From: a virus | Reading direction: 5' to 3' (one strand) | Length of the DNA stretch: 64,000 nucleotides | IMG/VR virus record: IMGVR_UViG_3300031420_000003 | Location: 1 to 64,000 of that record | In this document: positions 1 through 64,000 of the stretch, piece by piece | Position numbering within the stretch: position 1 is the first letter of the stretch | Layout of the letters: every line of letters starts with the position of its first letter | Made by a program: the position numbers and the translations under genes | Notes under the pieces: model-generated | What the model saw: the letters and a program-made list of their open reading frames with translations, nothing else | Databases searched by the model: none | Told to the model about the DNA's origin: nothing

Positions 1-1
1 T

Positions 2-19
2 GGTGGGCCGAAGCCCACC
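2..19 (-). terminator. Probable intrinsic terminator hairpin (U-tract would lie outside the window)
   Basis: ggtgggc-cgaa-gcccacc, a C(UUCG)G loop on the minus strand, just past the stop of 25..273. Confidence 0.55.
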
Positions 20-24
20 GTTAT

Positions 25-273
25 CTAGCCTGCACAAAATGACTCATGGACAACGCCCGCCGGTAAGTCGGTACGACCGATACAGGTAACGCTCAGGCGG
101 ATGCCTTCTTCGCAGCTACCATCACAGTCGTCTTCCCAACAGCCACCACTTGTCCAGTGTCCGTATTTCGGACGAGTGTTCCGCGCAGCGCCCCGGTTAG
201 AGGCGGCCACGACAATGGAATCGTACTCATCGTAATCTACGTCATCGAGTCTTTTCAGCAAATACAAGTTCAT
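25..273 (-). CDS. Small hypothetical phage protein (82 aa)
   Basis: AGGAG SD before ATG; followed by a hairpin. Confidence 0.75.
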   Translation of the reverse strand: MNLYLLKRLDDVDYDEYDSIVVAASNRGAARNTRPKYGHWTSGGCWEDDCDGSCEEGIRLSVTCIGRTDLPAGVVHESFCAG

Positions 274-345
274 AATGTTCTCCTAAGCAATTTACGTCCG
301 ATTGGACAGCGTGCTTTTGGATACAGTGAACTTGCAGGCTAAATT

Positions 346-480
346 TTATTTCTCTTCAGGTTTACGGTTAGGTCGAGTGGATGCGTGCCGCTCATCGAGA
401 TAAGCTACTGCGCCCTGTCGCTCTACGTAACGTCGACCTTTGTCGTCGGTCAACACCGGAGAGTTAATTTTCTTTTTCAT
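346..480 (-). CDS. 44-aa hypothetical protein, probable paralog of 577..777
   Basis: Manual translation MKKKINSPVLTDDKGRRYVERQGAVAYLDERHASTRPNRKPEEK; shares RRYxxRxGAxxxLD with 577..777. Confidence 0.6.
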   Translation of the reverse strand: MKKKINSPVLTDDKGRRYVERQGAVAYLDERHASTRPNRKPEEK

Positions 481-576
481 ACTCACTTCCCAACCCATCA
501 CTCACGTCTTGCGACATGCGGTGTTAGCATCGAGGGCCAGATGGGTTAATCCGGGTCGTCTCATGCCGAGGTTGGG

Positions 577-777
577 TTACTTGCTCTTGCCGCGTTTCTT
601 CGGCTTGAGGATAACTTCGATTGTGCCGGTAGACTTCGCCGTCACATTTGCACAGCTTGCGTAGAACGATGCGCCTTTGTCAGGTTCATCGTCTAAGCAC
701 AGACGAGCACCACCGCGTTTAAGATACCGACGGTTGGTTTCCTCGTCATGGATGAAAACCATGTCGGTCTTTGCCAC
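577..777 (-). CDS. Small basic hypothetical protein
   Basis: ORF 577..792; GAGGAG SD favours the in-frame GTG at 777. Confidence 0.65.
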   Translation of the reverse strand: MAKTDMVFIHDEETNRRYLKRGGARLCLDDEPDKGASFYASCANVTAKSTGTIEVILKPKKRGKSK

Positions 778-819
778 AGTGTTACTCCTCATGAGTGTTT
801 ATACGGATGCTCTGCCCCG

Positions 820-870
820 TTAACGCAGGCGCTCTAACGGCTGAAGAGAACGACGTTGCTCTTCGCGCAT
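820..870 (-). CDS. 16-aa micro-ORF MREEQRRSLQPLERLR
   Basis: GGAGGT SD 5 nt upstream of the ATG, in the gap between two genes. Confidence 0.4.
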   Translation of the reverse strand: MREEQRRSLQPLERLR

Positions 871-895
871 AACACACCTCCGTCTTGTAAAAAGA

Positions 896-1636
896 TTAGC
901 GGTCGGTTGTTTCACCCACACTCGGATTAATCGAGGTGACGAAATCAAACGTGTTCGTTCTCATCGTGGATTTGTGGTAAGTACGAACGAGTTCGTTAAT
1001 CGCCTTGAGGACACCGTTGATGCCTTCGTGGTACGTTACACAAACCGGAATACGATAATGGCCGGCACCCGGATTGAGTTTACCAACAACCGCCACTGCT
1101 ACGTCGTTTGGAAAACGCATGAACTGCAGCGATTCAAAATCCCGCTCGAGCAATGCGGCGTACTGGTTGTGGTATTCGTCGTCGGCTGAACGAATCCACT
1201 CCACGAACTGGGCAACTGGCATTGCTTCGCCGTCGACCACAAAATCGCACTCGGGTGGATTACGCTTTGCCACAAAATCCCACAGGGGGCGAGCTGCGCG
1301 TGGCTCGTGTATTGGACTATCACGCGCGATGCGGTTCATCAGCAACGTCAGTGCACTGGCAAGCATGCGATGGTAAACCTCGACATCGTCGCTTTTGTCG
1401 CCGCGACCTTGTTCGATACACACATCCTTGCCGGCCCCGCCTGCTGTAATCGTGAGCCAGCGGTCAGGCACGTCCTCAGCCGGATGTTTACGGTGACCCA
1501 GATACACGCCGAATACTTCGGCCATCAGGGCGTCGATAACCGAAGAGTCTTTGGTCTTCAACCAATCGGGCATGCCAAGAACATCGATGGTTCGGCTAAG
1601 CGACAGGTTCTTGTTGAGATTGCTTTGGTCAATCAT
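896..1636 (-). CDS. Hypothetical protein (246 aa)
   Basis: Long ORF with AAGGAG SD. Confidence 0.8.
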   Translation of the reverse strand: MIDQSNLNKNLSLSRTIDVLGMPDWLKTKDSSVIDALMAEVFGVYLGHRKHPAEDVPDRWLTITAGGAGKDVCIEQGRGDKSDDVEVYHRMLASALTLLMNRIARDSPIHEPRAARPLWDFVAKRNPPECDFVVDGEAMPVAQFVEWIRSADDEYHNQYAALLERDFESLQFMRFPNDVAVAVVGKLNPGAGHYRIPVCVTYHEGINGVLKAINELVRTYHKSTMRTNTFDFVTSINPSVGETTDR

Positions 1637-1679
1637 GATTAGCTCCTTGAGTTTTATACACAGGGAGGAACTAACCCGT

Positions 1680-2440
1680 AAAAAATATCAGCTAGGTGCC
1701 GACGCTTCTCAGCGAGGACACCCACCCCTCTCGTCTTCCCGAGCCGCCAAGATAGTCTGGACCACCTCTTCACTCTGGTGCCCTCCCCCTCAGAAGGCAC
1801 ACCATGCTCTTGGCCACGCCTTGGGGGAGCAGGCCAGCCACCCAACGCAACTGTGCAACCAGTTGGCGGATGCCGAACGCAGCGTACTCTGCGCGCCGAC
1901 CTAGCTCACTCCCAAGACTGCCACGGTACCTGTCAAGATTTCAGATGCGGTAACCCGCAACCCTAAACCGCCACCGCGTGCCGCTCAGCTTAACGGCGAC
2001 GGTGGGTAAGACAGGAACCTGAACTCTGCCCGTAGGCGAAGTCGTGTTGCACCGTTTTCCAATGTCCTCGTGAGAAGGCATTCGAAAAAGGCCCCCGCGT
2101 AAGGGGCAAGGCAACTGGTACTGGCATGTGCAACCTGAATACACATGTCAGGGGTCTTCGCTGGTTCGTAGTCCAGTCGAAGATACTAGCAGCTGGCGCT
2201 AGTCTGGTTACGTTTCCCGATTGCTCGTGAAACCGAATGCGTTTCGCCATAGATAATAACTCACGGCGTTTGGAAAAGTTCGGTGGGCTGTTACACCCAC
2301 CGCCAAGCTCGGACAGTGGCTGGGGTCAATCTCGATTTGGAAAGCGAGACTCATGGACTACGGCAAGCATCGCCAATGACCAATCGGTTGGATGCGGAAG
2401 TCTCTCTGGATGTTTTGGCTCAACATCGCGATTTGCATAG
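1680..2440 (-). ncRNA. Candidate large structured non-coding RNA (~750 nt)
   Basis: No convincing ORF; more than 12 stems including long-range helices 1690-1705/1893-1906 and 1925-1934/2010-2019; G-U pairs and a C(UACG)G loop favour the minus strand; TATG at the 5' end and U6 at the 3' end. Confidence 0.55.
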
Positions 2441-2487
2441 AATACTACACACCCCTGTAAAAAATCCGACAGGGGGATTTACCCCCC

Positions 2488-2670
2488 GATCAATCCTCTC
2501 CCAGATAAAATCTCTTAATAAGGATCACGCACGCGGGCGGGCGCGGTATAATGATCTTATTCTAATTATAATAAATTATAATTATAATAATTTATATATA
2601 AAACAAAAAGATCCCTGTAGGAAATGGCGTGCGTACGCGCACGCGTATATAGAAGGGATCACTTAGGATC
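2488..2670. other. Candidate replication origin or packaging-related cis element
   Basis: Six GATC in 183 bp; 53-bp nearly pure A/T core with a 14-bp palindrome; symmetric ACGCACGC/GCGTGCGT flanks. Confidence 0.45.
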
Positions 2671-3117
2671 ACAACTTGTTGTTTTAAAAGGAATTTTTTA
2701 AGAAGTGAATAAGTAATTGATTTATAAGTATTTTTTAAAATTAGATAAAGAGAATTACCAAGGAAAACAAACACTTAGCAGAGAGACTCAAGAGATTTCG
2801 TCTCTCAAGGCTAAGCCATTTTAAATCCCCCTAAATCGCGCAAGCGCTAGTGTATTTTTGATCGGCGCGGCGGCGTCGGCCAAACGGGATTTCGCATCCC
2901 GGCGATTTTGCGATTCCCAAATCCTCCCCGCAAACTTTGCCCCCAACCCACTCTAAAACGCACTGTACGCCACGCTGTGGCCCGTTCTCCCCTTCACCTA
3001 TCCGAATGTACCGGGTCAGAATGAAAGCCCTGAGAATGCTTTTCAGTGCGGTTTCTGAAAGGGGATAATCGCTGGTTAAAAAATAACCAATGCTTAGTGC
3101 CAGAAGGGGCTTGAGGC

Positions 3118-3154
3118 AAAAAAAAAAGAAATGAGTTCCACCCTATGGGTGGAA
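3118..3154 (-). terminator. Intrinsic terminator
   Basis: ttccaccc...gggtggaa stem followed on the minus strand by a U10 run; a second hairpin lies at 3160-3188. Confidence 0.65.
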
Positions 3155-3199
3155 AGGAAAGTCGGCGCTCAGAAGAGACGCGCCGACTCAGATACTGCA

Positions 3200-3703
3200 T
3201 TAGGCATGTATCGTGTTACCATCCAGAGCGAGCTGAATTGGTTTGACCCAAATCCCTGCCTCGCCCATGACGTTCATGTCCCAATGGCTGAACATGCTCA
3301 GCTGGTAAGGTACGTTCACGCCTTTCATCATCAGGAACTGCCACACAGCGTCGAAACGCTCTTTGGTGATGAACATCATGCCACCATCAAAGCCTGAACT
3401 GAAGTCCAGGAAGTTGCCGATGCCGTTGTCAAACGACCCCACACCGTCCTGCGTCAGGGCAACCAGTCCGGCCATGATGTCCGGTTGGCGATCCATGAAG
3501 TCACAGAACTCAACGATGGTCAGGCGACCTTCGAGTCGACGGAGTACCGCTGCTGCCGCCAGCAGTTGTGACCCATCGAAATAAACATGCGGGTGGTGAT
3601 TGAGAATGGCGGTGATGATATACTGGTCGCAAAGTTCCACCAGTCTGCGGTCTTGGCAGACGATGTTTACTGCGGGCCTCATCGTTGGTGTTGCGGTAAG
3701 CAT
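3200..3703 (-). CDS. Hypothetical protein (167 aa)
   Basis: GAGG SD; directly downstream of 3716..4852. Confidence 0.75.
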   Translation of the reverse strand: MLTATPTMRPAVNIVCQDRRLVELCDQYIITAILNHHPHVYFDGSQLLAAAAVLRRLEGRLTIVEFCDFMDRQPDIMAGLVALTQDGVGSFDNGIGNFLDFSSGFDGGMMFITKERFDAVWQFLMMKGVNVPYQLSMFSHWDMNVMGEAGIWVKPIQLALDGNTIHA

Positions 3704-3715
3704 TATAAAATTCCT

Positions 3716-4852
3716 CTATGCAATGAGAGACTGCTTTGTGTGGTCGGCGAAGTGCAGTCCAATACGCTGAAGGCTGTACCCCGTTGCAAAGTAAATCAAC
3801 GGTTCGAGCACGCGCACAAACCCATTGGGGTCTAATGCGTCAACAGAGTAGGGAGATTCAAATCGCCAGTGTTCGACCTGACCACCGATTCCCATTTCCG
3901 CCCCATATACACCGGGTTCTACTCCCTTGCGGAATGTGAATAGGATAGCGCCAGATTCAGCATCACGGCCACAAATTACCTCCTCCTCGAGGGTAATTCG
4001 TGCACGGGTACAACGCGTCGACGTGAGCATTGCGTTGCGGGGTTGTGGAGATGGCGCGAAGAGATACGGGCCATCGTATGCCGGGGTGTTGAGAGCACCC
4101 ATGTCGTCGAGGGCGCTACTTCGATGCACAATCGGGTTCTTGTAGTTGCAAAGCCTTTGACCATCAGTGTACATCGTGAACTGGACTTTCACACGCGTCC
4201 CGACTAAATCGTCCAAACGTAACTTGGCATTTTGCAATTGGGCTTGGACATGTCGGGAGATTTTGTCAGCCAAGAACACGTTGTTATTATCGGAGCACAG
4301 GACATACCCGTACTTGGTACAGGCAAGGATTGTGCACACGACATAACGCTGGGGTTCGAGACTGTACTTCTTCCCGTTGGTTCGTTCTACGACAAAGAGC
4401 GAAACCTGATAATTACGGGATTGCATTCCAACGGTGGATTTGACGTTACAGGCTTGCAGCAGAATCGGTTCCACCACTTCGACTTTGAACGGCAGTGCCG
4501 TTTTCGGTCGACGGCTAAAGGTGTAAACCGTAATGGTACGGACCTTCTCATCGTCCATGGCTGGATCTCCACTCAACCACCACGTTAACCATTTCGCGGT
4601 GTTTTGTGGAATACTCTCGGTCGTGTGGATTATCACCTGACCGACGATGCCCGCATCGAACAGCGTGCGTGCAAAGGTTGAGTTCAGTACGTGGTGTTCA
4701 CCGTTTACCAATACCGGTAAACCGGCGACTTCGCGGATTTCGCAAAGACACCCGTGGGGTTGTATCCAGAGCTTGACTTGCTCATCAGGTTTTATTTCCT
4801 GCTTTCGCATCTGGTCGAACCAGTCGACCTTGCGCAGTAGTTCACCAGACAT
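3716..4852 (-). CDS. Hypothetical protein with a possible degenerate ATP-dependent DNA ligase (NTase plus OB) fold
   Basis: AAGGAG SD; motif-like segments IQPHGCLC, VGQV, VYTFS and DLVGTRVKVQF...YKNPI, with no KxDG lysine. Confidence 0.55.
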   Translation of the reverse strand: MSGELLRKVDWFDQMRKQEIKPDEQVKLWIQPHGCLCEIREVAGLPVLVNGEHHVLNSTFARTLFDAGIVGQVIIHTTESIPQNTAKWLTWWLSGDPAMDDEKVRTITVYTFSRRPKTALPFKVEVVEPILLQACNVKSTVGMQSRNYQVSLFVVERTNGKKYSLEPQRYVVCTILACTKYGYVLCSDNNNVFLADKISRHVQAQLQNAKLRLDDLVGTRVKVQFTMYTDGQRLCNYKNPIVHRSSALDDMGALNTPAYDGPYLFAPSPQPRNAMLTSTRCTRARITLEEEVICGRDAESGAILFTFRKGVEPGVYGAEMGIGGQVEHWRFESPYSVDALDPNGFVRVLEPLIYFATGYSLQRIGLHFADHTKQSLIA

Positions 4853-4895
4853 GATAACTCCTTATGATTTAAAAAGATTTATAGGTGTATACTAT

Positions 4896-4914
4896 CACAT
4901 TTATAATATCTATC
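4896..4914 (-). promoter_or_regulatory. Phage promoter motif GATAGATATTAT-N4-GTG
   Basis: One of five intergenic copies, each upstream of a minus-strand gene. Confidence 0.7.
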
Positions 4915-4937
4915 CGTAAAAAGTTAGAGGTTCCCCT

Positions 4938-6266
4938 ATGCCAGAGTTACAGTATGATTTTAATCGGGGTGGATATGTCGAGGGCGGACACCGGAGTCAT
5001 GTCCCCTATGGTCAGCGCCATTGGGACGACGACGATTACGATGACGAGCAGAAGATTGCCACGGAATCGTTGAAGAACCCGGCCCTGCTCAAAGCGTTTG
5101 ATGAAGCGTTCAAGAAGGTCACGTTTAACAAACAGCTCTGCACACGAATCATGCATTACGTTTCGGGTGTTTTTTCTCGCGAGGGAAATATCGAGTGGTT
5201 TGGCTCGAACCTGCTTGGCGTACACACCATTCGTTTTTTCGATACCGATCGCTATGCCCTGTTTGACCAAGTGCTCGTGGTGGATGAGGATTTGCTGACC
5301 GAGCTTATCACCAACACCAAAACGGTTGACCCGTCGTGGAACGTGGCGTCTGATACCATGAACCTGACCGTTGCGTACATGGTGCATCGCATGATGCCGA
5401 TGTTCGGGGACAAAGACTTTCACAAAGCCGCCGTTGAGATTGTGAAGCTGCTGCAGTTTAAGTTTTACTCGAGCATCTACTACCACTTCTTCCCGAAGCC
5501 GGTCGACATGCCCGCCGCCGAAGCGACCTACTCCCAGCTTTCCCTGAAGTTCGACATCCGTCGGTTGGGTAACTGGGGTGCGCATATCGAGCAACGTGCC
5601 CAAGACTTCTGCTCCAAAGAGTCTCCGCACTGGGAGACCATCAAGAAGTTCGACCAACCCGGGTTACTGATTCGCTTTATCACCGACTTAAACACCCGTA
5701 CCAAACAAACGGTCAAGGACTACTACGCGGTCCTCGATCGGGTACGTCGTGAGAACAGCCGTGTGATTACCCAGTCTGCCCGTGTGGAGCTGGACGGTGA
5801 ATCGATTATCCGCGACAAGGTTACCGCGTTTAACACCGCCAAACAGAACCTGTTCGATGCGTCTTACAGCATCAATAACCTGTACAAGGAAGAGTTGGCC
5901 CGCGTGGTACTCGAGATGGTGCCTAAAGCGTCCCCTAACGCCCTCAAAACGCTTTTGCTCTACATTGCAGACTTACCCCTTGGCAAGAAGCGTCAAGAGG
6001 TAGAGGCGATTATGGAGGACACCCTGAGCCACTCGTTTGATTTGATTGTGGCCAACCGCATTAACTTCCGTGATGTTGCTGCGCTTCTCAACCGGATGCG
6101 GGCACTCTATCAAGCCGCCAAGGCCTCGAACGAATACGTGCTTTCTCTGCGTAAGCGTATCGAAGCGCTGGCCAAGAAAGAGACCCACCTGCGAGACGAC
6201 GCTGCCCTTTCCGCTGTGCGTACTGCCCTTCTCTTGTACTTCTTAGTCCGCGCTATCGCGGTCTAA
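4938..6266 (+). CDS. Hypothetical jumbo-phage protein (442 aa), possibly virion associated
   Basis: Long ORF with GAGG SD next to the terminase; no recognisable motif. Confidence 0.75.
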   Translation: MPELQYDFNRGGYVEGGHRSHVPYGQRHWDDDDYDDEQKIATESLKNPALLKAFDEAFKKVTFNKQLCTRIMHYVSGVFSREGNIEWFGSNLLGVHTIRFFDTDRYALFDQVLVVDEDLLTELITNTKTVDPSWNVASDTMNLTVAYMVHRMMPMFGDKDFHKAAVEIVKLLQFKFYSSIYYHFFPKPVDMPAAEATYSQLSLKFDIRRLGNWGAHIEQRAQDFCSKESPHWETIKKFDQPGLLIRFITDLNTRTKQTVKDYYAVLDRVRRENSRVITQSARVELDGESIIRDKVTAFNTAKQNLFDASYSINNLYKEELARVVLEMVPKASPNALKTLLLYIADLPLGKKRQEVEAIMEDTLSHSFDLIVANRINFRDVAALLNRMRALYQAAKASNEYVLSLRKRIEALAKKETHLRDDAALSAVRTALLLYFLVRAIAV

Positions 6267-6316
6267 AAAAATAAAGAGAAATACCCCCGACCTGAGTCGG
6301 GGGTATTAATTTTTTG
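6265..6316. terminator. Bidirectional intrinsic terminator
   Basis: aatacccccgac-ctga-gtcgggggtatt flanked by A- and T-runs between convergent genes. Confidence 0.8.
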
Positions 6317-6327
6317 GTGGTGCAGTA

Positions 6328-6582
6328 TTAGGCAACCTTCACCGCCGATTCAGCCGCCACTACTGCCGCCTGATGCATTCGATAAACTTGTGACATGCCG
6401 TAATTAGAAGCCATTCCGGCAACCAGAACAAACGAGATGACGATAACCTTACAGCGGGCAATAGCTACCACGCCTAAACGTTCCCGTCGACCGTAGTCCC
6501 GGACAGCGTGTAAAAGGTGCGTTGCAATAGCAAAAACAATGCCCCACACAATGAACACACTTATAAAGTAAAATACAGTCAT
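6328..6582 (-). CDS. Small membrane protein with two predicted transmembrane helices
   Basis: Two hydrophobic stretches separated by a basic loop; ATGA overlap with the terminase stop. Confidence 0.65.
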   Translation of the reverse strand: MTVFYFISVFIVWGIVFAIATHLLHAVRDYGRRERLGVVAIARCKVIVISFVLVAGMASNYGMSQVYRMHQAAVVAAESAVKVA

Positions 6583-8687
6583 GAATTCATCCTTTGCCGC
6601 TGGATCAAGTCCTTAAGACTTTCCATCGATGCGACATTTCGCATATCAGTGTTAAGTTGACTGACAAGGTGCTGAAGCCTATTCTTCAACTGCATGGTCT
6701 TCACTGGGCATGCAACCCCCTGCATGCTACGGATGACCGCCTCAATCTCACCCATCAGCTGTTGTTGTTTTTGTTCTTCCTCCACCAACTTTTCTTCATC
6801 TTGAGTATCACCTCCTTCGAGCATGGTTTTGTTACGGATCATCAAACGGTGATTGGAAATCTCATAGTGACCGAGATTCTTACCGAAAATGAGCAGCCAC
6901 ATAGCCAGCAGCCAAGAGATAACCAAGTCATCGTGCCCTGAACGTTGGTGGTCTATACGTCCACTACGTTCGACCAAACTGAGAATCTGGTCTATCAGTT
7001 CCCCAGACCGGATGAGGTGCGCAGACAAACGCAAGGCCATGGTAAAGACTTCACCATAAAGCTTAAGGCGTTTGTTCTGATCCGTAGAGAAGCCAATGTA
7101 CTTACGGAACTTATCCCAGAACTTCTCTGGGAAATTGCCCGGACCACGATGGTACTCTTTAAAGAGGTCATCGTTACGACTAAAGTCCTGGGTAATGCGC
7201 ACATACAGACGTCGGTGTAAATCACGGACCTTGGATTGCAGCTGCAAGATAATCGCATCGGCAACCGAAGACCCTGTACTACGTCTTTCGAGAATCAAAA
7301 CAGTATTCTCATATTTTATCATGAAATTCGCGAGGTGAATGGCGAAGCCGATAACGTTGGTTTCGTTTACGGTTAATTTACCCGCCATCTCGGCAGTCTC
7401 GGAATTCACAATCGACATTGCGATGGCATCTCGACCCACGGCTTCGGAGGTATCCAAACCGATGATGTGTCGTGCTCGCAACTTGCTGCCTAATTCAGAC
7501 TCCTTATAATACCAGTCGGTGACATAACCCGACGCGGAGATATCTTTGAACTCGGCACGCGTACGTGACTTCGTCATCCTTGCCGCATCTTCTTCAGAGA
7601 ACGGCTTGTTCAGTCCACCTGTGGTCCACTGACCACCGTAGTCACGACGAATCTGGTCGGGTGTACCGGTGGCGTTGGCAATCATGCCTGCTAACTCTTC
7701 GTCACTGGTGCCCAGCTGTTGGTGCGTGAACTTCACGTAGAACATGATACGCGGGATACGGGCGGTGGAGTTCAGTCGAATCAAATCGATTAACTCTTTG
7801 CGCGACGGGATATCGATATAGCGCTCATCCCACATAATCCCCGAGGTCATCAGTTCGTACATGAACTTGCCTTCCTCGGTCGCCAAGTCACCCGGCGTTG
7901 TGGCGAACACGTTGCCGTAGGGTACCCCGTTCTCTTCGTTGATACGACGCGCCGCGGTACCGGAACCCAGTGCGGCGGGTAAGATGTCGTGAATGTGTTT
8001 GGTGAAGGGGCCTTCATCCGAGAACAGACGGCCGGCGGTGAGTCCACGACCCACACCGTTCGCTGACTGCTGGTCGTTCTGACCAATCGCGGTAATCAGT
8101 TTGTTCCCCATGGCCAGACAGGCAAACGACTCTTTGTTGTCCGGGTCATCTTTGTGAATCGGCCACAGGTAATCCGGCAGACCGTCACGCAGACGTTTCA
8201 AGGTGTTGATGGTTTCCTCACGCAGTACCGGCCCTTTGGTGACATGGATGGTACGCGAGTTTTCCAGAAAGCGCAGAAGCCACGATTCCAGTGAGGCCAC
8301 ACCGATGGTTTTACCGTGCTGACGGAGGAACTCCAGCGCGACGTCGATGTTGTTAAAGAAAATCCAGTAGAGCGCAAAGTTACCGCGGTCTATTTTAAAC
8401 GGGACACCGGTTGAACCATCTGCCGGAACGCGTAAGCATTCACGGAAGTAGTACCACGGGTTCTCTGCACATTCGTGAACGATGTCCGCCTTTTGTTGAA
8501 TCGTCAGATTAGGGTCAAACGGGTCAACGTCTTTCAGGTCGGGATTGTGCAACGCAAGATGCAGGTAATAGTGTTGTACCCCCAACCCCAGCAACGTATC
8601 CGCAAATCCTAAGAAGTGCTTGTTACGTGTGTTGTCGTGGATAATCGCACCGGGATGGCTTCCCCAATCCGATTCGCGTAAGATCAT
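6579..8687 (-). CDS. terL: Terminase large subunit (phiKZ gp25-like)
   Basis: Walker A RQHGKT, Walker B LFSDE, TTPG motif III, nuclease motifs IGLDTS and HDDLVIS. Confidence 0.93.
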   Translation of the reverse strand: MILRESDWGSHPGAIIHDNTRNKHFLGFADTLLGLGVQHYYLHLALHNPDLKDVDPFDPNLTIQQKADIVHECAENPWYYFRECLRVPADGSTGVPFKIDRGNFALYWIFFNNIDVALEFLRQHGKTIGVASLESWLLRFLENSRTIHVTKGPVLREETINTLKRLRDGLPDYLWPIHKDDPDNKESFACLAMGNKLITAIGQNDQQSANGVGRGLTAGRLFSDEGPFTKHIHDILPAALGSGTAARRINEENGVPYGNVFATTPGDLATEEGKFMYELMTSGIMWDERYIDIPSRKELIDLIRLNSTARIPRIMFYVKFTHQQLGTSDEELAGMIANATGTPDQIRRDYGGQWTTGGLNKPFSEEDAARMTKSRTRAEFKDISASGYVTDWYYKESELGSKLRARHIIGLDTSEAVGRDAIAMSIVNSETAEMAGKLTVNETNVIGFAIHLANFMIKYENTVLILERRSTGSSVADAIILQLQSKVRDLHRRLYVRITQDFSRNDDLFKEYHRGPGNFPEKFWDKFRKYIGFSTDQNKRLKLYGEVFTMALRLSAHLIRSGELIDQILSLVERSGRIDHQRSGHDDLVISWLLAMWLLIFGKNLGHYEISNHRLMIRNKTMLEGGDTQDEEKLVEEEQKQQQLMGEIEAVIRSMQGVACPVKTMQLKNRLQHLVSQLNTDMRNVASMESLKDLIQRQRMNS

Positions 8688-8699
8688 ACAGTCCTCCCG

Positions 8700-8727
8700 G
8701 TACCCCCGACCTTTCGGCCGGGGGTAC
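8700..8727 (-). promoter_or_regulatory. 12-bp GAAA-tetraloop hairpin abutting the terL ribosome-binding site
   Basis: Minus strand GUACCCCCGGCC-GAAA-GGUCGGGGGUAC, then GGGAGG SD; no U-tract. Confidence 0.55.
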
Positions 8728-8737
8728 GCAGTTCTTT

Positions 8738-10381
8738 TTAATCGATGTGGTGTGCCAACATCGGGGTTGCCCCTAATTGCAGCTCATCAGTCGGAGTACG
8801 GCGCAGCCAACGAATCACCAGTGACGCATCCAGCCCCACTTTGTAGTTGATGACCTTCTTGCTCATCCAGTCGTCGATTTCGTAGGTGTAGATATTGCCC
8901 CCTACGTGAATCTGGAAATGGGTAGGCACCGGTGGGCCATCTTCGTTGCGACGATCGTACAGCGGGTACACAGGGTCGAACAGTGCCGCCAACCATTCTG
9001 CCTTCGAGGTCTTTTGACAAGACACATCGAGTTCAGAGTAGGTGACGTTGGAGTATTTAAACTCCGCCCAAATCTTCTCACCGTACTTCAGCCCGTTAGG
9101 CAGATACTCCAGTGTGAAGTTGGTGTCTTTCTCCGTACCCGGATTCATCAGCGTGACACTGAAGGATTGCGGGTGCGTGTACGGACGGTAGGCAGTGTTG
9201 ACCTTGCTGATGTCACATTGCACGTTAAGGCGTTGCTTCACCCCGTAGAGCGTTGGGTCAAACGACGAGCCCCCGGTGTAGGTGATTTGTGAGGTCGCAT
9301 CGTAAACTGTACCACGGGTCAGGTTGTACAACAGATACTGCAAGCGATAGCCGCGTGTGGAATCGAGCCACGTTGGAATCACAAACAGTTTCATGGAGTA
9401 GGCCCCATCGACCGCTTCGGTCACGGCGGTGTAATCTTTCACAATGGTTTTGCCATCGATAAGGTTATCACCCGCATACGACTCACCCTTCGCCAACTGG
9501 TAGCTTAACGTCAGTGGCAACTCGTTACCGGCGTTCGAGGAAATGTAGTACGTGTCGTGCGCACCAGAGTTACGCAGACCGTTCAGTTTCACACGAGAGC
9601 CATCCACAGCGAGTGTTTTTATCCCGTCGTTGTACTGCACCTCACACCACAGCGGGATGGATTCCAGTGGCATGTTAATCGGCAGCGTCAACACCGAGGA
9701 GTCATCACCCGAGATAAACGGACTCACCAGTTTGATGTTGAGCACAGTACGGGCTGGGGTTTCGAGTGCCATCACCAAGTTGGTCTTGACGATATACCCT
9801 GACCCCATCGCTACGCCGTTACCCACATCATCGTACACCACAAAGCTGAACATGTCACCGTGCTCAACCGCAGCCAGACAGGCACCCGGAAGGGCCTGCT
9901 TCACCGCCGTCTGTGCACCTTGGTTCGAAATCGCCTGCAGCGGCAGATAGGTTTTATCCAGTCGGCCATCTTTGTACGACCCGGAAAGGATTTCACCACT
10001 GTCGGTAATGTCCGTTCCACGGAAGATACGAATCCCTTCCAAGTCCGCCCCGTTCCATGTCACGTTCTTATCAAACGCTAAGGTTGCCGGGTTTTTGCTG
10101 GAGTCGACGTAGATGCGAAACTTATCCGAGCGCAGAGGATAATGCCCGCCCAGCGGTTTGCCGTCATTGACCAACGGAATCCCGTTTAACAGTTCCACCG
10201 TCCACGAAGGCACACTGTAGTTAACGGTGAGCACTTTATAAACGATGTTGGTGTCCGGGTGATAAATCCAGTCGGTTGGGTTCGGCACAAAGCCCGTTTG
10301 GGTAATATCGTTGTAAAGATCAGCGGCACCCCACGGACGCCAGCCGCGGTCCTTGTCGATAATGCCTGAAGATAAAGCCAT
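8738..10381 (-). CDS. Virion structural protein, probably baseplate (phiKZ gp26-like by synteny)
   Basis: Beta-rich 547 aa between terminase and sheath. Confidence 0.7.
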   Translation of the reverse strand: MALSSGIIDKDRGWRPWGAADLYNDITQTGFVPNPTDWIYHPDTNIVYKVLTVNYSVPSWTVELLNGIPLVNDGKPLGGHYPLRSDKFRIYVDSSKNPATLAFDKNVTWNGADLEGIRIFRGTDITDSGEILSGSYKDGRLDKTYLPLQAISNQGAQTAVKQALPGACLAAVEHGDMFSFVVYDDVGNGVAMGSGYIVKTNLVMALETPARTVLNIKLVSPFISGDDSSVLTLPINMPLESIPLWCEVQYNDGIKTLAVDGSRVKLNGLRNSGAHDTYYISSNAGNELPLTLSYQLAKGESYAGDNLIDGKTIVKDYTAVTEAVDGAYSMKLFVIPTWLDSTRGYRLQYLLYNLTRGTVYDATSQITYTGGSSFDPTLYGVKQRLNVQCDISKVNTAYRPYTHPQSFSVTLMNPGTEKDTNFTLEYLPNGLKYGEKIWAEFKYSNVTYSELDVSCQKTSKAEWLAALFDPVYPLYDRRNEDGPPVPTHFQIHVGGNIYTYEIDDWMSKKVINYKVGLDASLVIRWLRRTPTDELQLGATPMLAHHID

Positions 10382-10384
10382 GGC

Positions 10385-12901
10385 TTAGCCCTTGATTTTG
10401 AGATACTGGTTTAGCTGCACTTTGCCACGCAAGTAACGTTGGTTCACCCGGTCGGCAAACGCAAACATCAACTCATCCACTTCCATGACAGAATACTGGA
10501 TGTGTGGGTGCACCTTCACAAAGACCTCATCGTAGCCCACGTAAGCCGGGTCGAATTTCAGCAGGTAGTTATACCGCGTCATAATCTCATCGAGCTGTTG
10601 CGTGGAGATACGATAGTTCGGGTCATCCTCAACCAACGTGAGGGCACCGGACTTATGGTCCCAAAGTAGTTTGTTCAGCAATGGCGAGTACAGATGGTAC
10701 CAGTGCGGAATCTCCACCAACGGGTTTGGTGGTGGCGTTGGTAACTTCACTGAGAGGTAATCCTCCACAGCGCTGTCCAATGCCCGGGCTGCATCACGCA
10801 ACTCGTAGGTGTCGCCCACGACTGTATCCCGTAACGGAATCGTTGGGTCATCCACCGAGAACGGGAAACCGTCGGCCACGATATCGGAGCCGATAGAGGA
10901 GTCCTCGCGGAACACCACATCATCGCGCAGTAACAGACCGCCACCGGCCACAACACGAATCACTTTGTCATCACGCACATCGAAGTGGGAGTTGTTTGAG
11001 AAAAGCCCGTTGGCAACAAAGCCACATTTCGGAATCTTTAACTCGCCCGTTACCCCACGTGCACGAATCGAAATCCGGTTGCTGTCGCTGTCTGATGACC
11101 ACGACTTACACACCACCGCCACATCCGGCCAATGGGTCACGTAGTCAATCGAGTGCACCAGTGGGTGACCGTTTAACCACGCCTCGACCGTCTCCATCGG
11201 AATCCACAACGTCCGCGCATCGCCGTTCTGGTTCGTCGCTGTCACCGGCACACGAATCTCACCTTCCGTTAACTTCACGGTGGTTTCAAAGAACAGGTGC
11301 TGGTTGTCGTGAATCACTGTTGGGTGACGACGGGTGCGGTCAACCTTCCACGTAATCAGATTGCCATTACGGGTGTAGTCATCCCCTTCCACCGCAGCGT
11401 AGTAGTCATCGGTTGGCACATCGCTTTTCACGATGCGAATCCAAAGTCCCACGTTGTCACCATCAGCGATAGTGAAGTCCGGTGCGTTGTCCGTGATACT
11501 GACCGAGGTCCCGGCTGAGCCTGCGATCGCTTCCACGATGCGGGCTTTCGGGTTCTTGGCGTAATAGACACTGCCACCCTTGTGCGCCTGATAACCCAAC
11601 AGCAGCCCGTTGCCGTCGTACTCGTACACCGCGGACTCTTCGGCCAACAGTGCCGGGAGTTCACAGAACCAACCACGGGCGTCCAGTGACAGACGTTGCG
11701 GGGTGTCTGCGGCATAACGCGTAATGGCATTGTAGCCGTACGCCTTGGTGCAGAACTCACGGGTGATGTTACGCGGCTTCGCAGCGGCCAGTCGGTTTGC
11801 GTAAGACTGTTCGAGCTTCGAGGCCTGCCACGTCGGTAACGTCGCCTGCGCACCCACTAACGCCGCAATGATTTGGTCATCGCTCATTTTGTAGAGGTCG
11901 TGCACATGGTCGGTATTGAACAACGGCGGCAAGTCTAAGAAGTCGTCACGAATCAGCACCCGAATGGTGATGTCATCGATATCACTGACACCCGTGGAGT
12001 ACGAGTTCAGCAGCTGCGAGATACGCTCGGTTGGAATCGACAAGTCGTTCCACGTCAGGTTACGCACAGCCTGTTGACGGTGACGGTGGTAGTAACGCAC
12101 TTCGCGTTTGTACAGCACATGGATTTCGATGTCGTTGTTAAACGCCCACGTCCCGTTCTGTTTGGGTAAGTGCAAGAGATACTTACGCTTTCCATCCAGC
12201 TCCGAGATAAAGCTTGGCAGGTCGCCACAACGGAAATCCACCACGCGCTTGACACGACCGTCGATACGGATTTCAAAATCATCCCACAACGTCACATCCG
12301 AGGTCACCGGGTTATCAATGCACTTGCCGTTCACCCACAGCGTCACGTAACCTTTGGCGGTTGAACGAAGCAGTGAATAACGGTCAAACGCTTTCTGCCG
12401 GTTCTGCAGGGTGGAGATGCTGTGGTACTCAATACTGGTTGGGTTCACCAACGGGGCATTAGAGCCGCCGTCATAACCCGGATAAAAGCGCACGTACAGA
12501 CCGTCAGTCTCCAGCCACTTGTAACGGTCAGACTGGGGAATGGCCAGTAACACCGCACCGTTCGGGCGACGGTAGAAATACGCGTTGTGTGCCGGAATCG
12601 TGACACCCGCTTCGTTGTACAACAGAATGAATGCGCTAAAGACATTGATGCAGGTTGAGACGCGTTTCCACATCCCGGCCCCAATGGCCAGATTGCCGTA
12701 GCTCGGGTGCAGCTTTCCGATATGGAAAACGTGCCACCATGAACCTTGGTCTGGCATCGGGGTTAAGCCCCCGCCTTCACGCACAAAGTTAATCCCGCCC
12801 GTGACCGGAGTCAAACGGGCAGGGCGAACATTCAGTTGTCCATCGAGATACGGGCGCTGCCACGCATTTTGCGCTGCGTGGTGGACGAGCCATTTCTCCA
12901 T
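10385..12901 (-). CDS. Virion structural protein, probably baseplate (phiKZ gp27-like by synteny)
   Basis: 838 aa in the terminase-sheath block. Confidence 0.7.
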   Translation of the reverse strand: MEKWLVHHAAQNAWQRPYLDGQLNVRPARLTPVTGGINFVREGGGLTPMPDQGSWWHVFHIGKLHPSYGNLAIGAGMWKRVSTCINVFSAFILLYNEAGVTIPAHNAYFYRRPNGAVLLAIPQSDRYKWLETDGLYVRFYPGYDGGSNAPLVNPTSIEYHSISTLQNRQKAFDRYSLLRSTAKGYVTLWVNGKCIDNPVTSDVTLWDDFEIRIDGRVKRVVDFRCGDLPSFISELDGKRKYLLHLPKQNGTWAFNNDIEIHVLYKREVRYYHRHRQQAVRNLTWNDLSIPTERISQLLNSYSTGVSDIDDITIRVLIRDDFLDLPPLFNTDHVHDLYKMSDDQIIAALVGAQATLPTWQASKLEQSYANRLAAAKPRNITREFCTKAYGYNAITRYAADTPQRLSLDARGWFCELPALLAEESAVYEYDGNGLLLGYQAHKGGSVYYAKNPKARIVEAIAGSAGTSVSITDNAPDFTIADGDNVGLWIRIVKSDVPTDDYYAAVEGDDYTRNGNLITWKVDRTRRHPTVIHDNQHLFFETTVKLTEGEIRVPVTATNQNGDARTLWIPMETVEAWLNGHPLVHSIDYVTHWPDVAVVCKSWSSDSDSNRISIRARGVTGELKIPKCGFVANGLFSNNSHFDVRDDKVIRVVAGGGLLLRDDVVFREDSSIGSDIVADGFPFSVDDPTIPLRDTVVGDTYELRDAARALDSAVEDYLSVKLPTPPPNPLVEIPHWYHLYSPLLNKLLWDHKSGALTLVEDDPNYRISTQQLDEIMTRYNYLLKFDPAYVGYDEVFVKVHPHIQYSVMEVDELMFAFADRVNQRYLRGKVQLNQYLKIKG

Positions 12902-12911
12902 GACGTGCCTC

Positions 12912-13817
12912 TTACTGTATGTTGGTCGGTTTAGACGACTGGTTCAGAATCGTGTTGTAGGTAAAGAGGAACTTGTCCTTTTTCTTCGACACGTTGGTTT
13001 TCTTCACCACACCGCCCAAACGGGAGCGGTTGTACATGTTATGCTCTAAGCACGCTTTGATCATCACCAGCAGAGACGGCGGATATTCAATCGCACTCCA
13101 GCACAACTGTTTGTCGTAACTCACACCAAAGAAGCTGGTTGCCAGCGCTTGGTTCAGGGTTAAGACAGAGAAGTCGCTCAGGCGTGGCGTGATGTCTGCG
13201 GCCTTCAGGGTTTCCACAAACTCAGTGGCGTCGCGTGGGAACAGGTGCTCCGTATTCCCGGTCACCGACTCAAACAAGTTGAACGGAATCCCGAGGTCGC
13301 GGCTCATTAATTGCTGCAACCGGAACATCTGCGCATCGTCAGAAAAGTTGTTATAGAACTGCCCAACTGAGAACATTGCAGCCAAAGCTTGAACTTGCCC
13401 GCTTTGATATGGAGCGAGTGAAAATGCATGAGAGATTGTATCACTCACCCATTTACTGAAAACTTCATGGTGGTAGGGCAGTTGCGCCATGAGCGCACCC
13501 AACTTACCGTTGTTCCGTTTCCACACCAATTCCCAACGGGCCTGGTCGAGTCGCATAGCGTGCTCGATCGGGTTTCGAATTTTTAGCGCGCCGGTTTTAT
13601 CCAGCGTGGTAAATGTACGTGCATCTACATACACGTCATTCTCGATAATAATCGGGAGAGGAAACGGTGTCACATCGGCAGTCTCGACCACGTAGTGGAC
13701 TTCATCCGACTGCGCAACTGTTTGATTGAGTCCGCGTGCCAGAAGAATCTGGGCTTTGATTGACGTGATATCAAAGCTGCGAAAGATGTTGCCTGTGTAA
13801 GCGTTTTCGAGAGCCAT
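12912..13817 (-). CDS. Virion structural protein (phiKZ gp28-like by synteny)
   Basis: 301 aa, divergent from the sheath gene. Confidence 0.65.
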   Translation of the reverse strand: MALENAYTGNIFRSFDITSIKAQILLARGLNQTVAQSDEVHYVVETADVTPFPLPIIIENDVYVDARTFTTLDKTGALKIRNPIEHAMRLDQARWELVWKRNNGKLGALMAQLPYHHEVFSKWVSDTISHAFSLAPYQSGQVQALAAMFSVGQFYNNFSDDAQMFRLQQLMSRDLGIPFNLFESVTGNTEHLFPRDATEFVETLKAADITPRLSDFSVLTLNQALATSFFGVSYDKQLCWSAIEYPPSLLVMIKACLEHNMYNRSRLGGVVKKTNVSKKKDKFLFTYNTILNQSSKPTNIQ

Positions 13818-13876
13818 GGGTGATTACCTTAGTATGACCATCTGGTCTTTAAAGACGAATGTATGGAGAAGCGTCC

Positions 13877-15922
13877 ATGAGTATTTTTATTCCACGAAAC
13901 GGCGCGCCATTGAATAACAAGCAGGGGTGGCAGGATATCTCTGTCCTACCGCTTGTGCGGACACCAACCGGTGACCCGATTCATAAGCCGCTGATCTTCA
14001 CCTTCGCGCAGCGCAATGTGGACAACGAGGCGTTCCCGGTTGTCGGGGATAATGCTTTGTCTCTGTTCGGACGCAACCTGTTCGATTTGCGCAGTCCGTT
14101 CGTTACGTTCAACACCCCATTCATGGCGATGTTCAACGCTAACGCGAACGAGATGATGATGCAGCGTTTGGTGCCGGATGATGCCGCAACCGCAACGCAC
14201 CGCATGGTCGCCGACGTACTGGAAACGGAAGTTCCCAAATACGCGCGTGACGCCAACGGTGCAGTGCAGTACGGTGCTGACGGTAAACCGAAAGTAGATT
14301 CACAGGTCACGGGTCTGGACATTGTTTATCGCATTGTCGAAATCAGTGAACAAACCGGTGAATTCAAAAATGGTAAAGTCGTCGATGGCGATCGTACCGG
14401 TTCCGGCGGTCAGAAGTCCAAGCTTTATCCGATGTGGGACATCAAAGCCCCATATGCGGGCGCGGACGCGAATGGCTTCGGCTATAAACTCGTTCCGTTG
14501 CATGCCAAATCTTCACCGGCTCTGTCGGCGAAGTATCAAGAAGACGTTGGCGCGCGCGTGTTCAGCCTGCAGTTCTTCGAAACCCTGAAAGGGGTTACGT
14601 CTCCCGTTATCTGGAAGACAATCGCTGGACTCAGCAGCATCAACTTCAGCTTTATGCCTGATGCATATTATCAAGCGATGAAGCTGGACTTGGACTTCGC
14701 CAACGTTGTTGCGGATAGCTACCGTAACAAGCTGCCTGACTACGGCAACCTGCCGGATTACGGCCCGTTCGAAGAGTTCTACGTGTACCAAGAAAACATG
14801 GAAGCGATTCTGGACTTGGCCTTCGCGGCTGTGGGTCCGAAAGCGCCTAAGTCGAAATGGCTCGTGGACATCTTCGCAGGTTACGACCTGAACGGTGGTC
14901 TGTACGACGGCCTGCAGGTTAACTCTGCAACCGTGACCGGCAAAGCGATTCTGGGTGGCAGCAATATCCACTTCCTGTCTGGCGGTTCAGATGGCACCAT
15001 GAATGACGACGTCTATGACGAACTCGTCAGCCGTGAAATGCAGCTGTTCCCGGACGGCGGTAAAGTGCGCTACGACAATGAGTTGAAATACTCACTGGGC
15101 TTCCTCTGGGACTCCGGTTTCAGCATGGAAACCAAACAGTCGCTGTGTAACTTCCTCGGCGGTTCCCGTAATACCTTCTTGGCACTGTGTACGCACGTGC
15201 ACAACCAAGGTATCAACGACGACCAGACGGAAGAAGCCGCGAAGATTGCGCTGAACGAAATGATCACCTCCATCCCGGAATCCGATTTCTTCGGCACCCC
15301 GGCGGCGCGTGGTCTGATTGCAGGCCAGTCTGCCATCATCCGTAACTCCAGCTGGAAAAAGCGCGTGCCGATGCTCTACAGTATCGCAAGCTTCTTCTCC
15401 AAGTACATGGGTGCGGGCGACGGTATCTGTAAGACAGCAGCTCGCTTTAACCGCGGTTCCAAAACCGTGATTGAAGATTTGGCTGACCTGTCACAGCCGT
15501 GGAAGGGTAATGACGTGTACGCCTCCGACTGGGAAGCGAACCTCATCACCGCGCGTAGCTTCGACTACTACCGTCTGTTCATTCCGGCGATTCAGTCTAT
15601 CTACAGCGAAGACCGTTCCGTTCTGAACAACGCAATGTTCAACGCCGCGATGACCTACGTCTACCGCGTTTCGGATCGTGTATGGGCCGACACCACTGGT
15701 GAAGACCGCATGACCCGTGACGAAGTAGCGAAGGATGTTGAAAACAACATCATTGCTCGTTTAGCAGGTCGTCTGGATGGTATCGCTGATATCACGCCAA
15801 AAGCCTACTTCACAGCAGAAGACATCGCGAACGGGTACTCAATCACACTGGACCTGAACTGTGCCGGCGGTGTATTGCTGACTCAATTCAACACCACTAT
15901 CAAAGTGACACGTCGGGGGTGA
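13877..15922 (+). CDS. Contractile tail sheath protein (phiKZ gp29-like)
   Basis: ~680 aa; LSGGSDG and WDSGF sheath-like motifs; followed by a tube-sized gene; GGAG SD favours the 13877 start. Confidence 0.85.
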   Translation: MSIFIPRNGAPLNNKQGWQDISVLPLVRTPTGDPIHKPLIFTFAQRNVDNEAFPVVGDNALSLFGRNLFDLRSPFVTFNTPFMAMFNANANEMMMQRLVPDDAATATHRMVADVLETEVPKYARDANGAVQYGADGKPKVDSQVTGLDIVYRIVEISEQTGEFKNGKVVDGDRTGSGGQKSKLYPMWDIKAPYAGADANGFGYKLVPLHAKSSPALSAKYQEDVGARVFSLQFFETLKGVTSPVIWKTIAGLSSINFSFMPDAYYQAMKLDLDFANVVADSYRNKLPDYGNLPDYGPFEEFYVYQENMEAILDLAFAAVGPKAPKSKWLVDIFAGYDLNGGLYDGLQVNSATVTGKAILGGSNIHFLSGGSDGTMNDDVYDELVSREMQLFPDGGKVRYDNELKYSLGFLWDSGFSMETKQSLCNFLGGSRNTFLALCTHVHNQGINDDQTEEAAKIALNEMITSIPESDFFGTPAARGLIAGQSAIIRNSSWKKRVPMLYSIASFFSKYMGAGDGICKTAARFNRGSKTVIEDLADLSQPWKGNDVYASDWEANLITARSFDYYRLFIPAIQSIYSEDRSVLNNAMFNAAMTYVYRVSDRVWADTTGEDRMTRDEVAKDVENNIIARLAGRLDGIADITPKAYFTAEDIANGYSITLDLNCAGGVLLTQFNTTIKVTRRG

Positions 15923-15928
15923 TAGAAC

Positions 15929-16807
15929 ATGGCACTTGTTGAACGTTTGGTCCTTCCTGACCAAGGCCTGCATGTCGACGGCGGTAAATACGACATGGTC
16001 AACCCATTCTCCTCGGCCCAGAACGGCCCGGTTGGACAGGTTGGTAAGTTTGTTACGAACGCCCACCGTCTGCGTCGTAACGTCATCGCCCGTGTGATGG
16101 AATACCCGAAATGGGTGGACTACATGCCGAACCCCGCTATCTGGCGTCAGGCAATCAAGTCTTTCATTGAGGTGCACTCCACCATCTCTGGTCTGGACAA
16201 GACCCTGAGCCACGAAGCGGTGCAAACCCAGCAGGGCCGTAACAACCGTATCCAGTATGAAGCGGGTATGGTTACCGAAGCTATCTCAGCTGTGACGCAC
16301 ACCACGCCGGATAAACACGGTAAGGTGTTCCAGAACATGCTGTGGGCGTGGCTGACGTACGGCATCATGGACAAGGACACAGGGCACCCGGGGATTGCTG
16401 CAATCAACCCGAACGTGCCTGACTTCCTGCCGGACATGTATAGCATGACTGTGCTGTATATCGAACCGGATGCGTACCAGCGCAAAGCACAGAACGCCTT
16501 CTGGCTCACCAACATGATTCCAGAAGCGGCCGGTCAGGATACGGGCGACCGTGATCCGAACACCGGTCCACAGACCAACGAACTGTCTATCTCCTTCACC
16601 TCCCAGCAATGGACAGGTTGGGGTGCGATGCAGGCGGCGGATGTGGAACTGGATCGCATGAAGCTGTACGGCCTGCGTCCTTATTCTCGTAAGCTCTGGC
16701 TGACCCCGTCTCAGCAGACTGATGGCATCAACCCAGACGTTAATGCAACGCCGGGTGGCTACCGCTCTGTTTCTGACGAGTTCATGACCAACCAGCTGAA
16801 CGGCTAA
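15929..16807 (+). CDS. Tail tube protein (phiKZ gp30-like)
   Basis: 292 aa immediately after the sheath gene. Confidence 0.8.
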   Translation: MALVERLVLPDQGLHVDGGKYDMVNPFSSAQNGPVGQVGKFVTNAHRLRRNVIARVMEYPKWVDYMPNPAIWRQAIKSFIEVHSTISGLDKTLSHEAVQTQQGRNNRIQYEAGMVTEAISAVTHTTPDKHGKVFQNMLWAWLTYGIMDKDTGHPGIAAINPNVPDFLPDMYSMTVLYIEPDAYQRKAQNAFWLTNMIPEAAGQDTGDRDPNTGPQTNELSISFTSQQWTGWGAMQAADVELDRMKLYGLRPYSRKLWLTPSQQTDGINPDVNATPGGYRSVSDEFMTNQLNG

Positions 16808-16824
16808 GGCAAAAAAATTAAGTG

Positions 16825-16860
16825 AAGTACCCCACTCATCAGAGTGGGGTTACTTTTATT
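16825..16860. terminator. Bidirectional terminator (conserved family)
   Basis: aagtaccccactc-atca-gagtggggttacttttatt with an upstream A7. Confidence 0.8.
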
Positions 16861-17353
16861 CTTTTTTGTCTTCCATCACTTTCGCTTGGACAAGCATCCA
16901 GCGAGCACGCTGCAAGAACAGATACGTGACCAGTGCGTTGTAGTCACTGGGTGGCGCGTAGTCTTCGGGCTTACCGGTGGCACTGTAGGCGAGCAACCAG
17001 AGAGACAGCGCTTCACGTGCTGAGTCGGTAGGTGCCTGCACCAAATTACCTTTGATGACTTCGGCCTGCAGTTCATCCAACAGTGCAGTACCGAATTCAA
17101 CCTTCAGTTGCGCAGTCAGGTTAATCAGGAAGCCGGCCAACACGCTGGACTTGTTGTCGGACTGACGCTGTTCATCGAGGAAGCGCTGATAGCCGTTCGT
17201 GGTGTGGGGAATCAGTTCGGCTGCAAAGTTGGTGGTGCCGGTAAACGCCGCTTCACTTTCCGCGGTGAGTTTGTAGGCAGCAACGTACATGTCTACGATG
17301 GCAAACATGTCTTGCATAAAGTTCTTACGGAATTCAGGATTCTTCAGATTCAT
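16856..17353 (-). CDS. Hypothetical protein
   Basis: ORF 16856..17389; probable start at MNLKN. Confidence 0.7.
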   Translation of the reverse strand: MNLKNPEFRKNFMQDMFAIVDMYVAAYKLTAESEAAFTGTTNFAAELIPHTTNGYQRFLDEQRQSDNKSSVLAGFLINLTAQLKVEFGTALLDELQAEVIKGNLVQAPTDSAREALSLWLLAYSATGKPEDYAPPSDYNALVTYLFLQRARWMLVQAKVMEDKKE

Positions 17354-17621
17354 TACTGGTGCCTTTTTTGGCCGTGAAGTACGACACACGCATCTCAGTG
17401 TACGGCACTTTCTCCGTCATCTTCATTTTGATCGTGTGCGAGTGGAAGTCATAGAATTCCAATGGAATACGGTTCTCCCGGAATTCAAAGCTGATACCTA
17501 CCTCAACGATGGCCCCCAATGGAAATTTCACTGGGTGGTTTTCTAAGATGTTCAGTACCGCTTGTGCAACAGGCTCTGGCGGCATGCTATGAATTTGTTC
17601 AATGGTTCCCAGATTGGGCAT
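17334..17621 (-). CDS. Hypothetical protein
   Basis: GAGG SD before MPNLG. Confidence 0.6.
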   Translation of the reverse strand: MPNLGTIEQIHSMPPEPVAQAVLNILENHPVKFPLGAIVEVGISFEFRENRIPLEFYDFHSHTIKMKMTEKVPYTEMRVSYFTAKKGTSNESEES

Positions 17622-17682
17622 GGTAAGTTCCTCGGACGCTGTGTGTGGTTCGCTACACATGTATAGGTTAACGTGTAAAAAC

Positions 17683-17711
17683 AAAAAAAAGAAGGGAGAC
17701 CGAAGTCTCCC
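17683..17711 (-). terminator. Intrinsic terminator
   Basis: gggagac-cgaa-gtctccc (UUCG loop on the minus strand) plus U8. Confidence 0.8.
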
Positions 17712-17717
17712 AGCGAT

Positions 17718-18374
17718 TTACAGAACTGGATTCGGCTCCCACGTCAGGTGTATCTCGCAATTCTTGAAGGTTCCACCAAACGCCGCCGGTGAAAGAAGCA
17801 GGGTGTGCGTCCTGCGATTCGAACCAATCAAATTCAACACCCGCTCAGGAAGTGGCTCGAAGTGTACCCATGCTGCCAGCGGGATGATAGAGTGCATGGA
17901 ATCGCTCAGATAAAGAATCTCTCGCCAGACCTCATTCATTAACGGGTCACGGCTTTTGAGCATCGAACTTATCTTGATGGGAAAGCCATGGTCATCGACT
18001 TCAATATCCGTAAGACCATTCGGGTCACGTAACACCACATTGTTCTCGATAATCCGACCGTTGCCATTATCAAAACTGACGTAGTCTGATCCCGGCGTAT
18101 AACTGGCCCCATTTTTTGGTGCCAAGAAATTGAGGTAGATGCACGGGTAGTCCAACCCAAGCTGATGGGGAACCGTAAACATCAGTTCGTGAACGTCCGC
18201 ATCCTCAGAGGCAGTAAGCCCTTTTAATTTCTCGGCACTGATAATGGTTGAGCTAGGGTAACGCGCAGGGTGCGCATCCGCCCGGTCACAAATAAGGGAC
18301 AGTATAGATTTGGCTTTTGGACTTTCACCAGCCGCAAGAATAAGCTCACGCAGCGTGGTAGGTAAGGTAAACAT
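17718..18374 (-). CDS. Hypothetical protein (218 aa)
   Basis: GGGAG SD; bracketed by terminators. Confidence 0.75.
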   Translation of the reverse strand: MFTLPTTLRELILAAGESPKAKSILSLICDRADAHPARYPSSTIISAEKLKGLTASEDADVHELMFTVPHQLGLDYPCIYLNFLAPKNGASYTPGSDYVSFDNGNGRIIENNVVLRDPNGLTDIEVDDHGFPIKISSMLKSRDPLMNEVWREILYLSDSMHSIIPLAAWVHFEPLPERVLNLIGSNRRTHTLLLSPAAFGGTFKNCEIHLTWEPNPVL

Positions 18375-18387
18375 AAACGTCTCCCAG

Positions 18388-18417
18388 AAAAAAAGAAAGC
18401 CCCTACCGAAGTAGGGG
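18388..18417 (-). terminator. Intrinsic terminator
   Basis: cccctac-cgaa-gtagggg plus U-tract; same core as the 45746-45767 hairpin. Confidence 0.8.
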
Positions 18418-18424
18418 ATTTGTA

Positions 18425-18619
18425 TTAGCGTGGTCGACGCTGCTTCGGAACCGGATACGGAACCTCGGGCACGTCGTACGGTGGTCGTTGAATGGTAATC
18501 GTCATCCCCAGTTCTTCAGGGGGTGCGATGGTGCCATCTTTTCGTATCGCACTGAAAGGATGGACATTCGGGTGAGATTCAATTGTCACCCGAGCGGCAA
18601 AGCGGTTACTACTCTTCAT
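18425..18619 (-). CDS. Small hypothetical protein (64 aa)
   Basis: Overlaps the stop of the upstream gene and ends at a terminator. Confidence 0.5.
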   Translation of the reverse strand: MKSSNRFAARVTIESHPNVHPFSAIRKDGTIAPPEELGMTITIQRPPYDVPEVPYPVPKQRRPR

Positions 18620-19118
18620 CTTCAGTTTCGAAGAATGATTTACCGAAGTCTTTGCGGACTTTGCCTTCCAGCGATTTCATTTTCGGCGTGCTGTAGCCAA
18701 AGCCGATTGAAGACGCCCACTCTTTCTCAGTTGGGGTCTCACCGGTTGGGCGCGCGAACACAGTAGAGAAGTCAGCGTTACCGACGTTCACGGTCAGATC
18801 CATCTGCGCCACATCAGCGTTGTCTTTGACGTGCTGAGCGATAACCGGCGCAACGATAGAACCCAGTGCTTCACCGAAGTTCGCATCGTGCTTACGGAAG
18901 CCGTCCATATCGGTCGGAGTTACCTGATAGCTCAGCTTGCCTTTGTGGTCTTCCGGCACGTCCAGCGTCAGGGTCGGCAGGGTCGCAGCGTACGCTTCGT
19001 TGACACGGTCTTTCACCGCACCTTCGAGGCCGTTGCTTTCGTTGATGGTAATAATGCTTTCGCCTTCTGGAGACAGAGCGGCAACGAGGTCTTTCAGTGA
19101 GTGCAGTTTAACGGTCAT
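18609..19118 (-). CDS. Hypothetical acidic protein (169 aa), probably early
   Basis: AAGGA SD; directly downstream of a promoter motif. Confidence 0.8.
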   Translation of the reverse strand: MTVKLHSLKDLVAALSPEGESIITINESNGLEGAVKDRVNEAYAATLPTLTLDVPEDHKGKLSYQVTPTDMDGFRKHDANFGEALGSIVAPVIAQHVKDNADVAQMDLTVNVGNADFSTVFARPTGETPTEKEWASSIGFGYSTPKMKSLEGKVRKDFGKSFFETEDEE

Positions 19119-19154
19119 TCTTTAATCCTTACAATGGGTTAATGGGTAGTAGTT

Positions 19155-19173
19155 CACGGAAATAATATCTATC
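19155..19173 (-). promoter_or_regulatory. Phage promoter motif GATAGATATTAT-N4-GTG
   Basis: Exact copy of the motif. Confidence 0.7.
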
Positions 19174-19184
19174 CCTTTTTATTT

Positions 19185-19871
19185 TCAAAGGGAGGACTGG
19201 TAGGTACGTTCTAACTCTTGGGTGAATGCCTCATCGAAGAAACTGATGTCTAATGACTCAATCATCTCGAGGCGTTTCTCTAAGCGTTCCGCAAAGAGAA
19301 CATCGTACCACTCAGGAACACGGCCGTAACCGTTACGACCGAACTTATCCTGAATGTGTCGAATAGCATGGAACTTTGCATCGGTCAGCGACTTACCATG
19401 TGACCTTGCGTATAAAAAACTTCTCCCAGCATAATTGCCCACTTCTTCAGTGGACGGAATCCCGCGATCGGCTGCAGCGAGTATCTCAGAGATAATCCCG
19501 TTGTAGCGCTCACCTTTGTAAGAGCCCCGGTGCTCGAGTGCAGCGTAGGCCACAGTCATCACATCGTCATCGGTCATCTTAAAGCGACGCTTGAGTTTGG
19601 CTTTGTTGTCCATTGCCCAAGTGAACGCACGGATGTGATGGTCAGCCCGGAACTCGGTGGTGCTGTAGATGTCATGCAGACCGGCGGCAACAATGGCCAG
19701 CGGTAAATGCTCTTGCCAATCCATCAGGTGACAGATACGAATGGCGTTGGAAATCACCCCATCGATGTGGTCGATGCGATGCGCAGAATCGGTTTTCTTG
19801 TAGAACTCTTTGAAGTAAGTACGGACTTTCAAACGCAGCTGATTGATTTCTGAACCGGACATCTTTTCCAT
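19185..19871 (-). CDS. HD-domain phosphohydrolase
   Basis: HRIDH...GLHD...DHH...LEH...AAD metal-ligand pattern. Confidence 0.85.
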   Translation of the reverse strand: MEKMSGSEINQLRLKVRTYFKEFYKKTDSAHRIDHIDGVISNAIRICHLMDWQEHLPLAIVAAGLHDIYSTTEFRADHHIRAFTWAMDNKAKLKRRFKMTDDDVMTVAYAALEHRGSYKGERYNGIISEILAAADRGIPSTEEVGNYAGRSFLYARSHGKSLTDAKFHAIRHIQDKFGRNGYGRVPEWYDVLFAERLEKRLEMIESLDISFFDEAFTQELERTYQSSL

Positions 19872-19919
19872 GATAGGCCTCTATGATTAGTCGATGAGTA
19901 AAGATTTAATACACAACTC

Positions 19920-19938
19920 CACAATAATAATATCTATC
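19920..19938 (-). promoter_or_regulatory. Phage promoter motif GATAGATATTAT-N4-GTG
   Basis: Exact copy of the motif, directly after a terminator. Confidence 0.7.
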
Positions 19939-19941
19939 TCT

Positions 19942-19984
19942 AAAAAAATAGAGTAGGGGTGAGCCCCCGAAGGGACCCACCTCT
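19942..19984 (-). terminator. Intrinsic terminator
   Basis: GC-rich stem with a UUCG loop on the minus strand plus U7. Confidence 0.65.
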
Positions 19985-19998
19985 GATTAACCGGTCTT

Positions 19999-20550
19999 TT
20001 AGTGCAATTGCAAAAGCAGCCCTACGGCCAAATTGGAATCCTCCTGATAGTTGCTGATGATACTGACGATGCCGTCAATGTCTGGGCGGTCTGTTAATGT
20101 CCATACCGCAAAACCACCATTGTCGGACCATTCGTTACAGTTACGACGGTAGTCGTCTACCAGCATGTGTCCGCGTCCTGCGTATTGTTTTTTCGCTGCC
20201 GAATTCTCCACGACGGTAATACGCGCAGCGGGTACATCAAAGTGCTTTTTGAACCACTCCTGTTTGCACTCAACAACATGGTTAAAATCCAGATGGTCTT
20301 CAGCGGCAGACGTCAATATCTGCCAACCATCCGTACACGTCATTGCGGCCTCAAGTATTTTCTCAGTACCGGGAATGGGTGGTAAATTATAAAACAGATC
20401 CGGGTCCTTTTGATAAATCTCTCTCATCAGAAACCGGCGACGGGTCTCAGGAAGCTTATTAAACTCTTCCGGGGACATCGTCAGTACGTGCTTAGAAAAC
20501 ACATACTTTCTCCAACCTGCAAACACGCCATCGCTATCCAAACTTAACAT
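19999..20550 (-). CDS. HAD-superfamily 5'(3')-deoxyribonucleotidase (NT5C-like)
   Basis: Motif I LDSDGV, motif II ILTS, motif III Lys, motif IV LVDD. Confidence 0.85.
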   Translation of the reverse strand: MLSLDSDGVFAGWRKYVFSKHVLTMSPEEFNKLPETRRRFLMREIYQKDPDLFYNLPPIPGTEKILEAAMTCTDGWQILTSAAEDHLDFNHVVECKQEWFKKHFDVPAARITVVENSAAKKQYAGRGHMLVDDYRRNCNEWSDNGGFAVWTLTDRPDIDGIVSIISNYQEDSNLAVGLLLQLH

Positions 20551-20655
20551 TTCAATCGTTCCTAATCCGTGACAACCTCTACCACATCAAACCCACATGC
20601 AGTAAATAAAGTAACAGCCCCCACCATTACTGAAGGTGCACGGTCTCCCTTCGCA

Positions 20656-20958
20656 TTATTGCTTCAGCGTTAAGAGACCACGCAGAGGTTCGGTTAGCAA
20701 GAAATACGTCTTATTGAAATCAATGTCTGTCCCAACCATTTTCAGGTCGAGTGCGAACGTGGCCAAATCCATTGGCGCAACCGCAGAAGCGGCGTGGTTG
20801 AGTTTGCGTTTGGTGTCTAACCGCCCGCTGGTACCTAATACCTCAATCAGTGCTTCCTTCCCGCCACGACCGATAATCGTACGGACCGCCAGTTGCTTAA
20901 GCTCATCGGCTGACAGCGACTGTAGGCTAGGAGGCACTTTAACATTTACGACTTTCAT
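20656..20958 (-). CDS. Hypothetical protein
   Basis: GAGGGG SD before MKVVN. Confidence 0.65.
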   Translation of the reverse strand: MKVVNVKVPPSLQSLSADELKQLAVRTIIGRGGKEALIEVLGTSGRLDTKRKLNHAASAVAPMDLATFALDLKMVGTDIDFNKTYFLLTEPLRGLLTLKQ

Positions 20959-21002
20959 GCGACCCCCTCGTGTGATGTGATTGCAGACCACGAACACTGG
21001 AG

Positions 21003-21629
21003 TTAGTAGCTGACGCCGTAACCGTCTTGTGCATTGAAGAAAGTGTCAACACTCACTTCGGTGCAATCCCCCACAGTAACCTCTTGCGTCTGGTGTTTGA
21101 TAGCGACCGGTAAACGGTACGCGATGCCTTCACGCAACGTCTCCCCGTTACGTAATGTCACCTCTTGACCACAACGCACAACAAATGTAAAGCGGTTACC
21201 TTCCCCGTCCATTTCCAGCAAGCGCATCTCGCCCAACAGCTCAGGACTGATTTCCCAGTTACCCATGCGATGTGGGACAATCCACACTTCCCCGGCACGC
21301 ACCGGTTCCTGACTCAACTCTATCGAGGGCTGAACCACACTGCGTTCAGTGAAACCATAGATAAAGACTTGGCGAGGAACATCGCCCGTTCTCAGGATGT
21401 GACGCGCTGACGCAATGCAACGCGCTAAGTCAACCGAACAACAAACCCGGGGTACGGTTTTGTCTTCATCGCTTAACACTGACAACGGAATGCGGGGACT
21501 GAATACACGAACCCGACTGGTACTGATGTGTAATGGTGGCGTATCCAACAGCCGCGGTGTTAACTTCTTCATCACGCGCGGCATCTGGTTTTGAAGCCAA
21601 GTGTCAAGAGAGGCAGCGTAGCTTTCCAT
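21003..21629 (-). CDS. Conserved-looking phage protein, possible ADP-ribosyltransferase-like fold
   Basis: LHIS..FSPRIP..EDxTVPRVCCS..GEVW pattern; abuts the protease gene. Confidence 0.55.
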   Translation of the reverse strand: MESYAASLDTWLQNQMPRVMKKLTPRLLDTPPLHISTSRVRVFSPRIPLSVLSDEDKTVPRVCCSVDLARCIASARHILRTGDVPRQVFIYGFTERSVVQPSIELSQEPVRAGEVWIVPHRMGNWEISPELLGEMRLLEMDGEGNRFTFVVRCGQEVTLRNGETLREGIAYRLPVAIKHQTQEVTVGDCTEVSVDTFFNAQDGYGVSY

Positions 21630-22445
21630 TTACCAACGTTTCTCCCCCATGCCCATCACACGGAAATTCGAGCGCTGCTCAGTACCTCGAGACAGCTCGA
21701 GGTATTCTTGCGCAATGCTGCGAAGGTTGTTTTGACGGGTTGACTCTGTACCAACCAGTGTCTTCTCACGTTCCGCGTACAGAATCTCTTCCAACGCTTC
21801 ACGGGTGATAACACGGTCCAAATACATGCGGGTTGATTCTTGCGCCACTTTCGAGCCGCGCTGCATCGCCGAGTATTTGTTACAGATTTGCAGACCGTCT
21901 TCAATCACCCAGTCAAAGGTGATGAGTTTGTCGATACGGCGCGTGATAACACCGTTGACACGTTTCTCACGTACGATGGCGCGCAGTGAGAAGCAGACGT
22001 TCTGGTGTGGGTTCTCAAACGCTTCCGCCAACAGCGGGCCACGTTCACGGTTAGGCTTCACCCAACCCCACACTTCAACCACCGGCATGCCATTACAGAC
22101 CTGATCGGTATTGATAAGTTCAACTTCACGGATGTGGTGTGAAACGTTTTTGGTTTCAATCCATTCGTTGCGTTCCATAAAGGCCGCATCCGACATCCCC
22201 TGTTCCCACGGTGGATGATCCTCTTCCCCGTAGAGATTCCCCGCCTGAACTTTGCGCATAAAGACGTTGGACCGGTCGAACACGTGCTTGGATTCGTTGA
22301 ACGCGTAGAACACCCCTTCGGAGTTGAACACGTTTAGCGCCGCCAGTAACACGCGGTAGTAGCCGTCTTTGTCTTTTTGCAGTGTAGCCCCGGCATTGAC
22401 GCCGGCGAGCGCTACACAGTTGTAACGCATCGATAAGTTTTCCAT
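21630..22445 (-). CDS. Prohead (head maturation) serine protease (phiKZ gp175/SPN3US gp245-like)
   Basis: GEEDHP (His77), CFSLR (Ser), TFDWV; AQE-203 candidate self-cleavage site; synteny with virion RNAP genes. Confidence 0.85.
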   Translation of the reverse strand: MENLSMRYNCVALAGVNAGATLQKDKDGYYRVLLAALNVFNSEGVFYAFNESKHVFDRSNVFMRKVQAGNLYGEEDHPPWEQGMSDAAFMERNEWIETKNVSHHIREVELINTDQVCNGMPVVEVWGWVKPNRERGPLLAEAFENPHQNVCFSLRAIVREKRVNGVITRRIDKLITFDWVIEDGLQICNKYSAMQRGSKVAQESTRMYLDRVITREALEEILYAEREKTLVGTESTRQNNLRSIAQEYLELSRGTEQRSNFRVMGMGEKRW

Positions 22446-22457
22446 GACCGCTCCTGA

Positions 22458-23180
22458 TTACCGCATAAAGAGATCTTCGAGTGGTTCGGCTCGGACCGGG
22501 TCGACTGACAGCGCGGACATAATGCCGCGGCGTAATTCAACGTCGGCGAGTTTCGCCAAGCGAGATGTTTTGTTTAGGCTGCCGTCGCGCAGAGGAATGA
22601 ACTGGACTGGTTTTAACAAGTCCGAATCCTTCTTCAACGAATAACGAAAGAACTGACGCGGGTCACCGAGCGTGCGCTGCGTGTGGGCAGCGTAACAGTC
22701 AGCGGTAATCTGGTCTGCGAACACTTGGAAGCCATTCCATTTTCGGGTGTTCGATAACAACTCAGCATCATCCACCGCGTTCATCCAGAACGGTCGGTTA
22801 CCAAAGTCGTACACATACGAGGCGATGTTGTAGACGTGGTTAGAGATGACCTGCAATTGTCGGTTCGGGAATACTACCGTCCCCGGATCGAATCGGAATT
22901 CGTAATACGGCTCACCGTTCACCGTGATTTCCTCAAACGAGGAAGGGGTGATTTCAATCAGCGTTGTGACGTTACTCACACCGAAGGTTTTGCGGTCGGT
23001 ACTGATGGCAAACATGCCAATAATCTCAACCGTGCTGGAGATAAACGCCAGCTCCTTCGATGCGAAACCAACGGGGATGTAAATGAAACATCCCCCTTTG
23101 GTCAATGTCGCCACGCCTTGTTTGATTAAATCTGCGTGAACCTTGCTCGGGTTCCGCACAGCTGTTTCAATGGCGCTCAT
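22458..23180 (-). CDS. Probable virion RNA polymerase beta-prime C-terminal subunit (SPN3US gp244-like)
   Basis: Synteny; C-terminal SRLAKLA...GIMSAL...EPLEDL resembles the beta-prime C-terminus. Confidence 0.55.
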   Translation of the reverse strand: MSAIETAVRNPSKVHADLIKQGVATLTKGGCFIYIPVGFASKELAFISSTVEIIGMFAISTDRKTFGVSNVTTLIEITPSSFEEITVNGEPYYEFRFDPGTVVFPNRQLQVISNHVYNIASYVYDFGNRPFWMNAVDDAELLSNTRKWNGFQVFADQITADCYAAHTQRTLGDPRQFFRYSLKKDSDLLKPVQFIPLRDGSLNKTSRLAKLADVELRRGIMSALSVDPVRAEPLEDLFMR

Positions 23181-23203
23181 GGCAACCCTCCCGCGAAAGC
23201 AGG

Positions 23204-24664
23204 TTATTCAACCAGCAGTCCGATAAGCAGCCACTCGATAACGAAGTTCGCTGCCCATTCGGACGCTACTTCCGCCGGGCTTTCGTTTTTGATCATGCCT
23301 TCGTGAATGGCCGTCAGCAGATTAGCGACATCGTACTCACCGAACACTTCTGCTGCTGCAACGTTAATCACAAACGCAGTGATATCCGTTGAGTCGCGGT
23401 TGAAACGGTAGTCGATAGACGAGAACACACCACGGCGGATTTCTTCCGGGGTGAACAGGTCATCAGACAGGTTCCGACCAAAGGTTTCCGGGTCAGCATT
23501 ACCCAGCGCCACCGCAAACGCCGACTTCAGGGCTTGACGGTTAGCAGACAGCCAATCCGTGTCTTCCTTCATACGGCTCACGGTGGAGCGACGTTCCCAG
23601 ACCTGCGTGTAGTACGGCAGACGTTCGATGATAGAGCCACCCAGTGTAGAGGCTTTGGTATCGCCTTCGTCACCGGCGTAGATAGCACCGAGCAGCGCTT
23701 CAGTGGTACCGCCATCTTCGCAATACTTATCAAACGCTTCCTGACACACGTACACTTTCTTGTCAGCGCGAGAGAACGAGTACACGACCTGACCGGAGTG
23801 GGCACGCTCAACGATGTTCTGGGCGAACAGGTACGTCCAGCTCACAGTGGAGTAGAAGATACTGTTGAGGATGTTTTCCCACTTCGCAACGGAGACACCA
23901 CTGCCTTCCCACGGGTTGTCCACGTAGTAAGACGACAGCAGCATAAACAGCACTTGGTCTTTGGCAAACTGCGGCGCTTCAGGACTGGCAGGTGACACGT
24001 TAAACGCTTCGACCATGTGGCCCAGCGCTTCACTGATGTTCCAGCCTTTTTCGTTCAGCAAACGCGCAACCAAATCGTCCAGTGCACGGCTACCCGACTC
24101 CGGTGGCTGCACACCTTCAGGAATGTTGATACCGGCAACGTCACGCGAGAAGTCAAACGCCGTTGGCTTAGCGACGCTTGCAATCAGCGCATTCACCAGT
24201 GGGTCATCAATCGAGGCTTCCATTGAGACCGGTTCCAGTGACCAGTCTTCAGAGGTATCCTGAACCGGACGCACATCCATGTTTTTCAACACGTCATCAA
24301 CAAACGGCTGCACCACGTTACGGGCAAAGTCGACCAACCCGTTCACGCGTTGTACGGCCATGTTCTTTAAATCGAACAGGGTCGGTTCGTGGTCATCCAC
24401 GCGCAGCATTTCTGCACCGGCTGCGGTATCCACCACAACAGACTCTTCACCGGTACCGATGGCCGGCTTACGGGCTTTGGTGGCATCCGCCAGACCTTGG
24501 TAGAACTGCTCGTCCGTGATAGACGAGTCGTAGACCGAGGCATCGGGGGTTGCTTTGTTCAGCAGGGACACCGGAGAGCCTTCATCGGCATTGATGTTCA
24601 GGCCAGCCTGCTTTGCCAACAGCATTGCGTTGGTGGCAGCGTTCAGGGAATATTGGTTAATCAC
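23204..24664 (-). CDS. Probable virion head protein (486 aa)
   Basis: Acidic ORF with GGAGG SD inside the protease-vRNAP block. Confidence 0.65.
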   Translation of the reverse strand: MINQYSLNAATNAMLLAKQAGLNINADEGSPVSLLNKATPDASVYDSSITDEQFYQGLADATKARKPAIGTGEESVVVDTAAGAEMLRVDDHEPTLFDLKNMAVQRVNGLVDFARNVVQPFVDDVLKNMDVRPVQDTSEDWSLEPVSMEASIDDPLVNALIASVAKPTAFDFSRDVAGINIPEGVQPPESGSRALDDLVARLLNEKGWNISEALGHMVEAFNVSPASPEAPQFAKDQVLFMLLSSYYVDNPWEGSGVSVAKWENILNSIFYSTVSWTYLFAQNIVERAHSGQVVYSFSRADKKVYVCQEAFDKYCEDGGTTEALLGAIYAGDEGDTKASTLGGSIIERLPYYTQVWERRSTVSRMKEDTDWLSANRQALKSAFAVALGNADPETFGRNLSDDLFTPEEIRRGVFSSIDYRFNRDSTDITAFVINVAAAEVFGEYDVANLLTAIHEGMIKNESPAEVASEWAANFVIEWLLIGLLVE

Positions 24665-24954
24665 GCCGCACCTCCTTTATCAGTGCTGATTTTCTGCTGG
24701 ATACGGGCTGCAATCTTGCCGCCGATCATGTCCGCGATGTCACGCTTATACAAACGCTGGTCGCCGACGTAACCGCTCAGACCGTCGGTCTTGTGCAGCA
24801 GTTCAAACAGAATCTCGGTACCCAGTTCAATGGTGTTTCCGAGGGAGACAAAGCTCTTACGCTGCTGAGCAGAGAAACCCTGCGTCTCGCGTGTTTGGTT
24901 GTTACGCGATACCGGCAAGCCGTTGCGCAGTCGAATGCTATCCAGGATGCTCAT
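24661..24954 (-). CDS. Small hypothetical protein
   Basis: GGAG SD before MSILD; ATGA coupling to the next gene. Confidence 0.65.
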   Translation of the reverse strand: MSILDSIRLRNGLPVSRNNQTRETQGFSAQQRKSFVSLGNTIELGTEILFELLHKTDGLSGYVGDQRLYKRDIADMIGGKIAARIQQKISTDKGGAA

Positions 24955-25005
24955 GTTTACTCCGGAGTTAATGGCTTGGCGGGAGCGACCCGCCAAGAGA
25001 GTTAA

Positions 25006-28000
25006 TTACACTTTGCTAGGCAACTTAGGTGGCTCTTCGCCGTCTAAGATGCGACCGACCCAATCCCCACCTTTGAGGGCACAACCGTTACAGGTACCGA
25101 TCTTAATGACCGACCCAACGATACGTGCATCGACCGACGTACGACCGAACTTAAAGTCGACGGGGTCACCAGACTCAGTGTGGTTCTCACCGGGCATAAC
25201 TTGGTAGACGGTGGTTTTTAGCTGGTTGGCCAATACCAACTTATCCGCTGCTGCCATGTCAACCCGATGGGTGATGTAAAACTTAATCACCGCATTTTGG
25301 TAAGCCAGTGGGACACCATCAACACGGTAGTCGCCGTTCACACTGCCCGAGGTTGGGACGTCGTCTTTGCTCAGTGCAGTGGCTCGCTTCTTGCGAACGC
25401 GGTCGTATTTCTGCACAAGGCTGGTAATGCTGGGTGACATGTCCTCGATGTCGCCGTGATAGACGATTTCGATTTTGTCAATAAATCCACGCAAGCCTGC
25501 CTGCGGTGCATACGCACTCAGACCGTACAGGGTGGCTGCCGATTCTTCGCTAAAGGACGCAGAGTCGTCAGACATTTGGTCATTGAAGGTGCATAGGATA
25601 CTGTCGACATCAACGTGGTCGCCCTCCTTCAGGATTTCCATGATGTTTTGGTCAAACCGAATGGTGACTTCTTTCGCCTTTGTGACATCTGCCTGCATCA
25701 GTTTTGATGCGCGTTCAGAAATCGCATTGGAGTCCTCAATCACCTCCTCACCTTCAATCAGCGCCATCCAACCGACGATACCGTTCTTCAGGTTAACCTG
25801 CGTTTTGTCCATCAGGTCACGCTCAAAGTGTTGCTCGTTGAACGTCACCACGGTACCTTCCGGGAACTTGTCACCGACTTTGAAATCGGTCACTAAGGTG
25901 TGCGGGTAATTGCTCCCCTCGTGCGCACCAAACCACCGTCCCAGTTCAAATGACACTTCACTGCCGTCGTCGTACTTAATCTTGATGTGGTCGTCACTGA
26001 CCTCCAACACTTTACCGGCTTGCTCAGCCACACGGGCGTGTTTCACCGACGTACGGTGAGCCACCATTTTCTCCATTTCGGTTCGATACGGCAGGGTGGT
26101 CGCACCCACACAAGCCATAGCGGAACCCCATTGGATACCGACGAAGTTCTGACGCTTCGCATCGTCCATCAGTGTGTCGGGGGCGAGACCGTCAATGAAC
26201 GACAGCAGCTGACCCGGTTGTAAATCCTTAACGTTACGTGGTGCGGTGATGCCATCCACCGTGGCGTAGCACGGGTTGGCAGTGGCGAACGCGGTAATAC
26301 CCACATCACCGTTATCGACGGTGTTGCCTGACACCACCCCTAAATCACTGGGCTGGAATTCACGCGTGTGGTACACCATGGTTTTGCGGTTACGGCCTCC
26401 CGTACCACCCATGGTAATCACGTCCTTCTCTTTAATGTTCTGAATCGGGTTCGCTCCCGGTGCGAGCAGCACAGACGGGTCGGAGTTAATGGCACCCCAC
26501 ACCATGTCCTGCGGCAGCTCGAACTTACGAGACGAGCCCGGCGCGTTTTGATAATTACGCATCGCACGAACCATCGCCGTATAGACGTGGTAAGCAATAC
26601 GCTGGTTGCCGACAAACATCATCTCGTCACCGTTAATCTCAGGCTTCGAGTGGTCGGTCTGCAGGAGTTCATTACTGCGCTCCAGCAAGCCAATAAAGGT
26701 TTCCGGTTCACCCATCTGACGCAGGATACGTGCATGCATGTCATCGACAAACGCGGACCGCATTTGTTTCAGCTCGTTGATATACCTCGGGGTGAGGCTA
26801 TCGGCATCACGAATCAGGTTCAGGTAGATATCTTCACGTTCCACTTCCGACTCGGTGTACATCACCATGTGTTTCAGGTACTTGTCAAGCCCGTTCACCA
26901 CCATACGTTGTTTGTCGTTGTCACACATCACGACAATCTTCGCATCCGCTAAACGAATCACCGAATCAAACGTCGTCTTATCGACACGCTGGCCCGGTGG
27001 TAGCACTTCGTAACGAATGCCGAAGTGTTTAAGCATCCCGGTTAACCCGAGATAGAAGGAGAACACAAACCCGAGCGATAAGCTCTGGCCCATAATCGAC
27101 AACTCACTGACCTCACGCGGGGCTTTCACAGCTTCGATACCCAAGGTATCCGCCAGAGAACCCAGTGGCTCAACGTTATCCCCTTTAACACGGTAAACCT
27201 GAGAGTGCTGGTCCATGCCCAGTACACCACCGCGTCCGGTAGCCACAGGCACAAGTTCTTTCTTCTCAAGGTCTTTCACGACAGCTTCACCAAAGAAGCT
27301 CTCGCGCACCGCATGTTCAAAGTTCCAGCGATAACCGATAGCATTGAAGGTCGACACACGACGGGCAACCATGGTGTACTGACGCGGGAGTGTCAGTTCC
27401 GGGTTGAAGACGTTTGCCAATTTCGCATCGGTGATTTCGGTGTTCTTCGGATCAACAGCGCGGGTAATGATTGCGTTGGTGAGCCAACGACCGTAATCGT
27501 TCACGGCTTTCTCAGAACGGGAAACAAAGTTTTTGCCGTATGCCGTTGTGAGGGCCACGGTATCAAAGTTAACCTTACGGATAGGAACATCAACACGCTG
27601 ACGACGCATGGTGTATTCCGTGCCGTTCGCCATCCACGTACCGTCTTCTGTCAGAGAAGGAACACTGAAACGGACCGTTACAGGTTCCCCGCCCACTGGC
27701 TGGAGACGGAGGGTGTGGTGTTCGACGTTACCCGTGACAGCCACTTCTTTATCCACGGTGTGGTTGTGAATCACAAGGCCCAGACGCTGAGACGACGCCA
27801 CAGCACCCAAGATGTCTTTCGGCAACATGGTGCGGTTGTACTTCTTCGTCATCACATCGGTGGTGTTCTGCGTCCATGCTTCTGTCATGACCGTGGGATT
27901 TTTAACCAGTGTCTTGGCTTCCACTTTCAAATCGGCTTCGGTGTACTTCAGAGCTTCACCGTAAGTCTCTTTGCCCGTTTTATCATACGGGTTCGGCAGA

Positions 28001-29178
28001 GAAACAAATCGCTCAGACGACTCATTCAAGAAGGTGAAGGCTTTGACTGAGAGGCGGCCCGCCTCGGCCAGTCGCTCGACTTCGTTCTTGATGATTTGTC
28101 CGTGGTCAATGGTTTTCTCAACCGTAATCGTTGTGGGCTTGACGTCTTCGACTTTCTCTTGAATAACAAGGTCAGCTTTCTCATCGAAGTGGTCGTCGTC
28201 TTCCTCGAGTTCTTCATTCTCGATATCGTCGACGCCGTCTAAGCCATCGATGTTACCCTGCGCAACCGCCGGCTCACTGATGGTCACTTCATCGCCACTT
28301 GGGCTCACAAAGTCAATATCAGCAACCGGGTCCGGGTTACGGGTTAACACCTGTGCAATCAGTTTGTGGAACTTACGGGCCATCATGTCGTCATTGAAAC
28401 GACCGCCCGAGTCCTTACGCATGCGCTCGACCACACCCATGTTCATCACCGTGAAACCGGTGTTGTGGGTAATGATGAAGTTCATGCGTGACAGTTGGGA
28501 GAAGTCCATGCCGGCAAAGACCGACAGTTCTTGGTCACCGTTGGCCCATGCAAAGAGCTCAAGCAGCCACTGCAGATCGAAGGTCTGGAAATGCTCCAGA
28601 CGGGTTTTGATACGATCGTTGTAGGTGGCTTTGAACTTCTCGAAGGATGGCAGCATACCGCCCACGTTCAGAATGTAATAGTTCTGACGGGTGTATTCGT
28701 TGGTGTCGTACTTCATCTGCTGAGCAATGGTCACCACCACGTTATGCAGACGGTCATACCAGCTTAACTGGGTGTCGGCATAGCGGTAGTGGGGCAGCAG
28801 CGGGGTGTAGTTCTCAATGAGCAGCGTCATGTCATCACGACGCACTAACTCATCCGTCTGCATCCGGCGGAAGGTACGGTTCTCACGGTGGTATGCCAGA
28901 ATCAAACGGTCTTGACCCTGTACCGGTACCGGGATAGGTTTCCCGGTAATCCCGTCTGTTGCCAGACGGAAGTGGTGGCGTACCTGAGCCGGTTTGGTCA
29001 GCTCTTGGAAGTACGGCAGGGTGCTGGGTGGTGCCAATACCACTTGGTCGAGGTCGACCGTGTGGAGTACAGAGCCACGGGGGATCTGCAACTTCTCAAG
29101 CGGGATGATACGCGGTGTGCTGTACTCATCCGACTTACGAATTGAGAAGTGTTGGTTGAATTGGCGAATCTGCAGCAT
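25006..29178 (-). CDS. rpoB: Virion RNA polymerase beta subunit, N-terminal and middle part (phiKZ gp178-like)
   Basis: DDAKRQNF (cf. DDANRALMG), EDSNAISE, DKLVLANQLKT (cf. GDKxAGRHGNKG). Confidence 0.88.
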   Translation of the reverse strand: MLQIRQFNQHFSIRKSDEYSTPRIIPLEKLQIPRGSVLHTVDLDQVVLAPPSTLPYFQELTKPAQVRHHFRLATDGITGKPIPVPVQGQDRLILAYHRENRTFRRMQTDELVRRDDMTLLIENYTPLLPHYRYADTQLSWYDRLHNVVVTIAQQMKYDTNEYTRQNYYILNVGGMLPSFEKFKATYNDRIKTRLEHFQTFDLQWLLELFAWANGDQELSVFAGMDFSQLSRMNFIITHNTGFTVMNMGVVERMRKDSGGRFNDDMMARKFHKLIAQVLTRNPDPVADIDFVSPSGDEVTISEPAVAQGNIDGLDGVDDIENEELEEDDDHFDEKADLVIQEKVEDVKPTTITVEKTIDHGQIIKNEVERLAEAGRLSVKAFTFLNESSERFVSLPNPYDKTGKETYGEALKYTEADLKVEAKTLVKNPTVMTEAWTQNTTDVMTKKYNRTMLPKDILGAVASSQRLGLVIHNHTVDKEVAVTGNVEHHTLRLQPVGGEPVTVRFSVPSLTEDGTWMANGTEYTMRRQRVDVPIRKVNFDTVALTTAYGKNFVSRSEKAVNDYGRWLTNAIITRAVDPKNTEITDAKLANVFNPELTLPRQYTMVARRVSTFNAIGYRWNFEHAVRESFFGEAVVKDLEKKELVPVATGRGGVLGMDQHSQVYRVKGDNVEPLGSLADTLGIEAVKAPREVSELSIMGQSLSLGFVFSFYLGLTGMLKHFGIRYEVLPPGQRVDKTTFDSVIRLADAKIVVMCDNDKQRMVVNGLDKYLKHMVMYTESEVEREDIYLNLIRDADSLTPRYINELKQMRSAFVDDMHARILRQMGEPETFIGLLERSNELLQTDHSKPEINGDEMMFVGNQRIAYHVYTAMVRAMRNYQNAPGSSRKFELPQDMVWGAINSDPSVLLAPGANPIQNIKEKDVITMGGTGGRNRKTMVYHTREFQPSDLGVVSGNTVDNGDVGITAFATANPCYATVDGITAPRNVKDLQPGQLLSFIDGLAPDTLMDDAKRQNFVGIQWGSAMACVGATTLPYRTEMEKMVAHRTSVKHARVAEQAGKVLEVSDDHIKIKYDDGSEVSFELGRWFGAHEGSNYPHTLVTDFKVGDKFPEGTVVTFNEQHFERDLMDKTQVNLKNGIVGWMALIEGEEVIEDSNAISERASKLMQADVTKAKEVTIRFDQNIMEILKEGDHVDVDSILCTFNDQMSDDSASFSEESAATLYGLSAYAPQAGLRGFIDKIEIVYHGDIEDMSPSITSLVQKYDRVRKKRATALSKDDVPTSGSVNGDYRVDGVPLAYQNAVIKFYITHRVDMAAADKLVLANQLKTTVYQVMPGENHTESGDPVDFKFGRTSVDARIVGSVIKIGTCNGCALKGGDWVGRILDGEEPPKLPSKV

Positions 29179-29187
29179 GTCTAAACC

Positions 29188-30801
29188 TTATCGCAACAGT
29201 GCGTTCATGGAACGTGCAATCACATCGTTCACCGGGTTAACTTTAAAACTGCCATCTGTTGCAAACCAGTAGTTCTTCGAACGTAACCATTTGCGGTTTT
29301 CGTCTACGGCTTCTTGCGACATCGGGGCGTTGAACGAACCCGTGTCACCGTCGTAGTCACCGCCTAAACCGGCCAGACGTGTCGGATGCGGAGCCATCGA
29401 TTCCACGAAGGTTTCCACATTCCGGTCTGGGAAGCTCACCGCCCCCTTCTCTTTGACGCTTGTCCAGTCGTCTTCGAGCTCTTTTAGGTAAAGAGATGAG
29501 GTGGTGGTCTCCAATCTTATGGTCGAGGAGTACGTCGAACCACGGCCTGCTACGGGGTAACGTGTGACGAATGAGAAGTAGTCATTCCACAGGTCATACC
29601 CCGACAGATACAGCAGTTCTGCCAGCGAGATGCCTCGAACATTTTTCTTGTCGAAGCCTTCTGGCAAGTCAGTAATGTCGTAGAACACTTTGAAGCGATT
29701 GGCGTCTTGATAGATAAGGGCCACGTAATGGTTTTTATCTATCATCACAGGTTGGTGGCGTAACTCACGCGCTTCCATCCGGTTAATCAACGTCTCGATA
29801 CCGTCATCGGTGGTATAGAGGTCGTAGACGCGTCCTTTGACTTCCAAGAATTCACGACGCAATGTTTTGGTGTTCACCCCGTAGAGGTTGCCGTCACCTG
29901 CCCGGATGTTACTTAAGTAACGTTCGCGGATATTGAACTGTGCCACCGGCAACAGTGCTTTCAGGGTCTGGTACAAACCTACACGGGTGTCAGTTGGCCT
30001 GACCTCGTCCTCACGCCCCATCACCTTCGACCCAGTTGGGAACGATGACAACACGTTACGTGTGCCGTTCATCAACCGACGACGGGTGACCTTCCTGCGT
30101 GCAAATCCGCCTTTCCCATCGAGGATGTTAAAGAAGTACATCCAGATATCGTTGAACGTGCTTTGCAGTTTCCAGCGTAATGGGTCGGTTAATTCGACAC
30201 GCGCATTACGGTCTGGTATCGCACGGGCAAGGGAAATCATTCGGCGGAACAAACCCCCTACATCTTCTTCTTGGTCCCGGCCATCTTCGCGAACCACAAG
30301 GTCACGTAAGCCGGCAGGTAGAACCAGTACATAACGAGACAATGACATGTCACGGAATTTGAAGAAGAAGTCGAGGGTGTCATCACGGCGCAGGGAATCG
30401 TTACGGGCAGGGGTCAACTGTTTGTAATACTTTAAGAAGAAGTTGAAGCCGGTATCGGCGTCTTTGTCACCCGGAAGAGCAGGCTCAAAGTCCTTCTCAG
30501 TTTCTTTCCACACGGCAAAACGGCGACCGGCACAAATGTCCTCGTACAGGGCTTTTAATTTAAACAGCCCTAAACACACGGTAGGAGAGATGATGTCCAG
30601 TTTGATATCGATGTACGAAAACGTGGCGTCACGTTCCTCGCTACCGACGAGGCCAAAAATATCGGTGGAGTAGAGTCCTTCTGGGTGGAAGTTTTTCGTC
30701 ATCCCCTGATACGTGTCTGTGGTTGTAACCGGCTTAAGGTTAGACACGAGTCCGCTGTTGACGTTCAACAAATAGAAGTCAACCCAGTTTAGCTTTTTCA
30801 C
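29188..30801 (-). CDS. rpoC: Virion RNA polymerase beta-prime subunit, catalytic part (phiKZ gp180-like)
   Basis: GLYSTDIFG, VLPAGLR, GKGGFARR and the catalytic DYDGD. Confidence 0.9.
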   Translation of the reverse strand: MKKLNWVDFYLLNVNSGLVSNLKPVTTTDTYQGMTKNFHPEGLYSTDIFGLVGSEERDATFSYIDIKLDIISPTVCLGLFKLKALYEDICAGRRFAVWKETEKDFEPALPGDKDADTGFNFFLKYYKQLTPARNDSLRRDDTLDFFFKFRDMSLSRYVLVLPAGLRDLVVREDGRDQEEDVGGLFRRMISLARAIPDRNARVELTDPLRWKLQSTFNDIWMYFFNILDGKGGFARRKVTRRRLMNGTRNVLSSFPTGSKVMGREDEVRPTDTRVGLYQTLKALLPVAQFNIRERYLSNIRAGDGNLYGVNTKTLRREFLEVKGRVYDLYTTDDGIETLINRMEARELRHQPVMIDKNHYVALIYQDANRFKVFYDITDLPEGFDKKNVRGISLAELLYLSGYDLWNDYFSFVTRYPVAGRGSTYSSTIRLETTTSSLYLKELEDDWTSVKEKGAVSFPDRNVETFVESMAPHPTRLAGLGGDYDGDTGSFNAPMSQEAVDENRKWLRSKNYWFATDGSFKVNPVNDVIARSMNALLR

Positions 30802-30833
30802 GTTGCAAGCTCCCGAATTGGAAATAAATTATC

Positions 30834-33800
30834 ATGGCTAAAAAAGGCGATTTCGACGATCTTGATCTCGACAACATGGATTGGGATGACTTCGGTGAGC
30901 CACCGCGCCAGAAGGACACGAAACGCAATCCGGTGTTGAATACACTTAACACTGTGCGTAAATCGGCACTGGCGGCCGTGTGGCCAAAAGGTAAGCGTGA
31001 TCAGGTGATCATGAAGGGTATGCCAAAGCCCGCGGCTGATGCTTACAAAGGCTATCAGGATGTGTCGGCAGCGGCAAAGGACATTGCTGCTCATACCAAA
31101 GAGGAGGTCGTCAAGACCAACCGCGTTATCAAGCAGCAGGTGCGTCAGCTCACCCCGACAATGCGCCGCTACTTGCCCGACAGCCTCACCCGCAAAATGG
31201 AACGTTGGTCAAAAACGGATGACCAGCAGTACAACAACTACGACCCACGTCAGGCACAGATGGACCGTGAACTGGGCGGGGTGTTTGGTGGCGGTGAAGG
31301 CGATTATAAAGACGCCGTCCGTGACCAAGCCGATGCGCGTGAGCAAGCGGTTGAAGACCGGGTTCGTGATTCGATTCGTGAGATGAAGTCCGATGCGATG
31401 TTTGGCGTGGTCAACACCATTGCCAAAGACATCCACTTGCAGACCTCGCTGCAAAAAGGGGTGATGCTCAACATCTCCCGTAAGCAGTTGGAATTGCAGT
31501 ACCGAATTTTGTTTGCCTTAGAAGATGCGAACAAACTCAACCAGACCCAGTTCGACCGTAACACGCCAGCCTTAGAAGCGATTGTCAAGAACACCGCACT
31601 GCCTGATTACGCCAAAGAAGAGTTCTCCGAGATTCACTGGGCGAACATCAAGCGTAAAGCGGCAGACTGGATGAACCCGCTGAAATACGCTGATGGGTTT
31701 GTTGACCAGATTCGCAACAATGCCAAGAAGAAAATCTCCGAAGGGTTCGGCGATGCGCGTGGTATGCTCGAAATGCTCATGGGAAGCGCCATAGAGGACG
31801 ATTTCGACCTCGATGATAGTTCTTCCTTATCTGCAGACAAACGTCGTCAGAATGGCACACAGAAGGCTGTAGGGTGGTTGTCGTCTCAAGCCGCTAAACG
31901 CCTGCTGGGTCCGCAGATTGAAAAGCTGCAAAAGCACACCCGTGAAAAGCTCGAGATGAACCCCGAGTTCATGAAACATGCCCAACGTGGCAAGTACATG
32001 TTCGGTAACCTCTCCTCGATGTCTAACTCCGCGATTGCCGGGGAAGATATGGGCGCGGCGGGCAGCATCTTCCGTGCACTGCACATGCTGGGGATTATCA
32101 ACCCACTGCAACGTGAACAGGGGATGCTGGATGAACGCGAGCCGGGGATGTTGTCCCGGGCGTCCAAGTTCGACCACCGGACGTGGCTGTCGATTAATGA
32201 AATCATTCCTGCGTGGCTGAGTGAAATCAACAAATCGATTCGTCGCGGTTACGGCGAACACGCCGACATGGAATACGACATCACCAGTCGTGGCTTCGTT
32301 GACCGCAAGGTCATCGGTAACCGTGTGCGTAAATCCGTCGCCAACGATGAAGAGCGTAAACGTCTGCAAGGCAGTATCGGCTCGACGGTGGACTACCTTG
32401 ACCACAACAAGAGCCTGACACAGCGTGACCGTCAGAAGCTGGCCGACTTCATCGAAGAACGTGCCTCAACGGGCAAAGCGTTTGACGTGAATGCACTGGC
32501 CCGTGACCCACAGGCCCTGCAGCGCTACATGGGCTTTGAAGGGGCGGACAGAATCCAGCAACTGTTGAGTTCCCATCCGGGTCAAGGTGTCGGTGGCGGT
32601 TACGAGTTATCTAACGAACTGGCCAACCGCATGGCGATCATTCAGTCGTCTATCAGTCGTCGTCAATCCCGTATTGATGCTGCTGCGGGGCTGTACGGGG
32701 AACGTGCCCTGCGTGATGCCGGTATCTTCCACTACGACAACAAGAATGATGTCTTCCACGTTGACCGTGACCTGAGTGACCCGCATACATTGTTCAATGA
32801 CTTGGCCATGGGGAAAACCCGTAGCGGACGTGCGTTGACCCGTGAGCAGGAAATTCAGCGTAAGTTACAAAACGGTTCAGCCCTCGGTGACTTACTCCGT
32901 CGTCGTGGCATGGGCAGTGAAGGGTCGAAGGAAGAGGAGCGTCGTCGGGGTGCCGGTTTCGGTGGTGGCATGCGGGGTGGCTTGTCTGCCCTGGCCCTCT
33001 CCAACGTGCTGTACGGTGACAAACCGACAACCTTCCCTGAACTCTTCGAAGGTATGCGTTCCACACTGGGCTCGGGTAGTACCTCGTCTAACGAAGACCT
33101 CGTTCGGGCAATTCGTGAAAACAACCAGAGTGAACTGCTGGGCAAAATCTTAGACCACGTCCGTGACATGAATGAGGAAGGGGTGTTTATCCTGAACTCA
33201 CTCAACATGGGGGGCGATGATTTGCACGGCCCAAGTCCGGGTCCCGCTGGCCCGGGCGGAGGTGGTGGTTCTGGTGGCGGCTTGTTCCGTCGTTGGGGCC
33301 GTCTGGGTCGTGACACCGCGGCCGGCGGTTGGCGTCAAGCCCGCCGTGGCTTTAACGGTGCGCGTGCGCGGGGTGGTCGTGTTGCGTCTTGGCTACGCGG
33401 TAAGTTTGCCTCAGGTGGTGCTGCAGGGACAAGCATGTTCCAACGTGTGCTCGGCATGGGCGGTAATGCGCTCTCGGGTGTGCGTTCATTCGGCAAAGGG
33501 TTGCTGGGTGCCCGTGACATTTACAACAGCCAAGGCAGAGTCGTCCTAAACGGTAAACGCTTAGCGGCAGGTGACTACTACCAGATGGGTAGCGGTCAGG
33601 GCAGTCAGATGAAGCAGCTCTTCTCCCTTGGCGATATTCGCATGGGGCGGGACATCATCGATGCGGCGGGGAATGTGATTCTCTCGGCAGCAGACTTAGC
33701 CCAAGGTGGCGAGCTGACATTCTACACCGGCTCAAACTGGAAGAAGCTCTTTGATGTTATCGGCAATAAAGCCGGCGAAGCAGGGCGAGGCATTCTGTCT

Positions 33801-36800
33801 CTGCCCGGTCGTCTGGCGAGTAAAATCCAGAACCCACTTCGCACAGTGAAAGACTGGTTTACACAAGCGCCGGATGTCTACGTCAAAGGTGAGCCGAATC
33901 CCCGCCTCTTTGCGAACCGCATGCGTGAAGGTGAGTACCGCCTGAAAGAGGGTGGTCGCATCATCTATAAGGTCAGTGAGATTACGGGCCCCGTGGTGGA
34001 CAAGCAGGGTAATGATGTTATTACCGCGGCTGAACTCGCTAACCCGAACTTCAAACTGGTTGACCGCTTTGGCCGTTCTGTCAAGTCCCCACTGGGTCGT
34101 ATCGTGGGTCGGGTGATGGGGATCGGCAAGTTCGCTTGGAACACCGCAGCCCGCGTCCCGTCTATGGTTAGAGGGGGGATCGACCGTATCAAGGGAATGA
34201 TTAACGACAACCCCTTAACCCGTTGGTGGGGTAACCGTGGCTCGTCCTCCGACAGCAAATGGTTCTCTGGCAACAGCTTCTTTGGGGGTCTTGGCGGAAC
34301 GAAGAAAACCAACCACATCTTACTGCGCATCTATAAGCTCTTAAACCAGCGTTTGGCAGGTGAGCCGGAAGACGAAAGTTGGACGGACAAGATGGATGAG
34401 CAGGTCGGGGGCGGGAAGACCTTTGGCCGGGTGAAAGGTGGACTGTCACGTGCCTTCCGTCGGGGCCGGGTTATGGGCCGTCGTCGTTGGGGTCGTCAGT
34501 TCGGGAATCTGCGTAACCGTATCAGTGGTTGGTTCGGACGGGGTCGCGGTGCGGCCTCTGACATTTACGGTCGGGGTGCGGGTGTCGCCCGTGACTTGGC
34601 AAACCGGTACACGGGTGCGGAACACGACATCGGCTTACGTTATCTGGTTGAGCAACGCTTGGCCGGACGTGATGATGAGTCTGCAGACTTTTATCGTGAC
34701 CGTCTGCACCGTCGTAAAGGCCTGAACGGGAACCGTCTGCGTTCAGACTTGAATGATGCGGCTGAGGAAGCAACCGATGCAGCAGGTCGTGCCATTAACA
34801 CCGGCAAAAAGAAAGTCCAGAGTGTCGGACAAGCCATGCTCGAGAAACTCAACCGCATGGTTGGGCTGCAAGAGATTACGTGGTTTGAGAAGATGCGTTC
34901 TTCAACGTTGGAAGCCGGCGGGTCAGAAGGCTTTATCCGTGGCATGATGAACAAGTTCACCCGACGTAACAAGTTTGGTGAAGCAACCGAGAAGAAAGAC
35001 TACCTCAACTTCTTCCGTCGTAAACAATCGCATCGCGACAGCGAAGGCGGTCACGGCGGATCGAGTGCAGGTGGGGCACGTGGTGGGGTGATGGGTATCC
35101 TTGACAAACTGACCGGTGTTATCGGTGGGATTGGCGGGGTGCTGAGCACACTTGGCAGTGCGTTGGGCTTTGTCGGTAAATGGGGCCTCCTGAAGCCCGG
35201 TAAGCTCTTGGGACGTGGCGCGTGGGCATTGGCTTCCCGCGCACTGCCATGGGCAGCACGGGCCATTGCAGGGCCGTTAATCACGGGTGCGGCCGCATTG
35301 GTCTCGGCGGTCGGTTGGCCGGCTATCGTTGTCGGAGCAGCCATTGCCGGTGTCGGCTACGCGGCGTATAAAATCGCCACTAACGTTCCGGCGAAATACC
35401 TTGACCGGATGCGACTGGCGCAGTACGGCTTCCGTGACTACGAAAGCTGGAACAGTGATGACGGCGCAAAAGCGAGATACTTGGAAGACCAGCTGAAAGG
35501 GTACATCTCCTACAACAATGACGGGTCGGCCACCCTGCGTGGTCTGTCAGCCAGCGATGTAGAGAAACTTGCAGCCGGCTTTGGTATCGACAAGGATGAG
35601 AAATCCGAACTCGTCTCCTTCCACGCGTTTATGCTACAGCGCTTTATCCCACTTTACCTGCGTTGGATGACTTCTATCCGTCAGCTGGAAAGTGATGTTG
35701 CCTTGAAAGACCTCGGGGATGTGACCAAGGTCAGCAAAGAAGACATGAAGACGCTGTTTGGCAAGAACAAGTTGAGCAAGGACTCGCAATACCTGAAAGC
35801 CATCGAAGACCCGCGTAAAACCAACCAAGGTTTCTTCTCCAAGGCTTGGGATACGATTACCTTCACCTCACCAGACTTACTCGGTGCGGACGATGTGATG
35901 GATGTGCAGAACGAAGTGGAGAAATCCATTAAGTTCCGTGCAGAAGGGGCAGCCGCGGTGCGCAACCACATGGCACCACCGGCCGCTGCTGAGGGCACGA
36001 AAGTCTCAGGTGTGGCGGAATCGGTTAACCGACTGGCCACCTTTGACCAAGACCGTCGTGACCACACCATCAAGAAAGAAGGTTGGGAAGATGGCAACGA
36101 GCAGGTTACGGTTCAGGTGGACTATAACTCTGTTGTCCAGCAGAAAGATGTCGATGCGCTGCAATCGCTGCGTATGAAAGCGTACGGTTTAACCACTCTC
36201 AATCCGGCACAGGTGAAATCCCTGTTACTGATGGAGCGGTTGGTCTACCCGAGCATCGATGTCAAGAACAACACGTACAAAGGGAAATGGCAGGAAGCAA
36301 TCGACGCGTTAGTACCGGGGGGTTCTTCCTCTGAGAAAGCTGACCGGTTGAAATACTGGTTCTACAACCGTTTCCTTCCGGTCTTCATGACCTACGTGGT
36401 TGGGGTGTATCGCTATCAGCCGACAGCGAACCCACTGGACTTGAAACTCTCGGGCGGTTACCTCTACGAAGTCGGTTTGATGACTTCACGGGCGTACTCC
36501 ATGAAGAATGACATTCGCCAATCTGTCTGGGACATTGCCATCAACCCGTTTGGGGGCGATGCCAATACCATTGCAACCTCGGTGAACGCCGAACTGGAAT
36601 CCCTGCACGTCCTTTCGAAAGAAGCGGACTTGGCGGTGCGAAACCTGATGCGTGAAAGCGAGAAGAAGCAAGGTCGGTCTCAGTGGAAGCAGAAGGAACT
36701 GACCAAGGGCCTCTACTCAGGCGACGGCATGAGCGACAACGGTGTGAGTTCTTACGCACCGGGGTCACCAGAGGCCATGCGTGCTGCGGGCTTAAACGGT

Positions 36801-38144
36801 CGCAGTGGCTACGATGGCGCAGGCGGGGGTTGGAACGGCAGCAGTGAGATTGCCGCTGCAGGCGGCATTGCAAACTACGCCGCCTTGACCACCGGTAGCA
36901 CCAACGTCTCCTTGGGTCAGATGGGCGATGGCAACTACAAAGAGTTGGCAGAGAAATACCCACGGGCGTCACTGAACAACGTGGCCAACGTGAAAGCGAT
37001 GATTGTGGATGTGGCACAGCGCTTAGGCGTGCCACCGGGTGTAGCACTGGGGATGGCGTACGCGGAATCCAAGTTCAACTACAAAGCATGGAACAAAGAC
37101 TCAGGAGCCGGTGGACTGTTCCAGTTCATCAAATCCACGTGGTCTGGTCGCGGTGGTAAACCGGGTGAATTGCAGAACTACGGCAACAAGTTTGGGATTC
37201 CGAATGGAAGTACCCAGCTCGACCCGTATGCGAATGCGTTACTCGGTGTTAACTTCATCCGTAACAACATCTCCCAAGCCCAGAAAGATTACGGCGGTCA
37301 AGTCCCTCCGGGCGTGGCCTACCTGTATCACTTCTTGGGGGCAGGCGATGCGGCCAAGTTCATGAAAGCCTACAAGCAGAACCCGAATGCACCGGCCAAC
37401 TCTATCCGCTATTCCAGCAGCGGTGTGATTGGTAACAACATGTCGGTCTTTACCTCCGGCGGGCGTATTCGAAGCTTTGCACAGGTGATGCAAGAGTTGA
37501 ACGGGCGTATGGGTTCACAGGTGGCGAACATTGCGACCTCGAACTCCGACTTGGCGAAACAAGCCATGTCCGGCCAGACACCGACTGACCCAGCCCGGGC
37601 AGCCGGTGCGCCAGCGGCGAATGATGCTGACGGCGCTGTACAATCAGCAGACCGCAAAGACACGGCACTCGCGCAGAAAGGGGCACAAGCAGCGAACGAT
37701 GCGGCAACGCAAAGTGCGTCTGTAACGGCACCGAACCCTGCAGGCGTATCAGCAGCGAACTCGCCGTCTGATGTTGCCAAGGATGTCGATAATGTCCAAG
37801 CGGCTGCGGAGGCAGATGGCATGTCTCCAGCGGATGCAGCCAAGGTCGGGGCAGGCTATGCCAATCAGGCAGCAGCACAAACCCGTCCACGTAAAGCGGC
37901 GAATGACATGCCAGCGTCAGCCGGTGATCTTGTCACCGTCAGCCGGATGGACGAACTCATTGATATCGAGGGGCAGAGTCGCGACTACCTCAAGAATATC
38001 TGGGAGTATCTCCAGAAGGGCGGGACGCTGGGTAATGTCGCGCAAGCGGCACAAGCAGCATCAACAGCACCCGGCGCTGCCAGTCGTAAGACACAAACCA
38101 CAGCACCGGCACCAACGCTTAACCTGAACCGGAAAGCGTCGTAG
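30834..38144 (+). CDS. Tape measure protein with a C-terminal lytic transglycosylase (phiKZ gp181-like)
   Basis: 2436 aa; SLT motif AESKFN...GAGGLFQFIKSTW...DPYANA; central hydrophobic helices. Confidence 0.85.
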   Translation: MAKKGDFDDLDLDNMDWDDFGEPPRQKDTKRNPVLNTLNTVRKSALAAVWPKGKRDQVIMKGMPKPAADAYKGYQDVSAAAKDIAAHTKEEVVKTNRVIKQQVRQLTPTMRRYLPDSLTRKMERWSKTDDQQYNNYDPRQAQMDRELGGVFGGGEGDYKDAVRDQADAREQAVEDRVRDSIREMKSDAMFGVVNTIAKDIHLQTSLQKGVMLNISRKQLELQYRILFALEDANKLNQTQFDRNTPALEAIVKNTALPDYAKEEFSEIHWANIKRKAADWMNPLKYADGFVDQIRNNAKKKISEGFGDARGMLEMLMGSAIEDDFDLDDSSSLSADKRRQNGTQKAVGWLSSQAAKRLLGPQIEKLQKHTREKLEMNPEFMKHAQRGKYMFGNLSSMSNSAIAGEDMGAAGSIFRALHMLGIINPLQREQGMLDEREPGMLSRASKFDHRTWLSINEIIPAWLSEINKSIRRGYGEHADMEYDITSRGFVDRKVIGNRVRKSVANDEERKRLQGSIGSTVDYLDHNKSLTQRDRQKLADFIEERASTGKAFDVNALARDPQALQRYMGFEGADRIQQLLSSHPGQGVGGGYELSNELANRMAIIQSSISRRQSRIDAAAGLYGERALRDAGIFHYDNKNDVFHVDRDLSDPHTLFNDLAMGKTRSGRALTREQEIQRKLQNGSALGDLLRRRGMGSEGSKEEERRRGAGFGGGMRGGLSALALSNVLYGDKPTTFPELFEGMRSTLGSGSTSSNEDLVRAIRENNQSELLGKILDHVRDMNEEGVFILNSLNMGGDDLHGPSPGPAGPGGGGGSGGGLFRRWGRLGRDTAAGGWRQARRGFNGARARGGRVASWLRGKFASGGAAGTSMFQRVLGMGGNALSGVRSFGKGLLGARDIYNSQGRVVLNGKRLAAGDYYQMGSGQGSQMKQLFSLGDIRMGRDIIDAAGNVILSAADLAQGGELTFYTGSNWKKLFDVIGNKAGEAGRGILSLPGRLASKIQNPLRTVKDWFTQAPDVYVKGEPNPRLFANRMREGEYRLKEGGRIIYKVSEITGPVVDKQGNDVITAAELANPNFKLVDRFGRSVKSPLGRIVGRVMGIGKFAWNTAARVPSMVRGGIDRIKGMINDNPLTRWWGNRGSSSDSKWFSGNSFFGGLGGTKKTNHILLRIYKLLNQRLAGEPEDESWTDKMDEQVGGGKTFGRVKGGLSRAFRRGRVMGRRRWGRQFGNLRNRISGWFGRGRGAASDIYGRGAGVARDLANRYTGAEHDIGLRYLVEQRLAGRDDESADFYRDRLHRRKGLNGNRLRSDLNDAAEEATDAAGRAINTGKKKVQSVGQAMLEKLNRMVGLQEITWFEKMRSSTLEAGGSEGFIRGMMNKFTRRNKFGEATEKKDYLNFFRRKQSHRDSEGGHGGSSAGGARGGVMGILDKLTGVIGGIGGVLSTLGSALGFVGKWGLLKPGKLLGRGAWALASRALPWAARAIAGPLITGAAALVSAVGWPAIVVGAAIAGVGYAAYKIATNVPAKYLDRMRLAQYGFRDYESWNSDDGAKARYLEDQLKGYISYNNDGSATLRGLSASDVEKLAAGFGIDKDEKSELVSFHAFMLQRFIPLYLRWMTSIRQLESDVALKDLGDVTKVSKEDMKTLFGKNKLSKDSQYLKAIEDPRKTNQGFFSKAWDTITFTSPDLLGADDVMDVQNEVEKSIKFRAEGAAAVRNHMAPPAAAEGTKVSGVAESVNRLATFDQDRRDHTIKKEGWEDGNEQVTVQVDYNSVVQQKDVDALQSLRMKAYGLTTLNPAQVKSLLLMERLVYPSIDVKNNTYKGKWQEAIDALVPGGSSSEKADRLKYWFYNRFLPVFMTYVVGVYRYQPTANPLDLKLSGGYLYEVGLMTSRAYSMKNDIRQSVWDIAINPFGGDANTIATSVNAELESLHVLSKEADLAVRNLMRESEKKQGRSQWKQKELTKGLYSGDGMSDNGVSSYAPGSPEAMRAAGLNGRSGYDGAGGGWNGSSEIAAAGGIANYAALTTGSTNVSLGQMGDGNYKELAEKYPRASLNNVANVKAMIVDVAQRLGVPPGVALGMAYAESKFNYKAWNKDSGAGGLFQFIKSTWSGRGGKPGELQNYGNKFGIPNGSTQLDPYANALLGVNFIRNNISQAQKDYGGQVPPGVAYLYHFLGAGDAAKFMKAYKQNPNAPANSIRYSSSGVIGNNMSVFTSGGRIRSFAQVMQELNGRMGSQVANIATSNSDLAKQAMSGQTPTDPARAAGAPAANDADGAVQSADRKDTALAQKGAQAANDAATQSASVTAPNPAGVSAANSPSDVAKDVDNVQAAAEADGMSPADAAKVGAGYANQAAAQTRPRKAANDMPASAGDLVTVSRMDELIDIEGQSRDYLKNIWEYLQKGGTLGNVAQAAQAASTAPGAASRKTQTTAPAPTLNLNRKAS

Positions 38145-38193
38145 TTAAACGGGGGCGGGCAACTGCCCCCATTCCTTTCAAGAGAGGTCCACT

Positions 38194-40392
38194 GTGGATG
38201 CGAGAACGATTACCGACACCGGTTGGGTCAGTGCCCTGTTCGGTGGCGCGATAACCCAACGCGACACGCGCTTTACGAATTTGCGTGTGTACAGCGATGC
38301 TCGAATGTCGTTTGCTGATACCACCATGGGTGGTGGGCAGGCGATTAACACCCCACCGGGATTTACCCTGTTTGCCGATCCGCCAGTCGGTGGTGTCTTC
38401 GCGCAGCCCTACGATGAGACCCGTGCTTCATTTCGTAAGTGGCATGACAGCCAAGAGCAACAAGGTTCGTACCGTAACGGTGCGTTCTACTCTGAGGCAA
38501 TTGAGCAAAACAGTTTCTATATCCATTGCCGATTTGGTAAACCCAAATACTTAGGTGTGGCTGCCTTCTTCGCGAACATGTACGACTCCAACCTTGCCTA
38601 CCTCGCCCGTACGGGTGATTACCCGGGCATGGTGCGTACACTCGGAACGTGGGTCACTGCCGCGGCTATCTGGGCAACCTTGGGTACCGTCGCCTTTGGT
38701 GCGCTCCTGATTATCCCGCGTGTGTTGAAAGCCGCACTGAACAAACAGGCTTCGCGCTACTACTACGTGAAGCCCACGATGCACCTGTATCTGCGTGCTG
38801 TGCAGAACATCGTAAACACCCAGCTTATCTACCGCAAACTGGTGCCGACGAATATCCTCGGCTTCTTCGGTGGAAAAGGCTCGGGCGATGTCAACGACCC
38901 GGCAAACAAGTATTACAAGTCCAAAGCGGATTTGTATTCTGCCCTGCCGGATATCTGGAAAGCCAACGGTGAGTTTGACATCTACAAGATGATTAACCGC
39001 TACCAGATACTGGCGAACTATCAGGCGGACACGCTTGAGAAGATTGCCAAAGAGTCGACGTCACCGGAAGACCAAGCGAGTCGCGTGCAGGCGTTTTATA
39101 AAGAAGCACTCTTCACCAACTCAATTGACCCCAACAGCAAAGCCATGGCTGGCATGGAAATCTCACTGGCCGCAATGGAAGCCGCGTTTGCCAAATCCCC
39201 GGGTTACTACGCCGGCTTTACCAACGTCGACAACCAAGAAGATGCGGTGCTGCAAAGTGTGGGCAGTGTGTACTCTGCAGCCGACCAAGGTGGCGGGACA
39301 TCACAGGCCTACGACAACGCCACCGATGTGGAACGTCAGCGCTTGCAGAACCAGATGGCCGCGAATGCACAGGGCGGGGAAGGTGACCAGCCAAACCAAG
39401 CTCAGATTCAGAACTGGATGGATGCGGGTCAGAAGCAGACATTGGGTGACCTCTTCGGAGATTACGCCAAAGAAGCCGAAGGTACCGTGGGGCGCTTTGC
39501 CAACTCCATTGCCACGCAGGCCGAGTCAGAGTTCAAGAACGGTTCCCAGTGGGTGACGTGGAAGATTGATGGGCGGGATACCGTCAGTCGTAACTTCTCT
39601 AACTCCACCAAAGAACCGGAGATTTCCGGTACCGTGAACTCCGCCACCCAGAAAGCCCGTAGCCTCGAGGTGAACCTCTCCGGCGGTAAAACTGGCTTTG
39701 ATGCGGTGGACGGGTTAATCACGGGACTGAAGTCGGCCTTTACGGGTGCCTTGGACTTCTTGCACCTCTCAGGGATTATGTCGCTGTACAACTCCTCGGT
39801 GATTGACTTCCCGGAAGTGTGGGACAGTTCGTCAACCGACGGGGATGACGTCACGCTGAACATTCCCCTGCGTTGTTGGTCAGGTAATGACTTGGATGTG
39901 TTCCAAGACCTTATCGTGCCGCTGTCGTTTTGGATTGCTGCAGCCTGTCCGATTGCCACCGGTAAGCAGTCGTTTACGCACCCCTTCTACGTAGAAGCGT
40001 ACTCACGCGGTCGTCACTCAATTCGTAACGGGATTGTGACCTCCGTGAGCATGAACTTCGGTGTAGGCGGGTTGGGTTGGCGTGTGGACGGTTGTCCGCT
40101 GTCATGTGACATCTCGGTGACCATTCGTGACATGTCGCGTGTGATGTACATGCCGATTGTAACCGACCAGTCAGTTTGGGATGACGATAACAAGTTCACG
40201 GAATTCATGGCGGTGTTAGGTGGAGCTACCCTCCATCAGCGCACCAACGGTATTGACCGTACCATCATGAACGCCCTGAACTGGAAGCAGTCGTGGAAGT
40301 CGGCCTTCTCGGTCGGCTCGGTTGTGAACTCGGTGTTTGACTTGCCACCTGCGCGTGTGCTTGCCAACATCTTCTCGACCCCCGCACGATAG
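38194..40392 (+). CDS. Tail or baseplate-hub virion protein (phiKZ gp182-like by synteny)
   Basis: 732 aa after the tape measure gene; GAGG SD with GTG start; hydrophobic segment near aa 150-175. Confidence 0.65.
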   Translation: MDARTITDTGWVSALFGGAITQRDTRFTNLRVYSDARMSFADTTMGGGQAINTPPGFTLFADPPVGGVFAQPYDETRASFRKWHDSQEQQGSYRNGAFYSEAIEQNSFYIHCRFGKPKYLGVAAFFANMYDSNLAYLARTGDYPGMVRTLGTWVTAAAIWATLGTVAFGALLIIPRVLKAALNKQASRYYYVKPTMHLYLRAVQNIVNTQLIYRKLVPTNILGFFGGKGSGDVNDPANKYYKSKADLYSALPDIWKANGEFDIYKMINRYQILANYQADTLEKIAKESTSPEDQASRVQAFYKEALFTNSIDPNSKAMAGMEISLAAMEAAFAKSPGYYAGFTNVDNQEDAVLQSVGSVYSAADQGGGTSQAYDNATDVERQRLQNQMAANAQGGEGDQPNQAQIQNWMDAGQKQTLGDLFGDYAKEAEGTVGRFANSIATQAESEFKNGSQWVTWKIDGRDTVSRNFSNSTKEPEISGTVNSATQKARSLEVNLSGGKTGFDAVDGLITGLKSAFTGALDFLHLSGIMSLYNSSVIDFPEVWDSSSTDGDDVTLNIPLRCWSGNDLDVFQDLIVPLSFWIAAACPIATGKQSFTHPFYVEAYSRGRHSIRNGIVTSVSMNFGVGGLGWRVDGCPLSCDISVTIRDMSRVMYMPIVTDQSVWDDDNKFTEFMAVLGGATLHQRTNGIDRTIMNALNWKQSWKSAFSVGSVVNSVFDLPPARVLANIFSTPAR

Positions 40393-40403
40393 CAAAAAAA
40401 AAG

Positions 40404-40441
40404 AAGTACCCACTCCTTTACGGGAGTGGGTTACTTTTATT
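40404..40441. terminator. Bidirectional terminator (conserved family)
   Basis: aagtacccactcc-tttacg-ggagtgggttacttttatt with an upstream A9. Confidence 0.8.
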
Positions 40442-40444
40442 TGT

Positions 40445-40855
40445 TTAGGGTTGGTCACACGTCACGATTTGCCAGACACCGTTGTTGTACCAGACAATCA
40501 TGGCGTTGTGGTCAGCTTCTTTTACCGGGACAGACAGGTAAGGAATTTCCATCCCCAGCGCCTCCGACACCGCGAGGGCATTCTTCCCTTCGGTGCAGTG
40601 GCCCCGGAACTTGCATTCACGCAACAGGAAACCGGCTTGCTGCTCATCGATTTCAAAGAAGCGCGGATTCCCGATACGGGCCCATGGACCAACGTCGTGG
40701 GGTTTATCCACCAACACAATTTCAAACCCGTTCTTCGCCTTCGGTACAAACATATCCCACACCCAATCTGCAATACCGAGATTGAACGGCACAGGCTTGT
40801 TGTTGATGAAGACTCTACTGTTTTCATCCCGATGGATGCGATTAAGTTCGGTCAA
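40445..40855 (-). CDS. Hypothetical protein (136 aa)
   Basis: AGGAG SD with TTG start. Confidence 0.65.
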   Translation of the reverse strand: MTELNRIHRDENSRVFINNKPVPFNLGIADWVWDMFVPKAKNGFEIVLVDKPHDVGPWARIGNPRFFEIDEQQAGFLLRECKFRGHCTEGKNALAVSEALGMEIPYLSVPVKEADHNAMIVWYNNGVWQIVTCDQP

Positions 40856-41339
40856 TGTTGTCTCCTACTTCACGGTCGTCAGGGTGACGCAGAATCAGAT
40901 AGCTGATACAGATAACCGGCAAGTCCAGTTCATCACGGTCAACGTGAATCACCAGAATTGGCGTACACACCGGAATGTTTGCATTGCAATCCAGCCACAT
41001 GGAATTCAGACGAATGGTTTCCACCGAACGCAGACCAATTTCCTTTGGCAGCGAGGGGTCAATTTCATCCCACATTGCATTCGGGTCATTGTCTTCGTTA
41101 CGGTAATCCGCGCAGGCGATTAACTTGCGCAGCATCGACTCTTCAAGCGGAAGGGTAATCTGCTCAGTCGGGGTTTCATCAAACGTCAGGCTGACATCTT
41201 CAATGATAAAGATTTGTTCAGCGTTCGAGAAGTACCGCCACAGTAATGCATGGCGGTCATTCACGGAGCCAATCACCTTACCGTTGATTTCAATGTCATT
41301 CTCATCGGGGATGACACTGATAACTTTGATACGGTTCAT
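40842..41339 (-). CDS. Hypothetical protein (165 aa)
   Basis: Tightly packed ORF in a minus-strand run. Confidence 0.7.
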   Translation of the reverse strand: MNRIKVISVIPDENDIEINGKVIGSVNDRHALLWRYFSNAEQIFIIEDVSLTFDETPTEQITLPLEESMLRKLIACADYRNEDNDPNAMWDEIDPSLPKEIGLRSVETIRLNSMWLDCNANIPVCTPILVIHVDRDELDLPVICISYLILRHPDDREVGDNIDRT

Positions 41340-41347
41340 GGCGTCCC

Positions 41348-42751
41348 TTATTCGGATACGGTCTCTTTCACGATGTAAGACGCCGCATCGTCTGCGAACT
41401 GCCAGTAATCGATCTTCTCAACCGGCTGATGACGAGTTCCGTCTTTGCCGTCGAGGGTGAACTCGAACAGGACGTGAGGGCGCGGATAGAAGGTGTCGCC
41501 ACCGTAGTAAACGCCGACGCGGACAAACTGCACGTGACTGCCGCCCAGCGTGGCGCGAATGGCATCAGCCGCAGCATTCAACTGCTCTTGAGTAGGCACA
41601 ACCGGGAAGTAAGACACTTCTACGGTTTTCTTTTCAACGAAGCCCAGCTCATCAACCGGCGTGAAGTGCGTCGTTAAACCACGTGCACTACCGCTCTGCA
41701 CGTCGCCGTCATAATCTTTCAGCTGTTCGGTTGGCGACATCTCAGCTTGGATGCTTGGGCCGTTGTCGCCGTCGAAATCGCCAGCCTTTTCGGTGTCTTT
41801 CAGGGCACGTTGGATACGATCGTTATCAGACATATCAGACTCCTTCACAAACACACCATCTGCATTCAGGAAACCGGTGCGGTCTTTGATTTCATCCCAC
41901 GCCATGGACAGGGCTTGCTCCAGCGTGAATTCGTACGCATTAGCCAGCGCGTTGGCAAAGTAGATAGCTTCGGCCAAGTAACCGACAGCACACTGGATCT
42001 GCGTTTCGTCGAACAGGTCTGCGGTCAGCTTCTTCGGTGAATCAACACCGGCTACATCCCACAGGTAGTCAACCGCGACGGTGTTGGACAGACGCAGTTT
42101 GTGATACAGGTAATGCGCGTTACCCAGCGGGCCGTTTTCTTTACGGGACGCTTCAACCATTGGCAGAATAGAAACAGCGTTAAAGCCGCTCAGTTCCATC
42201 AGGTTAACCATCACCACGATCATGTCACCGACACCGTCGATAATCATGTTGCGTTTGGACTTGGCGACACCCGGTGCAATCTCACCGTCTTCTTCGTACA
42301 TCTTGGTCGCTTGGGTGAACCAGACGCCGTTGTCCAGAATGCCGCGCGCCTGTGACCAACCTTTGATGTTATCAATCAGTTCAGCCATGCGGAACAGACG
42401 GATATAGCGCGGGTGTGTCACGATGTTCTTTTTGTCGTGATACAGCGGAACCAGCAGTTCCAGCTCCAGACCCGGCAGGGTCAGTTCGCAGTCGTAAATC
42501 TCTTCACCGCGTTGACGGTTAGCGACCAGCTCTGGATCGTTTTCAACATCGCCGTCTTCAGGTGCCAGCAGACCTTCGATAAACCACTTACCGGTTTCGA
42601 CGTTGCGATCCAGTGAGGAGATAGCACGGAAGAGGATGTTTGCCCGGCCTTCTTTTTTCAGCTCTTCCAGCTGTGCATTAACCTGCGCCAGATACTGGTT
42701 CGGATTCAGCAGTGCAACGTATGGCACTTGGATTACAAATTGATCGCCCAT
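41348..42751 (-). CDS. mazG: MazG-like nucleoside triphosphate pyrophosphohydrolase with extra N- and C-terminal domains
   Basis: QATKMYEEDGEIA...DGVGD...AWDEIKDRTG...GVFVKE. Confidence 0.8.
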   Translation of the reverse strand: MGDQFVIQVPYVALLNPNQYLAQVNAQLEELKKEGRANILFRAISSLDRNVETGKWFIEGLLAPEDGDVENDPELVANRQRGEEIYDCELTLPGLELELLVPLYHDKKNIVTHPRYIRLFRMAELIDNIKGWSQARGILDNGVWFTQATKMYEEDGEIAPGVAKSKRNMIIDGVGDMIVVMVNLMELSGFNAVSILPMVEASRKENGPLGNAHYLYHKLRLSNTVAVDYLWDVAGVDSPKKLTADLFDETQIQCAVGYLAEAIYFANALANAYEFTLEQALSMAWDEIKDRTGFLNADGVFVKESDMSDNDRIQRALKDTEKAGDFDGDNGPSIQAEMSPTEQLKDYDGDVQSGSARGLTTHFTPVDELGFVEKKTVEVSYFPVVPTQEQLNAAADAIRATLGGSHVQFVRVGVYYGGDTFYPRPHVLFEFTLDGKDGTRHQPVEKIDYWQFADDAASYIVKETVSE

Positions 42752-42792
42752 TTGATGTCAGTCCTTAAAATTAATCGATGTTTATATTGGTT

Positions 42793-42822
42793 AAGAAAAG
42801 AATACCCCGTCGAAAGACGGGG
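42793..42822 (-). terminator. Intrinsic terminator
   Basis: ccccgtc-gaaa-gacgggg plus U-rich tail on the minus strand. Confidence 0.65.
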
Positions 42823-42832
42823 CAGGCACTAC

Positions 42833-43021
42833 TTAGATTTTGCAGCCATCGCAATCTGCTTCATCAGAAATGTCATCCTGATTCTCTTCAGCAGAACGCT
42901 TCTCGGCTACACGCGCTTCTGCGTCGTCCAAACCCGGCAGGTCAAAACCGTCTGCGTCATCCGCAACCATTTTGTTGTGCTCGTCGATAGTGGACTGCAT
43001 TGCGCCTTCTTTCTGGGACAT
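42833..43021 (-). CDS. 62-aa acidic peptide ending CDGCKI, resembling an NrdA C-terminal tail
   Basis: AAGGA SD, own terminator, terminal CxxC-K-I. Confidence 0.65.
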   Translation of the reverse strand: MSQKEGAMQSTIDEHNKMVADDADGFDLPGLDDAEARVAEKRSAEENQDDISDEADCDGCKI

Positions 43022-43081
43022 CGTCTTTTCCTTCTTTGGTCAGTATAGAGTGTTTCAGCATAGAACTGCTAACACACGTTT

Positions 43082-43318
43082 TTAATCCGCGTGGTATTTT
43101 GCTTGACAGTGAGGACAATCGAAGGAGTCTTTATTGCGCGCCCACGTTATCCGTTTACCACAGCTCACACAGCGGTAGTTGTCGGGCTTGTACTTGATAT
43201 CCACCCGTGCACCGCACTTGCAGTCGTAGCCGGCGATAGAGACAAAGCCTTCTTTATCGTGCATCACCCGTGGTACGAGTGTGTGCTCGCCACACTTGAA
43301 ACAGAGGTTGTGTTTCAT
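43082..43318 (-). CDS. Small double zinc-ribbon protein
   Basis: CFKC, CKC, CVSC and CPHC knuckles in 78 aa. Confidence 0.7.
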   Translation of the reverse strand: MKHNLCFKCGEHTLVPRVMHDKEGFVSIAGYDCKCGARVDIKYKPDNYRCVSCGKRITWARNKDSFDCPHCQAKYHAD

Positions 43319-43327
43319 GGCCCACCT

Positions 43328-44335
43328 TTAAATGGCGACCGGCGCTTTAATAGCCGGATGCGATTCGTAACCTTCGATTTCGAAATCGTCGAACTGGTAG
43401 TCGAAGATGGAATCCGGCTTGCGTTTGATTTTCAGACGTGGTAACGGGTGTGGGTCACGGGTAAGCTGCAGCTTCGCCTGTTCCAGATGGTTGGAGTACA
43501 GGTGCGTGTCACCACCAGTCCAGATGAACTCTTCAGCCACCATGTTCACCTGCTGAGCAACCATTTCCGTCAGTAGCGCGTAAGAGGCGATGTTAAACGG
43601 CACGCCTAAGAACACATCGGCGCTACGCTGATACAACTGGCAGGACAGACCGCGGCGGGGAATATCCAACTCATCAAGTTCATCATGTAACTGTTCTTGA
43701 TGCTTCTCGTTGAGGTTCTGATAATACCCGCCTGTCCCCTTCAGGTTGGCAAACTGGCCACGTTCTTCGAGAGTCAACTCACGGGTGTAGAACTGGAAGA
43801 ACGCATGGCAGGGCGCTAAGGCCATGTCGTCGAGTTCGCCGACGTTCCACGCACTGACGACGATGCGACGGTTATCCGGGTCGTTACGCAGCTGGTCAAT
43901 GACTTTAGAAATTTGATCGATGTCCTTAGTAAGGAGCATAGTCGCTTCCCGCCACCCGGCCTCTTCCCAACCGTCAGCTTCCATTTCATCGATGGTTTTG
44001 CGGTTAGAGTGATGCACTTCATCGTGTGCTGTCCAAGACCGCCACTGTTTACCGTAGACCGGGCCTAAGTCACCGTTCTCATCCGCCCACTCATCCCAGA
44101 TAGAGACGTTGTTCTCTTTCAGGTAACCGATGTTGGTATCCCCTTTGAGGAACCACAGCAGTTCGTGAATGATGGAACGCAGATGGCACTTCTTGGTGGT
44201 GACCAGCGGAAAGCCTTCGGTCAGGTCAAAGCGCATCTGACCACCGAACATGGAGAGTGTGCCCGTGCCGGTACGGTCTTTCTTTTCACGACCAAAGTTG
44301 AGTACGGTTTCCATCAGTTGAAGATACTGGCGCAT
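43328..44335 (-). CDS. thyA: Thymidylate synthase
   Basis: [42 protein letters not shown]. Confidence 0.97.
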
Positions 44336-44910
44336 TATTTGTTTCCTGTCACGGTTTTGACAAACTGACCGAGTTCGTTCATGACGCCCTCAGTCGCTTC
44401 AAGTTTATTCACCGCATTCAAAATGCTGCGGGTCACGACGATGTCTTTCGCGGTGGCAATCGATAACAGTAAGGCTAACGCTTCGGCAAGCTTGGAATAG
44501 AACACGATGTCCTGACGCTGCTTCTCCTGCTCGTTTTCCAGCAGGGCATCAAACAACTGCGTAATCGCTTTGTTGTGCTCAAACAGAATCGTGTTGTAGT
44601 CGTTGCCGAATTTCATCCCCGGTGGAATGTTGTTCAGAGCAGAGTGCAGCACGACCTCTGTAACGGCTTCTACGGGGATGTCCGTTTTACGGGAGTAGAA
44701 CCCGAGAACACCGATAAAAGTCGTCACAGCCTGTCCCACGCCCGCTGAGACCAGAAGACTGTCCATCTTCTGCACACCTTCTGCAACCATGCCCAACATG
44801 CGGTAATATTTGGTGATTTGCTGACGGATGTTACCAAACTGATACACCAGTGCCCGGTCATTCCACTGTTCGACTTGACGGACAACTGCAATTGGATCGA
44901 AATCGGCCAT
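44335..44910 (-). CDS. MazG-like paralog lacking the catalytic acidic residues
   Basis: Aligns by eye with the MazG domain of 41348..42751, but EEDGE becomes RMLGM and DGVGD becomes AGVGQ. Confidence 0.6.
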
Positions 44911-45311
44911 TAGATACCCCAAATGACGTTAAAGCCCAACATCTCTTCACGGTCGCTGAAATAGCTGACCAGCACGATAGAGTTCGGCTTGAAAGTGGAC
45001 GGCGGATGTCCCTGTGCGACGTGCTTACCGGACAGGGTGCGTAAAATCCCCAATTGACGATAGGCGAACATGCCGCTTGTGAAGTCAGCGTTCTGCAAGA
45101 GCGCGGCAGCGGTGTCGGTTCCAATGCGGAAGCAACCCCCTTTGGCAATGGCGTCCAGCGAGTTGTTCAGTGACAGCTCGTTGGTGATGGTCATGTTAAA
45201 CCCTTTAGCCAGTGCAAAAGCTGTGTCTTTCCAATGGCCGTTCTTCGAGCCCGGAATCAATACGCCGTTAATAAAAGCGCCTTCGTCTTCTTTAAATTCA
45301 ATCGTGTTCAT
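44910..45311 (-). CDS. Hypothetical protein
   Basis: ORF 44910..45392; probable start at MNTIEF. Confidence 0.65.
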   Translation of the reverse strand: MNTIEFKEDEGAFINGVLIPGSKNGHWKDTAFALAKGFNMTITNELSLNNSLDAIAKGGCFRIGTDTAAALLQNADFTSGMFAYRQLGILRTLSGKHVAQGHPPSTFKPNSIVLVSYFSDREEMLGFNVIWGI

Positions 45312-45407
45312 TATAAAGTCCGTTCTTAAAATGGGGGATTTCGACATAACAGGAGACTCATTTGTAAAAATAAAAAAAAGAAGGCCACCCAAAGGCAGCC
45401 TGTCTTT

Positions 45408-45713
45408 TTACTCGATAACGGTAAGCTGGGATTTTTCATCCCCGTGCTCAGCCAGAAACATCCCGAGGGCGTTGGCCAACAGGGTAGTGCAGACCCGCGG
45501 TACCCGGTCTTTGGCAATGTAGACCATGACCCGCAATGCGCTGCGGTCGGGTAACATAAACACCGCATGGTGTTGACGCGCACAGTGCAGTTCACACTGC
45601 AGCTCTTTATGCCAGCCTTGCCATCCGTCATCGATTTCGACGAAGACGTTTTTACGCGTAACTGGACATACCACCTCAATGCCGTTCGTTGTTGCATGGA
45701 CTTCGACTTTCAT
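45408..45713 (-). CDS. Hypothetical protein (101 aa)
   Basis: AGGA SD; a hairpin with a U-tract follows at about 45366-45398. Confidence 0.65.
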   Translation of the reverse strand: MKVEVHATTNGIEVVCPVTRKNVFVEIDDGWQGWHKELQCELHCARQHHAVFMLPDRSALRVMVYIAKDRVPRVCTTLLANALGMFLAEHGDEKSQLTVIE

Positions 45714-45730
45714 GATTAATTCCTGGTGTG

Positions 45731-45767
45731 AATAAAATAAAAGGATTCCCCTACCGAAGTAGGGGAA
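45731..45767 (-). terminator. Intrinsic terminator
   Basis: ttcccctac-cgaa-gtaggggaa plus U-rich tail. Confidence 0.8.
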
Positions 45768-45772
45768 CTATC

Positions 45773-46435
45773 TTAAAGCCGGGTTTCGTTATCCCAGTAG
45801 TTACGCAGGAACTCCTGCATATCGGGCGAACTCGGCTTGGACGGTACAGCTTCGGCAATCGCAAACGGGATAACGTCTGCAATGCTTTCCATCTCAAACC
45901 GCTCAACTTCGAGTTCAACTTTTACCCAGTCACCAAACGAGGTGCCCTGTGCCACTGTGTCAAACAGCGCTTTCAGTGCGTCCACGTCGGGGATGTCAGG
46001 ATGGCCTTGACTCACATAGAAGACATCAATGTCCCAATGTTTGCCACCGCTCGCTTTGACCTCATCAGTTGGATCAATTGTCACGCGTTTCACGAGATGC
46101 GTTAAGTAATCATCCCCGTAAAACGACAGGGCGCTTTTCATCCCGATGTCAGAGTTCTCTTCTTCACGCTCTTGGCCTTGGAAGGTCTTCACCGTCAGTT
46201 CCGCTTTATCCGCATGGATACGCGCACGACGACGACCGCCTAACATCGGCATCATCACGTCAAGATGATACTCCCCTTGTTGCGCTTGCAGCCACGCCCA
46301 ACCTTCTTCCGTTGGACGCACCCACATGCAATACTCCCGCTCTTTTTCCACAGAGATGGATTCGCGTGCGACTCTGAGAACACCGTCCTCTTTCTCGCGA
46401 TCCATCTGCTGAAGGATATTACCCAATCGGCTCAT
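45773..46435 (-). CDS. CYTH (triphosphate tunnel metalloenzyme) domain protein with a probable N-terminal propeptide
   Basis: EKERE (ExExK-like), RARI, LTVK, REEE, WDIDVF, VELE; ARE-25 precedes the domain. Confidence 0.7.
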   Translation of the reverse strand: MSRLGNILQQMDREKEDGVLRVARESISVEKEREYCMWVRPTEEGWAWLQAQQGEYHLDVMMPMLGGRRRARIHADKAELTVKTFQGQEREEENSDIGMKSALSFYGDDYLTHLVKRVTIDPTDEVKASGGKHWDIDVFYVSQGHPDIPDVDALKALFDTVAQGTSFGDWVKVELEVERFEMESIADVIPFAIAEAVPSKPSSPDMQEFLRNYWDNETRL

Positions 46436-47459
46436 ATTCGCTCAGTACCTTCTGCTGTAAAGCCGCCACGTCAAAGTCGTTATCGAACGGGTCGATATTC
46501 TCCCCTAACCACTGGCAGATGTTTGGCAACCATTCTGCAAACGCCGGCGTTTTAGGGCCGTCGTGTTTCACATAATAGTGCAGCAGAGGCACATGGGCTT
46601 GCACGAGTTCAGCAACCCGCACACCACACGGTGTCCCGTCGTCCATTCTGACTTGGTGGAACTTGCCCGCCATCGCCCAAACAAAGCACCGTTCAATGTG
46701 CAGTGAGAAGGCTCCCGGTTTATACGCCGTGCCGCCGTACACATCGGACTTCATCTTACGCCCGTAGGCAATCGCCTCCAGTCCGTCCATGTGAATCAGA
46801 CGCTGGATGGCCGGGTAGCGACGAATCAACACGTCCAACAGGTACAGGTCGCTTTCCACGCTGTACTCAAGGTCGTGTTGCGTGTAGGCGTAGTCAATCA
46901 ACCGCAGGACGTGGTAATAGCCTTCGAGGGTGGCGAAGTCCCCGTGCAGGGTTCTAAACGGTTGGTCGTCACGCCAGAAGTTACTGATTCTACGGCCCAG
47001 CACCACCCGACTGCGGGAATAGATGTTGAGATGATTCACCCCATCCATTGCAACCGTAATCTCTTGGTTCTTTGGCACGCCTCCGATGTTACGCAGATAA
47101 CGAACAAAGTCATCGCGTTCTTCACCGATGAGATCCAGACGTAAGTCGCCCGGGTATTTCATGACATCATAACGGTGTGCAGCTTCCGGCCCTAAAGAGA
47201 AGCCGTAGCGGTTTGCCATTGCAATACCAAAACGTACATCGTTCGCACCAATCAGGTACGCCCCAACACGTTCAGCCAAATGCAGGTGGGTCTCAAACAC
47301 CGCTGGATTCACACCACAGAGCTGGTCGTGGTACAACCGCTTCAGCATCCGTGGTACGCTATCGTCCCCAGTGAGATTCTGCATGGCACTTATCTCAAGG
47401 ATAAGGTCGCGCAAGATTTCTTTTGCCTGAGGGTCGTCGAAGTCTACAGGTTTGGTCAT
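46419..47459 (-). CDS. Protein with a C-terminal NADAR-like (YbiA/T4 gp30.3-like) domain
   Basis: HLNIYSRS..LGRRISNF..PF..F.TLEGYY..G.EA..YGR. Confidence 0.6.
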   Translation of the reverse strand: MTKPVDFDDPQAKEILRDLILEISAMQNLTGDDSVPRMLKRLYHDQLCGVNPAVFETHLHLAERVGAYLIGANDVRFGIAMANRYGFSLGPEAAHRYDVMKYPGDLRLDLIGEERDDFVRYLRNIGGVPKNQEITVAMDGVNHLNIYSRSRVVLGRRISNFWRDDQPFRTLHGDFATLEGYYHVLRLIDYAYTQHDLEYSVESDLYLLDVLIRRYPAIQRLIHMDGLEAIAYGRKMKSDVYGGTAYKPGAFSLHIERCFVWAMAGKFHQVRMDDGTPCGVRVAELVQAHVPLLHYYVKHDGPKTPAFAEWLPNICQWLGENIDPFDNDFDVAALQQKVLSEYEPIG

Positions 47460-47468
47460 CTACGTATC

Positions 47469-48830
47469 CTAGGTAACGGGGAAGAACTGGTTCACTAACG
47501 TGTCGGCGCGTTGATAACTGAGGTCACCGGCAGCACACACAAACGGACGCTTCTCAGTCGTTAACAAAGACTGAATCGCATTCACGTTACAGAAGGTGTA
47601 CGGGTAAAGCTCAATCTCATCCGTTTGGCCAACTACATCAGATTTATCCCAGCGGCTATCCAACGCAGTGAATAGGGACAGTAACCGCGCACCGTAATCC
47701 TTAAACGGCGGGTTGGTTTCTGTCTGTAGATTCATCAGTAAGTTCACAATCACCTCTGCCGAGATTAACGCCTTGTCACTCTCGGTGAGTTTGGTGAGGT
47801 AGAACTCCACGGACTTCAGGCTACCCAATGCTGATGCTTGCACCGTAAGCTCACGGTACATCTGCGCTTGAACAACCGGGTCAACAATGGACTCCACCAA
47901 CGGGGTGATCTTCTGCGGTAGGTCGTAGGTTGCCAACTTACTGGACAGACCGTAAACCAACGCCGAGGTGGTACCCACATCCATGACGCGGTACTCATCC
48001 CCGTAACTGCCCTCGTTACCCGGACTGCGAAAACTGCTGATGAAGTTATTGATGGAGAGGTAGTCATCCAAATCCTTGTAGGAGTTGAACGTCTGCTTGG
48101 CCCCATCGACAACCGACTGCACCTGATACTTGGCCTGATTGAAGTCACTTACGTAGCCGTTAATCTCTTGTTGCACTTCGCCCGGCAGGCGAGAGATTTG
48201 ACCGGCCATGTCCATGGTTTGTTCAATGCGGGATTTCACCGACGCGTAGTCAGTGCCTACGGCCGCCAGACCTTTATCACGCAAAGAGGTGAGGGTGCTG
48301 AAGCCTTCGCCAAGCAAGCCGGATATCTTGCTCGGTTTAAGGTAATCCAAAGCACTCTTCGCCTGGCTATTCGCCGCCTCAAACGGTTTTTCGACTTCAC
48401 GCTTTAACGGGTCAATGCTTGGGAGGACTTTCTTAGGGTCAGTAGCCAGTCCGGGTATTTTATTACCGGGAGATGCACCACTGGCTCCAGACCCGGCGGT
48501 CTTAGTCCCGCCAGTGCTAGCGATGTCCCCACCGCCAAAGAGATTGCCGATTTTTGACCCAAGCGATGATGCTCCACCCTTAAGTTTATCGACTGTCGCC
48601 CCTGCTTTGTTGAACGTTTCGCCTGCTTTGTCATAGAGACCTGTCGCTGTATCCACCGCGTTCTTCACGCCACGCTCGGCGCTGTCCACGGTATTGGTGA
48701 CGCGGGAGACCGCTTGCTGAGCACCCTGTTGGACGCGGTCCACAGTGTTACCCACCTGATTGACACGATCGGTCGCTGCGGACTGCACCTTGGTGATGCG
48801 TCCCGTTAAACTCGAATCACTCGGGTTCAT
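47469..48830 (-). CDS. Probable virion protein with an N-terminal low-complexity amphipathic helical region
   Basis: AGGAG SD before MNPSD; A/T/S/G/Q-rich helical repeats. Confidence 0.65.
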   Translation of the reverse strand: MNPSDSSLTGRITKVQSAATDRVNQVGNTVDRVQQGAQQAVSRVTNTVDSAERGVKNAVDTATGLYDKAGETFNKAGATVDKLKGGASSLGSKIGNLFGGGDIASTGGTKTAGSGASGASPGNKIPGLATDPKKVLPSIDPLKREVEKPFEAANSQAKSALDYLKPSKISGLLGEGFSTLTSLRDKGLAAVGTDYASVKSRIEQTMDMAGQISRLPGEVQQEINGYVSDFNQAKYQVQSVVDGAKQTFNSYKDLDDYLSINNFISSFRSPGNEGSYGDEYRVMDVGTTSALVYGLSSKLATYDLPQKITPLVESIVDPVVQAQMYRELTVQASALGSLKSVEFYLTKLTESDKALISAEVIVNLLMNLQTETNPPFKDYGARLLSLFTALDSRWDKSDVVGQTDEIELYPYTFCNVNAIQSLLTTEKRPFVCAAGDLSYQRADTLVNQFFPVT

Positions 48831-49644
48831 TCTTATTACTCCTGAAAGACAATGTGGTGATGTCAACCTCGAAGTAAACCTCGACATCCGGTTGTCCCGG
48901 AACGTGAGTTAAGAATGTGCATTCGAACTTCCGCACATCGATAGCTTTCAGCGCTTCTAAGAAACGTTTCCAGCTGAGCTTCTTGGTGTGGCGAATAGAC
49001 TGTTGCAGGTTATGTCGCCGGTCACTACGACGGCTGGTAATCTGTGGACAGTTCTGTGGGTTGTTCACGTACTTGGCAACCAGTTGTCGCCACTGCGACT
49101 CCGTTATCCCGTACGCCGCAAACAACGACCACAACACCTTTAACAGAATATGCTCCATGACCTGCTCAGCAGTCTGTTGCGTGTTCTGAAAGTAAAGGTT
49201 CAACGCATCAGAAGCACTGCCACGCAAGTCCTCATCATCTTCACCGTTCAGGGTGCGTAATAAGTCACGTTGCGGATGACAATAGCCCTTAGCCATACGG
49301 TGGTCTTCAAAGCGCCCTCGGTAAGTTTTGATGGACATGGTCAACGTCTCCACATTCACCAACACCAACCCTTCGATAAATCGCTTCCACGTAAAGTCCA
49401 CACTGAGCCCTTTGACGTTACCGCCCGACAAGGCATTCGCCAGTCGACCTAAACGTTCACGAGGTTCTGCTGTGGACTTCCCAACGTACTGGGGATTCTC
49501 GACGTACTGCTGCGCGAGTATCTTCCAGTCCGAGTGGGAGATTGGCATAAGGTTAACAAGCTTCCAGTAAGCCGACCGGAGTTCAACACCTGCTGGGGTA
49601 TCCTCTGGTGGCCCGTTAAGGATGAAGTCTGATATCTTTCCCAT
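48817..49644 (-). CDS. Hypothetical protein with an internal two-domain duplication
   Basis: W..L...YV.NPQ...WKRF.E.L occurs twice. Confidence 0.75.
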   Translation of the reverse strand: MGKISDFILNGPPEDTPAGVELRSAYWKLVNLMPISHSDWKILAQQYVENPQYVGKSTAEPRERLGRLANALSGGNVKGLSVDFTWKRFIEGLVLVNVETLTMSIKTYRGRFEDHRMAKGYCHPQRDLLRTLNGEDDEDLRGSASDALNLYFQNTQQTAEQVMEHILLKVLWSLFAAYGITESQWRQLVAKYVNNPQNCPQITSRRSDRRHNLQQSIRHTKKLSWKRFLEALKAIDVRKFECTFLTHVPGQPDVEVYFEVDITTLSFRSNKNEPE

Positions 49645-49678
49645 TTTACACCTTGTTCCAAGGAGCGGATGGATTAAG

Positions 49679-50203
49679 TTAGAGATAGTGTTCCACTATG
49701 GTTTCTAACTCGCGCAGGATGTGTGCTGTTTGGTTTAAGAACACATCCCGTTCTGGGCTGTCACTTTCATTCTCTTTGAACGACGTGAACACTGCCCACG
49801 CCCGAACGAGCTTTCCGCGCACCACGTCTTCACGTGAGGTCTGGAAATAATCGTCAAGCCATTTCTGTTCGTCGGTGTCTAATTTCTTAGACAGGGTCGA
49901 CGGTAACACAGACCATTCCGGGTAATTCCCCGGGGAGGCCAACACACGGTTATACTCCATGAACAAGAACTCAAGACGAGCGATGAGGATATCCATGGTT
50001 TGAGTACGCATGGCGATCGTTCCCTGCAACGACAGCGGCAGGTAGTTTTCACTATTATACTCAAGCGGTGCTGTAAGCAATTCTAAGCCTACGAGCACAC
50101 GGTTCAGCCTGTTAGGGGTATTCTTATGGTACTCGGCCTCTAACATGCTTCTGCGGCGTTTAAATGCCTTTGATTTAATAACACGCGAAAGCCAGTTTAA
50201 CAT
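49679..50203 (-). CDS. Hypothetical protein (174 aa)
   Basis: AGGA SD; downstream of a promoter motif. Confidence 0.7.
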   Translation of the reverse strand: MLNWLSRVIKSKAFKRRRSMLEAEYHKNTPNRLNRVLVGLELLTAPLEYNSENYLPLSLQGTIAMRTQTMDILIARLEFLFMEYNRVLASPGNYPEWSVLPSTLSKKLDTDEQKWLDDYFQTSREDVVRGKLVRAWAVFTSFKENESDSPERDVFLNQTAHILRELETIVEHYL

Positions 50204-50246
50204 GGTCGATTTTCCTAAAACATAATTACCTCAGTGTGATATATCT

Positions 50247-50265
50247 CACTTTGATAACATCTATC
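50247..50265 (-). promoter_or_regulatory. Phage promoter motif variant GATAGATGTTAT-N4-GTG
   Basis: One mismatch to the other four copies, same spacing to GTG. Confidence 0.6.
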
Positions 50266-50290
50266 TGAAACCTGATTGAAGAGGTACGCG

Positions 50291-50764
50291 ATGAGCGGAG
50301 AAGAAATTCCAGCCGAGGTGATTGTCGGCTTTAATGGTGACATTACTAACGAGGACGATGCGCTCCGCTTTACACAACTGGCGCGTATGTTTGCGTTAAA
50401 TCAGGTGTTGGGCATCAAGGACATGGGCACCGACCCTAAAGCCGTCTCGTCACTGGCGAAACTTGCCGACGGCATGGATAAACAAATCCTGACCCTGCGT
50501 CGTATCGCTACGGCACAGAAGGCAAATGAAATCAGCAGCGATGTGGCAAACACCCTGAACCAATGGGTGACTGGCAAGGCGGGTGCAAAAATACAGCGCC
50601 ACGACGCCCCCAGTAGCGACACCGGTTACCGACCCGTCATTCCCGTGTTACCCAGTAAGGTACACAAAGAAGGGGAACTGGCACCGGTGGGCACACAAGT
50701 GGACGTCGAAGCTATCATGCGGACGGCGTTTTCTCAGCGTCCGATTGATGAGGACGACGACTAA
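50291..50764 (+). CDS. Hypothetical protein
   Basis: GAGG SD before MSGEE. Confidence 0.7.
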   Translation: MSGEEIPAEVIVGFNGDITNEDDALRFTQLARMFALNQVLGIKDMGTDPKAVSSLAKLADGMDKQILTLRRIATAQKANEISSDVANTLNQWVTGKAGAKIQRHDAPSSDTGYRPVIPVLPSKVHKEGELAPVGTQVDVEAIMRTAFSQRPIDEDDD

Positions 50765-51443
50765 ACAGCGCTGTATCAAATACGTCTAACGTGACGTATT
50801 CCGCCATAAACCGGGTCGACTCCACAAAGGGGTTGGCTCGGTCTTTTTTTATTGTTGCCACCGTCTCTTCGGTGAGCTCATCGGTTAAGAGGCTCGGACG
50901 GTTAATCACGAAATCAGGAATACGCGTTTTGTTAAAGTGGTTGACGTTTTGTCGAATCCACAAAAACCAATCGTAGGTATACCACGCATCCCATGCGGCA
51001 CGTAAGCGTCCCGGTGTGAGGTAGGTATAGCTTTCACACACGACATTCACCTTGACGTTGTCAAAGAAACGACGGAACATCTCCAAGAAAGTCTGACGTT
51101 CTTGCTCGGTTAAGTCCGTGTACGGCCAAAGGTTAATCGTGAGTTCTGGTTTTTCAATCGGCGAGGAGAGCGCAATGGTCAACAGCTCCTGCTCGATATA
51201 CCCCTTCATTACTTGTAGCAACGGGGTGGGCTCTGCATTCATCAAAGCCAGTTTTGTGCGTGACCGATAAGAACGTGGCCAGTCTTCAATACCAATAACC
51301 GCCGCCCATGCTTCCGTAAAACGTTTCACGTAAGCTTGCTCATCCAAGAGCGCGAGCTTTTCAGGCTGAGTGGCCTTGACATGTCCCAGTCGTGTATCAA
51401 AGAACACATCAATGTCCGCTAAGATGCGGCGAGTTAATTTCAT
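50715..51443 (-). CDS. Hypothetical protein with a HAD-like N-terminal DxD strand
   Basis: ILADIDVFFDTR; ATGA coupling to the upstream RNAP gene. Confidence 0.65.
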   Translation of the reverse strand: MKLTRRILADIDVFFDTRLGHVKATQPEKLALLDEQAYVKRFTEAWAAVIGIEDWPRSYRSRTKLALMNAEPTPLLQVMKGYIEQELLTIALSSPIEKPELTINLWPYTDLTEQERQTFLEMFRRFFDNVKVNVVCESYTYLTPGRLRAAWDAWYTYDWFLWIRQNVNHFNKTRIPDFVINRPSLLTDELTEETVATIKKDRANPFVESTRFMAEYVTLDVFDTALFSRRPHQSDAEKTPSA

Positions 51444-52111
51444 TGGGGTCGTCCGAGGTTGTTGCCAATGTGCATCTGTTTGTAGTAGGCACTCCACGTT
51501 CGGGTGCTCTTCGCACTCGTCCGCTCAGCCCCTTCAATGTGGATACGACCTTGGCCGGTTTGACGAATGGATTGGTAGAACGCACGTTGAAGTGCATCGT
51601 TACCACCACGCGCGTGCAGGAACTCTTGCAGGGTCTCATCGAGACCGTCGGCAAACATCACGTACGCTTCGGGGAAAGAGACCCCGGAGGCTTTAGAAGG
51701 TCCAACCACCTGACCGGAAAGCTTGTCACGCACTTTATCGTTCTTCGCCACAGCCATCTTCTTCTCTTGCATCTGCGTCTGACGACGAGCAGGTACCGGG
51801 AAGTAAAGGTGTGGGTGTCGGGTACGGTGCTTAAGCCCAGTCTTCGAGTCGGTGAACCACATACGCTGGTTCATGTCCAAGCCCAATGCTTTGGCAATCT
51901 CCACGTTACGCATGTGGTCGATGCTTACCTTGCTACCCGCTGGGTTATAAATCGGGATACCATTTTTCGGGATGGTCGCAAAGTCTTCATCAGACATACG
52001 CGTAAACGCTTTGGCCATGGCATTGCCATTGATGCCGGAGGTGTCAATCAGATTCAGCAGGTCCAGTATGAATTTCTCCGCCGCCTTGCGACGTACCGGA
52101 TTGAGCTTCAT
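51440..52111 (-). CDS. Virion RNA polymerase beta C-terminal subunit (phiKZ gp149-like)
   Basis: DKLSGQVVGPSKASGVSFPE...LQEFLHARGGND parallels the beta C-terminal QP..G.....G.R.GEME...L.E.LT.KSD region; next to UvsX. Confidence 0.7.
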   Translation of the reverse strand: MKLNPVRRKAAEKFILDLLNLIDTSGINGNAMAKAFTRMSDEDFATIPKNGIPIYNPAGSKVSIDHMRNVEIAKALGLDMNQRMWFTDSKTGLKHRTRHPHLYFPVPARRQTQMQEKKMAVAKNDKVRDKLSGQVVGPSKASGVSFPEAYVMFADGLDETLQEFLHARGGNDALQRAFYQSIRQTGQGRIHIEGAERTSAKSTRTWSAYYKQMHIGNNLGRPQ

Positions 52112-52404
52112 GACGCAGTCCGAAACTGAATGGCGACACGCAGGTGAGGCAGAGTGGCGTTCTCCAAGTCCTCAATCCAATACGCAATCGCTTCGTTGTT
52201 TTCGGGCACAGACGGATAGCCCCAGACATCCGGGATACCGCTGGTGCGCAGCAACTCCTGATAAAAAGAAACCACCTGAGGACAAAAGGTCCCAAGTGAT
52301 TCCGCTGGTGCGGCAAAGCGCGCGACCAGAGCATCGGCAGCATTCGGATCAATGCTACGCAAGCCCTGTTCAAGGCGCTGAATAATGACTCGTTGATACT
52401 GCAT
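52108..52404 (-). CDS. Small hypothetical protein
   Basis: GGAGG SD; coupled to the next gene. Confidence 0.7.
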   Translation of the reverse strand: MQYQRVIIQRLEQGLRSIDPNAADALVARFAAPAESLGTFCPQVVSFYQELLRTSGIPDVWGYPSVPENNEAIAYWIEDLENATLPHLRVAIQFRTAS

Positions 52405-52449
52405 CGTTTCCTCCAATACGGGGCGGCTTTATTACCGCCCCGCGTAGGG

Positions 52450-53940
52450 TTACTTTTTGCGAGTCAGGAATTTAGGAACACAGTCATCGTCAACTGCCAT
52501 GGCCAGTAAGCTCATAGCTGTCAGCGTGCGTTTCCCGCCCTTCTCTTCTTGGTCTTTGAACATCCAGTATTCCACTGTGTTGTCCATGATTTCATCCCAG
52601 TCCCATCCTTTATCAGCGATGGCTTTGTACAGCATGTCCGGGGCGACGTCGGCGTATTTGATTTCCAGCTTGTGGAAGTTGTTACGCATGTACGCCATTG
52701 CGGCTGTGATTTCCAACGCACGACGCAGGCGTGGGTTTTCATCGATCATGTCGCGAATGGTGGTACGCATGAACTTGACACCCGGTAACAGGTGGAGCTC
52801 ATAGTTAGCGCCTGAACGGGTGTAGCCGTAGTCACTGCTCAGCGTTTTAGAGATGTAATGCCACAACGATAAATGATAGAAGAAGCCCAGTGACTGAGAG
52901 AAGATAAGCTCAAACTTAACACCGGTTGGACCACCCTTGGCACGGAACTGCGTGTAGCGAACCAGTTTCAAGTCATTGGCTGACGAGTTCATGGTACGTG
53001 AACGTGCCGTTGGGTACATCGGTTCGTTCGTGGCCGTCTTCGCATCGTAAGAACTGTCGGCTTTCAGCTCACCGGTTTTGGTGGCGACAATCAGACTGTT
53101 CGTTAAGAAGGAAATCGCACGACGTGGTACGTTTGAGAACTTCAACTCACCGGAGATATCATCCAGCAGTTTATCCGCAGACGGCTTACCGCCGTTCTTC
53201 ATTGCCCCACCCATGTCGTCAGCTAAGTGTACGACAAAGCCCATGTACATGTGACCGCGCGCCAGACCTGCCGGCCAACGTCCCATCATGTTCGACTTCT
53301 GCAGTGAGTCGTGGGCGTTCAGGATGTTCTGATCAGAATCACCCACATCGGTCTTGGCGTGTTTGCCTTCGATATCGGAGGTGTGGAATTCTGACAGGGA
53401 GTCGATGGTATAGAACCACGGGTCAAGCATCATTTTGTTCTGACGACGAACCGGGTCTGGGAATGGCGACTCACGGACGTCTTTCTTCTTGACGTAATCG
53501 GAGAACCGCTTTTCAATTTCTTTGCGAATGTAGTCCGAGTAATACTGCTCGCCCGGTAACATATCGGATGCCACGAAGTTATAACGCCCTTCGTCAATCA
53601 TGGACAGTACGCTGGTACCGTCTTCGATTCCCGACGCTCGTTGAGCTGACAGGTAACCGGTTTCTAAACGGTCTAAGGCCGCGGACACTTCGGTGTCGTA
53701 CTTCGAACCCCACGCCGCACGGTAGCGCAGCATTATTTGGAATATGCAGAAGTCAAGCAGCGTACTCTTAAAGCTATTACCACGTCCTGAGAAGCCCATG
53801 ATGTGTGCAAAGCCGCCGTTGAGGTAATACAGACCGTCTGCGCCACGCTCATAACCACCCAAAGCGTGGTCCATGATTGTATAGACGTTAAAGCGAGGGC
53901 GAATTACCTCACCCACTACTTGGTTAGCTGGACCTGCCAT
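52450..53940 (-). CDS. uvsX: UvsX/RecA-like recombinase (phiKZ gp152-like)
   Basis: Walker A GRGNSFKST, YDTE, Walker B YTIDSL. Confidence 0.8.
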   Translation of the reverse strand: MAGPANQVVGEVIRPRFNVYTIMDHALGGYERGADGLYYLNGGFAHIMGFSGRGNSFKSTLLDFCIFQIMLRYRAAWGSKYDTEVSAALDRLETGYLSAQRASGIEDGTSVLSMIDEGRYNFVASDMLPGEQYYSDYIRKEIEKRFSDYVKKKDVRESPFPDPVRRQNKMMLDPWFYTIDSLSEFHTSDIEGKHAKTDVGDSDQNILNAHDSLQKSNMMGRWPAGLARGHMYMGFVVHLADDMGGAMKNGGKPSADKLLDDISGELKFSNVPRRAISFLTNSLIVATKTGELKADSSYDAKTATNEPMYPTARSRTMNSSANDLKLVRYTQFRAKGGPTGVKFELIFSQSLGFFYHLSLWHYISKTLSSDYGYTRSGANYELHLLPGVKFMRTTIRDMIDENPRLRRALEITAAMAYMRNNFHKLEIKYADVAPDMLYKAIADKGWDWDEIMDNTVEYWMFKDQEEKGGKRTLTAMSLLAMAVDDDCVPKFLTRKK

Positions 53941-54042
53941 CGAAAGCTCCGTGTTTATTAGGTTTGTGTTCTACATAAAGACACAGCGACACGTAAAAAG
54001 ACTTACTATGTAGCCCCATTCCCCCGTCTCCGAGGAAGTATA

Positions 54043-54798
54043 ATGACACTGAATCCCATCGCCGCGCTCCAAGCATTTGCTTCCAAAGCGTCGGTTATCT
54101 TACCCAAAGGTTTTACCAATAACGACCAAGAGCTGGCGCTGACTACGTACGACGATATGTCGAACATGGCCAACTGGATGCAAAAGGAAAAGTTCCTGAA
54201 CTTCCAAGGGATGCTGGTTCCGGTACCACCGGGCTTCAACGCCTACGTCATGGACCACCTGCAACGACTGGAATCTGTGTGGGATGTGCTGCAAGACATT
54301 CTGCCGGGTGTGCTGCAGCCGGTTGACAAACTGCTGTCTGGTCTGACACACCAGAAAGGGATGATGACCCTGCCTGTGGGCTTTCGCTACAAAGACTTCA
54401 AATACCCACTGAAGAACATTGACCCGCAGGACTTGGTGAACAAGCTCGCCCAGTCGTACACCAACAACGTGATTGACCAGCGTGCGATTGAGAAGACTTA
54501 CCACAGTGCCAGTGAAGTCGACGCCACCTTTAACCGTGCCCGTTCACTGCGTGCGGACATCAGTAAGAAGTTGCGTAAAGATGTCTCTCGCCTGATTGAG
54601 TCCATCTCGGCCTCGGCTGAAGCACTGGTTGACCAAGAAGCCCATCCGCAGGTCGTCGAGCAACTCACCCTTGCCCTTGACATGGCGTCAAGCTGGGTTG
54701 AACTGTTTGGCCTGTTCATGAAGCAGACCAACGAAATGCTGGAAGCACTGAACGCCACGGCCGATCGCCTGAAAGCATTGCGCGAAGGCAAAAAATAA
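54043..54798 (+). CDS. Probable virion protein (251 aa, helical)
   Basis: GAGG SD, TATG at about 54007, divergent from uvsX. Confidence 0.65.
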   Translation: MTLNPIAALQAFASKASVILPKGFTNNDQELALTTYDDMSNMANWMQKEKFLNFQGMLVPVPPGFNAYVMDHLQRLESVWDVLQDILPGVLQPVDKLLSGLTHQKGMMTLPVGFRYKDFKYPLKNIDPQDLVNKLAQSYTNNVIDQRAIEKTYHSASEVDATFNRARSLRADISKKLRKDVSRLIESISASAEALVDQEAHPQVVEQLTLALDMASSWVELFGLFMKQTNEMLEALNATADRLKALREGKK

Positions 54799-54810
54799 AA
54801 AAGTAAAAAG

Positions 54811-54848
54811 AAGTACCCTACTCCAAGCGGAGTAGGGTGACTTTTATT
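54811..54848. terminator. Bidirectional terminator (conserved family)
   Basis: aagtaccctactcc-aagc-ggagtagggtgacttttatt. Confidence 0.8.
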
Positions 54849-55338
54849 TGTTTGTTGCAATGACAATTGCCGCTTTTAGCGCGTCGTTGATTTCAGCGTT
54901 GACTGCACGGATTAACTCATCGCGGAACGATTCCAGCTCCACGTAGAGGTCATCCATTACTTTCTCGTCAAACAGCGCGTACTCAAGCTCGGTCTTTTCA
55001 TCGAAGTCAACCAACTCCCGCACCACATCCATGCTACAGGTGTTCATCAACCGCGTGACCGGGTCTTCCTGATGCGCTCGTAACAACTCCGTGTTAAAGC
55101 AGGCTAGCTGAGAATTAATGAGGGTGTGAAAATGCCCAAACGCATTCATCAGTATCCCACTCAGATGGGCTTCGTACGTCTTCGAGTTGAAGTAGTCGGC
55201 ATTGTCTCTGACTACCGAACGCTCATGCGACTTCACCAACAACCGATGGTACGCCAGTGTCCTTTCCAGCACACCTTCGAAACCGATACTGAAGGTGTCG
55301 TAGATGTTGGTGGTGTTCATGTCTACGTAGATACGCAT
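54844..55338 (-). CDS. Hypothetical helical protein (paralog array)
   Basis: AAGGA SD; starts MRIYVDM. Confidence 0.75.
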   Translation of the reverse strand: MRIYVDMNTTNIYDTFSIGFEGVLERTLAYHRLLVKSHERSVVRDNADYFNSKTYEAHLSGILMNAFGHFHTLINSQLACFNTELLRAHQEDPVTRLMNTCSMDVVRELVDFDEKTELEYALFDEKVMDDLYVELESFRDELIRAVNAEINDALKAAIVIATNK

Positions 55339-55341
55339 GTG

Positions 55342-55818
55342 TTATCCTTTCACAAGCCGAAGCGACGATTGAACAGCACGCGTCACTTCGCCCTCCAGTA
55401 GTGCTTGCATTCTCGTCTGGGCCTGCTTCACCGTTGCGATAAACTGCTGCTTCTCTTTCTCGTTAAACATGGTTGAGACGTTGAGCTTACCTTCCCGAAC
55501 CTCGTATAGGATTCTTTCCAACGCGAGTTCGTTCAGTCCCCAAAACGCCATCCAGAGTTTATCGAGTCTGTACGACAGATCATCTTGCTTTTCCACCACC
55601 AACGGTTTTCCGCAGAATACCTGACGGTACGGCTCTGCTAAAATCCGCGCCCAACGGTATGCGGCATTGGCGATACGTTTGTGGGGTTTACCTTTTGCAA
55701 ACTCCTCAAAGGTCATCGCCTTTTGCAGCATAGTCTCGAACTCAGCGCAAAGTCCAAACAGTTCCCTGTTGATTTTATTCTTCAGTTTCGGTGAAGCACA
55801 GCTAACATGGATAGCCAT
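55342..55818 (-). CDS. Hypothetical helical protein (paralog array)
   Basis: GAGGAG SD; starts MAIHVS. Confidence 0.7.
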   Translation of the reverse strand: MAIHVSCASPKLKNKINRELFGLCAEFETMLQKAMTFEEFAKGKPHKRIANAAYRWARILAEPYRQVFCGKPLVVEKQDDLSYRLDKLWMAFWGLNELALERILYEVREGKLNVSTMFNEKEKQQFIATVKQAQTRMQALLEGEVTRAVQSSLRLVKG

Positions 55819-55826
55819 AACCCTCC

Positions 55827-56300
55827 TCACTTCTTAAAGAGTGTCCACGCTTTCTCAAAGACATTCTCGAGCTCGGCCGTGAGGGTCTGGAGCAAACCTC
55901 GATAACCCGCCTCCGCCCGCTCGGTAAGCAACTCCATAACCATGGGGTCGTATACCGGGCAGTTCAGCTCTAAGACGTTTCGACGCATGGTAGCCGGGGT
56001 CACCTCAAAGAGGGGCGTAAACTCTTTCACGCACCAGTCTAAGCTGTCCCCACTATCAAGCGTCTTTTCATCGAGTAGCCACAGCTTGTGTTGCACCGAG
56101 TTCAGAAACTCTGTCCAACCCGACGCCAAAGCGTCGGACAGCTTGTTGACGAAGTCGTAGTTATCGAACTCCTTAACTCTATCCGGCTCCTCTTGCATGG
56201 CGTCAATCAGAAACTGACGACCGAACACCACGATATCCCGACGCTGCTCACCGATGGTCTTTAAGACGTCGTCGGTATCAAACGAGACATAGATGCGCAT
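55827..56300 (-). CDS. Hypothetical helical protein (paralog array)
   Basis: Starts MRIYVSF. Confidence 0.75.
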   Translation of the reverse strand: MRIYVSFDTDDVLKTIGEQRRDIVVFGRQFLIDAMQEEPDRVKEFDNYDFVNKLSDALASGWTEFLNSVQHKLWLLDEKTLDSGDSLDWCVKEFTPLFEVTPATMRRNVLELNCPVYDPMVMELLTERAEAGYRGLLQTLTAELENVFEKAWTLFKK

Positions 56301-56938
56301 CAGTCGTCCTTATTCAGCGTCTCTTTCAGCTCTTCGATCGCATCCGCGGCAGGCGGTGTCAGTTCGAGGTCAACGTTGGACTCATCCAGATGGATATCGG
56401 CTTTAGGCTCCGCAGGGACAATGGGCTTCCCATTGACGTCAAAGGTGAAACGCAAAGTGACCGATTTGATTTCTTCGGCCACTGCACCCCACAGCTCACC
56501 CGTGATTTCTTTTACGCGCGTGTCGGCCATTTCGATGAAGTTCTCAATCTCTTCTTCTTTAAGATTGATAACATGCGAATCGCCGGCCGAATCTTCGAAC
56601 TGTACGGTTGGACGTGCCCGCATGTCCTTGGCCCATTTGTCGCGAACGTTTGCCGCATTACCATCGACGGCGAAGATGTCAACGGTTTCGTCAATGACGC
56701 CGTTAAGCTGATCGCTTTTGTCGAAGTGGAACTCCAGCAGGGTGTCTTGCAGCTTCGACATCCCTTCCATGATCGGCATCAGTACGGCAACAGCCGCCTG
56801 ACGGATAACCGGGCCTTTGTCAGGCTGGGAGGCGTAGTGATGGGCAATGATGTGCTCGACATCGTCGTACATCGACATCATCAGCGCTGGCCACATTTTA
56901 CGGTTTTCATCGGTAGTCAGATTCAGATACAATTTCAT
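56300..56938 (-). CDS. Hypothetical helical protein (paralog array)
   Basis: AAGGA SD; starts MKLYLNL. Confidence 0.75.
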   Translation of the reverse strand: MKLYLNLTTDENRKMWPALMMSMYDDVEHIIAHHYASQPDKGPVIRQAAVAVLMPIMEGMSKLQDTLLEFHFDKSDQLNGVIDETVDIFAVDGNAANVRDKWAKDMRARPTVQFEDSAGDSHVINLKEEEIENFIEMADTRVKEITGELWGAVAEEIKSVTLRFTFDVNGKPIVPAEPKADIHLDESNVDLELTPPAADAIEELKETLNKDD

Positions 56939-56947
56939 GATTAATCC

Positions 56948-57442
56948 TTAACGGTTAAAGTAGATGATCAGTTGCTCACTACGTGCGGCAGTGGTCCGGT
57001 AACAACGCATGATGAACTCATGCAAAAGCTGCTCGAGATACCGGGTCAGTTTGCGACAGCGGCCGATTTCAAAGAATTCACGGGTATTGAAATCAGCTTC
57101 GCCGATCGTCATGCGAAACGGCGATGGGAACTCGCCGTCCACATCGCATTCTTCTAACAGTTCGTTTACGCGTTCAGTGATGTCGGTTGGACACACCGCG
57201 ACGGTCAGGCTAAACCCCACGTCAATCACGACGACTTTGTTGACCAGCATCGTTAACGCACGGTGATAGGGAGCCAGCATCATCGTAGCTTCAGCCACAA
57301 AGGAAGCCCCCTCTGGCAGTTCGATGCCGCGGTTTTCTAACTCATCTTCGATGGCTTGGACAACGGTTTTCTCCCACGCCTCCGAAAGCTCCTTTACCAC
57401 ACTTTGACTTTCGGTATCAACGAGATCAATGACTAATCGCAT
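56948..57442 (-). CDS. Hypothetical helical protein (paralog array)
   Basis: Starts MRLVIDL. Confidence 0.75.
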   Translation of the reverse strand: MRLVIDLVDTESQSVVKELSEAWEKTVVQAIEDELENRGIELPEGASFVAEATMMLAPYHRALTMLVNKVVVIDVGFSLTVAVCPTDITERVNELLEECDVDGEFPSPFRMTIGEADFNTREFFEIGRCRKLTRYLEQLLHEFIMRCYRTTAARSEQLIIYFNR

Positions 57443-57453
57443 GTTACTTCCCC

Positions 57454-58056
57454 TTAGAAACGACTGACGGTCATTTCACCCCGGCCCATCTCATGAACAC
57501 CATCCACTTGCTCTGGTGTCAGTTTGTACAGTTGAAGCTTGCTCAGGAGGGTTTCCATTTCCTGACGGGCGAGGATGCCAACCTTCTCCTTGGCTTTCAT
57601 CACGATGCTTTCTACCTTCATGGTATCCACCGCACCGAACAAGTCGTTCAGGGATTCCATTTGGAAGGTCAGGGTGCGCTCACCGTTCTCCCCACAGGCC
57701 ACAAAGGTTTCGTGAGCATTCAGGTGCACGTAGCTTTCCAAGTCCGCCACACCCTTTACAAACGCCTCTTCAACCCGCAGGGCCAGTTCATCCACCGTGT
57801 CCCAGCCATTGACGCCAATCGTGAACGTCTTTTGCAGCACGTCCTTGGCTTGGTCGACCACGAGCGAGGTCAGCTCATCGACAATCTTCGAAGCTTCGAC
57901 CACGTGGTGAACCTTGTCAGTGTCTTTGCGCAAATCGCGTTCGTACTTACTGATAATGTCGTGGAGCTCGAAGTTCAGGTCTTTACGCAGGTCAACCATC
58001 AGCTCACTGATTTTCCCTGCCTGTTCACCGAGTGCCATATTCAAAATGACTTGCAT
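57454..58056 (-). CDS. Hypothetical helical protein (paralog array)
   Basis: AAGGAG SD; starts MQVILNM. Confidence 0.75.
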   Translation of the reverse strand: MQVILNMALGEQAGKISELMVDLRKDLNFELHDIISKYERDLRKDTDKVHHVVEASKIVDELTSLVVDQAKDVLQKTFTIGVNGWDTVDELALRVEEAFVKGVADLESYVHLNAHETFVACGENGERTLTFQMESLNDLFGAVDTMKVESIVMKAKEKVGILARQEMETLLSKLQLYKLTPEQVDGVHEMGRGEMTVSRF

Positions 58057-58058
58057 GG

Positions 58059-58676
58059 TTACTCCTTAAAGAGCGCAAAGAAACGATCGCGCTCTGCTTC
58101 AACATCGAGAATCATAACGTGCTTGTGACGCATCGCATCAGCACGTGGGACAAAGGCATCCCAATCCGCCCGCCACATGTAGGGGCCGTGTGGGTACTTC
58201 ACAATTAGGTTGCCCCACTCTTGCTCGCTTTGGATTATCTCCCGCTCCTCAACATAGCAGGGACTCTCCATGGAGCCTGCAAACCACAGGGTGTGATTCA
58301 ACAGGTCTTCATCACGAGCAAACACCAATGGCATGTCGAGCGCGGCCTTTACCTCACTGACACTGCCGAGGTAGCTGCGGTTCACATCCATCGAGTGGCG
58401 TGGAAAGTTATCAAAGTCCCCCATCAAAGCTAAGAGAACCTGACGTACTTTTTTCATCATTCGGGGGTCAACAAACTCATCCGCGAGGGCGAGTTCCAAT
58501 CCACCTTCGTGCACGATAAAGCGTAACGCAGACCACATGCCGGATAGGGGTGCCCAGTCAGCGATGTAATCCTGTCTGGCAATCTCCCGTGCCACGAGAA
58601 GGTAGGCTGTCTTGACTGCCTCCTCATGGAAGGTGAGCCGTTTAAGATAATCCTCAAGCGAGAAGAGGATGTGCAT
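58059..58676 (-). CDS. Hypothetical protein
   Basis: ORF 58059..58712; probable start at MHILF. Confidence 0.7.
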   Translation of the reverse strand: MHILFSLEDYLKRLTFHEEAVKTAYLLVAREIARQDYIADWAPLSGMWSALRFIVHEGGLELALADEFVDPRMMKKVRQVLLALMGDFDNFPRHSMDVNRSYLGSVSEVKAALDMPLVFARDEDLLNHTLWFAGSMESPCYVEEREIIQSEQEWGNLIVKYPHGPYMWRADWDAFVPRADAMRHKHVMILDVEAERDRFFALFKE

Positions 58677-58677
58677 T

Positions 58678-59118
58678 TTAACTTGCTGCATTGAAAGGCT
58701 CCAATAAAGCATGGGACATCAACAAGTCGACGGCGCGAATCACCTGATACTGATTGAACACCAAGTGCGTCGCGTTGTACTGTATCTCCACGTAGTTGTG
58801 CTCGAGCATCCGTTGTATCTCGTTGCTGAGATGGTGAACCGGGTGACGTGAGAAACCCTCTAGATAGAGCAGGAACTGGTGAACACGTCGCCACTCTATC
58901 TCGGGCATTTTGTTCGCTACCCAGTCGGCACGTAGATCCAGAATCGCTTTGAGCAAGTCTTCGCCGATGATATCCCTGTTACTGTTCGCGGCCCGCATTA
59001 AAAAATATTTAACCGCCGTGCGGGTCCAATTAAGGCTCTCGCTGGCGGGTAAATCTTGATACTTCTGGAGAAAGAGCCTATCCACGTACATCAGCGATTC
59101 ACTTTGTACGGTTAACAT
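58678..59118 (-). CDS. Hypothetical protein (146 aa)
   Basis: AAGGAG SD. Confidence 0.7.
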   Translation of the reverse strand: MLTVQSESLMYVDRLFLQKYQDLPASESLNWTRTAVKYFLMRAANSNRDIIGEDLLKAILDLRADWVANKMPEIEWRRVHQFLLYLEGFSRHPVHHLSNEIQRMLEHNYVEIQYNATHLVFNQYQVIRAVDLLMSHALLEPFNAAS

Positions 59119-59120
59119 TG

Positions 59121-59483
59121 CTACTCCTTAAGAGTAATCTCCTTTCCCACTGGCCAGTTCAGTCGCATCTGCTGTGATGCCCGTACCAGTTTGATAATCA
59201 AGTCACGCTTCTCGTTACGATAGAGCGACAAGGCCATCGTGGGCAAGAACGCTGCCCGGTGGAGTCTTGACGGACAGCCCATGCACGCAATCACCTTGGT
59301 CTGCGACTTGATAGACTCATGTTGCAGCGCCGCGAGTTGCTGTGAATAGACTTCGTTATCGATCATCTGCACATCGGGAAGAGCATGCCTAACAAGTGGG
59401 ATAAGGTGGCGCGGTGTGAGAATAAGGATGGCACCACTGGGGGATTTCTCCGCCCAGCTGTTCACCTGTTCGGCTAGTTTCAC
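59121..59483 (-). CDS. Hypothetical alpha/beta protein (120 aa)
   Basis: GAGG SD; GTGA overlap with the upstream gene. Confidence 0.65.
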   Translation of the reverse strand: MKLAEQVNSWAEKSPSGAILILTPRHLIPLVRHALPDVQMIDNEVYSQQLAALQHESIKSQTKVIACMGCPSRLHRAAFLPTMALSLYRNEKRDLIIKLVRASQQMRLNWPVGKEITLKE

Positions 59484-59857
59484 GCCGGGACCTCTTGAAT
59501 GAACGCCCAGATATCACTTGGACGTTGTTCCAGACTGCGGAACTTCTCACAGCGGACATTGATGTTATCGCCATCTTGCCAGACGTGCAGCGAGATGTCT
59601 GCTTCGCTAGTGAGCATGATGTGCGGGTTGTGGCACTCGACCACCACACATGGCCAGTCAGTTCTGTCTTTGACGCTATCTACCCGCATGTCGCGAATCA
59701 CATCACGCGCCAGCACATCGAAATGCCCTTCCGGCAGTTCACTACGCACCCACGCCATTGCTTTGTGTTCGACAGTCAGCAAGAACAGGCCGCCTTCAAC
59801 ACTGGTGTTCTTGCGGCTTTCTTTAATCAGACGTGCAATCAGGCCATTCAGTTTCAT
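59480..59857 (-). CDS. Hypothetical alpha/beta protein (125 aa)
   Basis: AAGGA SD. Confidence 0.7.
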   Translation of the reverse strand: MKLNGLIARLIKESRKNTSVEGGLFLLTVEHKAMAWVRSELPEGHFDVLARDVIRDMRVDSVKDRTDWPCVVVECHNPHIMLTSEADISLHVWQDGDNINVRCEKFRSLEQRPSDIWAFIQEVPA

Positions 59858-59881
59858 TGTATTAATCCTTGCAGTAATGTA

Positions 59882-60601
59882 TTAGACCGGTTCCATAAAG
59901 GCGACTGCCTCTGGAGTTAAATGACACAACGTCACAGGCTCACCCTGTGGGATCGTAATACGTGGGGATTCCGCCACCATGCATCCTGTCCACAGGTAAA
60001 ACTCCATGCCGTCATCTTTCGAGATTTCGTAGAGCACACTGCCAAACCCGTTGACATAGGGGCCATGCCACTGCGGTTCATAATCGCCTTCTTGGATTGC
60101 AAACACCGAGGGGTTATCTTCCCAGATGCGCAAATCCATGGCATACGTATCCAGCCAAAATCCGGTGATGTTGTGCTGTCGACGCAACGCCAGTAAGTCC
60201 TGGTACGGCTTAGCCAAACGTTCAGCCAGCTCATCCAGAAACTTGTCCCCCTCACCCAGCACCGCCTCAACGAATTCCATGAAGAGCAACACTTCCCCTT
60301 CAATCACATCGTCTTGGTCTTCGTGGGTGTAATCGTTGTAAATATCCTCGAGACTGAACTCGAGTTCATGAATGTTAAAATCGCGGCCAAGATTGACCGC
60401 ATCCAACATACCCGTAATCGCGATTGCAAACGTCTTAACAAACATCGGGAACGAGCCGAGAAAGAAATCATCTCGGCGCACCCACAGTTCAGGTCGAGCA
60501 GCAAGCTTCTCCGGGCAGTAGCGTTCCCAAATCTTATCAAATAACTTAATCGCCGCAGGCGTTGTATAATGAAAGAGTTCGGGGATAACCACACGTAACA
60601 T
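59882..60601 (-). CDS. Hypothetical acidic protein (239 aa)
   Basis: AGGAG SD; directly behind a promoter motif. Confidence 0.75.
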   Translation of the reverse strand: MLRVVIPELFHYTTPAAIKLFDKIWERYCPEKLAARPELWVRRDDFFLGSFPMFVKTFAIAITGMLDAVNLGRDFNIHELEFSLEDIYNDYTHEDQDDVIEGEVLLFMEFVEAVLGEGDKFLDELAERLAKPYQDLLALRRQHNITGFWLDTYAMDLRIWEDNPSVFAIQEGDYEPQWHGPYVNGFGSVLYEISKDDGMEFYLWTGCMVAESPRITIPQGEPVTLCHLTPEAVAFMEPV

Positions 60602-60622
60602 AAGTGACTCCTAACGATTTAC

Positions 60623-60641
60623 CACGGAGATAATATCTATC
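60623..60641 (-). promoter_or_regulatory. Phage promoter motif GATAGATATTAT-N4-GTG
   Basis: Exact copy filling a 40-bp intergenic gap. Confidence 0.7.
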
Positions 60642-61379
60642 TTAAAGCTTTTTCAGCTCTTCAACGATACGGGGCAGAAGCTCGTAAACTTCCACGTCCT
60701 CACCCGGTTTAGGGGCAAGCATGGTCGGGAAGGTTTCGGGCAGGATAAACGCATCGCCTTGAACCACGAACGCATGGTCTAATCCCAACACCGCATCCTT
60801 GGCATCTTCGCATTTGACGATGGCAATGAACGTCCACTCCAGCGGTTCAATAAACGGCAGGATAACCTTGTTGTTTTCCATCTGCTTGATAAGCATGTCA
60901 CGGGTCATGTAAATCCCCGTGTAGTTATCAATCATGAAGGAGTCTTTCCCCAACAGGTTATACACCTCGTCCATGAACTGCTCGACGAACCACTGCATCG
61001 CCCCTTCCAGTAACGCAGACAGCGGACGGGTGCTGACGATGTGGGCAAAGAACTCCCCGACAGTGACATTGGGTGACAGGTGATTCTCCAGCGCCGGGTC
61101 AGTGAAATACTCGGCCATGGCATCGCCGTAGACATCAAAGCTTGTCAGCGACGGCGTCAGCATCGTACGGGCATTGGCCAGCGCTATCCCTTCCAGCAGG
61201 ATGTTGGCAACCATCCACCGCGCAGCCGCAGTGGTGGTCTCATCAATCGCCTTCTGCTCGGTCGGGGTCAGCTTCATGGCTTTGCCGTAGCGATAAAACG
61301 CCATGCCGTAATACTCAGCCAACGCCTCAACGAGTTTGCCACTGTGCATGGTCAGAACATGACTAAAAACACGCAACAT
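60642..61379 (-). CDS. Hypothetical protein (245 aa), possible paralog of 59882..60601
   Basis: GAGG SD; shared MLRV start and similar C-terminus. Confidence 0.75.
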   Translation of the reverse strand: MLRVFSHVLTMHSGKLVEALAEYYGMAFYRYGKAMKLTPTEQKAIDETTTAAARWMVANILLEGIALANARTMLTPSLTSFDVYGDAMAEYFTDPALENHLSPNVTVGEFFAHIVSTRPLSALLEGAMQWFVEQFMDEVYNLLGKDSFMIDNYTGIYMTRDMLIKQMENNKVILPFIEPLEWTFIAIVKCEDAKDAVLGLDHAFVVQGDAFILPETFPTMLAPKPGEDVEVYELLPRIVEELKKL

Positions 61380-61386
61380 AAAAGCC

Positions 61387-62907
61387 TCACTTAATCTCAG
61401 TCGGCAGGATGCGGTTTGCAGCGTAGTAGGCCATCCATAACCCGTTATACTCCTCCCCGAGATAAATCACTGCATAACGCACATAACGCTCCTCAGGACG
61501 CCAGCAAGCCACGTAGAAGCGACCAGTGGGTTCTTTGATGCGGTTGATGTCCGTACGTTGGGGTAAGTCGATACCTCGCGTCAGGATAATGGGAATGGTT
61601 TGCGTGTCGTTGTTTGGGATCTTTGCCTGAATCTCAAACGCCTTGTCGACGTTACGGTAAATGTCTTTCGACGGTTTACCTTTCTCATCGAACAAGATGT
61701 CCGTGATGTCGTTTAAGACAATGTGCTGTTCCTTTTGCATCACTGACTTTAACATCTGGGCTAACTCATCGCGAAAACCGATCGCACGATAAGAGAGCAG
61801 CGCCGGACGCAGAATACGACTGATGGCCAAGTCCTCAAAGAACCACACGTTGCGGTCTTCTGAGAATGTCATGCGCTCAATCGGGATACCTTCTTTACAC
61901 GCCACTTGGAACTTCTTACGCTTTAAGAAATCCCCGGTGATAATGGAGATAGGGTCAAAGCGCTTCAGTGGCGGGGTTTCCTGCCATGCATTGTTCGCAT
62001 GGGCATTGGCCAAGAAGTAGAGATTCTCCCACGGTTTCTTGGCAAACGTCACCGAGAACATCGCATCGGGAATCATCTTACCCAGCAGCACAATATCATC
62101 TTTGTCTTTGGCGTGGTTGCCAGAGAAAAGGTAATACCACTGCTCGCCGTTCACCGTACACATCGGATGCGGTTCGTTGACCTGCACGTAGTGGAACTTC
62201 TGCGTGTTGATGGCAGGCAACAGGGAAAGGTTAATGCCAACGTCAATCGCCTCTTCCTTTTCCGCTTTCTGAGGCAATTCCTCAATCGTCCAGAACGGGC
62301 GGTACTCCACGTTCTCAAACGTTGCGGTCATGGTCGAGCCAAGACGGGCCATCTTATCCGCCTGATCGTTGCCGTAGCGGTCAGAGTGACCTTTAATCTT
62401 CACGACCTTAACGGAGATGCCGTCTTTCTTAAAGCCCTGCTTGAGCTCCCAGATACGCTGCATCAGCTTGAGGTTCGCCACCGGCGTACCGTCTGCCCGT
62501 GTCCAGCCACGACTGGCCCAACCTTCGAGCCACTTGTTAAAAGAGTTCAACACGTAGGTCGCGTCGACGTGAATAATGTAGCTCTTTGCCTTAAACGGTG
62601 CACCATCGAAAGCCGAAATAAAGGCCACGAGTTCACCCACATCCGAGAATTGTTCTTTGGGTACTGGTATCGTACAGTTAACCCATTCGACTAAGCCCTC
62701 AGGCATCGTAGGCAACTTTTCCGCCTGCGAAATAATTTTGTACTCTTCCGGGGCGATTGCCTCCGGAACCCCGTCGGCGAAGTAGCCACGCTCTGATTTA
62801 AAATCAGCTTTGTTATACAGGTAGCCATGAATCCCCGCCCCCGAACCTAAGGGGGCAGTGGTGTGACTCCCGTCCGTGTATAGCACGGCGACGTCGTACT
62901 GTTTCAT
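61387..62907 (-). CDS. rnhA: Ribonuclease HI with a long C-terminal extension (phiKZ gp155-like)
   Basis: YTDGS, GELVAF, HVDATYV, W...GW..ADG.PVAN, KGHS...GNDQADKMA. Confidence 0.88.
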   Translation of the reverse strand: MKQYDVAVLYTDGSHTTAPLGSGAGIHGYLYNKADFKSERGYFADGVPEAIAPEEYKIISQAEKLPTMPEGLVEWVNCTIPVPKEQFSDVGELVAFISAFDGAPFKAKSYIIHVDATYVLNSFNKWLEGWASRGWTRADGTPVANLKLMQRIWELKQGFKKDGISVKVVKIKGHSDRYGNDQADKMARLGSTMTATFENVEYRPFWTIEELPQKAEKEEAIDVGINLSLLPAINTQKFHYVQVNEPHPMCTVNGEQWYYLFSGNHAKDKDDIVLLGKMIPDAMFSVTFAKKPWENLYFLANAHANNAWQETPPLKRFDPISIITGDFLKRKKFQVACKEGIPIERMTFSEDRNVWFFEDLAISRILRPALLSYRAIGFRDELAQMLKSVMQKEQHIVLNDITDILFDEKGKPSKDIYRNVDKAFEIQAKIPNNDTQTIPIILTRGIDLPQRTDINRIKEPTGRFYVACWRPEERYVRYAVIYLGEEYNGLWMAYYAANRILPTEIK

Positions 62908-63614
62908 TAACCCTCTCTCAGGAAATCTGTCGCAATGTATTCACCGGTGCGCATCTGCTCGTGAGCTTCCAGCATACGCGGGAAACCGTGGGTACGGGCA
63001 ATCAGTGCCAAGTGGTAGAAACGTGCGGTCAGATACCCTTCTTTAGCCGCATCGAAACCGGCATGATGCTCGGTGTAATCTTTGCCGCGTGTCCAGTTGT
63101 GTGCTTCTGCATCCATGTCCGGCTGCAGACCGAATGCGTGGGCCAGTCGCTCTGCCGTACGGTCAGAGTCCAACATTGAGAACTTACGGAACTTGCCCGG
63201 GTTAACATCACACTGGGCAAAAGCGTTCATCAGAATCGGTGAATCAAAGTCGGGGCCACGCATAGTCAACACGAGCGGCTTGTTCCCTAAATCTTCAAGG
63301 AACTTACGGGCCGTCCAAAGTGCATCTTTGATGTTGGTGGTGCCTGAGAACGCTTCTTTACGAGCGGCTTCAGACGGGGCGTAATCCGGGTTGTCTTTGC
63401 CTTCCCACCACCCAATGGTCGCCGGGTCAGTATGGAAGACACGGCTGGCCTCCTCATCGTTCGGATTGATGGCCTGATACGAAGCGCCAATTAAGCGCAG
63501 GGTCGCGATATCAAACGCTGCCAGACCGATACTGAGAATATACGCATCCGGTCGCAGGGATTTGGTTTCGACGTCTGTGCCTACTACAATTGAGGGGATA
63601 ACTACGTTTTGCAT
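62907..63614 (-). CDS. DEDDh-family 3'-5' exonuclease
   Basis: DVET, GPDFD, HHAGFDA; GGAG SD favours the 63614 start. Confidence 0.8.
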   Translation of the reverse strand: MQNVVIPSIVVGTDVETKSLRPDAYILSIGLAAFDIATLRLIGASYQAINPNDEEASRVFHTDPATIGWWEGKDNPDYAPSEAARKEAFSGTTNIKDALWTARKFLEDLGNKPLVLTMRGPDFDSPILMNAFAQCDVNPGKFRKFSMLDSDRTAERLAHAFGLQPDMDAEAHNWTRGKDYTEHHAGFDAAKEGYLTARFYHLALIARTHGFPRMLEAHEQMRTGEYIATDFLREG

Positions 63615-63658
63615 TATATTGCGCTCCATTGGATATACATTAGAAATGTTGATGACGT

Positions 63659-63698
63659 AAAATAAAAGATACCCTCCACCGCCCGAAGGAGGTGGAGG
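63659..63698 (-). terminator. Intrinsic terminator
   Basis: cctccacc...ggtggagg stem with a UUCG loop on the minus strand and a U-rich tail. Confidence 0.7.
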
Positions 63699-63704
63699 AT
63701 ACAC

Positions 63705-63992
63705 TTAGTTTAAACAGGTCTTCTCGTGTTCAGAAAAGTTATGCCGGAACGCCTTACGGTCAGACCGGTAGTTCTCAAGAATTTGGCGAAACTGATTAGC
63801 GATGTCCTGACTAATCTGTTCTGCACTGCGAGAGTTACGGTCAAGCGTAATGCGGTCTGGAATCGGATGGAGGTCCGGTGTTTCAAACTCTTCGCACAAA
63901 GGTGCGACCCGAGGTGGATGCCAACCACGCGCTGCGACATATTCGTTGAGATCTCGTGCGTACTTATAGACATAATACGCATAGATGTTCAC
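63705..63992 (-). CDS. Hypothetical protein, probably 5'-truncated by the window edge
   Basis: ORF ends just before a terminator; true start may lie beyond 64000. Confidence 0.5.
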   Translation of the reverse strand: MNIYAYYVYKYARDLNEYVAARGWHPPRVAPLCEEFETPDLHPIPDRITLDRNSRSAEQISQDIANQFRQILENYRSDRKAFRHNFSEHEKTCLN

Positions 63993-64000
63993 GTCGATAA

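Follow-up and report, generated by a model that had tools for sequence, protein, structure and literature searches.

On the minus strand of a giant Erwinia phage, positions 2436-1680 appear, as judged from sequence, to hold a large structured non-coding RNA gene, or two tandem genes, of a family that has not been catalogued. Coordinates refer to the window, i.e. the whole stretch of 64,000 nucleotides that was analysed. The same family seems to be common to the SPN3US-type jumbo phages, with members in Wellington-, Seoul-, Erskine- and Machinavirus and in a 222-kb E. coli-borne relative. A sequence-only reading of this DNA had proposed a multi-domain structured minus-strand RNA outside Rfam, and this part of the proposal stood; a single discrete transcript of ~750 nt was not established, and the closing helix was not supported. 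The architecture is modular: a variable 5' part is followed by a conserved 3' part of ~430-570 nt, made up of modules R2 and R3 and a 3' domain with a near-invariant 28-nt block. The total length varies between about 290 and 840 nt among the lineages. The parts are the following:

2470..2528, minus strand: terminator-like hairpin at 2470-2488, upstream of the RNA, with a conserved GTGATCCTTAT box at 2518-2528, from conservation
2436..2461, minus strand: promoter-like motif P1 (TTTAC, 17 nt, TATG), predicted start G2436
2262..2436, minus strand: 5' unit, either an extension that varies among lineages or an independent upstream RNA of ~165-175 nt, from helices of alignment A3
2248..2251, minus strand: P2, an internal promoter-like TATG at a conserved site, where the conserved core RNA may start
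2051..2114, minus strand: module R2, a GC hairpin (2091-2108), then CUUUUUCGA, then a long hairpin (2056-2087), from model R2
1807..1933, minus strand: module R3, a domain closed by ACCGUGGCAG...GGCCAA helices, from model R3
1778..1800, minus strand: hairpin between R3 and the 3' domain (helix 29 of A3)
1754..1757, minus strand: site of the HNH insertion in relatives (616-nt insert, gene on the same strand)
1725..1752, minus strand: near-invariant 28-nt block UCUUGNCGGCUCGGRA(N)AGACGAGAGGGG with a 4-bp hairpin CUCG/CGAG, from a four-genus alignment
1690..1727, minus strand: 3'-terminal stem with an inner GNGA-tetraloop (GNRA) hairpin at 1703-1714, from covariation
1659..1685, minus strand: U6 (1680-1685) overlapping a promoter-like motif of the downstream gene 1636..896

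Folding energies pointed to structure on one strand only, as had been proposed. The minus strand folded with -314.1 kcal/mol (z -3.5), which none of 20 shuffled sequences equalled, whereas the plus strand was no better than its shuffles (z +0.27; 14 of 20 as good). In sliding windows of 150 nt the z-scores were only moderate (-0.6 to -3.9 across the RNA), because windows of this size cut the long helices. G-U pairs, already noticed in several minus-strand stems, occupied 12.9-18.7% of the cells that are paired in A5 and A7, two related alignments, which shows that the structure is specific to the minus strand.

Compensatory changes were counted on the same alignments that had yielded the consensus structures: 24 of 245 pairs were doubly changed in the window's own phage group (A3; shuffles 8.8 ± 2.1, 0/500 as high; slid controls 0-4) and 45 of 179 in Seoulvirus plus Erskinevirus (A5; shuffles 23.7 ± 3.2, 0/500 as high; slid controls 2-11). 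Covariation, a natural check on the proposed fold, thus exceeded the shuffles in both groups, and it was also seen in Machinavirus (A8, 21/91 pairs). It involves over 30 helices in a stretch of some 750 nt. Fourteen of the 15 local hairpins of the sequence-only reading match helices in the consensus that RNAalifold gave for five related sequences, the one at 2245-2268 being the only exception. Its non-coding character, strand-specific fold and local hairpins were thus borne out, but two of its three long-range helices and the closing helix were not. GGUUCCUGUC/GACAGGUACC was recovered as helix 20. Pairing of AGCUAGGU-CGGCGC with GCGUCG..ACCUAGCU fails at one position in four of the five sequences, and none of its pairs is doubly changed; each arm pairs locally instead, with compensatory changes, and the element is left with no supported closing helix. 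The 5' arm of CCGCCAA/UUGGCGG belongs to a local hairpin with four doubly changed pairs (helix 28). Two alternative pairings exist for 1893-1906.

The relationship to other phages was examined with models R1, R2 and R3, which were blind to the window's group. The top match of R3 in the window had an E value of 3.3e-5 (28.5 bits), and values of 2.7e-5 to 4.2e-5 were obtained in 3/3 relatives of the group. Across 15 distinct sequences (A11, an alignment fitted to its model) 11 of the 16 R3 pairs were doubly changed, and 95.9% of the cells were paired as against 29-45% in slid controls. The sole match of R2 in the 64 kb, at 2051..2114, was weak (14.5 bits, E 0.13). In the training alignment of R2 seven of 16 pairs were doubly changed; outside the training groups its matches were weak (E 0.034 in pEa_SNUABM_11), and at E ≤ 1 it found none in Wellington or L022. 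R1 had a single match in the 248-kb genome, with 91 bits. The E. coli-borne relative carries R2, R3 and R1 in the same order. Across genera, nhmmer and the models pick up the 3' modules only. Pattern matches elsewhere were discarded as chance: two in Dehalococcoidia among bacterial genomes (R1 17 bits, compared with 80-91 for true members) and 27 of 34 in metagenomes, which had no flanks.

The 3' domain holds the near-invariant block. In the four-genus alignment (A7, 19 distinct sequences) 26 of the 28 positions of the block are invariant; the E. coli-borne relative differs at two of these 26 and at one of the two variable positions. The complement of the block is represented in the 248-kb genome by only three scattered 11-mers. 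The 3'-terminal stem has 98% of 342 cells paired in A7 (slid controls 33-50%) and 8 of 18 pairs doubly changed, in 50 cells compared with 20.5 ± 3.8 in shuffles (0/500 as high). Helix 29, which precedes the domain, has nine pairs, eight of them invariant and one varying on one side only. Two likenesses to known motifs were considered and rejected. A GGAGGUGAUCC-like run 5' of the block, which we took to resemble an extended ribosome-binding site, has a spacing between its halves that differs among phages; a small covarying hairpin takes up the first half, and in Seoulvirus a 1-nt insertion disrupts the short reading frame that follows. Part of the block resembles a ribosomal RNA loop, but the likeness stops short of the flanks that define the loop.

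Natural variants depart from the full fold. Most of R3 is missing from pEa_SNUABM_6. In Wellington, Kwan and one uncultivated contig an insert of 616 nt with a same-strand HNH endonuclease gene lies at 1754..1757, and in Wellington and Kwan the RNA is thereby split, with a terminator-like hairpin, U8 and the HNH gene between the body and the 3' domain. These variants indicate that the whole fold is not indispensable. Only 74 + 31 nt of the insert are outside the ORF, which makes it a free-standing endonuclease gene. Insertion of a homing endonuclease beside the near-invariant block is consistent with a site under strong purifying selection.

The strongest contextual link, to tRNA genes, was absent from the sequence-only reading. 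In 9/9 RNA-bearing genomes all detected tRNAs are downstream of the RNA and on its strand; there is only one tRNA cluster in the phage, with the RNA at its head and the first tRNA 0.7-3.5 kb downstream. In the nearest relatives, Derbicusvirus, neither an R1 match nor a tRNA was detected (2/2 genomes). RNA and tRNAs could form one accessory island that was gained or lost as a block.

The ends are less certain than the interior. TATG at 2439-2436 and U6 at 1685-1680, which had been taken as the two ends, are both present. A motif TTAC-N(13-19)-T(A/G)TG occurs at the equivalent place in 19/19 related sequences, with TATG in the window's group and Machinavirus and TGTG in Seoul- and Erskinevirus. 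In phiKZ late promoters, T(-3)ATG(+1) overlaps the transcription start, according to PMC7598289. By analogy with the promoter rules given there, and on that ground only, the RNA may be late. In 17/19 sequences the GTGATCCTTAT box precedes the core at a distance of 291-1367 nt. At the other end the stem 1690-1727 is followed by 4 nt and then U6; this U-run doubles as the AT-rich part of the promoter-like motif of the next gene and is absent from Seoulvirus, so that the 3' end is not fixed. The block around P2 (TATG, 2251-2248) is nearly invariant in A3 and aligns with a conserved TTAC..TATATGCGAA site that is preceded by a hairpin and U-run in 7/7 Seoul/Erskine sequences. In the window the 5' unit, whose helices 3, 5 and 7 of A3 have one, three and one doubly changed pairs, likewise ends with a hairpin (2281-2302) and a short U-run (2274-2277), and it has no counterpart in the short Machinavirus forms. 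P2 is therefore a candidate promoter, and there may be two tandem RNAs, from 2436 to ~2262 and from 2248 to ~1680.

Public data contain parts of the region. A seed metatranscriptome has a 434-nt contig that covers 1613-2046 and comes from a relative with ~93% similarity, together with another contig that begins at 3191, and a wastewater 'RNA-Seq' run has an identical 228-nt contig over 2122-2349; these are assembled contigs, from which strand, ends and expression cannot be read, and for which DNA carry-over is possible. The parts of the region left uncovered are uninformative.

Taking these observations together, we lean towards one or two uncatalogued non-coding RNA genes whose product acts in trans. 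Transcription would take place in mid or late infection, by the phage non-virion RNA polymerase and from the TATG/TGTG promoter-like sites. The RNA would work as a stable folded particle, possibly self-assembling as proposed for GOLLD and ROOL, and its near-invariant 3' block would be the working surface, binding a conserved partner tied to tRNA supply or translation. The packaging, replication and sponge roles raised in the sequence-only reading are conjectural. A more specific version, to which we give a rather low probability, is that the RNA is a self-assembling particle or a ribozyme, with the block as active or contact site, and has tRNAs or ribosomes as its direct targets in jumbo-phage infection, where it might, for instance, cage, protect or process the tRNAs of the phage itself. 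If true, it would represent a third class of 'ornate' phage RNA, with an evolutionary origin of its own, in tractable Salmonella and Erwinia phages.

The position upstream of all tRNA genes on the same strand is also what would be expected of a cis-acting leader, the structured 5' part of a long transcript that extends to the genes downstream and to the tRNA cluster, which would act on the transcribing polymerase or on processing (antitermination, attenuation, processing platform). No canonical terminator appears to be conserved at the 3' end, and the conserved hairpin with U5 within the RNA (2091-2108) resembles an attenuator. But a promoter-like motif follows the RNA, 63-77 nt beyond the core, in 15/19 sequences checked, so that the downstream genes need not rely on read-through; the genes immediately downstream differ among genera; and in Wellington and Kwan the hairpin, U8 and HNH gene stand between the body and the 3' domain. 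With 400-800 nt and many conserved junctions the RNA would also be far larger than known leaders. We regard a leader as unlikely.

Replication offers another role. The RNA had been described as lying beside an origin-like element, and it does adjoin an AT-rich, GATC-dense element that is unique in the genome: 2544-2761 is the only stretch with ≥85% AT in the window, ~50-110 nt from the RNA start. Next to this start GATC sites reach their highest density in the genome, with 6 in 300 nt, GATC being otherwise depleted (317 observed, 967 expected). A GTGATCC-type motif has three copies in the element, and a variant of it closely precedes the invariant block on the 5' side; the arrangement is syntenic in all lineages. 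ColE1 RNA II and the T4 oriF/oriG transcripts prime or regulate replication, and a transcript that primes or regulates replication at the adjacent element, with the G-rich invariant block as R-loop or processing site, can be envisaged. Several observations make this doubtful. The promoter-like site at 2436-2461 points away from the AT-rich element, the strongly covarying stem directly after the block suggests a folded RNA and not a hybrid, Derbicusvirus lacks the RNA but still has an AT-rich intergenic element in this position, and GC skew was uninformative, with no origin signal.

Could the conservation reside in the DNA, as single-stranded hairpins or protein-binding sites serving packaging or replication, with no functional RNA? 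A near-invariant 28-nt block would suit a protein-binding site, the spot is targeted by a homing endonuclease and GTGATCC-type repeats are nearby. We consider this very improbable in view of the extent of the covariation. Moreover, G-U pairs (13-19% of the paired cells) would be A-C on the opposite strand, which rules out a double-stranded cruciform, and promoter-like and terminator-like signals frame units on the minus strand.

Small unannotated protein genes, such as ORFs 1990..2250 or 1654..1845, remain as the last explanation of the conservation. ORFs of 63-86 amino acids are present on the minus strand, and annotators of related phages have called small ORFs here, but 1637-3199 is free of long ORFs. 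Substitutions between the window and pEa_SNUABM_11 fell on the three phases as 57/57/51 (p=0.71), i.e. without 3-base periodicity, which was evident in two neighbouring genes (p=3e-8 and 6e-18), and 20 of the 23 indel runs were not multiples of 3. By these two measures 1680-2440 is non-coding. Six ORFs within or overlapping the stretch had no Pfam family match at E ≤ 0.1 and, in PHROGs, a single sub-threshold match (E 0.059) for one and none for the other five. As, in addition, the alignment leaves only 5 codons to the ORF at 2250 at the homologous site in Seoulvirus, and the ORFs annotated in relatives are unshared and on either strand, protein coding is hardly credible, and the small ORFs annotated in this stretch in at least five phage records should be corrected.

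Large structured RNAs of unknown job are rare, and we know of no tractable phage-host model for GOLLD or ROOL. SPN3US is a Salmonella phage with established genetics. The occurrence of the family in SPN3US and in Erwinia amylovora phages makes the question of the large tRNA-island phage RNAs directly testable, with the near-invariant block, the natural split (HNH) and deletion variants and the strict co-occurrence with the tRNA island as the means.

The claim that the RNA matches no recognised family was upheld for Rfam: the whole window had no match at the gathering score. In 1400-3400 there was no GOLLD or ROOL match at E ≤ 10, and the loci of four other genera had none at E ≤ 1. The best sub-threshold match, a eukaryotic IRES (24.4 bits, cut-off 37), is meaningless. 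Neither Rfam nor ARAGORN gave a match to tmRNA, RNase P RNA, 6S, SRP RNA or tRNA. In some members an HNH gene is inserted between the helices of this structured phage RNA, as in group I introns that carry HNH genes; unlike such introns the RNA has no flanking exons or split gene, and the HNH gene of the insert is free-standing. A group I or II intron was rejected, as there was no Rfam intron match, no ORF abuts the 5' side, and the downstream gene starts from an ATG at 1636 with a ribosome-binding site of its own. With ColE1 RNA II and T4 oriF/oriG it would share a structured transcript starting beside an AT-rich origin-like element, but here transcription would leave this element instead of entering an origin or unwinding element, and the nearest relatives keep such an element without the RNA. 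The tRNA gene cluster of T4 encodes the stable small RNAs species 1 and 2, of about 120-140 nt. These, too, are non-tRNA RNAs of unknown function among the tRNA genes of a lytic phage, but they are inside the cluster, whereas the RNA here has 4-6 times their size and precedes the first tRNA.

No description of the RNA was found in the literature, the motif lists of PMC5737381 and similar work being covered through their presence in Rfam. The closest analogues would be GOLLD and ROOL, by likeness in context and layout only. GOLLD forms a nanocage in cryo-EM (bioRxiv 10.1101/2024.12.08.627333), and a protein-free homo-oligomeric cage is a mark of GOLLD and ROOL that the RNA here may share. It differs from GOLLD in not matching the GOLLD model of Rfam, in belonging to jumbo Chimalliviridae-type phages of Enterobacterales and in its far narrower distribution (five lineages). 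ROOL (PMC5737381 and the same preprint), like the RNA here, is a ~580-nt multi-junction phage or prophage RNA near tRNAs with no known protein partner; it has few highly conserved nucleotides, compared with the near-invariant 28-nt block, and its Rfam model gave no match here. Like GOLLD, the RNA here is encoded by phages, structured and large, with hundreds of nt; it has no known function, combines a conserved 3' with a variable 5' region and adjoins tRNA islands.

The window covers the opening 64 kb of a circular jumbo-phage record of 248,416 bp, whose first 30 letters are found again 127 nt before its end. Over 1400-3400 its closest named relatives are the Erwinia phages Wellington and Kwan (86-88% identity), and pEa_SNUABM_11 is 74% identical; the group is of SPN3US type (Wellington-, Seoul-, Erskine- and Machinavirus). 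Between genes 1636..896 and 3703..3200 no ORF longer than 127 aa was found on either strand. The six ORFs in or overlapping the stretch 1680-2440 had no Pfam family match at E<=0.1, and PHROGs gave just one sub-threshold match for one of them (E 0.059) and nothing for the other five. When the stretch was compared with that of pEa_SNUABM_11 (79% identity), each of the three phases had about the same number of mismatches (57/57/51, p=0.71), and of the 23 indel runs 20 had a length not divisible by three, whereas mismatches in two flanking genes were strongly biased to third positions (p=3e-8 and 6e-18). The stretch is therefore non-coding, as the sequence-only reading had proposed. The structured minus-strand RNA proposed there also held against dinucleotide-shuffled controls: the minus strand folds with -314.1 kcal/mol (z -3.5), which none of 20 shuffles equalled. 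The plus strand gave z +0.27.

Covariation was determined in an alignment of the window's own group (the window, the metagenome contig L022, pEa_SNUABM_11, Wellington and Kwan). The consensus has 245 pairs, 24 of them with substitutions on both sides (doubly changed), compared to 8.8±2.1 with shuffled partners (0 of 500 shuffles reached 24) and 0-4 with partners slid by 1-3 columns. The share of paired cells was 96.8% vs 40-46% after sliding, a value favoured, more than the doubly changed pairs, by deriving the structure from the very alignment that was counted. Fourteen of the 15 local hairpins described earlier coincide with consensus helices once these are mapped to the window. Three long-range helices had also been suggested, and only 2010-2019/1925-1934 was recovered (consensus helix 20). 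In the putative closing helix (1893-1906 with 1690-1705) four of five sequences fail to pair at one position and no pair shows a double change, and both its arms sit in covarying local helices (helix 26 and the 3' stem); the 5' arm of CCGCCAA/UUGGCGG is part of a hairpin in which four pairs are doubly changed (helix 28).

By sequence, nhmmer reached no further than the final ~125 nt in the other genera (E 6e-18 to 4e-11 at 9 of 9 loci), and the rest was recognised by structure. Seven Seoul- and Erskinevirus sequences yielded 179 pairs, 45 doubly changed (shuffles 23.7±3.2, 0 of 500 as high; slid 2-11), with 93.6% of cells paired vs 38-46% when slid; seven Machinavirus sequences yielded 91 pairs, 21 doubly changed. 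The antisense alignment folded worse (-124.5 vs -167.0 kcal/mol), and G-U pairs made up 12.9-18.7% of paired cells in alignments of related sequences. MAFFT alignment of the whole module from 12 phages revealed common islands in one fixed order:

promoter-like motif, then hairpin and CUUUUUCGA, then UUCAGGU, then ACCGUGGCAG ... GGCCAA, then 3' domain

Two covariance models, R2 and R3, were trained on the other genera only and then run on the window. The top match of R3 was 1807-1933(-) (28.5 bits, E 3.3e-5); with E values of 2.7e-5 to 4.2e-5 this model also picked out the syntenic position in Wellington, L022 and pEa_SNUABM_11. The only R2 match, 2051-2114(-), was weak (14.5 bits, E 0.13); pEa_SNUABM_11 gave E 0.034, and Wellington and L022 had no R2 match at E<=1. 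In 15 distinct R3 domains, in an alignment fitted to the model, 11 of 16 pairs were doubly changed (shuffles 5.9±1.4, 0/500).

The 3' domain holds a near-invariant block. In UCUUGNCGGCUCGGRA(N)AGACGAGAGGGG (window 1752-1725) 26 of 28 positions are invariant in 19 distinct sequences; identity of the flanking head protein between the same genera is only 61-68%. Directly 3' of this block a stem encloses a GNGA-tetraloop hairpin. Of its 342 cells 98% are paired vs 33-50% when slid, and eight of 18 pairs are doubly changed (50 cells; shuffles 20.5±3.8 cells, 0/500). R1, the covariance model of the 3' domain, had a single match in the whole 248-kb genome (91 bits). The RNA of Wellington, Kwan and one uncultivated contig is interrupted by 616 nt immediately before the invariant block (between 1754 and 1757 in window numbering). 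The insert consists of a terminator-like hairpin with U8 followed by an HNH endonuclease gene:

L001 1175-1789, RNA's strand: HNH gene insert, 5' of the invariant block
L002 1174-1788, RNA's strand: the same
L015/L033, RNA's strand: the same

Because only 74 and 31 nt lie outside the ORF, an intron was rejected and the insert is regarded as a free-standing homing gene. The insertion shows that the spot is conserved enough for a homing target, and that the 3' domain is separable from the RNA body in viable phages. Separately, the RNA of L022 (3784-4531) is a mosaic, Wellington-like in its 5' two-thirds and pEa_SNUABM_11-like around the invariant block, which suggests recombination inside the RNA gene.

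The block pattern was present in 10 IMG/VR contigs, all of jumbo-phage size or fragments thereof, and in seven true contigs among 34 pattern matches in metagenomes. Bacterial chromosomes contained no true occurrence of it, two matches being dismissed as chance. BLAST against E. coli assemblies revealed a fifth, more distant lineage, NZ_CP173450.1, a 221,873-bp circular RefSeq 'plasmid' record. Its 2.1-kb gene-free stretch 1885-3972 contains all three modules in the order R2 (E 0.063), R3 (E 5e-12) and R1 (E 6e-20), followed by a gene and then tRNA-Ile. The 3' stem has new compensatory variants, and the block differs at two of 26 otherwise invariant and one of two variable positions. Among 50,697 phage records it had no close relative (best SPN3US, 76% over 15%), and it seems to be a so far undescribed jumbo phage whose sequence was assembled along with that of a clinical E. 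coli isolate. In the nearest outgroup, Derbicusvirus (Cronobacter phage CR5 and Erwinia phage EarlPhillipIV; head protein 61% identical, genomes ~20 kb smaller), R1 had no match at E<=1, and at the syntenic site there is no more than an AT-rich spacer of ~500 nt.

At the 5' end of the RNA, TTAC-N(13-19)-T(A/G)TG was found in 19 of 19 sequences, in 17 of them 49-78 nt after a conserved GTGATCCTTAT box. A review (PMC7598289) gives T(-3)ATG(+1) as the defining feature of late promoters in phiKZ; for its middle promoters the feature is an AT-rich patch close to position -24. By analogy these rules might be carried over to the 5' motif; Seoul- and Erskinevirus have TGTG, not TATG, there. A related motif, TTTACRG-N(8-20)-TRTG, has four copies in the window vs 1.4 expected, and three of them are in the RNA locus, each preceding a minus-strand unit, which makes it a candidate promoter type of the phage group:

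1659-1682, 2436-2461, 4896-4920, 46433-46461: TTTACRG-N(8-20)-TRTG copies

The U6 named earlier as the RNA's end is present at 1680-1685, but it overlaps the next gene's promoter-like motif and is missing in Seoulvirus, thus the 3' end is not fixed. With ~5 nt of left flank and everything beyond the 3' domain included, the RNA is predicted to measure 775 nt in the window, 814-840 in Seoul/Erskinevirus, 615-624 or 438-439 in Machinavirus and 300 in pEa_SNUABM_6 (L006 243-542). In the last locus ~140 nt between two GGTAGCCCC repeats have been lost naturally, and most of R3 with them, so that an RNA of ~290-300 nt is left. Long forms contain an internal hairpin with U-run and then a second promoter-like site (in the window the minus-strand hairpin 2281-2302 and TATG at 2251-2248), kept in 7/7 Seoul/Erskine sequences. 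Since the hairpin and U-run precede this site, the stretch may consist of two tandem RNAs, a variable one of ~170 nt and a conserved one of ~570 nt; a single RNA made by read-through is the alternative.

Upstream of the RNA lies the window's only stretch of at least 85% AT (2544-2761). In the segment 2488-2788, which coincides with that AT-rich stretch, GATC sites are denser than anywhere else in the 248-kb genome (six in 300 nt; genome-wide GATC is depleted, 317 vs 967 expected). GTGATCC, with four copies in the window, occurs three times in this segment, always on the minus strand. The segment is a possible origin-like element, or a unique cis element of another kind. On its far side, the GC-rich ORF-free segment 2830-3130, with islands 2856-2888 and 3002-3057 kept in Erskinevirus, could be another RNA or regulatory DNA. 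Behind gene 3703..3200, at 3136-3187, two strong hairpins lie next to each other (fold z -5.6 on one strand and -4.6 on the other) and probably form a terminator that acts in both directions.

A new observation is that the tRNA genes are all downstream of the RNA on the same strand, as found for all detected tRNAs in nine of nine RNA-bearing genomes. The window's genome has nine, located at 245,092-248,285 and without exception on the minus strand, which places them downstream across the arbitrary record start. The counts elsewhere were:

SPN3US 3; Wellington 8; Asesino 11; ChrisDB 13
pEa_SNUABM_29 4; pEa_SNUABM_11 12
pEa_SNUABM_9 17 matches, 16 over the cut-off; E. coli-borne element 1

No tRNA gene was found in CR5 and EarlPhillipIV, in genome searches that were a loose first look, hence such absences are not absolute. 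The RNA and the tRNA cluster may form one accessory block.

No published description of the RNA was found in the literature searched, supplementary files being outside its reach. Rfam had no family match in the window or in four homologous loci, in agreement with the earlier claim that no recognised family is involved. The nearest analogues, GOLLD and ROOL, are RNAs encoded by phages or prophages and are said to lie 'often near tRNA islands'. Both are stated to form protein-free cages of unknown use (bioRxiv 10.1101/2024.12.08.627333). The window's RNA resembles GOLLD and ROOL in context and layout but differs in having no match to Rfam models, and is therefore interpreted as a separate, new class of such RNAs, a member of neither family.

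Follow-up and report, generated by a model that had tools for sequence, protein, structure and literature searches.

What would a phage do with a separate gene for the tip of an enzyme that it does not encode? The question is raised by an ATG-started ORF of 62 aa (42833-43021, minus strand) in a window of 64,000 nt, by which we mean the whole stretch of DNA analysed, namely the first 64 kb of a virus record of 248,416 bp with direct terminal repeats and an estimated completeness of 100%. According to the ORF list, the product ends in ...DDISDEADCDGCKI. Its terminal residues, ...DEADCDGCKI, fit the motif DC[DE]GCKI-COOH, which is letter-identical to the C-termini of phage class Ia NrdA, the large subunit of ribonucleotide reductase (RNR). 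In NrdA, the C-terminal tail receives electrons from thioredoxin or glutaredoxin 1 and in turn restores the active-site cysteine pair to its reduced state, and the original prediction for this locus was that the small ORF mimics that tail. The nearest named relatives of the virus are the Erwinia phages Kwan and Wellington (genus Wellingtonvirus), with ~81-83% DNA identity over part of the region. The features of the locus are as follows.

41348..42751, minus strand: MazG-like nucleotide pyrophosphohydrolase, beyond the terminator (PHROG 7855, E 1.9e-112)
42793..42824, minus strand: terminator-like hairpin and T run, directly 3' of the stop codon of the 62-aa ORF (hairpin scan and folding)
42833..43021 including the stop codon, minus strand: acidic microprotein gene, 62 aa, PHROG 10239 (ORF list, PHROG match, orthologues, dN/dS)
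42836..42883, minus strand: tail, residues 47-62 (ENQDDISDEADCDGCKI region), unstructured, acidic, NrdA-type (AlphaFold2 coil; hhalign)
42842..42853, minus strand: CxxC pair, Cys57-Asp-Gly-Cys60, then Lys-Ile-COOH (alignment A4, family counts, NrdA frames)
42896..42946, minus strand: second conserved module, residues 26-42, FDLPGLDDAEARVAEKR, an acidic-hydrophobic patch and then a helix (alignments A1 and A4; model)
43029..43034, minus strand: Shine-Dalgarno sequence GAAGGA, 7 nt 5' of the ATG of the 62-aa ORF (direct sequence reading)
43082..43318, minus strand: 78-aa zinc-ribbon-like ORF, the 5' neighbour of the tail gene (sub-threshold zinc-ribbon Pfam matches only)
43328..44335, minus strand: ThyA, thymidylate synthase, upstream of the 62-aa ORF (PF00303, E 2e-116)

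The ORF is very acidic, as had been claimed (19 D+E vs 6 K+R, pI 4.05), and it does lie between thyA and mazG. A Shine-Dalgarno sequence and a terminator of its own had also been predicted, and both are present; the hairpin (42824-42803, minus strand) has 9 pairs, 6 of them G-C, and folds at -18.2 kcal/mol with a z of -3.6, a value equalled by 0 of 200 shuffles. A sigma-70 scan of 42500-43500 found no promoter. Same-strand genes, namely a MazG-like paralogue, thyA and the 78-aa zinc-ribbon-like ORF, run up to the 62-aa ORF from its 5' side, and it is therefore probably the final gene of the unit; judging from strand and spacing, thyA and the 62-aa ORF probably belong to one transcription unit. 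The 78-aa ORF (43082-43318), which is located between the 62-aa ORF and thyA and had been left unmentioned in the original prediction, is absent at the same position in Kwan. It is a neighbour, not shown to be part of the tail system. The sequencing runs listed as containing window positions 41300-44400 are DNA metagenomes (phyllosphere, root and plant), with no RNA run among them.

The 62-aa gene is real and conserved. Its orthologues in Kwan, Wellington and pEa_SNUABM_11, all annotated as hypothetical proteins, are 75-84% identical (84% for Kwan and Wellington), and the gene is under purifying selection, with pairwise dN/dS of 0.13-0.26 at dS of 0.55-1.33 among the window, Kwan and a 239-kb relative. 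The product matches PHROG 10239 (E 1.8e-5, 26.2 bits; its residues 22-62 align with positions 8-47 of the 47-position profile), an already catalogued family of unknown function whose members are listed as "hypothetical protein" in GenBank records. The far more distant AH04 gp015 (45 aa), Aioli_00021 (39 aa) and Y3 gp038 (51 aa) match the same family, with E values for the ORF and these three small ORFs ranging from 1.8e-5 to 1.2e-6. By their records, the tail-gene phages fall into Wellingtonvirus, Meadowvirus, Chaseviridae/Loessnervirus and Sasquatchvirus, and the family is spread over several unrelated groups of Erwinia/Pantoea phages. A protein search with the single ORF returned 5 close relatives only, and a profile search was required. 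Run against 5.8 billion proteins, it retrieved 116 at E up to 10, and 40 clusters were retrieved at E up to 1e-3 when 1.84 billion cluster representatives were searched exhaustively by HMM. Searching with the ORF itself gave no Pfam family, PF13876 included, and no match among PDB sequences at E up to 10.

Conservation of a terminal CxxCKI among the homologues, a check proposed in the original prediction, is high. The C-terminal CxxCKI is found in 138 of the 155 family proteins retrieved, weak matches counted too, and CxxxxCKI in 4 more (142/155 together). The motif is internal in 6 of the 155, apparently through gene calls that read through the stop codon, and 7 deviate: three have CKL, CKV or CTI ends, two have CX3C, one is without the second Cys and one is unrelated. 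Within alignment A4 (34 sequences), there is little or no variation at C57, G59, C60, K61 and I62. The tail motif occurs once per record in 25 of 25 records, with a reversed-pattern control of 0/25; it is not a product of chance. There were 133 pattern matches in viral contigs, of which 7 were confirmed against the 62-aa first row.

Upstream of the tail, all members, phage and chromosomal, have in common the acidic-hydrophobic/helix module (alignments A1 and A4). AlphaFold2, given the 34-row alignment, predicts helices at residues 2-23 and 31-46 and an unstructured tail at 47-62, where the block pLDDT is about 50; for the model overall, the mean pLDDT is 69.7 and the pTM 0.29. The description of the protein as probably disordered is partly borne out. 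In the Wellington-type phage form, a further helix is predicted within the ~20 extra N-terminal residues.

Among 5.8 billion sequences, a match of ~10 residues is too short to become significant, and for this reason NrdA tails were sought by DNA pattern, using back-translated DC[DE]GCKI-stop scanned over a viral contig collection. This yielded 110 matching stretches, with 80 loci listed. Among the 80 loci listed, 11 encode NrdA, 25 encode small acidic family proteins (one of 71 aa with a different N-part), 4 encode a PF13876 domain plus the tail and 2 are other short frames. The remaining 38 of the 80 are one arginine/serine-rich frame of a much-sampled prophage, antisense to a longer ORF, and were counted once, as a chance match. 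Of the NrdA frames, six encode the full-length protein, with an ATP-cone start and PF02867; their length from the first ATG is 755-781 aa, and that of locus L161 is 716 aa. These six, which entered alignment A3, share 48-57% identity with Erwinia NrdA. When records with motif-ending NrdA frames were tested for PF02867, 5 of 5 contained it, and an annotated example is nrdA of Escherichia phage Lw1, which ends in DC[DE]GCKI*.

In a profile comparison of the family alignment with nine NrdA C-termini (hhalign), the last 12 columns were aligned with 94% probability and an E value of 1.1e-7, and nothing further upstream. The identity of the end of the 62-aa ORF as a genuine NrdA-type tail, and with it the tail mimicry put forward in the original prediction, is well supported at the level of sequence. 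Without the catalytic body, the ORF is not itself an NrdA member but belongs to PHROG 10239, and a search for longer forms of this family found 16 proteins, none of them NrdA. The ending ...DDGCESGACKI*, to which the tail of the 62-aa ORF is close, is that of host NrdA in Erwinia, Pantoea and Hafnia, where the enzyme has its own tail intact. The 761-aa R1 chains in the PDB, which we take to be those of E. coli, also end in ...DDGCESGACKI, and host NrdE ends in ...EGCVSCSL*. Rare CX4C members of the family (GCEGGACKI, ECEGGGCKI) mirror this host-type NrdA tail. Some phage NrdA tails have IDIDNL or IDLDDIL, resembling the family patch, an anecdotal likeness that the profile comparison does not support.

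Family members are also found on host chromosomes, a point unmentioned in the original prediction. These are proteins of 43 aa, encoded in Erwinia, Pantoea, Mixta, Izhakiella, Serratia, Rouxiella and Chania, and all of them end in DEADCEGCKI; the E. amylovora sequence is present on 323 contigs. The gene is encoded by 144 genomes (one genome per species; Erwiniaceae), and by 9 of 401 genomes in an even sample of the order. At the best 80 loci, a DUF808 (yedI-type) gene is directly upstream in 79 and a yodC-like gene downstream in 72, the sole exception to the synteny being a Hafnia locus with other neighbours. From this synteny, it can be deduced that the 43-aa gene is a vertically kept core gene and not prophage cargo, and since the host homologue occupies a fixed locus in 144 species genomes, the tail family is not a phage oddity. 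The genes that adjoin the homologue, yedI (DUF808) and the yodC-like gene, are not nrd genes, and nothing relevant was found in the YedI/DUF808 literature. Using an NrdR-box consensus that located a box 5' of nrdA in 3 of 3 control cases, we found no NrdR-box-like site upstream of the chromosomal gene at 68 host loci, and none in window positions 42701-45300.

The original prediction noted that no nrdA body is present in the window. This is true of the window and also of the whole 248,416-bp genome, in which there is no RNR large subunit (PF02867), no small subunit (PF00268, NrdB), no class III RNR (PF13597), no glutaredoxin (PF00462) and no thioredoxin (PF00085). PF02867 was found in 0 of 24 records with a free-standing tail gene (0/19 among those at least 90% complete) and PF13597 in 0 of 24 tail-gene records, the phage's own genome included, while the same PF02867 search detected phage NrdA in 5 of 5 positive-control records. 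One record with the host-type form, G017, is labelled "provirus" but proved to consist of flanking host DNA (vsr, yedI and the yodC-like gene); it was dropped from the phage tally, leaving 0 of 23 other phage records, plus the phage's own genome. As a background rate, at least 5000 phage records out of 50,697 contain RNR. The 24 tail-gene records are not independent lineages and represent perhaps nine or ten related groups, and the statistical association of the tail gene with RNR absence is weak.

The tail gene shows genomic linkage to redoxin genes and to genes of the dNTP pool. Matches to PF00462 are present in 5 of 25 tail-gene records, and all five are within about 450 nt of the tail gene; by type, the redoxins of the 25 records are four GrxA-type proteins and one thioredoxin-like protein. 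A glutaredoxin gene is directly upstream of the tail gene in three records and 450 nt downstream in one. For example, in AH04 the tail gene starts 5 nt after the glutaredoxin stop codon. The weak Grx match of a 90-kb phage is better regarded as a thioredoxin-fold gene, located 331 nt downstream of the tail-bearing gene, and it is the only PF00085 match in the 25 records. Two phage glutaredoxins tested scored 92.9 and 90.9 bits against an NCBIfam GrxA-family equivalog cut-off of 84, and GrxA (Grx1) is a classic hydrogen donor of NrdA. Adjacency to a redoxin gene is seen in at least two unrelated phage types, and in genomes of ~260 kb it is very unlikely to have arisen by chance. As for the dNTP pool, the window has thyA, mazG and the MazG-like paralogue, Y3 has a dCMP deaminase and thyA near the tail gene, and Aioli has an annotated thymidylate synthase 1.4 kb downstream of it. 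In the 90-kb phage, the stop codon of a dCTP deaminase gene (TIGR02274, above cut-off) overlaps the start of the tail-bearing gene. PF00303 is present in 14 records: thyA is 0.3-0.7 kb from the tail gene in 3 of them, at a distance of 2.7-3.4 kb in 3 more and remote in the other 8.

These sequence comparisons suggest that the 62-aa protein probably acts on the host supply of DNA building blocks. A possible way of doing so, which we favour tentatively, is that it serves as a trans-acting NrdA-type dithiol tail, reduced by glutaredoxin or thioredoxin, that acts on host NrdA and raises dNTP output. The product would be a soluble microprotein composed of an N-terminal helix, an acidic-hydrophobic patch with a second helix, and a flexible acidic C-terminus copying the NrdA redox tail, and its target would be host NrdA, the sole class Ia enzyme of the infected cell. 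The two cysteines of the tail would cycle between the dithiol and disulfide states, with glutaredoxin 1 or thioredoxin maintaining them in the dithiol form; these would be drawn from the host redoxins in this phage and from the neighbouring phage GrxA or thioredoxin in some relatives. The reduced tail could then enter the active site of host NrdA in trans, like NrdA's own tail, and re-reduce the active-site disulfide, so that the added tail capacity would provide more dNTPs for an RNR-less phage.

A positive role of this kind is favoured because these phages need the host enzyme and because, in some of them, a gene for a GrxA-type reductant adjoins the tail gene. Action in trans has a counterpart in yeast, where Zhang and colleagues reportedly found in 2007 that the active site of one alpha protomer is regenerated by the RNR tail of its partner. 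That extra tails bring a gain is an assumption, since host NrdA already bears its own tail. Against this reading, significant similarity to NrdA is limited to the 12 terminal residues, the chromosomal homologue is not near nrd genes and has no NrdR-box-like site, and the tail is also found fused to PF13876. Complex prediction with Erwinia NrdA 1-737 (10-row alignment A3) and the 62-aa ORF (34-row alignment A4), run without controls, gave scores of 0.14 and 0.19 against a mark of 0.32, which speak neither for nor against binding.

The same tail could act on the same enzyme with the opposite sign, as a competitive RNR regulator or inhibitor in the manner of Sml1, either blocking the docking site on NrdA or competing for glutaredoxin and thioredoxin. 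In yeast, Sml1 competes with the R1 C-terminal domain, which provides a precedent; in addition, the tail is closer to the phage CX2C NrdA tail than to the host CX4C tail, and the chromosomal copy is a conserved core gene, syntenic at 79 of the best 80 loci, as would be expected of a regulator. One could further imagine the host copy as a housekeeping brake and the phage copy as a hijacked brake, turned against host dNTP synthesis or against the RNR of a competitor phage, whose tail it matches exactly. However, RNR-less phages carry thyA, deaminase and mazG genes, and for them to block the only RNR of the cell looks self-defeating, while the adjoining phage GrxA-type reductant argues for cooperation and not blockade. 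We consider inhibition unlikely.

Another alternative, also unlikely in our view, is that RNR is not the target at all and that the tail is a general redoxin handle, i.e. a portable module, bound or reduced by glutaredoxin or thioredoxin, that recruits redoxins, passes on their electrons or sponges them. This would account for redoxin genes adjoining the tail gene and for the occurrence of the tail on unrelated N-parts, which include the 71-aa protein beside the thioredoxin, N-extended forms of 130-462 aa and the PF13876 domain, fused to the NrdA-type tail at four loci. PF13876 is given in a preprint as the family of the Acb4 anti-CBASS sponge. Such fusions fit a general handle at least as well as an RNR-specific role. 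However, three tested records with a PF13876-tail fusion encode no redoxin. They are also without RNR, which counts against an RNR-specific role; across all 5 records tested that carry PF13876 plus tail or one of two other motif-ending frames from outside the family, RNR was found in 1, as a weak match in the record with the non-family 41-aa frame. All carriers of the tail other than NrdA are phage accessory proteins without an assigned role, and no alternative acceptor enzyme recurs nearby, whereas the recurrent neighbours are enzymes of dNTP pools.

More doubtful still is a role unrelated to redox chemistry or RNR, in which two CxxC ends would form a Cys4 metal site, or the acidic protein would mimic DNA or the tail of a protein, its NrdA-like end being convergent or a relic of recombination. 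A pI of 4.05 is indeed that of a very acidic protein, like many phage mimic proteins; the NrdA alignment is limited to 12 residues, and the conserved acidic-hydrophobic motif upstream is left unexplained. On the other hand, an exact C-terminal identity of 7 residues with real NrdA tails that includes the free carboxyl end, combined with parallel CX2C/CX4C variation and GrxA adjacency, is hard to obtain by convergence. Finally, the suggestion in the original prediction that the ORF is the detached tail of a split phage NrdA, for which nothing speaks beyond the tail motif itself, is refuted for this genome, barring a highly divergent RNR body missed by the Pfam model, because RNR, whatever the class, was found neither in this complete phage genome nor in the 23 other phage records with the tail gene, and host NrdA retains its own tail.

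The preferred reading, i.e. a tail supplied in trans to host NrdA, can be extended into a wider and more speculative one, to which we attach less confidence. The tail microproteins of Erwiniaceae and their phages may form an unrecognised class of soluble class Ia RNR accessory that delivers or gates reducing equivalents at NrdA in trans. RNR-less phages would then overdrive the host enzyme, sometimes with a GrxA of their own, instead of importing nrdAB, and the tail grafted onto PF13876/Acb4 would be a portable address or redox handle. Such phages might also avoid defences that sense phage NrdAB, which is the reported trigger of DRT2, DRT4 and DRT9 (bioRxiv 10.64898/2026.10.27.754916).

A search of open-access full text and bioRxiv found no description of a free-standing RNR tail, in line with the statement in the original prediction that no stand-alone example was known, and none of a bacterial or phage protein that supplies the RNR tail or competes with it in trans. 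At the level of sequence, the gene is an uncharacterised variant of a known element, and the function assigned to it here is inferred only. De novo, dNTPs are made by RNR alone, and re-reduction by the C-terminal tail is a slow step of its turnover. If the microprotein does act on host NrdA, it would represent a new means by which a virus that encodes no RNR governs nucleotide supply, would add a new small regulator or cofactor to the RNR of plant-associated enterobacteria, and would offer a simple tool of 40-60 residues for probing electron transfer from tail to active site.

Compared with the NrdA redox tail itself, the ORF has the same flexible acidic C-terminus with a cysteine pair followed by Lys-Ile-COOH, its last 7 residues are those of phage NrdA, and its family is linked in genomes to a GrxA-type glutaredoxin. 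In contrast, the tail of NrdA is carried on a PF02867 barrel, whereas the ORF is a separate 62-aa gene in an RNR-free genome and adds an acidic-hydrophobic/helical module that is unaligned to NrdA in the profile comparison. With the 43-aa chromosomal proteins and PHROG 10239, the ORF shares a common family (by HMM) and the same two modules, the Wellington-type phage form differing by its ~20 more N-terminal residues. Sml1, Spd1 and Hug1 are small disordered eukaryotic inhibitors of RNR that, like the 62-aa protein, are largely unstructured and have a proposed action at the interface of the R1 C-terminal tail; unlike it, they are without the cysteine pair of the tail, and no sequence kinship between them and the 62-aa protein is expected. 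As a last comparison, in Facklamia ignava a Grx domain is described as fused to NrdB (PMC6187632). There, too, a component of the relay from glutaredoxin to tail to active site is found in a non-canonical gene arrangement, but in that case the reductant has been fused onto the RNR, whereas here the tail is detached from it.

The C-terminal motif of the 62-aa tail gene product, an acidic microprotein ending like the NrdA redox tail, is shared by four proteins encoded on viral contigs that were matched by the back-translated DC[DE]GCKI-stop pattern. Each is about 118 aa long, carries a PF13876 domain and ends in this motif, in the form DDC[DE]GCKI:

L126:2819-3178, minus strand, PF13876 plus tail protein
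L134:1753-2109, plus strand, PF13876 plus tail protein
L144:1910-2266, minus strand, PF13876 plus tail protein
L168:1164-1520, plus strand, PF13876 plus tail protein

PF13876 is the N4 Gp49/Sf6 gp66 family, which a preprint equates with the anti-CBASS sponge Acb4. An RNR-type tail was also found on a 71-aa protein, with a different N-terminal part, in the 90-kb phage G019:

L208:1763-3099, compact gene cluster

This cluster comprises genes for a dCTP deaminase and the 71-aa tail protein, the start of the latter overlapping the stop of the former, together with an 82-aa ORF and a gene for a thioredoxin-like protein of 85 aa that contains the motif CQPC. The same pattern matched a 135-aa arginine/serine/cysteine-rich frame, ending ...LVFTYLDCEGCKI, in 38 prophage contigs (L102 and 37 more loci). 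This frame is antisense to a longer ORF (>176 aa), and was rejected as a true tail carrier; it is regarded as a single fortuitous match whose count was inflated by sampling.

Among host homologues, the chromosomal microprotein gene of Hafnia paralvei lies in a locus unlike that of the Erwiniaceae, and none of the five synteny markers of the Erwiniaceae locus is found near it:

L030:8001-8129, chromosomal microprotein gene

Some database proteins (P0082, P0117, P0120 and P0136) run on beyond ...CKI, the next residue being W; these look like gene calls in which a TGA stop was read as Trp.

In two related phages, thyA is represented by two separated PF00303 pieces, which suggests insertion of an intein, intron or homing element:

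G014:C1:74083-75945, pieces inside one 623-aa open frame
G015:C1:26453-28870, pieces ~1.5 kb apart, in two frames

Two ORFs flank thyA in the window:

44335-44922, minus strand, 195-aa ORF immediately 5' of thyA
43082-43318, minus strand, 78-aa ORF between thyA and the tail gene

The former matches PHROG 10269 at E 3e-35 and has weak matches to MazG PHROGs; it appears to be a MazG-like paralogue of 41348-42751 that has diverged. The latter has several CxxC pairs, with only sub-threshold zinc-ribbon Pfam matches. In Erwinia phage Kwan there is no ORF at the matching position between thyA and the tail gene. Kwan instead has gp260, a 152-aa hypothetical gene, between the tail gene and mazG.
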